11,514 nucleotides of DNA from positions 1 to 11,514 of the forward strand of contig JAUSKK010000035.1 in the NCBI GenBank assembly GCA_030649345.1. Direction: 5' to 3'. The notes below the pieces were generated by a model. It was not told where the DNA came from and ran no database searches. It saw only the letters and a program-made list of their open reading frames with translations. The stretch comes from Candidatus Iainarchaeum sp. GTDB taxonomy: Archaea > Iainarchaeota > Iainarchaeia > Iainarchaeales > 0-14-0-20-34-12. Positions within the stretch are counted from its first letter, which is position 1. The number at the start of each line of letters is the position of its first letter. The position numbers and the translations under genes are program-made. This document shows, piece by piece, positions 1 through 11,514 of the stretch.

Positions 1-381
1 TAAGGTTTTCATGGTTTTACGCAAAGCATATACTTTGCAGAATTCTTTGACTTCTTTTCGTTCGCCTTCCTGCAAATGCGTTAATGCATCCACAACTTCA
101 TTAATCACTTTGCTGGTTTTGGTGCTGGCTACAAAAGCCAAAGCATTGGAAATGTCTTTTTCTGTTTTTCCTTTACTGCATTCTTGTTCAATGATTGAAT
201 CTAAATTTTTTAAGTCTACAATTTTTTTCAAATTTTCTTCCACTTTTTTATCCAAGCCAGTATTCAAGGAAGCTAAAAATTCTATGACTGTTCTTGGATC
301 CATTTTGTCTGTGACTTTCAATTTTTTGACTGACACCCAGTCGCCTAAATTGGCTACAAATGCAATTCCTTGTTCATCCAT
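1..381 (-). CDS. hypothetical protein whose C-terminal end is cut off by the window edge (visible N-terminal 127 aa: MDEQGIAFVANLGDWVSVKKLKVTDKMDPRTVIEFLASL...)
   Basis: It is missing from the ORF track because it runs off the window. Reading the minus strand from the ATG (complement of 379-381) stays open for all 127 codons down to position 1. An AGGTGA motif lies 4 nt upstream of the ATG, the same arrangement as at htpX. The + strand ORF 11..409 is its antisense shadow. I recognise no family. Confidence 0.6.
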   Translation of the reverse strand, partial: MDEQGIAFVANLGDWVSVKKLKVTDKMDPRTVIEFLASLNTGLDKKVEENLKKIVDLKNLDSIIEQECSKGKTEKDISNALAFVASTKTSKVINEVVDALTHLQEGERKEVKEFCKVYALRKTMKTL

Positions 382-403
382 ATGTTCACCTTTAAAAATT
401 CAC

Positions 404-688
404 TTATAAAAATTCGACTTCATCGCTTTTTTTGCCTTTCAATGCTTCCAGTTTTTCTTTGAGTTGATTGGGGGTTAAATCTTTGTGGTCTCCTACATTG
501 AATTGTCTTCGAGTAATAGGTTTGTTTCCGAGTTTTTTCTTTACTGCATTCACTTCATCCATAGGGCCTGTATTCATGGAACCAGAATAACCACATTTTA
601 GGCATTCTTCTAGTCCATTCTTGAGTTTCCTATTTTCCAATCCAGCACATTCTGGACAATATTTGAATTGCATATTATTATTACTCAT
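404..688 (-). CDS. small zinc-ribbon protein (CPEC-x16-CLKC) with a Lys-rich C-terminal tail
   Basis: It is a 94-aa ORF starting at ATG. Two CxxC pairs (CPEC and CLKC) are spaced as in a zinc ribbon. It sits 26 nt downstream of the methyltransferase stop and 22 nt upstream of the next start, so it looks operonic. Confidence 0.55.
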   Translation of the reverse strand: MSNNNMQFKYCPECAGLENRKLKNGLEECLKCGYSGSMNTGPMDEVNAVKKKLGNKPITRRQFNVGDHKDLTPNQLKEKLEALKGKKSDEVEFL

Positions 689-714
689 TTCTTGTTTTTA
701 TTCTTAACCCTGAA

Positions 715-1812
715 TTATTTCTCAAACAATACTATGCTTTCCCGGACTGTTGCTTTTTCTCCGCTGTGCCGATAACAGTCAATTTTTCGGCATTCAATAA
801 TTTCCAAAACTTTGAATCCAATTTCTGCTCCGATTTCTGCCAATCGTTCATCGGCTTCAATGGTGCAAGAAGGAAAACAGCCTCCGGCTAAAACAAAAAA
901 TGCTTTTCCTTTAGGTTTCATTCCTTCAAAAATTTGTTCCAATACTTTTTTCATATCCTTAAAATAGGCTTGGGCCACCAAAGGCAATTCGCTTTCTGTT
1001 TCTGCTTTAAATTTTTCTTCTCCTACAAAAGCTCTTAACCGTGTTTCTTGTCCTTTGAAAAACAATCCTAATTCAGCTTTGTAGACTGTAGTATACTCAA
1101 TTTTGTTCAAATACGGCGGACTGGTTATTACAGCATCAATAAATTCGCCTTCCAGTTTTTGAGTTCTGGCATCGCTTTCAAATACTCTAGGTTCTAATTC
1201 AAATTTTATTTTTTGTTTCTCTAAATCATTCAGCATGCTTTGTACTTTTTTTTCAAACACTCGTTGAATCGGTTTTACATATTTGTGTTTATTTAATCGC
1301 AAACTCCCGCCTCGTTTTTCAGCCAGCATGCATTGATCCACTGAACTAATTAAAGCCAAGCGAAAAAAGTCTTGTATTTTTTCGTTTTTAATTTTCAAAA
1401 TTCGTTCATGGAATCCTATAATTTTTTCCAATTCACTTCGAATGAATAATCTTCGAAGCCAGCGTTCTTTGGATATATTTCCAGTGAATTCAATTTTTTC
1501 TTTTTTTAATGCATTCCATTCTGTGTACAATTCATTCAAATCATAATTTCTAGTTTTAACTTTGCTGGCCAATACAGCTAAAGGAGAAACATCATAGCCC
1601 AAAGAATCCAAACCTAATTCTTTGCAAGCCAATAAAGTGGTGCCAGAACCACAAAAAGGATCTAATACAATTCCTTGAATTTTGTATTTTTCAATTAACC
1701 AAACAATCAAATCTTTGGCATAGCCTTCTTTGTAATAAAACCAATTATAAATAGGTAAATGTTTGTTGGGGACAAAGGTTACGGCTTCGGATAAATTAAT
1801 TTCAGTTTGCAT
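715..1812 (-). CDS. SAM-dependent DNA methyltransferase (N6-adenine or N4-cytosine type, SPPY catalytic motif), with no recognisable restriction partner nearby
   Basis: The SAM-binding motif I (VLDPFCGSGTT) is near the N-terminus. The catalytic motif IV (ITSPPYLNKIEY) lies about 185 aa later, with a helical insert between them. I trimmed the track ORF 715..1908 to the first ATG (complement of 1810-1812, MQTEINLSE...), because the upstream 32 codons start at GTG and are simply the tRNA-Thr sequence translated. Confidence 0.75.
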   Translation of the reverse strand: MQTEINLSEAVTFVPNKHLPIYNWFYYKEGYAKDLIVWLIEKYKIQGIVLDPFCGSGTTLLACKELGLDSLGYDVSPLAVLASKVKTRNYDLNELYTEWNALKKEKIEFTGNISKERWLRRLFIRSELEKIIGFHERILKIKNEKIQDFFRLALISSVDQCMLAEKRGGSLRLNKHKYVKPIQRVFEKKVQSMLNDLEKQKIKFELEPRVFESDARTQKLEGEFIDAVITSPPYLNKIEYTTVYKAELGLFFKGQETRLRAFVGEEKFKAETESELPLVAQAYFKDMKKVLEQIFEGMKPKGKAFFVLAGGCFPSCTIEADERLAEIGAEIGFKVLEIIECRKIDCYRHSGEKATVRESIVLFEK

Positions 1813-1842
1813 ACCTATCTGGGAATCGAATAAAAGAAAAAG

Positions 1843-1914
1843 AGCCTCCGATGGGAATTGAACCCACGACCTGCGGTTTACAAAACCGCCGCTCTGCCAT
1901 TGAGCCACGGAGGC
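1843..1914 (-). tRNA. tRNA-Thr (anticodon UGU), 72 nt, no intron, CCA not encoded
   Basis: The minus strand reads GCCTCCG-TG-GCTC-AATGGCA-GAGC-G-GCGGT-TTTGTAA-ACCGC-AGGTC-GTGGG-TTCAATT-CCCAT-CGGAGGC-T. This gives a full cloverleaf with a 7-bp acceptor stem, the D-loop GG, U33, A37 and a TTCAATT T-loop. Confidence 0.92.
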
Positions 1915-1980
1915 ATACTAAAACAAGGCTTCTTTAATTATTTTTGAATTAAAAGCCTTTTAAACCATTCCTTGTGCTGG

Positions 1981-2051
1981 TCAGGGTGTTGAACGAATAA
2001 AAGATTAATTGATTTATGTCTGACTGATTTTAATAACATTCAACACCCTGA
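1981..2051. promoter_or_regulatory. 13-bp perfect inverted repeat (TCAGGGTGTTGAA ... TTCAACACCCTGA) enclosing the putative promoter of the ykgJ-like gene
   Basis: The arms at 1981-1993 and 2039-2051 are exact reverse complements separated by 45 AT-rich nt. That spacer contains a TATA-like TTTTAATAA at about 2028-2036. The right arm ends 6 nt before the ATG at 2057. Confidence 0.45.
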
Positions 2052-2056
2052 TTGAT

Positions 2057-2695
2057 ATGCCGGACTTAAAGCAAATTTGCCATGATTGTAAAGCAGAATG
2101 CTGTAAACGTTACTGGATTACTTTAGTTCCAGAACAAGCGCAAAAGATTGCCAATTCCTTAAATCTTTCTTTGCCGGAATTCATTCAAAAATACACTGTA
2201 CTCTATCTTCAACTAATTCCAGTTCCAATTCCAGTTCAAGATCCATTGTTTTTTTCTAAAAATCAATTTTCTGAAAAAATCCAAATAAACTTGGAAAAAA
2301 ACAATAGTTTGGATCAAAACTTTTTTGCCTTACCTTTACTGGCCTTAAAACGCATTTCTTCTGAAGACGGTAAAAAATCTTGTGTATTTTTGAAAAATAA
2401 TTACGAATGTTCCATTTATTCAGTACGTCCAACTCAATGCCAGTTGTTTCCTTTTGTCATGCCGGATTCAGTTGAAAATTTGAAAAAAATTTATCCTTTC
2501 TGCGGTTTAATTGAACATGTTTCGGCTGAACCTTTAAAAATTTCCAAACACGAACAAGTAGTCAAAAATTATTTTGAACAAGTAAAACAAAAAGGTTTTC
2601 AAAAAGTTTGGCCTGCTTTGCCTGAACAAGGTTTTTGTTTTGTGAACGGAAAAGAATTAACTGAAATTTCTCAGCAAGATCTTTTATTTATTTGA
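2057..2695 (+). CDS. YkgJ/UPF0153-family cysteine-cluster protein (putative Fe-S or zinc binding)
   Basis: It is a 212-aa ORF. The N-terminal CHDCKAECCKRYW matches the CxxCxxxCC signature. The C-terminal part (KSCVFLKNNYECSIYSVRPTQCQLFPF) matches the family's second Cys block (C.FL....C.IY..RP..C..FP). Confidence 0.75.
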   Translation: MPDLKQICHDCKAECCKRYWITLVPEQAQKIANSLNLSLPEFIQKYTVLYLQLIPVPIPVQDPLFFSKNQFSEKIQINLEKNNSLDQNFFALPLLALKRISSEDGKKSCVFLKNNYECSIYSVRPTQCQLFPFVMPDSVENLKKIYPFCGLIEHVSAEPLKISKHEQVVKNYFEQVKQKGFQKVWPALPEQGFCFVNGKELTEISQQDLLFI

Positions 2696-2698
2696 AGT

Positions 2699-2853
2699 AG
2701 GTATCGTATCTGAAGGAGGCGATTTGCCGAAGGCTTTAGTGAGCGGTACCGTAAAATCGAAGATTTTACGTATGTGCAAAACTCAGAGTTTTGCAGTATA
2801 TCGGAACGTAGAATCGAGCAAAGCGAAGATTCTACAGCAGGAGGTATCGGAAC
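2699..2853. repeat. intergenic cluster of perfect hairpins bracketed by 8-bp direct repeats; candidate structured ncRNA or intron-like repeat element
   Basis: Hairpins are CGTAAAATC-GAA-GATTTTACG (2750-2770), TGCAAAACT-CAG-AGTTTTGCA (2775-2795) and GTAGAATC-12 nt-GATTCTAC (2808-2835), plus GCC-GAA-GGC (2726-2734). Direct repeats are AGGTATCG at 2699-2706 and 2842-2849, and TATCGGAAC at 2799-2807 and 2845-2853. The region lies between convergent genes and is visibly more GC-rich than its flanks. Confidence 0.45.
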
Positions 2854-3600
2854 CTAAGGTTCTGATTTGCAGACAAATAACCATTCCCTGTTTTTGAGCG
2901 TAGCTTCTTTTAATTTTCGATCCCCGTATATTTTTATTTTTTTGAATCCAGCTTTCTTTAAAATTTGTTTAACTTCTTCCAATTCATACACTCGTTGATC
3001 TACTCTGTATTCTTTTTCTTTAAACAAATTTCCGTGCATTCGCTCCAATACTTTTAATTTAATGCTCCAATCTTTTCCATTTAATTTATCCAGCCAAATA
3101 AATTCAGTATCTGAATTTACAACATCGCCGTACCCTAAACTGTCCAGCATGTCTTGCACATGTCTTTGGGTGGCAATGTTAAAAATTAATAATCCATTTT
3201 CATTCAAATGTTTTCTGGCTTCCCTGCAAACTTTTTCCATTATTTTGGGTTCCAAAAAATGATTGAATACATCAATGGAAACAATTAAATCAAACTTTGT
3301 TTTCGGTTTAAAGTCTTCAATTTTTTTTCCCACCCACGCAATGTGCGGAACCATCCAGGATTTTTCTCGAGCAACTTTTAACATTTCTTTGCTTTGATCA
3401 ATCCCAGTAACTGCACAGCCTAATTCAGCAAATGCAATAGCCATTTTCCCTGTTCCAGTTCCTAAATCTAAAACATTCAACAATTCGTTTTTTTCAATTC
3501 TTGCAATTTTTTCAATCAAAAAAAGCCATTCATCTTGGCTTTGTTCCGTTATTTGATCATAGACTTTGGCAAACTCGTACGAATTGGTTTTCCCCTTCAT
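2854..3600 (-). CDS. class I SAM-dependent methyltransferase (Methyltransf_11/25-like), substrate unknown
   Basis: Motif I is VLDLGTGTGKMA, followed by the acidic motif II residue (GIDQS) and a post-I region typical of small-molecule or RNA methyltransferases. I chose the start at the second ATG (complement of 3598-3600), because it forms an ATGA overlap with the upstream gene's TGA stop (3597-3599). The track start at 3630 remains possible. Confidence 0.75.
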   Translation of the reverse strand: MKGKTNSYEFAKVYDQITEQSQDEWLFLIEKIARIEKNELLNVLDLGTGTGKMAIAFAELGCAVTGIDQSKEMLKVAREKSWMVPHIAWVGKKIEDFKPKTKFDLIVSIDVFNHFLEPKIMEKVCREARKHLNENGLLIFNIATQRHVQDMLDSLGYGDVVNSDTEFIWLDKLNGKDWSIKLKVLERMHGNLFKEKEYRVDQRVYELEEVKQILKKAGFKKIKIYGDRKLKEATLKNREWLFVCKSEP

Positions 3601-4688
3601 GGTTTCATTGGCTCCAGTACAGCTAAACATTCCATATGATTGGTGTTTGGAAAAAAATCAAACCCTTTAATAGATTCTAAAGCATAATTGGATTCTTTAA
3701 ACCATTCGATGTCTCGGCATAAAGTCACTGGATTGCAGGAAACATAGAAAACTTTCTTGGGTTTTCGTTCAGCAATTCGTTGAATGGTTTTCTTTTCAGC
3801 TCCAGCTCTCGGCGGATCCAAGCAAACAAAATCAGTTTCAAAATCTAAATCTTTCAATACTTTTCGCGCACTTCCAGCTATAAATTCAGCATTTCCAATG
3901 CCATTCAGTTTTGCATTTTCTTGGGCTAGCTGAACTGAATTTTCTTCAAATTCTATTCCTAAGACTTTGAAGCTTTTTTGAGCCAAAGGCAAAGTTAAAG
4001 CGCCTACACCGCAATACAAATCCAGTATATTTTGTCCTTCCGGCACTCGGTTGACTAAATCAGTAAACAATTTTTCTGCTTGAACAATATTGGCTTGAAA
4101 AAAAGTATTGTGACCCATTTTGAATCTTAAGTTCATAAAATGTTCTTCTAAAAAATTTTCTCCAAATGTTTTTATTAATTTTCCTTGTGAAGTATCGCTT
4201 AAAGTATCATTTAAAATCCAAACCAAACCAGTTAACTTTAATTCTTTCAAACAATCATTTGCAATTTGTTCTATCTCTTTTTCAATTTCTAAAGTATTTG
4301 AAACCAATGAAATCAGAAATTGATTTGTTCGTTTGGTTTCCCGCAAAACAGCATACTTTACTTTTCCGGTTAAATTGAATTCATTTAATTTTTTTTCTAA
4401 AAACCGCGCAACTTGATTTGCTTTTTCAGACATTAGCAAACAATGCTGTAAAGAAAAAGTTTCTTGAAAATTTTCTTTTCGTCTCAAACCAAGTTTTCTA
4501 TTCAAGAAAGCCAATTCTAATTTATTTCTGTAAAAAAACTGGTTTTCACTTTTCTCAAACTGAATGTTTTGTCCAAAAAATTGCGCTAGATTGTTTTGTT
4601 TTTCTTGGCATTGATTTTCGTACGAGTATTCCATTTTAGGGCAGCCATTGCATTCTGTAAAGTGTACGCACATTTGTTTAGTGCTCAT
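3597..4688 (-). CDS. RumA/TrmA-type RNA (uracil-C5)-methyltransferase lacking the N-terminal TRAM domain
   Basis: An N-terminal Cx5Cx2C (CVHFTECNGC) plus a distal Cys (LQHCLL) resembles the RumA [4Fe-4S] ligands. The SAM motif is LDLYCGVGALTL, followed by LDPPRAGA and the catalytic-Cys motif FYVSCNPVTLCRD. Confidence 0.85.
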   Translation of the reverse strand: MSTKQMCVHFTECNGCPKMEYSYENQCQEKQNNLAQFFGQNIQFEKSENQFFYRNKLELAFLNRKLGLRRKENFQETFSLQHCLLMSEKANQVARFLEKKLNEFNLTGKVKYAVLRETKRTNQFLISLVSNTLEIEKEIEQIANDCLKELKLTGLVWILNDTLSDTSQGKLIKTFGENFLEEHFMNLRFKMGHNTFFQANIVQAEKLFTDLVNRVPEGQNILDLYCGVGALTLPLAQKSFKVLGIEFEENSVQLAQENAKLNGIGNAEFIAGSARKVLKDLDFETDFVCLDPPRAGAEKKTIQRIAERKPKKVFYVSCNPVTLCRDIEWFKESNYALESIKGFDFFPNTNHMECLAVLEPMKP

Positions 4689-4699
4689 ATACTATTTTT

Positions 4700-4903
4700 T
4701 CAACACATTAGCCTAAAAAAGCAGTTCTTTTGGTTTTTTTGGACATTATGTTTTTTGGTTTCATTGTTTTTTACTGCTTTCATTAAATAGTCTTTGTATT
4801 GGCTGATGTAAACTTGGCATAAATATTTTGCAAATGGTTTTTCAGTGTAGGTCTTCTGCGATTGCGTATTTTCATTGGTACCGGTATAACACTTTCCAAA
4901 CAT
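4700..4903 (-). CDS. possible small Lys/Asn-rich protein (67 aa); weak call
   Basis: The only support is an open ATG-initiated frame ending 12 nt before the RumA-like start. I see no ribosome-binding motif and no recognisable family. It could equally be non-coding leader or promoter DNA. Confidence 0.2.
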   Translation of the reverse strand: MFGKCYTGTNENTQSQKTYTEKPFAKYLCQVYISQYKDYLMKAVKNNETKKHNVQKNQKNCFFRLMC

Positions 4904-4934
4904 GCATGCCTGGTTACTTTTATGGAATTGGGTG

Positions 4935-4950
4935 AAAAAATGCTTTTTTT
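4935..4950 (-). terminator. candidate transcription stop after the surface-protein gene (A6-TGC-T7 palindromic A/T tract; gives oligo-T on the minus strand)
   Basis: The tract lies 40-55 nt past the TAA at 4990-4992 on the coding strand. Archaeal termination commonly uses oligo-T runs. There is no experimental support. Confidence 0.3.
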
Positions 4951-4989
4951 ATTTAGTGTGCTTGCGTGGTGGTTTTGTTTCTAAATAGG

Positions 4990-6678
4990 TTATTGTACAG
5001 TGATAGTTGGCCCGGTAAATGTATCGTTTGCAGTGTTAGGGTCGTTATCAAAGTCTATGGTAACACTGGTTTGAAATGTTCCCGGGCTGGGCCCATAGGA
5101 GTGCTGGAAGTTACACAAGGTCTGCACTTGATTTAGTGTGCTCGCGGTGCTTCCTTGGCAGTTTTTGTCACCGCTGCCATCTCCAAAGTTGATGTGAATC
5201 GTGTATCCGTTGAATGATTCACCTGAAGACGATCCAGGGCCCAAGTTGATGGTTGAAATGTTATAACTAAACACTTGATGCACGGCCAAGGTTTGGGTTG
5301 ACGTATTAAACGCTGCATTGTTTACGGTTACGTTCACGTTGTCAACCTTGTAATCGTATTCTTGCGGTGCAGCGGGTGGCACATTCAAGTTCACACTGGT
5401 TTCGCAGGATGCATAATCAGTATCAATCATAATGTTCTTGCTGGTTCCATAATTTACTGCGCTATAAGAACAAGTCGCAGTGGCAGTGTCTCCAACAGCA
5501 GTCACAGTTTGCTGGTTGTTTTGAGAACCTTCACAGCGTACTCGGACTTCAGTATTTGGGCTGTCGACATCTGTTACAGTTACTGTTATTTCGCCTGCGC
5601 CGTTAAGCATAGTAGGATTTACAGTCACTGTACATTCTTCGTATTGCATAGTATCTTCATAAGGGCAGTTGACGATCTCGCATCCGTTTTCGTCTGTCTC
5701 ACGAATGGGTGTTTTCCCATCTGCTCTACATTGTTGTTCGCTTTCTTGCAGGCTGACTTCGCTGATGCAACTGTTTTGAGTGATCACAGTAATGTTCTTG
5801 GAGCAGGAAAATGTTTCGGTTTCGTTGATAAGATTAACAGTAATATTTCGGCTCCCAATAAAGGATTCATCGGAGTAGCGACAACTGAATGCTTTTTCTC
5901 TGCCAGTGACTGTAATGTTTTCGTTTCCAGTTCCGTAATCACAGTCCAGTGTTCCTGTAACTGGATATTCGAGGTTTTCAAGGATCACGTAAGAGTATAC
6001 TGGAGATCCATTTACTTGGACTTCAAGAGGATATGAGTCAAGCGTACAAGCTGGTTCCAAATTTGTAGTCTCATTGTCTTCGCTATCTTCTTCAGTATCT
6101 GAAGTTCCATCTTCGTTGTCTTCAGGTGTTGTTGTCTCAACATCAGTAGGTTGGGTTTCCGTAGTGTCAGTATTTTCTACTTCTCCACAGTCACTGTCCA
6201 ATTCAGTTGTGCAGCCTTCTGGGCAGTATTCGTCTCCGCCTGCACAAGCAGTGATGTATGTGCTTCCACATGTTTTTGGTTCTCCGGAGCACACGTCTCT
6301 TGTAGCAGGATTATTATCATCACAGTCAGTGTCTTCTTCACAACTGTCAGTTCGGTTGACTTTTCTGATAAAACAGACAAGTTGTTTGTCGGCAACACTT
6401 ACCCATGCTTGCATGATAGATTCCGGACTTTCAATGTTTGCGTAGAAATAATCTTGGGCTGGAATACTCTTTCCGCATTTCTCGCTAATGTCTGCAAGCT
6501 GAGTTGTAATTTCGGCTTCAGTCAATAGAACAACAGTTAAGTCCGAGTCCGGATTTTCCGCCAAAAAGTTTTGTACTTCCGGTAAATTTGAAACAATATT
6601 GGTTGCAGAGTCTCCGCCTTGCGTACATCCAAACAAAACAAGTGCTGCTAGAATGAATGCTGCAGTTCGTAATTGCAT
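4990..6678 (-). CDS. secreted or lipid-anchored Cys-rich surface protein with an acidic Thr/Asp/Glu linker, two paralogous Cys-containing beta-type modules and a PKD-like C-terminal domain
   Basis: I take the start at ATG (complement of 6676-6678), because the track start at 6687 is a TTG. The N-terminus MQLRTAAFILAALVLFGCTQGG looks like a signal peptide with a lipobox-like LFGC. A Cys/Asp-rich block (CEEDTDCDDNNPATRDVCSGEPKTCG...) follows. The linker is TDTTETQPTDVETTTPEDNEDGTSDTEEDSEDNETT. There are many N-x-S/T sequons. The C-terminus INFGDGSG...FQHSYGPSPGTFQTSVTID resembles the PKD signature. Confidence 0.8.
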   Translation of the reverse strand: MQLRTAAFILAALVLFGCTQGGDSATNIVSNLPEVQNFLAENPDSDLTVVLLTEAEITTQLADISEKCGKSIPAQDYFYANIESPESIMQAWVSVADKQLVCFIRKVNRTDSCEEDTDCDDNNPATRDVCSGEPKTCGSTYITACAGGDEYCPEGCTTELDSDCGEVENTDTTETQPTDVETTTPEDNEDGTSDTEEDSEDNETTNLEPACTLDSYPLEVQVNGSPVYSYVILENLEYPVTGTLDCDYGTGNENITVTGREKAFSCRYSDESFIGSRNITVNLINETETFSCSKNITVITQNSCISEVSLQESEQQCRADGKTPIRETDENGCEIVNCPYEDTMQYEECTVTVNPTMLNGAGEITVTVTDVDSPNTEVRVRCEGSQNNQQTVTAVGDTATATCSYSAVNYGTSKNIMIDTDYASCETSVNLNVPPAAPQEYDYKVDNVNVTVNNAAFNTSTQTLAVHQVFSYNISTINLGPGSSSGESFNGYTIHINFGDGSGDKNCQGSTASTLNQVQTLCNFQHSYGPSPGTFQTSVTIDFDNDPNTANDTFTGPTITVQ

Positions 6679-6726
6679 CCTAACCAAAGGACTTTCAGAT
6701 TTATATTCTTTTCGTGCAAAAATATT

Positions 6727-6951
6727 TGCCCCAGCCGGGAATTGAACCCGAATCTCCGCCGAACTTCAACGCTTTTTGTTAACATTTTTTGCAAACGCAA
6801 AAAAGGTTTCGCCGAAGGCATTTTCCGCCAACGCTTTTTTGCAACCAAGTAAAACCAGCTGGTTTTACGGGTCCAGCAAAGCTATTGCTTTGCTTGACAG
6901 CAAAAAAGGGTTGTGAGAGGGCAGTATACTTAGCCGTTGTACTACCGGGGC
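6727..6951 (-). tRNA. tRNA-Glu (anticodon CUC) interrupted by a 152-nt intron at position 37/38
   Basis: The 5' exon (6951-6914) reads GCCCCGG-TA-GTAC-AACGGCTAA-GTAT-A-CTGCC-CTCTCA. The 3' exon (6761-6727) reads C-GGCGG-AGAT-TCGGG-TTCAATT-CCCGG-CTGGGGC-A. Joined, they give a 73-nt cloverleaf with one G.U in the acceptor, one U.G in the anticodon stem, one G.U in the D stem and one U.G in the T stem. The splice junction is ambiguous by 1 nt, and isotype identity rests on the CUC reading. Confidence 0.75.
6762..6913 (-). other. long, ORF-less, highly structured tRNA intron
   Basis: All coordinates are + strand. There is a 20-nt perfect palindrome GTAAAACCAGCTGGTTTTAC (6849-6868), an 8-bp hairpin AGCAAAGC-TATT-GCTTTGCT (6875-6894) and an 8-bp hairpin TTTTTTGC-AAAC-GCAAAAAA (6785-6804). 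CTTTTTTGC (6834-6842) is complementary to GCAAAAAAG at both 6797-6805 and 6900-6908. The intron termini pair with each other. Confidence 0.65.
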
Positions 6952-6998
6952 CTTATATGTTAATTAGAATTAAAAAAGAATAAAAAGATGCTGAAAAG

Positions 6999-8048
6999 TT
7001 ACACGTCTTTTAAAGTGATTTTTCCAGCTTTAATTTCTGTTTCCAGCTCAGTTAAGGCTTGAATTCGTTTATAGGTTAAAGGATGTGAACTAAACCATTC
7101 CATGAACTGGTGGTCTTTTTCCCATTGAATGACTTTATCCAATTCTTGGGCTCCAAAACTTGGTCTTTTTTCTTGGCTTCTTTTATGTTCACTGGTTTCA
7201 ATTTCTTTAGCCAATTCATCGCTGCGAACACGCGCTAATTTTGCTGAATTAATTGGATCTGCAAAATAAAAAGAACGCATTCCGCCATAATCTTTTCCTT
7301 GGCCTTGCACTGGAAAACCATACGCAATTTTAGCCAAGCCGGTTCTCAAAGCTTTTGGATTATTGGTTGCCACAGCACTAAATGCATCGGCAAAACTTTC
7401 TCGAGTTCTACCTAAACGCATTACAATTAAACTGCTTAAAAATTGAGCAATAAATGCACCCAAATAAACCAAAATAATACTTAAAAAATTTCCTCGTCCG
7501 TCTCGGTCTCTTCCTAAAAAAGAACCAAAGAAAACAATTGTATAATACACCATCAAAGGCAACATACTGGCTACAGTAATCACTGCAACATCCCAGTGTT
7601 TAATATGTCCAATTTCGTGTGCAATCACTGCTTCAATTTCTTCTTTGTTTAATCGTTCCAACAAACCTGTATGCACGGCTAAATGACTACTGCTTTTGGT
7701 TCTGCCAAAAGCAAAAGCATTGGGTGTAGAATCCCAAACCAAATACACTTTCGGTTTTTTAATTTCTGCAATCTCACTATATTTTTCTACTATTTCATGA
7801 ATCCAATGTAATTGCAAATCTTCTTCTGGAATTTCTCGCATTCGCGTAAACCATTTAATTAAATTTGGAGCAATTAACCATTGCAAGCCAACTACAAAAG
7901 CAGACAGAACAACAACTGAAATTAATCCGCCAATCAAACCCAAACTTGGGCCAAATAACCATAACAAAATTCCCAAAATTCCAGCTACAGTTCCAAACAA
8001 TAAAGTTAAACTTAAAATCATTGCAAATTTCAATTTACTTAAACTCAT
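6999..8048 (-). CDS. htpX: HtpX-family M48 zinc metalloprotease (membrane protease)
   Basis: It is a 349-aa ORF with N-terminal transmembrane helices and the HEIGHIKHWD zinc motif (HExxH). Further hydrophobic segments follow. The downstream SRESFADAFSA could supply the third zinc ligand typical of M48 proteases. An AGGTGA motif lies 4 nt upstream of the ATG. Confidence 0.9.
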   Translation of the reverse strand: MSLSKLKFAMILSLTLLFGTVAGILGILLWLFGPSLGLIGGLISVVVLSAFVVGLQWLIAPNLIKWFTRMREIPEEDLQLHWIHEIVEKYSEIAEIKKPKVYLVWDSTPNAFAFGRTKSSSHLAVHTGLLERLNKEEIEAVIAHEIGHIKHWDVAVITVASMLPLMVYYTIVFFGSFLGRDRDGRGNFLSIILVYLGAFIAQFLSSLIVMRLGRTRESFADAFSAVATNNPKALRTGLAKIAYGFPVQGQGKDYGGMRSFYFADPINSAKLARVRSDELAKEIETSEHKRSQEKRPSFGAQELDKVIQWEKDHQFMEWFSSHPLTYKRIQALTELETEIKAGKITLKDV

Positions 8049-8123
8049 ACATTCACCTATACTATGTCTTTAAACTAACAAATTAAAAAACCAATTTTTC
8101 AGGTACAAAAATAAGATACCGAT

Positions 8124-8402
8124 TTATTTGTAAATATTATCATGATGGTCAAATCTGTCAAATAGACTAAAGTTTTCTTTTTTGAATACTTTAAACAATA
8201 ATACAAAACTTTTTGCAATATGAACCCGCTTATAATCGCTTAATCCGTATCTTAAGTTTTTGTAATGGTCTATGGTAAATTCATCTGAATTGATAATTTC
8301 TTTGATTTTTTTGTTTAATGCTTCGGTTATTTTTTGATCTCTTTTTGCCAATATTTTCAGCTGATCTTTTAATTCTTCAGATAAGCCAAAGGAAAATGGC
8401 AT
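8124..8402 (-). CDS. RelE/ParE-superfamily type II toxin (putative mRNA interferase)
   Basis: It is 92 aa. The pattern L..L.K.D......I.KKI.EI......KNLRYGLSDYKRVHIAKSFVLLFKV matches the RelE/StbE-like core. Its ATG immediately follows the TAA of the upstream small gene (8403-8405). Confidence 0.7.
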   Translation of the reverse strand: MPFSFGLSEELKDQLKILAKRDQKITEALNKKIKEIINSDEFTIDHYKNLRYGLSDYKRVHIAKSFVLLFKVFKKENFSLFDRFDHHDNIYK

Positions 8403-8666
8403 TTATTCGCCTCGGGTTAATTTATCCAATTCCTTAACACTCATTTTTCGAAAACCGTATTTTTTAATATGCTGATTGCAGGACTCAATCACTTCTTTGA
8501 TGACTTCTTCTCTGACTTCGCGATCTACAAATTCTTCGCCATACATTTCAGCAAATTTTTCCAAAGCCTGTGCTTTATCTTTCAAACCGTACTTTTCTTT
8601 TACAACGCCCAACACTCTGCTGGCATACTCACTTACTTTCAAATTCATAGTCACACTTTTACCCAT
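8403..8666 (-). CDS. putative antitoxin (possible ribbon-helix-helix N-terminus, acidic C-terminus)
   Basis: It is 87 aa and sits directly upstream of, and abutting, the RelE-like gene. The N-terminus NLKVSEYASRVLGVVKEKYGLKDKAQALEKF is compatible with a strand-helix-helix fold. An AGGTGG motif lies upstream of the ATG. The assignment rests mainly on genomic context. Confidence 0.5.
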   Translation of the reverse strand: MGKSVTMNLKVSEYASRVLGVVKEKYGLKDKAQALEKFAEMYGEEFVDREVREEVIKEVIESCNQHIKKYGFRKMSVKELDKLTRGE

Positions 8667-8686
8667 ATAACTCCACCTAACATAAT

Positions 8687-8708
8687 ATTAGTTAAACTAA
8701 TTTATAAA
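8687..8708 (-). promoter_or_regulatory. candidate promoter and operator of the toxin-antitoxin pair
   Basis: TTTATAAA (8701-8708) lies 35-42 nt upstream of the antitoxin ATG. A 7-bp inverted repeat ATTAGTT-A-AACTAAT (8687-8701) sits between it and the start, which is a typical place for antitoxin autoregulation. Confidence 0.35.
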
Positions 8709-8742
8709 CTTTTGGGCAATGATACATCTTAGAATTAAAATT

Positions 8743-8836
8743 TGCCGGTGGACAGATTTGAACTGTCGACGCCCAGATCACCCTTCAATTTTAGAAGCTA
8801 TGAGTCTGGTGCTCTACCAGGCTGAGCTACACCGGC
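8743..8836 (-). tRNA. tRNA-Met or tRNA-Ile2 (anticodon CAU; non-initiator acceptor stem) with a 20-nt intron at 37/38
   Basis: The minus strand reads GCCGGTG-TA-GCTC-AGCCTGGTA-GAGC-A-CCAGA-CTCATA-[GCTTCTAAAATTGAAGGGTG]-A-TCTGG-GCGTC-GACAG-TTCAAAT-CTGTC-CACCGGC-A. All stems are perfect Watson-Crick. The intron occupies 8779-8798. Confidence 0.9.
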
Positions 8837-8842
8837 TCTTCC

Positions 8843-8871
8843 CTTTTTCTTTCTTCTCAAGAAAGAAAAAG
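8843..8871. repeat. 13-bp perfect homopyrimidine/homopurine hairpin (CTTTTTCTTTCTT-CTC-AAGAAAGAAAAAG)
   Basis: Exact reverse-complement arms at 8843-8855 and 8859-8871 enclose a 3-nt loop. The hairpin lies 6 nt upstream of the tRNA 5' end and 64 nt downstream of the RpiA-like stop, so it may be a terminator, an insulator or a leader structure. Confidence 0.5.
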
Positions 8872-8934
8872 TGTAAGTTTCCCAAAAAGAAAGAACAGTA
8901 TTAAATAATTCCTTGAGAAACCTTTTAAAAAGAC

Positions 8935-9606
8935 TTATTTCTGAACCCTGCTTTTCATCGTAATTTTAGAACCATGAGTTAATACTAAGTAGTCTGCATA
9001 GCCTGGAAAAATGCCAGTTTCAATTACTCCCGGGATGTTTTTCGAAACCACATCTATTTCATGCAAAGAATGTGAAAAATCAAGATTGACATCAATTAAA
9101 AAATTTCCAGACTCTGTTTTTTCTGCTTGCCCGTTCTTTTTTCTTAAACTGGCTTTGCCAAAAGCATCCAATTGCACTAAAGTACGCTTCCATCCAAAGG
9201 TGCTAATTTCAAATGGAACTTTTCCATATACTTGTTTTACGAAATGTTTTTTTTCGCAAACCACAAATAATTTTTCAGCACTTTGTGCAATCATTTTATC
9301 TCGAATCAATGAATGCGTTTCGTGTTTTACAAAATCAAAATTATAATCAGCAAGCGAAGCAAACTCTAGGGCAAAGTCTATTTCTTTTTCATTGACTGAA
9401 ACCAAAGGCAAACCAAAACTGGATGCAATGACTGCCATTTTGGCACTGGTAGGCACTAACTCAATATCCAAATTTTCTTCTTCAATTTTGAATGCTAACT
9501 TTTTTAAGAATTTTAAAGCATGTTCGCTGGTGCCCAAAGATACCACGGAATGATTTTTTACGTATTTTTGAATCAATACTTCTGCAATTTCTTCTGAAAT
9601 ACTCAT
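8935..9606 (-). CDS. ribose-5-phosphate isomerase A (RpiA)-fold protein with diverged active-site motifs
   Basis: It is collinear with RpiA: VVSLGTSEH (compare GLGTGST), LVPTS, IDFALEFASLAD (compare ID.A.DGADEVD), VKHETHSLIRDK (compare IKGGGGAL.REK), SGNFLID (compare DNGN.I.D) and IPGVIETGIF. I chose the start at ATG (complement of 9604-9606), because the track start at 9642 is a TTG lying inside a TATAAT-like promoter box. Confidence 0.7.
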   Translation of the reverse strand: MSISEEIAEVLIQKYVKNHSVVSLGTSEHALKFLKKLAFKIEEENLDIELVPTSAKMAVIASSFGLPLVSVNEKEIDFALEFASLADYNFDFVKHETHSLIRDKMIAQSAEKLFVVCEKKHFVKQVYGKVPFEISTFGWKRTLVQLDAFGKASLRKKNGQAEKTESGNFLIDVNLDFSHSLHEIDVVSKNIPGVIETGIFPGYADYLVLTHGSKITMKSRVQK

Positions 9607-9662
9607 ATGATCGCCGAACCAAAACGCTAACTTATTATACAATTTTATGTATTTAATTCAAT

Positions 9663-10190
9663 ATGCCTGACTTAAACATCGACCGAGAGACCCTAAAAGT
9701 CTTATCTTCGGATGTTCGCTCGAATATTCTTAAATCCTTGCAAGAACGCAGAAAAACAGTCACAGAATTAGCCCAAGAATTCAATTTAAGCAAAAGTACA
9801 TTGCATGAACATTTAGCCAAGCTCACAGAAGCTAACCTAATTGCACGAAATGAAACCTATACCGATAAATTCATTTATTATGATTTAACTTCCAAAGCCA
9901 AACAAATATTGGGCAGTAAAGAAAACAAATTATTTGATACCCGAATTGTGTTACTGATTGCAGTAACTTTTGTTGGCCTGCTGGTTTTTTTTAATTTATT
10001 TTTTATAAATCCAACACAATCACTTACAGCAGACTCTTTCCAAGATTCATTGGCTCAAAAAACATTGACAGAATCAGAAACTTCCAACAAGGCTTTAAAT
10101 TCAACTCAATTTCCAGTGACTGAAGAAAGAGCCAATATTCAATCTGGAGTTTCAGATTTTAATTCAGACTTAGACATCAATCAACCTTAA
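9663..10190 (+). CDS. ArsR-type winged-helix regulator fused to a transmembrane helix and a Ser/Thr/Gln-rich C-terminal tail
   Basis: The N-terminus LKVLSSDVRSNILKSLQERRKTVTELAQEFNLSKSTLHEHLAKLTEANLI is a classic ArsR/SmtB helix-turn-helix. The hydrophobic segment IVLLIAVTFVGLLVFFNLFFI follows. It is divergent from the RpiA-like gene across 56 nt. Confidence 0.75.
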   Translation: MPDLNIDRETLKVLSSDVRSNILKSLQERRKTVTELAQEFNLSKSTLHEHLAKLTEANLIARNETYTDKFIYYDLTSKAKQILGSKENKLFDTRIVLLIAVTFVGLLVFFNLFFINPTQSLTADSFQDSLAQKTLTESETSNKALNSTQFPVTEERANIQSGVSDFNSDLDINQP

Positions 10191-10576
10191 AGTTGTGCAT
10201 TTTTTCGGGTAACTTTTAATAAGCGTTGAACTTGTCGATCAAACTCTTGTTCAGTTAATCTTCCAGGCTTGCCTAATTCTTTTTCAATAATCATTAATTG
10301 ATCCATAATAAATGAAGCCCTTCGTTTTAATTCTCGTAATTTAATTTTTTCAGGAATATCTAACTTCCATAATGTTTCCATATGTTCCATTAATTTCAAA
10401 GTATCTCCGCGTTGATGCATGCCAGTTCTTTTCCGAATACGCGTTAATTCATGAAATTCTTTTTGCAATTTTAAAAAAAAACCTCGAACCATTGGATTAA
10501 TGTGCTTGGCTTCTCCTCTTGTTGGAATGGCAGCCCAAGTTTTCAGCCGTACAGGAATTCTTCTTTTTGGTTGCAT
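10187..10576 (-). CDS. hypothetical basic, predicted helical protein (129 aa)
   Basis: It is an ATG-initiated ORF rich in Arg and Lys. Its stop overlaps the convergent ArsR-like stop within TTAA (10187-10190). I recognise no motif. Confidence 0.45.
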   Translation of the reverse strand: MQPKRRIPVRLKTWAAIPTRGEAKHINPMVRGFFLKLQKEFHELTRIRKRTGMHQRGDTLKLMEHMETLWKLDIPEKIKLRELKRRASFIMDQLMIIEKELGKPGRLTEQEFDRQVQRLLKVTRKNAQL

Positions 10577-10629
10577 AAAAAAGAAAACATTCGATCAAAA
10601 TAAAAAGAATAACTTTTCACAGTCACATC

Positions 10630-10672
10630 AGTTTTGTCCAACAAATTGAAGCCACTTTTCTTGGACAAAACT
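10630..10672. repeat. 12-bp perfect inverted repeat (AGTTTTGTCCAA-19 nt-TTGGACAAAACT) in a divergent intergenic region
   Basis: The arms at 10630-10641 and 10661-10672 are exact reverse complements, followed on the + strand by TTTT. The repeat lies between the start of the 129-aa gene (10576) and the LAGLIDADG start (10780). Confidence 0.45.
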
Positions 10673-10703
10673 TTTTAAGAATTTAAAAATAAAAAATTCA
10701 GTT

Positions 10704-10720
10704 CACCGGAAACACCGGAA
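10704..10720. repeat. tandem CACCGGAA-A-CACCGGAA direct repeat (GC island in AT-rich spacer)
   Basis: There are two exact 8-mers with a 9-bp period at 10704-10711 and 10713-10720. Each contains the palindrome CCGG. They lie about 60 nt upstream of the LAGLIDADG ATG. Confidence 0.35.
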
Positions 10721-10779
10721 GTCTACCTCCCAACTCTTTTTAAAGGAAAAAAATGTAAATCTTATTTGATGGTGGTTGA

Positions 10780-11514
10780 ATGAGATTCAATAAAAAAGCA
10801 ATAATTCCTTCTGGAATCACAAAAGAACTTGCCGAAGAAACTGGCATTCATATCGGTGATGGTTATTTGGGGTTTGGCAAATATAAAACCAATATAGCTT
10901 ACGCATATTCAGTAACAAATGGTATTGATGAAGAAGATTATTCCTTAAACTATATTGCGCCTTTGATTTACAAGCTTTATGGACTTCTGCCTTCAGTCTA
11001 TCGTGGGAAAGACAATGCAATATATTTGCATTATAAGTCAAAGATTTTGTTTAATTTTAAAAAAGATCTTGGTTTGCCAGTTGGCCCAAAAGACAGTGTA
11101 CTCATTCCAATTGCAATATTGAACTCAGAATATGTTCTTGATTGCATTCGAGGGATTTTTGACACAGATGGTTCTTTAAATTTTCAGAAAAAACACAAAA
11201 GTTATCACTATTATCCACGGTTGGATATTGCAGCTAAAAACAGAGAGCTCATTCTCCAAATTGATCGTGTACTTAAATGTCTTGGTTTTACAACTTCATT
11301 GCAATTAGATACGAAAAAGCTTACCTGCGCTGGAACCATTTGCACTTCTAGTCGGATATTTTTATATGGGAAAAGAAACTTAGAACTTTGGCTTAAACGA
11401 ATTGGATTCTCAAATCCTAAAAACCTAAACAAACTTAAAATCTGGCGAGAAAAAGGCTATTGTGAAAAGCCCTGGGAGGGAATTGAACCCTCGACCTCAA
11501 CATTACCAATGTTG
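10780..11514 (+). CDS. double-motif LAGLIDADG homing endonuclease, free-standing; no stop before the window end
   Basis: It is missing from the ORF track because it runs off the window. I checked the frame line by line: 245 codons are open from the ATG at 10780, which is preceded by an in-frame TGA and a GGTGG motif. Motif 1 is LAEETGIHIGDG (aa 17-28). Motif 2 is LDCIRGIFDTDG (aa 120-131). Both retain the catalytic Asp. The inter-motif and post-motif lengths are typical of monomeric enzymes. Confidence 0.85.
   Translation, partial: MRFNKKAIIPSGITKELAEETGIHIGDGYLGFGKYKTNIAYAYSVTNGIDEEDYSLNYIAPLIYKLYGLLPSVYRGKDNAIYLHYKSKILFNFKKDLGLPVGPKDSVLIPIAILNSEYVLDCIRGIFDTDGSLNFQKKHKSYHYYPRLDIAAKNRELILQIDRVLKCLGFTTSLQLDTKKLTCAGTICTSSRIFLYGKRNLELWLKRIGFSNPKNLNKLKIWREKGYCEKPWEGIEPSTSTLPML
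11468..11514 (-). tRNA. tRNA-Thr (anticodon GGU), 3' portion only (truncated by the window end)
   Basis: The minus strand reads ...CAACA-TTGGTAA-TGTTG-AGGTC-GAGGG-TTCAATT-CCCTC-CCAGGGC-T. The anticodon arm, variable loop, T arm and 3' acceptor strand are complete. There is no intron at 37/38. Confidence 0.8.

Follow-up and report, generated by a model that had tools for sequence, protein, structure and literature searches.

Double-hairpin repeats of DPANN-type archaea, probable non-autonomous insertion elements found between convergent genes and in a tRNA intron

The 158-nt spacer separating two convergent genes in an 11,514-nt stretch of DNA from Candidatus Iainarchaeum sp. (the whole stretch is called here the window) is probably a copy of a small, non-coding and non-autonomous insertion element, similar to REP/BIME sequences or to Rickettsia palindromic elements (RPEs), and scattered in DPANN-type archaea. 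The double-hairpin repeat family to which the spacer belongs was previously unlisted.

The genomes of DPANN archaea are tiny, and leave hardly any DNA to spare. A hairpin family spreading in these hosts is a compact natural experiment, in which selfish DNA is set against reduced genomes. Through these elements genes acquire new ends, membrane proteins extra peptides and tRNA introns additional length, and the family may be regarded as an archaeal counterpart to RPEs. It also represents a class of archaeal repeats that escapes finders based on terminal inverted repeats. The sequence model obtained, and the availability of an empty/filled site pair, can help to trace the enzyme involved and to learn how long tRNA introns arose.

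Insertion of the spacer between two overlapping genes

The window is made of AT-rich (G+C about 33%) archaeal DNA, and contains intron-bearing tRNA genes. The spacer and its surroundings feature the following elements.

2057-2695, + strand: CxxCxxCC (ykgJ-like) gene (Pfam PF03692); the last codons and the TGA stop (2693-2695) are at the left junction of the insert
2684-2694 and 2870-2880: left and right halves of the palindromic target TTATTTATTTG / CAGACAAATAA, an inverted repeat
2690-2694 and 2865-2869: left and right copies of the junction repeat ATTTG; a third copy is at 2721-2725, directly before GCCGAAGGC
2695-2869: inserted DNA, of which about 2695-2864 represents the element proper; the total of 175 nt counts one junction repeat ATTTG
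2696-2853: spacer between the ykgJ-like and methyltransferase genes, 158 nt
2696-2730, + strand: left terminal direct repeat, 35 nt, a degenerate copy of the right end of the element, 71% identical to 2839-2873
2699 and 2842: direct repeat AGGTATCG
2726-2734, + strand: GCCGAAGGC, a GCC-GAA-GGC mini-hairpin opening the conserved left arm
2739-2806, + strand: conserved double-hairpin core, formed by the closing helix 2747-2750/2795-2798, hp1, a linker and hp2
2750-2770, + strand: hp1, perfect hairpin of 9 bp
2758 and 2824: the two copies of the motif CGAAGATT
2775-2795, + strand: hp2, perfect hairpin of 9 bp
2799-2807 and 2845-2853: TATCGGAAC, 9-nt direct repeat bracketing hp3
2808-2835, + strand: hp3, perfect hairpin GTAGAATC...GATTCTAC of 8 bp
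2839-2873, + strand: right terminal direct repeat
2846-2866, + strand: terminal hairpin ATCGGAACC-TAA-GGTTCTGAT, an inverted repeat including the methyltransferase stop codon (2854-2856)
2854-3630, - strand: SAM methyltransferase gene; the last three codons (SEP) and the TAG stop are encoded by the insert

The nearest homologue of the methyltransferase (79% identity) is encoded by a syntenic contig, L039, which has the same convergent arrangement and flanking genes 78-79% identical to those of the window. There the ykgJ-like and methyltransferase genes overlap by 21 nt, and the spacer is absent. The global alignment of the two regions is interrupted by a single 175-nt gap opposite to residues ~2690-2864 of the window, homology ending at ~2689 and resuming at ~2865. 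The filled site of the window reads TTTTATTT|ATTTGAAGTAGG...GGTTCTG|ATTTGCAGAC, the empty site of L039 TTTCATTT-TTTGCAAAC; at the junctions, TATTT|ATTTGAAG... in the former corresponds to ...TTTG|CAGAC in the latter. The spacer is similarly missing in the outgroup L040, in which the methyltransferase is 48% identical and the stop codons of the two genes overlap. Because the genes overlap without any spacer in two syntenic relatives, the 175 nt are, on comparative grounds, an insertion and not an old intergenic region.

Protein alignments tell at which side of the comparison the change took place. The methyltransferase ends with ..WLFVCKSEP* in the window, with ..WLWVCKK* in P0002 and with ..WLFVAQR* in P0003. 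The C-terminal extension is found in the window only, and an end reading ..WLFVCK* is regained by deleting in silico the interval 2695-2869; the insert therefore arrived in the lineage of the window, and now supplies both stop codons. The ykgJ-like protein terminates with ..DLLFI* in the window versus ..ELSFFANP* in L039. ATTTG is the only repeat common to the ends of the insert and to the empty site. The insertion is located at the centre of the palindromic target, where TTTGCAAA is found in L039. The preliminary description of the spacer had hypothesized a mobile insertion accompanied by a target duplication. The empty sites sought in relatives were found in both L039 and L040, and bear out the insertion; AGGTATCG, thought to mark the duplicated target, is not a target duplication, because both its copies are within the inserted DNA.

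Hairpins hp1, hp2 and hp3 are all comprised within 86 nt. They had been already noticed, together with GCCGAAGGC, CGAAGATT, AGGTATCG and TATCGGAAC, and all were found again at the positions listed above. Perfect hairpins of at least 8 bp are 14 in the window, versus 3.0 in shuffled sequences, and six of the 14 reside in the spacer and intron clusters. The RNA fold of the 2690-2880 region has z = -6.5 for the + strand and z = -4.2 for the - strand. The clustering of hairpins is far beyond chance.

The 35-nt terminal repeat (2696-2730 and 2839-2873), overlooked in the preliminary description, contains AGGTATCG, and both copies are inside or at the edge of the insert. A repeat search carried out on 2680-2885 revealed that hp3 and hp1 share repeats of 16 nt (88%) and 11 nt (91%). 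By sequence, hp3 is a paralogue of hp1, from which it clearly derives, a kinship that had also passed unobserved. The terminal hairpin at 2846-2866, likewise overlooked, resembles a module, GCAGAAC-AAA-GTTCTGC, found in the archaeon GW2011_AR10 (see below). In its architecture the element looks like a mosaic, in which a degenerate copy of the right end (2696-2720) is followed by ATTTG, the GCCGAAGGC arm, the hp1-hp2 core, and finally by hp3 and the terminal hairpin.

Terminal inverted repeats joining the ends of the insert were not detected by the repeat search in 2680-2885, which identified internal hairpins and the inverted repeat of the flanking target only. No intrinsic terminator, that is a G+C-rich stem followed by a T-run, was found on either strand of the 2400-3200 region. 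No stem is followed by a T-run, which speaks against the notion that these are plain terminator hairpins. In the minimum-energy fold, AUUUG/CAAAU is the sole pairing outside the insert, and no bulge-helix-bulge is evident at the ends of the intergenic copy. The insert is about 170 nt long, and the sole ORF spanning it is an unsupported frame of 57 codons starting with TTG (2723-2896, + strand, preceded by GGAGG). This candidate was rejected, as it overlaps the 3' end of the methyltransferase gene, and the AR10 copy inserted in frame in a gene is read in the opposite orientation.

A family of structured repeats

The core of the repeats consists of a short closing helix, a GTAAAAYC-loop-GRTTTTAC hairpin, a linker of ~7 nt and a GCAAAAN-loop-NTTTTGC hairpin. 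In a first scan, covering one genome per species, only GCCGAAGGC followed by the GTAAAAYC hairpin (hp1) was required. Three loci were retrieved, one of which is an intergenic region in the complete genome of the DPANN archaeon GW2011_AR10 (CP010424.1, hereafter AR10). In this match the GCAAAA hairpin (hp2) is found at the same 7-nt spacing, though it was not part of the pattern. The bacterial matches L002 and L004 obtained in the same scan were judged to be due to chance. A metagenome scan, requiring hp1 plus GCAAAR, yielded 33 loci; the 3' half of hp2, not required by the pattern, is present in 12 distinct sequences, including the two copies of the window. Four of the 12 are distinct AR10 loci. 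Cores featuring compensatory changes were found in all at no less than four AR10 loci, on about six other archaeal metagenome contigs and in the tRNA-Glu intron of the window, and the search for further copies was thus successful.

The 12 cores were aligned, and the structure tested includes a 4-bp closing helix, an 8-bp hairpin, a ~7-nt linker (often GGNCC) and a second 8-bp hairpin. Paired cells across the 12 cores are 92.8%, versus 85.5% in shuffles and 29-51% in slid controls. Pairs with changes on both sides are eight, a number reached by none of 500 shuffles. The stem position singled out as compensatory in the preliminary description is C:G in eight sequences and U:A in four. The covariance model R1 assigns 63 bits to the spacer copy and 63.7 bits to the intron copy. 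The model R2, built leaving out the window sequences, recognizes in the window only the two copies, with 47.7 bits (intron) and 47.4 bits (spacer), the next best score being 8.6; the search patterns came from the window itself, so that the model score is in part circular, and the sequence conservation is in part due to ascertainment. These patterns had no bearing on the 3' half of hp2, on the closing helix or on the spacing. The sequence data support the conclusion that the spacer and intron regions belong to a single structured family, whose stems vary in a compensatory manner, as originally claimed.

No family member emerged from two scans of the IMG/VR viral contigs, which served as negative control; one of them, with a looser pattern, gave 33 chance matches, and in a model search none of these fits the model. 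No copy was found in ~40 kb of other DPANN DNA, hence the family is patchy in distribution. The closest named homologues of the HtpX protein of the window are from Micrarchaeota, Aenigmarchaeota and Nanoarchaeia, all DPANN lineages. Rfam covariance models gave no match with E <= 1 in 2690-2870 or in 6762-6913, and blastn comparisons to phage and plasmid collections were also negative. A described family matching the repeats was not encountered in a limited literature search either, and on this point the initial impression was correct.

AR10 copies are near-identical over ~100 nt, non-paired parts included. At two AR10 loci a second double-hairpin module, formed by GCAGAAC-AAA-GTTCTGC, 8 nt and GCAAAC-GGA-GTTTGC, adjoins the first kind.

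Genomic sites of the repeats

The second copy of the window is located in a tRNA gene, and is organized as follows.

6727-6951, - strand: tRNA-Glu(CUC) gene, with a 152-nt intron (6762-6913) at the anticodon loop (ARAGORN, intron mode)
6797-6912, + strand: second copy of the element, a ~103-nt unit nested in the intron
6797-6809 and 6900-6912: GCAAAAAAGG(T/G)TT, 13-nt direct repeat flanking the intron copy
6811-6819: GCCGAAGGC of the intron copy
6837-6905: core of the intron copy
6849-6868: hp1 of the intron copy
6875-6894: hp2 of the intron copy

The spliced product, 73 nt in length, is called by ARAGORN as a normal tRNA-Glu. The order GCCGAAGGC, GTAAAAYC hairpin, GCAAAR hairpin is repeated at 6811-6894, as had been observed at the outset. 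By inspection, the left arm AAAGGTTT..GCCG(A/T)AGGC..ATTTT(C/T)CGC is common to the intron copy and to AR10 copies; GCCG(A/T)AGGC occupies in the latter a place equivalent to that of GCCGAAGGC in the spacer. Plain pairwise local alignment of 2696-2873 to 6762-6913 gave scores of 20-21, versus 16 +/- 2 in shuffles and 22-23 for other segments of the window. This plain comparison is not above chance, and the kinship of spacer and intron is therefore drawn only from the family members found elsewhere.

In the common orientation of the family, the intron copy is antisense to tRNA-Glu. Since it also has its own flanking repeat inside the intron, the intron is, to judge from the sequence, the host and not the element itself. 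The earlier suggestion that one copy resides as a tRNA intron is thus to be rephrased. A copy is in the intron, but as a ~103-nt antisense unit nested in 152 nt. Without the unit the intron would be ~50 nt long, and the predicted form lacking 6810-6912 is CAACCCTTTTTTGCGTTTGCAAAAAATGTTAACAAAAAGCGTTGAAGTT. An orthologous tRNA-Glu gene devoid of the unit was sought through HtpX synteny, but relatives are at most 58% identical and not syntenic. Sequences resembling the intron backbone of the window occur in a different tRNA of another organism (L034). A 565-aa ORF found beside the tRNA-Glu gene was considered as a putative recombinase and discarded, as it encodes a secreted Cys/Thr-rich protein.

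Copies found elsewhere have the following locations.

AR10: after a geranylgeranyl-reductase-like gene
AR10: between an ORF and tRNA-Gln
AR10: after another ORF
AR10: in frame inside a 721-codon membrane-protein gene (ORF L023:3441-5606)
Metagenome contig: ~55 nt upstream of an archaeal 16S rRNA gene, on the opposite strand
Metagenome contig: 33-38 nt upstream of tRNA-His
Metagenome contigs: downstream of two tRNA-Leu genes and of one tRNA-Ser gene

The AR10 membrane protein, whose C-terminus matches TIGR03662, carries 30 residues, TNPSKIRDFAGHVKPKVLHGGLRKMAYGKN, encoded by the in-frame copy (93 nt) and absent, in the alignment, from all five homologues. This copy is flanked by a perfect, significant 14-nt direct repeat. 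The AR10 flanking repeat AAAGGTTTTTG is identical at all four loci, and for this reason may be part of the element rather than a target duplication. The three inserts downstream of tRNA genes are bracketed by a perfect duplicate, 12-16 nt in length, of the tRNA 3' end. These repeats are significant, and measure 15 nt in L019, 16 nt in L036 and 12 nt in L021; in L019 the duplicate reaches ~37 nt in a degenerate form. Flanking repeats are variable in length. ATTTG, found at the site for which an empty allele is known, measures 5 nt, and the repeats of four other copies 12-16 nt. Units of the window and of AR10 have (A/T)TTTG both before them and at their end.

Six of the about ten distinct members are found inside, or within ~170 nt of, a tRNA or 16S gene. 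The orientation of the copies relative to neighbouring genes is mixed. Relative to GC skew, to which ssDNA transposons would be expected to conform, orientation is consistent within AR10 (3/3 loci, a weak trend), not across loci. No transposase or integrase gene was identified beside any copy by a Pfam scan of the window genes and in 8-14-kb loci, which contain housekeeping genes only.

Mode of spread and comparison with known systems

The comparisons described above show that ~175 nt entered the middle of a palindrome similar to TTTG|CAAA, at the overlap between the 3' ends of the convergent genes. The insert re-terminated both genes, providing a new TGA to the ykgJ-like gene, and three extra codons plus TAG to the methyltransferase gene. 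The finding of a core with compensatory changes in both stems and in the closing helix at several unrelated loci, in at least one complete DPANN genome and on other archaeal contigs, is consistent with a dispersed element. Copies are found where extra sequence is tolerated, namely at the 3' ends of genes, beside tRNA genes, in a 16S leader, in the intron of a tRNA and, in frame, in a membrane-protein loop. Before each unit there is a 5-35-nt duplicate, either of the 3' end of the unit or of the target. The element would be copied or moved in trans by an enzyme recognising both hairpins in a folded single-stranded nucleic acid. Single-stranded DNA is a more likely substrate than a functional RNA, given that copies are randomly oriented with respect to transcription, and that one of them is translated. 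Insertion plausibly occurs after an (A/T)TTTG-like sequence, which is also carried by the right end of the element. Either a site-specific integrase or a transposase of the HUH/Y1 type, such as those serving REP or IS200/IS605-derived elements, is a candidate for this role.

The very strong fold (z -6.5), the covarying stems, the location of the spacer copy between convergent genes and the presence of six of about ten members near or inside tRNA or 16S genes could alternatively denote a cis-acting RNA (a 3'-end stabiliser, a bidirectional terminator or a processing signal of stable RNAs) kept by selection and not mobile. This is unlikely, because two relatives lack the spacer, their versions of the two genes simply overlapping, T-runs follow no stem, and AR10 copies are near-identical over ~100 nt also in unpaired parts, as predicted by recent copying. 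Moreover, repeats are found in both orientations, antisense in the tRNA intron and in frame in an ORF. Given the two orientations and the in-frame copy, an element inserted at the DNA level fits better than a strand-specific RNA. The preliminary description had spoken of an RNA-structure family, and this part of the claim did not hold, since nothing shows that the repeats act as RNA. The hairpins may serve as an incidental 3'-end barrier between convergent transcripts, which would be a by-product and not the reason for their presence. Perfect dyad symmetry, and an ArsR-type regulator gene within the window, would suit double-stranded DNA palindromes working as operators for a dimeric DNA-binding protein. 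Such a role is extremely improbable, and so are mere chance hairpins in an AT-rich spacer. A single genome contains two symmetric variants of hp1, with T:A or C:G at a given stem position, and in hp2 the inner pairs are free to change but remain complementary, which argues for base pairing and not for protein read-out; chance is excluded by the counts of hairpins relative to shuffles and by the covariation test.

A duplicate of the tRNA 3' end across an insert is a classical signature of integrases. In L019, L021 and L034/L036 the motif is located between the tRNA and a 12-37-nt duplicate of its 3' end. The repeats might be att-site scars of larger integrative elements (plasmids or viruses encoding tyrosine integrases), the double hairpin being an arm beside attP and the body having been deleted. 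According to an earlier proposal, archaeal tRNA genes gain introns when mobile elements integrate into them (PMC3293823). There is little probability that the repeats are scars of this kind, however, as none of the copies of the window or of AR10 is located at a tRNA 3' end, the inserts measure just 95-270 nt and contain no integrase remnant, the 93-nt in-frame AR10 insert is hard to obtain by integration plus deletion, and the motif is absent from IMG/VR viral contigs. A different scenario is a mobile element acting at the RNA level and tied to archaeal tRNA splicing and ligation, excised or circularised and then re-inserted by reverse splicing or reverse transcription. One copy is indeed in a tRNA intron, and excised archaeal tRNA introns are circular RNAs (PMC3326292). 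Every unit is terminally redundant for 5-35 nt, as if a circle had been copied, and slightly exceeds one repeat length; the tolerance of insertions inside genes would be accounted for, and sequences like the intron backbone of the window are known in another tRNA (L034). If true, this would provide a mechanism for the spread of archaeal tRNA introns. It is nevertheless very unlikely, as the antisense orientation and the own flanking repeat of the intron copy designate the intron as the host, no reverse transcriptase is in view, and a bulge-helix-bulge is not evident at the ends of the intergenic copy in the minimum-energy fold.

As to the non-autonomous insertion element favoured above, no single insertion chemistry fits all copies, because the junction repeat is 5 nt at the site known to be empty in a relative, versus 12-16 nt elsewhere. 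The 12-16-nt duplications of tRNA ends are reminiscent of integrases or casposases; against this, the inserts are tiny and without inverted ends. Miniature elements derived from IS200/IS605 (PATEs) are similar in having two similar hairpins ~25 nt from each end, and may be so in the insertion site, located after a short fixed TTTG that also ends the element, with no large target duplication where an empty allele is known. They differ for the 12-16-nt flanking duplications of the other copies, and because neither tnpA nor tnpB was found near any copy. According to the IS608-type rule, the 4 nt located 5' of each hairpin foot match the cleavage/target sequence. By inspection of the alignment, the bases 5' of hp1 (TACC, CCTT, CCAA...) and of hp2 (linker ~GGNCC) do not correspond to TTTG or to its complement.

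REP/BIME sequences are bacterial, and are mobilised by RAYT, a Y1 HUH transposase. Like these, the repeats described here are short, extragenic and non-autonomous palindromes, with stems conserved in structure, found singly or as mosaics, and typically between convergent genes. The mosaic character is evident, since hp1, hp2, hp3 and the terminal hairpin are related, and AR10 clusters hold two kinds of module. In contrast, only hp3 displays the GTAG foot that is conserved in REPs, few copies were seen, and insertions in ORFs and introns are atypical for REPs. Analogies to MITEs are also apparent, as the repeats are small, multicopy, non-coding, polymorphic for presence or absence, and do not encode a transposase; two copies are in the window, at least four loci are in AR10, and L039 and L040 are empty. 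A census relying on terminal inverted repeats reported that, among archaea, DPANN genomes are the densest in MITEs (PMC11602168); a MITE review covers Sulfolobus, Halobacterium, Haloquadratum and few other archaea, and no DPANN family (PMC10969869). Unlike MITEs, the family has terminal direct repeats and no terminal inverted repeats; for this reason it is not a classical MITE, and would be omitted by finders relying on such repeats.

Mobile or "transposed" archaeal tRNA introns, and the disruption of tRNA genes by integrating elements, have been described (PMC4090602, PMC3293823), and integration of mobile DNA has been proposed earlier as a source of tRNA introns (PMC3293823). Shared features are the presence of intron sequences at other loci and the duplications of tRNA 3' ends beside copies. 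The unit described here, in contrast, is only part of an intron, is antisense to the tRNA, and is also found outside tRNA genes. Of the two regions, only the interval 6762-6913 behaves as an archaeal tRNA intron, being at the anticodon loop and yielding a canonical tRNA-Glu upon removal.

RPEs are palindromic repeats found also in frame in protein-coding genes, in which the extra peptide is tolerated (PMC10969869). Both they and the repeats described here are palindromic sequences of ~100-150 nt without a transposase, hosted by small, reduced genomes, and located in intergenic regions, RNA genes and, in frame, ORFs; the AR10 copy is read through in frame, adding 30 residues. RPEs reside in alpha-proteobacteria, the family described here in DPANN archaea; the core features two separate 8-bp hairpins with 3-4-nt loops, whereas an RPE is one long palindrome, and in-frame insertion is represented so far by one case only. 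The repeats are not filed as RPEs, as the resemblance is functional only and a sequence relationship is not expected; RPEs are nonetheless the closest counterpart in behaviour.

Protein-coding genes and the end of the window

Apart from the double-hairpin element, the following genes were listed.

Window 715-1908, minus strand: DNA methylase (N6_N4_Mtase), ORF as listed
Window 1842-1914, minus strand: tRNA-Thr(UGU)
Window 4990-6687, minus strand: 565-codon ORF with signal peptide
Window 8124-8666, minus strand: YafQ/RelE-type toxin gene (8124-8402) and upstream 87-codon partner

The methylase ORF, as listed, and the tRNA-Thr gene overlap on the same strand, and the true start of the methylase must be located further downstream. 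The YafQ/RelE-type gene and its partner probably form a toxin-antitoxin pair. The 565-codon ORF is found directly downstream of tRNA-Glu. Its product is rich in cysteine, threonine and acidic residues, its G+C content is 42-46% against a background of 33%, and no Pfam or NCBIfam family was matched. At the window end, the ORFs in a stretch of about 890 nt (10577-11467) do not exceed 74 codons, and the stretch gave no Rfam match; it adjoins a tRNA (11468-11514) truncated by the window end.

Intron-bearing tRNAs of the window

Window 6727-6951, minus strand: tRNA-Glu(CUC) with a 152-nt intron (ARAGORN intron mode)
Window 8743-8836, minus strand: intron-containing tRNA, identity tool-dependent

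The tRNA-Glu gene was detected by the intron mode of ARAGORN only, being missed by default ARAGORN and by Rfam, and no obvious canonical bulge-helix-bulge is found in its splice-site region. The second gene is denominated Tyr(ata) by default ARAGORN and Thr(cgt) with a 20-nt intron by the intron mode, and reads ..GACUCAU followed by 22 nt in the Rfam alignment. Its 5' end is directly adjoined by the longest perfect hairpin of the whole window, a 13-bp structure (CTTTTTCTTTCTT-CTC-AAGAAAGAAAAAG, 8843-8871).

Hairpin modules and matches in other contigs

An independent assembly of window 2840-5869 is provided by a Logan contig (SRR13727527), which ends within the main element, at 2840; such a break would result if the assembly graph branched there owing to repeated sequence or strain variation. 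In a single metagenome of 33% G+C, G(A/G)TTTTGGTAAAATCTnnnGATTTTACAACGTTGCAAAA is common to two contigs, located 50-60 nt upstream of ATG-start genes (L005 2495-2541, L028 3270-3316). This element is a single-hairpin relative of the double-hairpin motif, scoring 22-26 bits with the covariance model. In the archaeon AR10, copies of the main element are adjoined by another double-hairpin module that is itself repeated, with the sequence GCAGAAC-AAA-GTTCTGC GAGACCTC GCAAAC-GGA-GTTTGC (loci L010 1537-1580 and L003 3147-3190). A match to the search pattern in a bacterial intergenic region of a Sediminispirochaeta MAG (L002 2960-3040), judged to be due to chance, itself consists of three consecutive perfect G+C-rich hairpins (GGCGGCCGAAGGCCGCC, GTAAGCCCCCTTCCAGGGGGCTTAC, GTAAAACCACCGGTTTTAC).

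A tRNA-Ser intron resembling the tRNA-Glu intron backbone

L034 472-644, minus strand (L034 coordinates): tRNA-Ser(GCU) with an intron of about 80 nt; same sequence as L036 2878-3050

The intron of this tRNA lacks the double hairpin. It begins with the same CAACCCTTTT and includes AAAAGCGTTGACGGAAAA, which closely resembles the backbone of the tRNA-Glu intron of the window, AAAAGCGTTGGCGGAAAA.

Follow-up and report, generated by a model that had tools for sequence, protein, structure and literature searches.

What interrupts the gene for tRNA-Glu(CUC) in this genome of an uncultured DPANN archaeon related to Diapherotrites/Iainarchaeota, and is the tRNA nevertheless likely to be made? The initial annotation of the window, by which we mean the whole stretch of 11,514 nucleotides that was analysed, described two halves of a cloverleaf separated between nucleotides 37 and 38 by 152 nt. 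Three readings of the insert were offered: a degenerate mobile intron, a stable circular RNA with its own function, or a fold that regulates maturation of the tRNA.

An interrupted tRNA-Glu(CUC) gene and its orthologues

On the minus strand, read from 6951 to 6727, GCCCCGGUAGUACAACGGCUAAGUAUACUGCCCUCUCA and CGGCGGAGAUUCGGGUUCAAUUCCCGGCUGGGGCA are separated by 152 nt (Table 1). With introns allowed, ARAGORN reported tRNA-Glu(ctc), c[6727,6951], with an intron of 152 nt; the gene was missed by ARAGORN in its default mode and by Rfam at the gathering threshold. The ARAGORN boundary is one base off 37/38. Because a C both begins the intron and comes right after it, placement at 37/38 is valid and gives the same mature tRNA. 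Removal of the intron yields a complete canonical cloverleaf, as judged from ARAGORN -i and from an alignment with eight relatives, and in the spliced product of 73 nt all cloverleaf pairs (21/21) are formed. Across the nine aligned sequences (the window tRNA and eight related tRNA-Glu(CUC)), standard pairs filled 99.5% of the pair cells, versus only 33-50% when the partners were slid. The window tRNA has a compensatory change of its own, G12-C23 to A12-U23, and U8, A14, G18, G19, U33 and the T-loop bases were found intact by eye. The G+C content of the spliced tRNA is 60%, versus 35.5% for the window. The sequence upstream of the gene is AT-rich and resembles a promoter; downstream lies an oligo-T run.

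A long-intron call by ARAGORN was rejected as sole proof of the gene: false calls were obtained at four bacterial loci (L015, L092, L120, and L124), and since the call alone is weak for this reason, orthology and alignment are needed. An independent assembly (Logan, SRR13727527) is 100% identical to the window over 5662 bases that include the intron, and an assembly artefact is therefore unlikely.

Table 1. Features of the interrupted tRNA-Glu(CUC) gene, listed in the direction of transcription. Positions are those of the window.
Feature	Position	Strand	Basis or remark
tRNA-Glu(CUC) gene including intron, 225 nt	6727-6951	minus	ARAGORN -i; orthology by gene order and sequence
5' exon, tRNA positions 1-37	6914-6951	minus	anticodon CUC at 6915-6917
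CUCU (C32-U35), 5' strand of central helix	6916-6919	minus	followed by 5' bulge C36-A37|C, 6913-6915
Intron, 152 nt, CAACCC...GAAGUU	6762-6913	minus	ARAGORN -i; folding
U-tract copy 1, CAACCCUUUUUUGC, intron 5' end	6900-6913	minus	pairs with mid-intron or 3'-terminal A-tract
57-nt insert, in copy 1 only	6843-6899	minus	hairpin GCAAAGC-AAUA-GCUUUGC and palindrome GUAAAACCAGCUGGUUUUAC (6849-6868)
Mid-intron A-tract, GCAAAAAAGCGUUG	6829-6842	minus	duplicates intron 3'-terminal strand (AAAAAGCGUUG, 11/11 identical)
Exon-like junction within intron: GGCGG, AAAA, UGCC, UUCGGCG	6810-6829	minus	24-nt match, 75% identical
U-tract copy 2, AAACCUUUUUUGC	6785-6809	minus	own short hairpin partner GUUU-GCAAAAAA
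3'-terminal A-tract strand, AACAAAAAGCGUUGAAG	6764-6780	minus	folding
GAAG (6764-6767), 3' strand of central helix, then 3' bulge UU|C (6761-6763)	6761-6767	minus	
3' exon, positions 38-73, then oligo-T run	6727-6761	minus	

Orthologues were identified by gene order. In the window, tRNA-Thr(GGU), RpiA, a CAU-anticodon tRNA, HtpX, tRNA-Glu(CUC) and tRNA-Thr(UGU) lie on one strand and are followed by a divergent gene for a CxxCxxCC-domain protein. The order Thr(GGU)-RpiA-Met(CAU)-Glu(CUC)...Thr(UGU)|CxxCxxCC, in the form of the tRNAs plus either RpiA or the CxxCxxCC gene, is found again in two Candidatus Iainarchaeum MAGs (L102 and L037) and in L129 and L132, the last of which also has an M48 peptidase gene directly upstream of tRNA-Glu, as in the window. 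By hand count, the 5' exon is identical at 33 of 38 bases to the intronless gene of Iainarchaeum ARS1307. We conclude that the exons are orthologous to the tRNA-Glu(CUC) of Iainarchaeum/Diapherotrites relatives and that the locus is a real tRNA-Glu gene with an intron at the usual archaeal site. The interruption at 37/38 is thus borne out by the ARAGORN -i call, by the intact pairs and by orthology, and the exon test supports assignment of the insert to the archaeal tRNA introns at the canonical position. The neighbouring tRNA-Met gene has an intron of its own, 20 nt long, and default finders mis-call that tRNA as Tyr or Thr.

The database searches returned no close relative: beyond their own sequence, the best homologues of HtpX (M48) and of RpiA are 58% identical. 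The orthologues were recovered by synteny anchored on RpiA; the contig of the closest relative (L128) ends before tRNA-Glu. Synteny through the adjacent HtpX/M48 gene was abandoned, the three closest homologues (55-58% identical) being located in different, tRNA-free neighbourhoods. The 5' exon pattern, exact or degenerate, had no match in species-representative genomes, and the 3' exon pattern had none in JGI metagenomes. A looser pattern for the 3' half returned 120 loci, which included many irrelevant bacterial ones, and was discarded; a narrower one returned two metagenome loci.

Five of the orthologues are intronless (L102, L037, L126, L129, and L132; L126 is identical in sequence to L102), and three have an intron in the D-loop only (L066, L130, and L131). 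One (L127) combines a D-loop intron with a 37/38 intron of 57 nt, and one (L012) has a 37/38 intron of 181 nt. Alignment scores of the window intron with the introns of L012 and L127 were at the mean of shuffled sequences, and similarity was not detected. Judged by sequence, the 152-nt intron is lineage-specific, since every orthologue recovered either lacks it or has an unrelated intron instead.

The insert had also been singled out for its length. At 152 nt it does exceed the published range for archaeal tRNA introns (11-129 nt, with a median of 12-25 nt; PMC4090602, a 2014 review, after which we found no tRNA-intron length survey), but it is not unique, as introns of 181 and 127 nt occur in related MAGs. 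If spliced, it would extend the range of that review.

Content of the intron and its internal duplication

Two mechanical ORFs with TTG starts, of 64-66 amino acids, overlap the region, so that the initial annotation of the insert as ORF-less needs qualifying; neither has a Pfam match, however, and no credible ORF is present. The insert is thus not an intron that carries a homing endonuclease. In agreement with what had been stated, a motif scan found no box C (UGAUGA), UGAUG or box D (CUGA) in the precursor. When 6650-7020 was scanned with Rfam at E <= 10, only noise and no snoRNA-type match was obtained, and thus the insert is not a box C/D intron either. Introns of tRNA-Trp(CCA) in Euryarchaeota, in which such a guide RNA is nested (median ~65 nt), resemble the window intron in being long and located at 37/38, whereas the window intron has neither box C (RUGAUGA) nor box D nor a snoRNA-type match. 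Nor is it a self-splicing intron of group I or II: the Rfam scan gave only noise, and 152 nt was judged too short for a catalytic core. The two T6 runs within the intron were considered as transcription stops and rejected as such, because T6 or longer runs are common within the ORFs of the window (17 in 8.6 kb of ORFs read on the sense strand).

The perfect 20-nt palindrome at 6849-6868 and the hairpins (~6871-6898 and 6781-6808) noted earlier were confirmed. The repeated stem segments are likewise present: CTTTTTTGC or its complement occurs three times in the intron and four times in the whole window, versus 0.93 expected for the window, and of the other two segments found in the intron, GCAAAAAA and AAAAAGCGUUG, the latter occurs twice, exactly.

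The repeats include bases derived from the exons. The 24-nt exon/intron junction UGCCCUCUCACAACCCUUUUUUGC recurs in the middle of the intron as UGCCUUCGGCGAAACCUUUUUUGC, with 75% identity. Laid side by side, the real junction reads UGCC-CUCUCAC-AACCCUUUUUUGC and the mid-intron one UGCC-UUCGGCG-AAACCUUUUUUGC; in the latter region, GGCGG is a copy of the 3' strand of the anticodon stem, UGCC is a copy of its 5' strand, and UUCGGCG is a degenerate anticodon loop. Both copies of AAAAAGCGUUG are followed by GCGGA, the start of the anticodon-stem 3' strand, with an extra AAGUUCG in between in the case of the 3'-terminal copy. When the two halves, CUGCC...GGCGG (100 nt) and AAAAUGCC...GGCGG (69 nt), were aligned with cheap gaps, a score of 43.4 was obtained, versus 20.5 +/- 4.8 for shuffled sequences, none of which (0/500) scored as high. 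The intron is internally duplicated, and the duplicated unit consists of the anticodon-stem 5' strand, the loop, the U-tract, the A-tract, GCGUUG, and the anticodon-stem 3' strand.

The repeats point to two diverged copies that go back to a partial tandem duplication, in which the anticodon arm was copied along with an older, shorter intron. Such a duplication would account for both U-tracts, all three A-tracts and the mutually exclusive pairings, and no designed switch would be needed. The pairings that led to the repeats being called switch-like do exist, but they are better explained by diverged duplication copies in which exon-derived bases are included. The inner copies have diverged by ~25%, and no stem pair of the exons has been lost; our own reading of this difference is that selection probably acted on the exons after the expansion. 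As far as we found, an exon-derived duplication inside a tRNA intron has not been described in the literature.

Introns of 28-181 nt are found at 37/38 in other DPANN tRNA-Glu genes. The 181-nt intron of L012 also contains an internal direct repeat, with a score of 32 versus 12.6 +/- 2.1 for shuffled sequences. A Nanoarchaeota MAG (L123) carries a tRNA-Glu with a UUC anticodon, a D-loop intron, a 127-nt intron at 37/38, and the same anticodon stem as in the window (CUGCC/GGCGG). The 5' end of its 37/38 intron, CAAACCUUUGC, resembles CAACCCUUUUUUGC of the window, and a mid-intron block, AAAAGCUUUGGAGCCAAAUCCCUUC, matches AAAAGCGUUGGCGGAAAAUGCCUUC of the window at 20 of 25 positions. A match this high was seen in 1 of 1000 shuffles, and in 8 of 1000 under a second scoring scheme, values that are uncorrected for about five comparisons. 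The L123 intron also holds a mid-intron copy of its own 3' splice strand. The match could mean that the two-copy architecture is not recent but old and common to both introns.

Splice motif and predicted folds

A bulge-helix-bulge motif can be drawn at the ends of the intron. The 5-bp anticodon stem serves as the outer helix. The central helix consists of C32-G, U33-A, a C34.A mismatch, and U35.G, i.e., three of its four positions are paired, and it is flanked by two 3-nt bulges, CA|C and UU|C. The inner helix (3+6 bp) is formed by AAC/GUU, a C.C mismatch, and CUUUUU/AAAAAG. At the position fixed by the tRNA, such a motif has by rough estimate a chance of ~0.01 of occurring, while a relaxed scan returned ~100 comparable motifs in the 225 nt, and the motif alone discriminates little.

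The structure of the precursor is predicted to be strong (z = -4.2), as is that of the intron alone (-52.7 kcal/mol, z = -3.9); in each case none of 200 shuffled sequences was as stable. The drawn bulge-helix-bulge is absent from the predicted minimum-energy fold. With the cloverleaf enforced, the ensemble energy was -83.0 kcal/mol, and it was -73.9 kcal/mol when the bulge-helix-bulge was enforced as well. The near-canonical motif of the initial annotation is thus drawable at the required positions, but at a cost of ~9 kcal/mol relative to a fold with two domains. In this favoured fold, the mid-intron A-tract is the partner of the intron 5' end (4+9 bp), and, with the cloverleaf enforced, mid-intron CUUCGGCG (6810-6817) pairs with 3'-terminal CGUUGAAG (6764-6771) over 8 bp; UU|C is a 3-nt bulge beside the anticodon stem, and CA|C lies in a small internal loop. 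The competing pairing, between the intron 5' end and the mid-intron copy, is transcribed before the partner needed for the bulge-helix-bulge.

The endonucleases of DPANN archaea are reported to have loops that go along with broad specificity and with a large number of disrupted tRNA genes (PMC5829648; PMC12397907). Neither the gene for the splicing endonuclease (EndA) nor that for the RtcB ligase is located within the 11.5-kb window. In the model, the enzyme would either capture the less stable conformer or cut two relaxed half-sites.

The central-helix strand GAAG would pair at all four positions with a CUUU loop, i.e., with that of a tRNA with the UUC anticodon, and forms one C.A mismatch, at C34, with the CUCU present here. 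In two Aenigmatarchaeota tRNA-Glu genes with a UUC anticodon and introns of 60 and 28 nt (L094 and L044), the corresponding strands, GAAG and AAGG, are also full complements of CUUU. A bulge-helix-bulge can be drawn by hand in L123 as well (CUUU/GGAG and AAACC/GGUUU), and in the minimum-energy fold of that intron its two termini are paired. Together with the sequence resemblances to L123, these features hint, but do not prove, that the window intron may descend from an intron of the tRNA-Glu(UUC) type that is widespread among DPANN archaea.

We also considered that duplication of the anticodon arm may have created a natural "split" splice motif, in which, in the favoured two-domain fold, the real splice sites are presented apart from each other, each against a decayed inner copy. 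The 5' site would be located next to the 13-bp helix that involves the mid-intron A-tract, and the 3' site would be the 3-nt bulge that separates the anticodon stem from the 8-bp helix CUUCGGCG/CGUUGAAG. Such a precursor could be spliced only after a switch to the classical bulge-helix-bulge or by an enzyme that cuts two independent half-sites. We regard this arrangement as quite unlikely. If it were real, the gene would be a living intermediate in the lengthening of introns by duplication, and possibly of contiguous genes drifting towards split tRNA genes such as the tRNA-Glu of Nanoarchaeum; the mid-intron block shared with L123 would then indicate that the arrangement is old and has been maintained.

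Origin and role of the intron

The most probable explanation, and one in which we place somewhat better than even confidence on the basis of the sequence, is that the insert is an ordinary 37/38 intron, spliced by the endonuclease and enlarged by duplication. In this model, an older, shorter hairpin intron and the anticodon arm would have undergone a partial tandem duplication. Decay of the inner splice junctions would have followed, with the inner 3' site losing ~7 nt and the inner anticodon loop being mutated, and copy 1 would in addition have come to hold the two-hairpin insert of 57 nt. The cuts, at CA|C and UU|C of the pre-tRNA, are presumably made by the archaeal splicing endonuclease, after which RtcB ligase would join the exons into a normal 73-nt tRNA. 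Canonical introns, cut by EndA and joined by RtcB, share with the window intron the site and two 3-nt bulges around a four-position helix with the anticodon loop, which can be drawn here; they also share the lack of a credible ORF, and the archaeon in question, a member of DPANN, is rich in introns. The window intron differs from them in its length, in the C.A mismatch, in a splice-competent fold that is not the predicted optimum, and in containing a second, decayed anticodon arm.

A duplication or insertion in the anticodon loop could instead have left the gene disabled or poorly functional, with a precursor that mostly misfolds and is spliced inefficiently while the cell reads GAG by tRNA-Glu(UUC). 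The energetic penalty of the splice-competent conformer and the mismatch in its central helix are what this reading would predict. Also, GAG is inferred to be a minority codon at 35% GC, so that the CUC isoacceptor may be dispensable, and the five intronless orthologues, one of them a sequence duplicate, show that the insert is lineage-specific. We nevertheless hold it to be unlikely: every stem pair and all tertiary positions that were checked are intact, with 60% GC against 35% for the genome, and meanwhile the inner repeat copies have diverged and become 7 nt shorter. The parts that decayed are the inner pseudo-splice sites, i.e., potential causes of mis-splicing, and the promoter-like upstream region and the downstream oligo-T run are in place. 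That the intron is itself a functional RNA, either a switch that gates splicing of tRNA-Glu(CUC) or a stable, possibly circular, structured RNA, appears distinctly improbable. The strong predicted structure and the two well-defined, mutually exclusive pairings of the 5' strand are compatible with such a role, and, given the L123 copy of the 3' splice strand and the shared block, a "decoy" arrangement could be conserved. However, stability of the fold follows automatically from the combination of inverted and direct repeats, and no switch is predicted in L123, where the intron termini pair in the minimum-energy fold. Exon-derived bases and a decayed anticodon loop within the repeats fit the remains of a duplication, not a sensor. 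The intron belongs to no Rfam family and lacks box C/D motifs, and among the orthologous genes recovered it is absent or unrelated, with no homologous intron from which covariation could be derived. The idea of an intron with its own function or a regulatory fold thus gains nothing from conservation, and an independent function of the excised intron is not indicated.

In archaeal rRNA, introns of the bulge-helix-bulge type can harbour LAGLIDADG genes, and a free-standing LAGLIDADG_3 ORF is located ~4 kb from the intron, adjoining tRNA-Thr(GGU). Together with the patchy presence of introns among the orthologues, and with the better fit of GAAG to the UUC loop than to the CUC loop, which hints at an origin from the tRNA-Glu(UUC) paralogue, this could suggest a degenerate mobile intron that once encoded a homing endonuclease, or a copy transposed from another tRNA gene. 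We consider either origin highly improbable. No ORF remnant in the intron matches a family, and 152 nt leaves little room for the decayed remains of an ORF of at least 160 codons. Neither the intron nor its 20-nt palindrome has another copy in the window or a match in the viral contigs and phage genomes searched, and most of the length is already explained by the internal duplication. The initial proposal of a degenerate mobile intron is therefore not sustained.

An ordinary spliced intron enlarged by duplication would open no new class of element, the duplication being an evolutionary detail of a known kind. If spliced, it would provide a sequence-level example of how an intron can grow when it is duplicated in tandem with the anticodon arm and the inner splice sites then decay. 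That default tRNA finders miss this gene and mis-call the neighbouring tRNA-Met adds to the apparent incompleteness of tRNA sets in DPANN MAGs.

Related arrangements are known elsewhere in archaea. In Nanoarchaeum equitans, tRNA-Glu is encoded by split genes, whose halves are separated at 37/38 and held by complementary flanking sequences. The window gene resembles it in that a DPANN tRNA-Glu is disrupted exactly at 37/38 between complementary flanks; in contrast, the window halves belong to one contiguous gene on a single strand, with 152 nt between them and one promoter-like region upstream, and nothing points to their being transcribed separately. In Thermoproteales, multi-intron genes and transposed introns are found, with duplication or transposition of intron sequence, and the window intron is similar in having evolved, as we propose, by duplication. 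The L012 and L123 introns are close in kind, being located in the same tRNA family at the same site and being long, structured, and internally repeated, as here. In the minimum-energy fold of L123, the intron termini find each other; in the window, the mid-intron copy out-competes the 3' end.

Long introns in other tRNA-Glu genes

Long introns at position 37/38, like that of the window tRNA-Glu(CUC) gene, were also observed in tRNA-Glu genes of other assemblies (see the table). In the uncultured archaeon (locus L012), where the tRNA-Glu(CUC) gene shares the Thr(UGU)/CxxCxxCC synteny of the window, the intron exceeds both the 152-nt window intron and the published range (11-129 nt; PMC4090602), and contains an internal direct repeat of its own, 30 nt long (AAUCAGAACC..GGUUCCGRUACCUCC). 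In the Nanoarchaeota gene (locus L123), wrongly typed as tRNA-Pro by ARAGORN, a D-loop intron of ca. 36 nt is accompanied by a 127-nt intron at 37/38. A bulge-helix-bulge can be drawn by hand, and the 3' splice strand is copied mid-intron (GCUUUGGAG versus GGUUUGGAG); the intron matches the inner block of the window tRNA-Glu intron at 20 of 25 positions.

Five further tRNA-Glu genes, mis-typed by ARAGORN as Lys, Ile or Gly, have a D-loop intron after approximately position 20/21. In several DPANN lineages, such introns share a 3' end, GCCGARA, which suggests that they represent one old, homologous non-canonical intron. Locus L127 has the GUCGCCGAA motif at the end of its 37/38 intron as well as of its D-loop intron, and this common ending suggests intron duplication inside one gene.

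Features of the window and of loci in other assemblies
Feature	Source	Coordinates	Strand	Remarks
N6/N4 DNA methylase-like gene	window	715-1908	-	GTG start; longest-ORF call
tRNA-Thr(UGU)	window	1842-1914	-	
565-aa ORF	window	4990-6687	-	start ca. 40 nt downstream of tRNA-Glu
tRNA-Met(CAU)	window	8743-8836	-	20-nt intron at 37/38
LAGLIDADG_3 ORF, 254 aa, free-standing	window	ca. 10780 to beyond 11514	+	Pfam
same ORF	L001 (overlaps right end of window)	299-1063	-	
tRNA-Glu(CUC)	L012, uncultured archaeon, CAYTYC010000004.1	5340-5595	-	181-nt intron at 37/38
tRNA-Glu(UUC)	L123, Nanoarchaeota MAG, JAUYQE010000070.1	7380-7616	+	two introns
tRNA-Glu	L066	1784-1896		D-loop intron
tRNA-Glu	L130	6565-6677		D-loop intron
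tRNA-Glu	L131	2975-3087		D-loop intron
tRNA-Glu	L127	852-1024		D-loop intron
tRNA-Glu	L121	7180-7357		D-loop intron

Gene order and the intron of tRNA-Met

The order Thr(GGU)-RpiA-Met(CAU)-Glu(CUC)...Thr(UGU)/CxxCxxCC protein is kept across Diapherotrites/Iainarchaeota MAGs (window 1842-11514, L102, L037, L129 and L132), with additional genes, including one for an M48 peptidase, between tRNA-Met and tRNA-Glu in both the window and L132. The anticodon of the window tRNA-Met was assigned as CAU by Rfam alignment; ARAGORN reported Tyr(ATA) when run with its default settings, and in intron mode it gave Thr(CGU) and placed the intron at 34/35. No strict bulge-helix-bulge was found at the expected position of this gene; its bulge-helix-bulge is relaxed, like that of the window tRNA-Glu. 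The Met(CAU) gene between RpiA and tRNA-Glu is intronless in five syntenic relatives (L102, L037, L129, L130 and L131). The tRNA at this place has a 25-nt intron in L132 and, when parsed by hand, appears to have two introns in L128.

Neighboring open reading frames

The LAGLIDADG_3 domain of the ORF that extends past the window end scored above the Pfam gathering threshold (E = 7.6e-6). The last codons of this ORF lie antisense over tRNA-Thr(GGU), and it may be a homing-endonuclease relic adjoining a tRNA gene. The methylase-like ORF, as called, overlaps tRNA-Thr(UGU); its true start must lie downstream of that tRNA. A Pfam search of the 565-aa ORF gave no match, and its N terminus looks like a lipoprotein signal (MQLRTAAFILAALVLFGC).

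Follow-up and report, generated by a model that had tools for sequence, protein, structure and literature searches.

Homing endonucleases are well known in archaea from rRNA introns and from inteins. Members of the LAGLIDADG group make Mg2+-dependent, site-specific double-strand cuts that leave 4-nt 3' overhangs. In the archaeal I-DmoI, I-Tsp061I, and I-PorI type, a single chain folds into two domains and a catalytic Asp ends each LAGLIDADG helix. Their genes reside in BHB introns of rRNA genes, and the intron-less rRNA gene is the homing target. In "collaborative homing," a free-standing endonuclease gene lies beside an interrupted target gene, as is the case for cyanophage F-CphI next to the psbA intron. 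A double LAGLIDADG scaffold is also found in WhiA, encoded by a chromosomal gene that does not look mobile; in this protein, the catalytic acidic residues have been lost and an HTH domain is present at the C-terminus.

Homing endonucleases can also be linked to tRNA genes. The phage T4 endonuclease SegB is encoded by a free-standing gene located among or beside tRNA genes, performs intron-less homing, and has a spread tied to the tRNA gene region (PMC2988022, PMC13096335). In bacteria and organelles, group I introns in tRNA genes are associated with endonucleases, and the conserved tRNA sequence is the homing site (PMC3984707). All archaeal group I introns reported to date with a LAGLIDADG ORF lie in rRNA genes (PMC6125680). 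As for the introns at odd positions, the fragmentation, and the splitting observed in archaeal tRNA genes, reviews attribute them to unspecified mobile elements (PMC4390854).

We describe here a LAGLIDADG gene of Candidatus Iainarchaeum sp., located at the end of a stretch of 11,514 nucleotides, hereafter called the window (assembly GCA_030649345.1, contig JAUSKK010000035.1). As for I-DmoI and related enzymes, the host is an archaeon and the product has a single-chain two-domain fold, with an identity of ~20%. However, unlike genes of the I-DmoI type, it lies outside introns, is preceded by a promoter-like box, and is set against the 3' end of a tRNA gene carried by the opposite strand. T4 SegB is similarly free-standing, but it belongs to the GIY-YIG superfamily and to a phage, not to a cellular chromosome, and shows neither an ORF-tRNA overlap nor a family-wide base-precise abutment. 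The endonucleases of group I tRNA introns share the association with a tRNA gene, but no group I ribozyme was found here or in the relatives tested. Collaborative homing is similar in that the gene is beside its presumed target, and the adjacent tRNA-Thr(GGU) contains a small intron in two related loci (L002 and L003); the window tRNA is intron-less, however, and the association spans many intron-less tRNAs. Finally, in contrast with WhiA, the window protein has no HTH and belongs to a family in which both catalytic Asp are invariant. We lean toward the view that this gene encodes a selfish LAGLIDADG homing endonuclease targeting tRNA genes, its cleavage specificity and mobility being inferred from the comparison of sequences.

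An Endonuclease Frame That Crosses a tRNA Gene

The LAGLIDADG ORF starts with an ATG at position 10780 of the forward strand and remains open for 245 codons, up to the window edge at 11514. The preliminary description gave this frame correctly, together with the in-frame TGA directly before the ATG (10777-10779), the GGTGG motif at 10771-10775, and the overlap with the 3' end of tRNA-Thr(GGU), which begins with codon 230 (AAG, 11467-11469). The real stop, which lies outside the window, was found on a Logan contig (L001) that is 100% identical to the window across 5,662 nt and reaches 328 nt further, but that possibly derives from the same sample as the MAG and is thus not independent proof against a sequencing error. 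On this contig, the full ORF has 254 codons and ends with ...CCA GGG CAA TAA, the TAA being located 5 nt (two codons) past the 5' end of the tRNA. Hence, all 72 nt of the tRNA are overlapped in antisense, not its 3' end alone.

Two parts can therefore be distinguished in the protein. The endonuclease core, residues 1-229 (10780..11466, forward strand), was defined from its translation, the Pfam LAGLIDADG_3 match, the AF2 model, the Foldseek matches, and the invariant Asp residues. It aligns end to end with homologues, the alignment being unbroken as far as the tRNA boundary, and it has no frameshift or internal stop. The C-terminal read-through tail, codons 230-245 (11467..11514, forward strand), corresponds to the antisense strand of the tRNA gene and continues beyond the window to codon 254 and the TAA of L001.

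The partner tRNA is on the reverse strand. Its 3' 47 nt occupy positions 11468..11514 (Rfam, 33.6 bits, the gene being cut by the window end), and its anticodon loop, TTGGTAA, gives the anticodon GGU for Thr. On L001, ARAGORN calls a complete and uninterrupted tRNA-Thr of 72 nt (75 bits) at 304-375, which corresponds to 11468-11539 in extended window coordinates.

Comparison with the closest relative, the sister locus L082, bears on the origin of the overlap. Relative to the tRNA, the two loci are in the same frame here: just past the discriminator base, L082 reads 'aaa tAG CCC CAG GGG GGA ATT' and the window 'gaa aAG CCC TGG GAG GGA ATT'. The T-to-A difference between TAG in L082 and AAG in the window would have removed the stop, so that translation crosses the whole antisense tRNA. 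The long overlap is thus best read, from this alignment, as a recent stop-codon loss and not as a designed C-terminus, and the ~24 added residues, disordered in the model, are probably functionless. Contrary to the preliminary description, the stop of the window gene is not borrowed from the tRNA, being located outside it; relatives, in contrast, do stop inside the tRNA.

Structure and Conservation of the Endonuclease

The two LAGLIDADG motifs are readily recognized. Motif 1 (...ELAEETGIHIGDGYLG, GIHIGDG) contains the catalytic D27 (codon 10858-10860) and motif 2 (...CIRGIFDTDGSL, GIFDTDG) the catalytic D130 (codon 11167-11169). Toward the C-terminus, Trp222 (codon 11443-11445) is also conserved. 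Both Asp residues are invariant across 38 homologues (alignment A2). At the level of the loci, the motif-2 Asp is found in 83/83 and the motif-1 Asp in 81/83, the remaining two having a gap at this column. The Pfam model LAGLIDADG_3 (PF14528) matches residues 118-209 with 26.7 bits for a cut-off of 22.5 (E = 7e-6), and the homologues have this domain too. Sequence matches in the PDB are I-HjeMI and I-AniI.

The AF2 model of the endonuclease is confident (pLDDT 92.5, pTM 0.88). Its secondary structure follows the order H-E-E-H-E-E-H twice, corresponding to two alpha-beta-beta-alpha-beta-beta-alpha domains arranged as a DNA-binding saddle. Foldseek returns I-DmoI, I-Tsp061I, I-AniI, and PI-PfuI with a probability of 1.00; TM-scores on the target are 0.70-0.79 for the I-DmoI type (0.7-0.79 for I-DmoI itself, 0.75 for I-Tsp061I). 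Other matches include intein endonuclease domains, such as that of TliVMA, and the LAGLIDADG maturases bI3 and I-AniI. From the model and its matches, the protein is a monomeric, two-domain, double-motif LAGLIDADG enzyme resembling I-DmoI and I-Tsp061I. In the model, the endonuclease fold is complete by residue ~225. The mean pLDDT falls to 51 for residues 231-240 and to 42 for residues 241-245, and the tRNA-encoded part, residues 231-254, is predicted to be disordered. These data bear out the preliminary description, which had stated that both catalytic Asp were kept, had expected the enzyme core to be complete about 100 aa after motif 2, and had proposed to look for an HMM match and a complete two-domain fold.

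The apparent loss of the natural stop and the gain of a disordered tail could also be signs of an old, decaying insertion, an inactive relic whose open frame and long overlap would be meaningless. The host-matched base composition and the absence of mobility evidence for the genome of the window would fit such decay. Yet a core of 229 residues with neither frameshift nor internal stop, the retention of every invariant residue of the family, including the two catalytic Asp, and the confident AF2 fold make a relic very improbable.

The Upstream Region

Several elements were noted upstream of the gene. An alignment with clade members reveals a TATA-box-like sequence, TTTTTAAA, at 10737..10744 (forward strand), ~36 nt 5' of the ATG. 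An A/T box occurs at an equal distance in 5/6 loci of the Thr clade, and we consider this box as likely to be the own archaeal promoter of the endonuclease gene. Further upstream (10700..10720, forward strand), the same alignment shows a motif AGTTCACCGGAA followed by a second one, CACCGGAA. The upstream motif recurs in the clade members L004, with an identical 12-mer, and L003 (CACCGGCA), and it is enriched ~6-fold 5' of the ORFs as compared to the remainder of the loci; it may represent a conserved 5' portion of the element, or serve in regulation. The GGTGG, read from the sequence 4 nt 5' of the ATG, is Shine-Dalgarno-like and is not conserved among relatives. An inverted-repeat search also detected a strong intergenic hairpin at 10630..10672 (16-nt arms, 94% complementary, 11-nt loop), which lies 5' of the endonuclease gene and may not be part of the element. 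A scan for sigma-70 promoters and intrinsic terminators is uninformative in an archaeon.

Genomic Context of the Free-Standing Gene

The preliminary description presented the gene as intact and free-standing, and the usual contexts of LAGLIDADG genes could indeed be ruled out. The in-frame TGA upstream, the TATA-like box around -36, and the uninterrupted adjacent tRNA all indicate an independent gene. An intein or a fusion to a host gene is excluded by the stop directly upstream, with no host exon, and by the lack of any Hint/intein Pfam match; the NCBIfam matches to models of intein-containing IF-2 and RFC cover the endonuclease part only and are far below threshold. Rfam scans covering the window, L001, and ten related loci detected no rRNA, and no group I family reached the threshold in this set, which rules out an rRNA intron and a group I intron. 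Finally, the gene is not within an intron of the adjacent tRNA, since tRNA-Thr is complete and on the opposite strand.

The neighbors of the endonuclease gene are ordinary chromosomal genes. Its GC content equals the window average, with no foreign composition that would point to recent transfer; this lack of any GC sign of recent acquisition goes against a selfish element. The 3' ends of tRNA genes are classic attachment sites of archaeal integrative elements (discussed in PMC4390854). A gene at such a place could be cargo of an integrase-type genomic island or of a provirus integrated in the tRNA gene. This is hardly credible here: neither the window nor L001 shows an integrase, an att-type direct repeat of the tRNA 3' end, or any viral or plasmid gene, and the distance to the tRNA edge is fixed at a few codons in all clade members instead of varying as it would inside an island. 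A blastn-short self-search and a half-tRNA heuristic found neither tRNA halves nor att-like repeats flanking the gene in the window or in L001.

The Thr(GGU) Clade

The closest relatives form a clade made up of the window/L001, L082, L083, L002, L003, and L004. In 6/6 of these loci, the ORF abuts the 3' end of tRNA-Thr(GGU) and the two genes are convergent, as expected from the earlier proposal of a gene placed precisely at the 3' boundary of the tRNA. The distance from the conserved Trp codon to the tRNA 3' end, for loci with an aligned Trp (L003 and L004 have no Trp at this column), is ~22-38 nt (window 25, L002 38, and L082 ~22, the latter read from the sequence). The upstream neighbors differ from one locus to another. 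In the window, the gene next to the endonuclease encodes a 129-aa orphan protein with no homologue but itself in 5.8 billion sequences; the 129-aa gene of L082 is unrelated.

Association With tRNA Genes Across the Family

The family is mainly found in DPANN archaea, has ~4,000 members, and amounts to ~1,000 clusters at 50% identity (E <= 1e-30). With ARAGORN, a tRNA is detected at the end of 46/80 endonuclease ORFs, vs. 23/511 (~4.5%) control ORFs from the same loci. Because of introns, ARAGORN misses some tRNAs; once these were added via Rfam, a heuristic, and inspection by eye, 53 to ~63 of the 83 relatives abut or overlap a tRNA. None of 34 distant viral relatives does so. Homologues have their C-terminal end at or close to the tRNA edge, and in L002, L005, L035, and L048 it is the tRNA that supplies the stop codon of the endonuclease. 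Neighbor-joining clades track tRNA identity: Thr(GGU), His(GUG), and Arg(GCG).

Three placements are observed: in BHB introns at non-canonical positions, in the 5' leader on the same strand, and in the 3' trailer on the opposite strand. In all three, the ORF is joined at its end to tRNA sequence. The first is illustrated by L037, where a tRNA-Lys(UUU) is interrupted at position 30/31 by an intron of 652 nt that is filled by a family member; the spliced tRNA sequence is a perfect cloverleaf. The boundary of this intron is BHB-type, not that of a group I ribozyme. ARAGORN calls of giant introns in L054 and L078 proved spurious on inspection, both loci having the same-strand arrangement, and no canonical anticodon loop could be derived for a further call of this kind, in L020. 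Taken together, these comparisons suggest that the family specializes in colonizing tRNA genes. To our reading of the open literature, no archaeal family located base-precisely at tRNA gene ends or inside tRNA BHB introns has been described.

Displaced tRNA fragments or flanking tRNA halves were found only in L054 and in the Arg clade. L054 contains a displaced copy, 31 nt long, of the 5' portion of the tRNA, a footprint of the kind that would be expected from a break inside a tRNA gene. Such fragments, expected if the tRNA gene itself were cut, are rare overall, an observation that goes against the selfish reading. In the Arg(GCG) clade, L044, L031, and L076 carry a unit consisting of promoter, endonuclease, and complete tRNA-Arg, bracketed by the 5' and 3' fragments of a different tRNA. 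These units could indicate that endonuclease and tRNA move jointly, the tRNA being cargo or a replacement copy and not the landing site; the cut would then occur elsewhere, for instance in a resident gene for the same tRNA or in a different tRNA gene. The overlap of ORF and tRNA, which makes the two hard to separate, adds to this idea, as does the comparable way in which phage T4 SegB drives the inheritance of a tRNA block (PMC2988022; see also PMC13096335). For the window, joint movement nevertheless appears improbable, with no bracketing fragments or repeats around the endonuclease and tRNA-Thr in the window or in L001, and with a host gene ending merely 40 nt from the tRNA 5' end, on its far side.

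About 20 loci of the His clade retain the order endonuclease, tRNA-His, HisRS. In this clade, the mean identity is 53% for the endonuclease core vs. 42% for the adjacent, essential HisRS, and the two are weakly correlated (r = 0.44), some pairs showing 66% vs. 32%, a pattern at most suggestive of mobility. The invariance of the catalytic residues together with a core better conserved than HisRS fits vertical retention of a host-beneficial gene as well as frequent horizontal transfer. The protein might be domesticated and no longer selfish, retained by the host for a function related to the neighboring tRNA gene, such as control of tRNA transcription, gene conversion keeping copies uniform, or an RNA chaperone or maturase function on pre-tRNA. 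In addition to the gene order and the conservation of the core, the position beside the same tRNA across differing DPANN phyla, the invariance of key residues, the fully host-like base composition, and the presence of the maturases bI3 and I-AniI among the structural matches argue for domestication. However, domesticated proteins like WhiA lack the catalytic acidic residues that are invariant here, and the WhiA Pfam model remains under threshold (13.2 bits vs. 23.2). The patchy distribution of the family, the presence in a single genome of several paralogues, each at a different tRNA, and the copies that look truncated or interrupted (L043, L059, and L061) are features of selfish elements, and L037 occupies the classic homing position within an intron. 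Domestication is therefore, in our view, rather unlikely.

A Putative Homing Mechanism

The family-wide pattern strengthens the proposal, raised in the preliminary description, that the nuclease may target a tRNA gene. That the genes are always placed in the same way with respect to tRNA genes suggests that the empty allele would be cut at or near the insertion point. In the selfish reading, recognition would involve a long, asymmetric DNA site whose anchor is the conserved tRNA gene end, and the enzyme would cut alleles devoid of the endonuclease gene. Recombinational repair from the occupied allele would then copy the gene beside the tRNA. The insertion would split the recognition site and thereby shield the occupied allele from cutting. 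As the insertion is just outside the mature tRNA, the tRNA would remain functional and the cost to the host would be small, as for an intron. Since the element has no 3' untranslated spacer, translation would enter the tRNA until a stop codon is met; in relatives, conserved tRNA nucleotides often supply this stop. Because the overlap is convergent, transcription of the endonuclease gene yields RNA antisense to an essential tRNA, and this may represent a cost.

The organism of the window has no close sequenced relative. An endonuclease-free allele of the same species was not found, either by searching for the 129-aa neighbor or with a degenerate tRNA-Thr(GGU) pattern in metagenomes. This pattern is too generic and gave 120 hits, mostly bacterial tRNA-Thr with an encoded CCA. 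Among these hits, three archaeal-type tRNA-Thr(GGU) loci, L094, L123, and L136, have no endonuclease gene, and they are on unrelated contigs. The preliminary description had also asked whether the nuclease mobilizes in trans the ORF-less intron of a tRNA-Glu gene; nothing was found in support of this idea.

Significance for Archaeal tRNA Genes

A first consequence concerns annotation. In DPANN MAGs, "partial" endonuclease ORFs that enter tRNA genes are genuine and recur systematically instead of reflecting assembly noise. Beyond this, we tentatively envisage a tRNA-specialized lineage of archaeal LAGLIDADG enzymes. If they cut tRNA genes, these enzymes could be the agents, long sought, by which non-canonical introns, tRNA gene fragments, and split tRNA genes arise in Nanoarchaeota and in further DPANN lineages. 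If these enzymes do cut tRNA genes, the bracketed loci of the Arg(GCG) clade would be intermediates, and a natural set of meganucleases with tRNA-gene specificities would be available. Besides residence in an intron or an intein, such elements would have found a second route to harmlessness, being parked outside the mature RNA and taking their stop from the RNA gene. Finally, they would provide a concrete and testable agent for the introns at odd positions, the fragmentation, and the splitting of archaeal tRNA genes.

The reading frame and its overlap with tRNA-Thr(GGU)

The endonuclease gene starts on the plus strand at an ATG at position 10780, immediately preceded by an in-frame TGA codon and with a GGTGG motif located 4 nt upstream. 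Its translation yields 245 codons and remains open up to the end of the window, which is itself a whole contig (11,514 nt) of a 'Candidatus Diapherotrites archaeon' MAG; in the NCBI annotation the product is labeled “LAGLIDADG family homing endonuclease, partial.” On the minus strand, an Rfam match at 11468-11514 corresponds to the 3' 47 nt of a tRNA, whose anticodon loop, TTGGTAA, identifies it as tRNA-Thr(GGU). The first codon overlapping the tRNA is codon 230 (AAG, 11467-11469), exactly as stated in the preliminary description.

The real stop codon, for which that description recommended extending the contig, was found on a Logan contig (L001) retrieved by look-up of the neighboring 129-aa protein. 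L001, in reverse orientation, matches the window at 100% identity for 5,662 nt and goes 328 nt beyond its end. It carries the full tRNA-Thr(GGU) gene (72 nt, 75 bits, intron-less) and the full ORF of 254 codons, which traverses the entire antisense tRNA and stops at a TAA 5 nt past the tRNA 5' end (...GAG CCA CCA GGG CAA TAA), the end of the next host gene being 40 nt further on. Hence the antisense tRNA encodes the C-terminal tail of this copy but does not supply its stop, contrary to what had been proposed.

All three tRNA-Thr isoacceptors are encoded within 10 kb on the minus strand of the window, UGU (1842-1914), CGU with a 20-nt intron (8743-8836; miscalled Tyr(AUA) by standard ARAGORN), and GGU (11468-11514). 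A 565-aa ORF without Pfam match occupies 4990-6687 of the same strand, in a region where GC content (0.43-0.44) is clearly higher than in the window (0.33-0.35).

A complete LAGLIDADG enzyme

Every testable feature places the protein in the LAGLIDADG superfamily. A Pfam LAGLIDADG_3 match exceeds the threshold, and the nearest solved sequences are I-HjeMI and I-AniI. The AlphaFold2 model, built from 38 homologues (pLDDT 92.5, pTM 0.88), displays the complete two-domain fold that was to be verified, with two alpha-beta-beta-alpha-beta-beta-alpha halves and a final helix at residues 213-225. Foldseek matches of the model comprise monomeric and intein-borne enzymes (I-DmoI, I-Tsp061I, I-AniI, PI-PfuI, and the TliVMA intein endonuclease domain). 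Both catalytic aspartates are retained, as first noticed from the sequence, D27 (GIHIGDG) and D130 (FDTDG) being invariant in the 38-sequence alignment. Among the 83 loci, the motif-2 Asp is present in all and the motif-1 Asp in 81, the other two having a gap at that column. The protein therefore has the fold and chemistry of I-DmoI-type enzymes. Since the fold ends by residue 225 and model confidence drops sharply past about residue 230 (51, then 42), the enzyme core is finished before the tRNA starts, and the tRNA-encoded tail is predicted to be an unstructured appendix.

A free-standing gene

An intein was ruled out, as there is neither a Hint domain nor an upstream open frame. In Rfam scans of the window and L001, the surroundings of the gene contained neither an rRNA nor a group I intron, nor any other RNA family. 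No bracketing tRNA halves or repeats were found around it and no integrase or viral gene is present nearby. The neighbors encode an ArsR-type regulator, a ribose-5-phosphate isomerase, an M48 peptidase, a tRNA m5U methyltransferase, and other methyltransferases. About 36 nt 5' of the ATG is a TATA-like TTTTTAAA, with a similar box in five of the six close relatives. Taken together, the lack of any intein, intron, repeat, or integrase context and the presence of its own TATA-like box indicate that the gene is free-standing, as originally proposed, beside an intact tRNA-Thr(GGU) on the opposite strand.

The divergent intergenic region separating the gene from the orphan 129-aa gene contains a near-perfect hairpin (10630-10672; 16-nt arms, 94% complementary, 11-nt loop). 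Further downstream, the 12-mer AGTTCACCGGAA (10700-10720) is identical in L004 (~2592), recurs in the window as CACCGGAA, and has the version CACCGGCA in L003 (~2639), two relatives introduced below. Each copy lies 5' of ELAEE, a conserved motif, at a distance of about 90-137 nt, and the hosts come from different phyla, which hints at a conserved element that would reach 5' of the ORF.

The Thr(GGU) clade and a probable stop-codon loss in the window copy

The nearest homologues form one neighbor-joining clade with the window protein, P0002 from locus L082 (63% identity), P0003 from L083 (59%), and the proteins of L002, L003, and L004 (46-51%). Their hosts span the DPANN groups Diapherotrites, Woesearchaeota, and Micrarchaeota, and the genes 5' of the endonuclease gene are different in each locus. 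In all six loci, window included, a convergent tRNA-Thr(GGU) has its 3' end a few codons past the conserved C-terminal helix, so that the position right at the tRNA 3' boundary, already remarked for the window, is general to the clade. Where the conserved Trp is aligned, its codon is ~22-38 nt from the tRNA 3' end (25 in the window, 38 in L002, and about 22, read from the sequence, in L082); L003 and L004 have no Trp at this column.

The stop codon itself varies in position. In L004 it is a TGA 1 nt short of the tRNA, whose T-loop contains an intron and which ARAGORN failed to call. In L082 it is a TAG, with an overlap limited to the last two tRNA bases, and in L083 a TAG 9 nt into the tRNA; L002 uses a TGA from the antisense T-loop, L003 stops 56 nt in, within a tRNA intron, and the window ORF stops past the entire tRNA. 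The L082 and window ORFs share the same frame relative to the tRNA, and comparison of 'aaa tAG CCC CAG GGG GGA ATT' (L082) with 'gaa aAG CCC TGG GAG GGA ATT' (window) shows that one T/A difference, in the base immediately 3' to the tRNA discriminator, is enough to account for the read-through in the window. The antisense T-loop of the window copy (GGA ATT GAA) contains no in-frame stop. The long antisense overlap is thus probably a by-product of stop-codon loss.

Association with tRNA genes across the family

At least 386 relatives emerged when one genome per GTDB species was scanned, and the best 80 loci among them were retrieved. When 1.84 billion cluster representatives were searched with a profile, 987 clusters had E <= 1e-30 and 4,035 had E <= 1e-10. 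ARAGORN calls a tRNA at the end of 46 of the 80 endonuclease ORFs, whereas among the remaining long ORFs of these loci 23 of 511 (4.5%) have one. In 48 of 81 loci, the distance from the conserved Trp codon to the tRNA edge is -2 to +125 nt, mostly 25-45 nt. Because ARAGORN overlooks intron-rich tRNAs, further abutting loci were added with Rfam (L053, L077), by eye (L004, L005), and with a T-arm-plus-acceptor heuristic (L008, L041, L057, L061, L078, L080, L081), bringing the total among the 83 loci to 53 firm cases, or about 63 when likely ones are counted. Among 34 distant relatives on viral contigs, none abuts a tRNA.

Two main arrangements are observed. The gene is convergent with Thr, Ser, Met, Ile, Asn, or Leu tRNAs, as in the window, or lies on the same strand and enters the tRNA 5' end, as is typical of the His(GUG) and Arg(GCG) clades; in the former of these, the order is endonuclease, tRNA-His, HisRS. 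Endonuclease clades match tRNA identity, and paralogues within single genomes adjoin different tRNAs. In most abutting cases the ORF frame enters the tRNA, and the stop often comes from conserved tRNA bases, such as the antisense T-loop TGA (L002, L005) or the D-arm TAG (L035, L048). Because the two strands of the acceptor stem complement each other, the ORF runs into nearly the same sequence in either arrangement, which may explain why the ORF 3' end always faces the tRNA.

His-type loci (L019, L021, L035, L048, and ~20 others; e.g., L021 3452-5912) have a conserved gene order. Their LAGLIDADG proteins carry a 125-175 aa N-terminal extension without Pfam match, and mean identity is 53% for the endonuclease core vs. 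42% for HisRS. Neighboring tRNAs often have non-canonical or multiple introns (L004 3362-3470, with its T-loop intron; L005 4742-4871; L008 693-820). As ARAGORN and the Rfam tRNA model miss such genes, tRNA counts in DPANN MAGs are likely underestimated.

An intron-borne member, tRNA fragments, and an ORF-less tRNA intron

In L037, from a Woesearchaeota MAG, joining of the exons 3952-3982 and 4635-4678 gives a perfect cloverleaf of tRNA-Lys(UUU) (locus 3952-4678); the gene is interrupted by a 652-nt BHB-type intron at the non-canonical position 30/31. Inspection of the sequence allows a helix-bulge-helix-bulge-helix to be drawn across the intron boundaries (outer GAGC/GCUU, bulge GAA, central ACUU/AGGU, bulge GAG, inner GAGAUAAGC/GCUUAUCUU). 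A 211-aa LAGLIDADG ORF runs from intron nt 16 to a TGA overlapping the last 4 intron nt. We know of no archaeal tRNA intron described as encoding a homing endonuclease. No group I ribozyme was detected in L037, and archaeal group I introns with LAGLIDADG ORFs have been reported to date in rRNA genes only (PMC6125680). The presence of such an intron resident in the family connects its free-standing members with tRNA genes as probable targets.

Other loci show tRNA fragments. Three loci from Nanoarchaeota in the Arg(GCG) clade (L044 3423-4706, L031 ~3418-4695, L076 3379-4712) have a TATA box, the endonuclease gene, and a complete tRNA-Arg(GCG) flanked by two fragments of another tRNA, acceptor strand and D-arm on the 5' side, T-arm, acceptor strand, and A on the 3' side. 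The acceptor strands of the two fragments pair with each other, and comparison of L044 with L076 reveals a compensatory change from C6-G67 to U6-A67. The fragments, for which an anticodon arm was not found, could be a disrupted-tRNA relic, a split tRNA, or a tRNA-like processing cassette. On the minus strand of the window itself, ARAGORN in intron mode predicts a tRNA-Glu(CUC) (6727-6951) with a 152-nt ORF-less intron at 39/40, abundant in TTTTTTGC/GCAAAAAA hairpins; it has no similarity to the endonuclease gene and no evidence of a link was found.

Proposed mechanism and significance

The data establish that the endonuclease gene is intact, that its position against tRNA genes is precise and conserved, and that tRNA identity is clade-specific. 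We favor, as the probable explanation, a selfish homing endonuclease targeting tRNA genes. The recognition site of the enzyme would be anchored in the conserved end of the tRNA; empty alleles, i.e., tRNA sites without the gene, would be cut, and repair would copy the gene into the cut allele; the tRNA would remain intact and the occupied site immune. In favor of selfish homing, L054 contains, 5' of the endonuclease gene, a displaced 31-nt, 90% identical duplicate of the 5' part of the downstream tRNA (3820-3850 and 4639-4669), which may be the footprint of a break and its repair inside the tRNA gene. Moreover, L043, L059, and L061 look truncated or interrupted, and endonuclease identity is only weakly correlated with that of the adjacent HisRS (r = 0.44; 66% vs. 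32% for some pairs). However, no empty allele of the window species was found via the neighboring 129-aa gene or a tRNA-Thr(GGU) pattern in metagenomes. The strong conservation is equally compatible with a domesticated role, an explanation that we consider rather unlikely; joint movement of the gene and its tRNA as a cassette is less likely still. Base composition also lacks the anomaly that would favor selfish homing, the GC content of the gene equaling the window average; relic and island explanations share the small probability left.

Functionally, the closest analogue is phage T4 SegB, a GIY-YIG enzyme located in the T4 tRNA cluster (PMC2988022, PMC13096335). To account for disrupted tRNA genes, reviews point to mobile elements without specifying them (PMC4390854). 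Our full-text literature search turned up no paper describing LAGLIDADG genes of archaea that lie at the ends of tRNA genes or within BHB introns of tRNAs. The preliminary observation was correct and its interpretation essentially right; the family-wide, base-precise association with tRNA genes, invisible from one sequence, is the more valuable result. The kind of enzyme is already known but its genomic lifestyle differs from all described archaeal cases, which reside in rRNA introns or inteins; this lifestyle at tRNA genes is worth following up.
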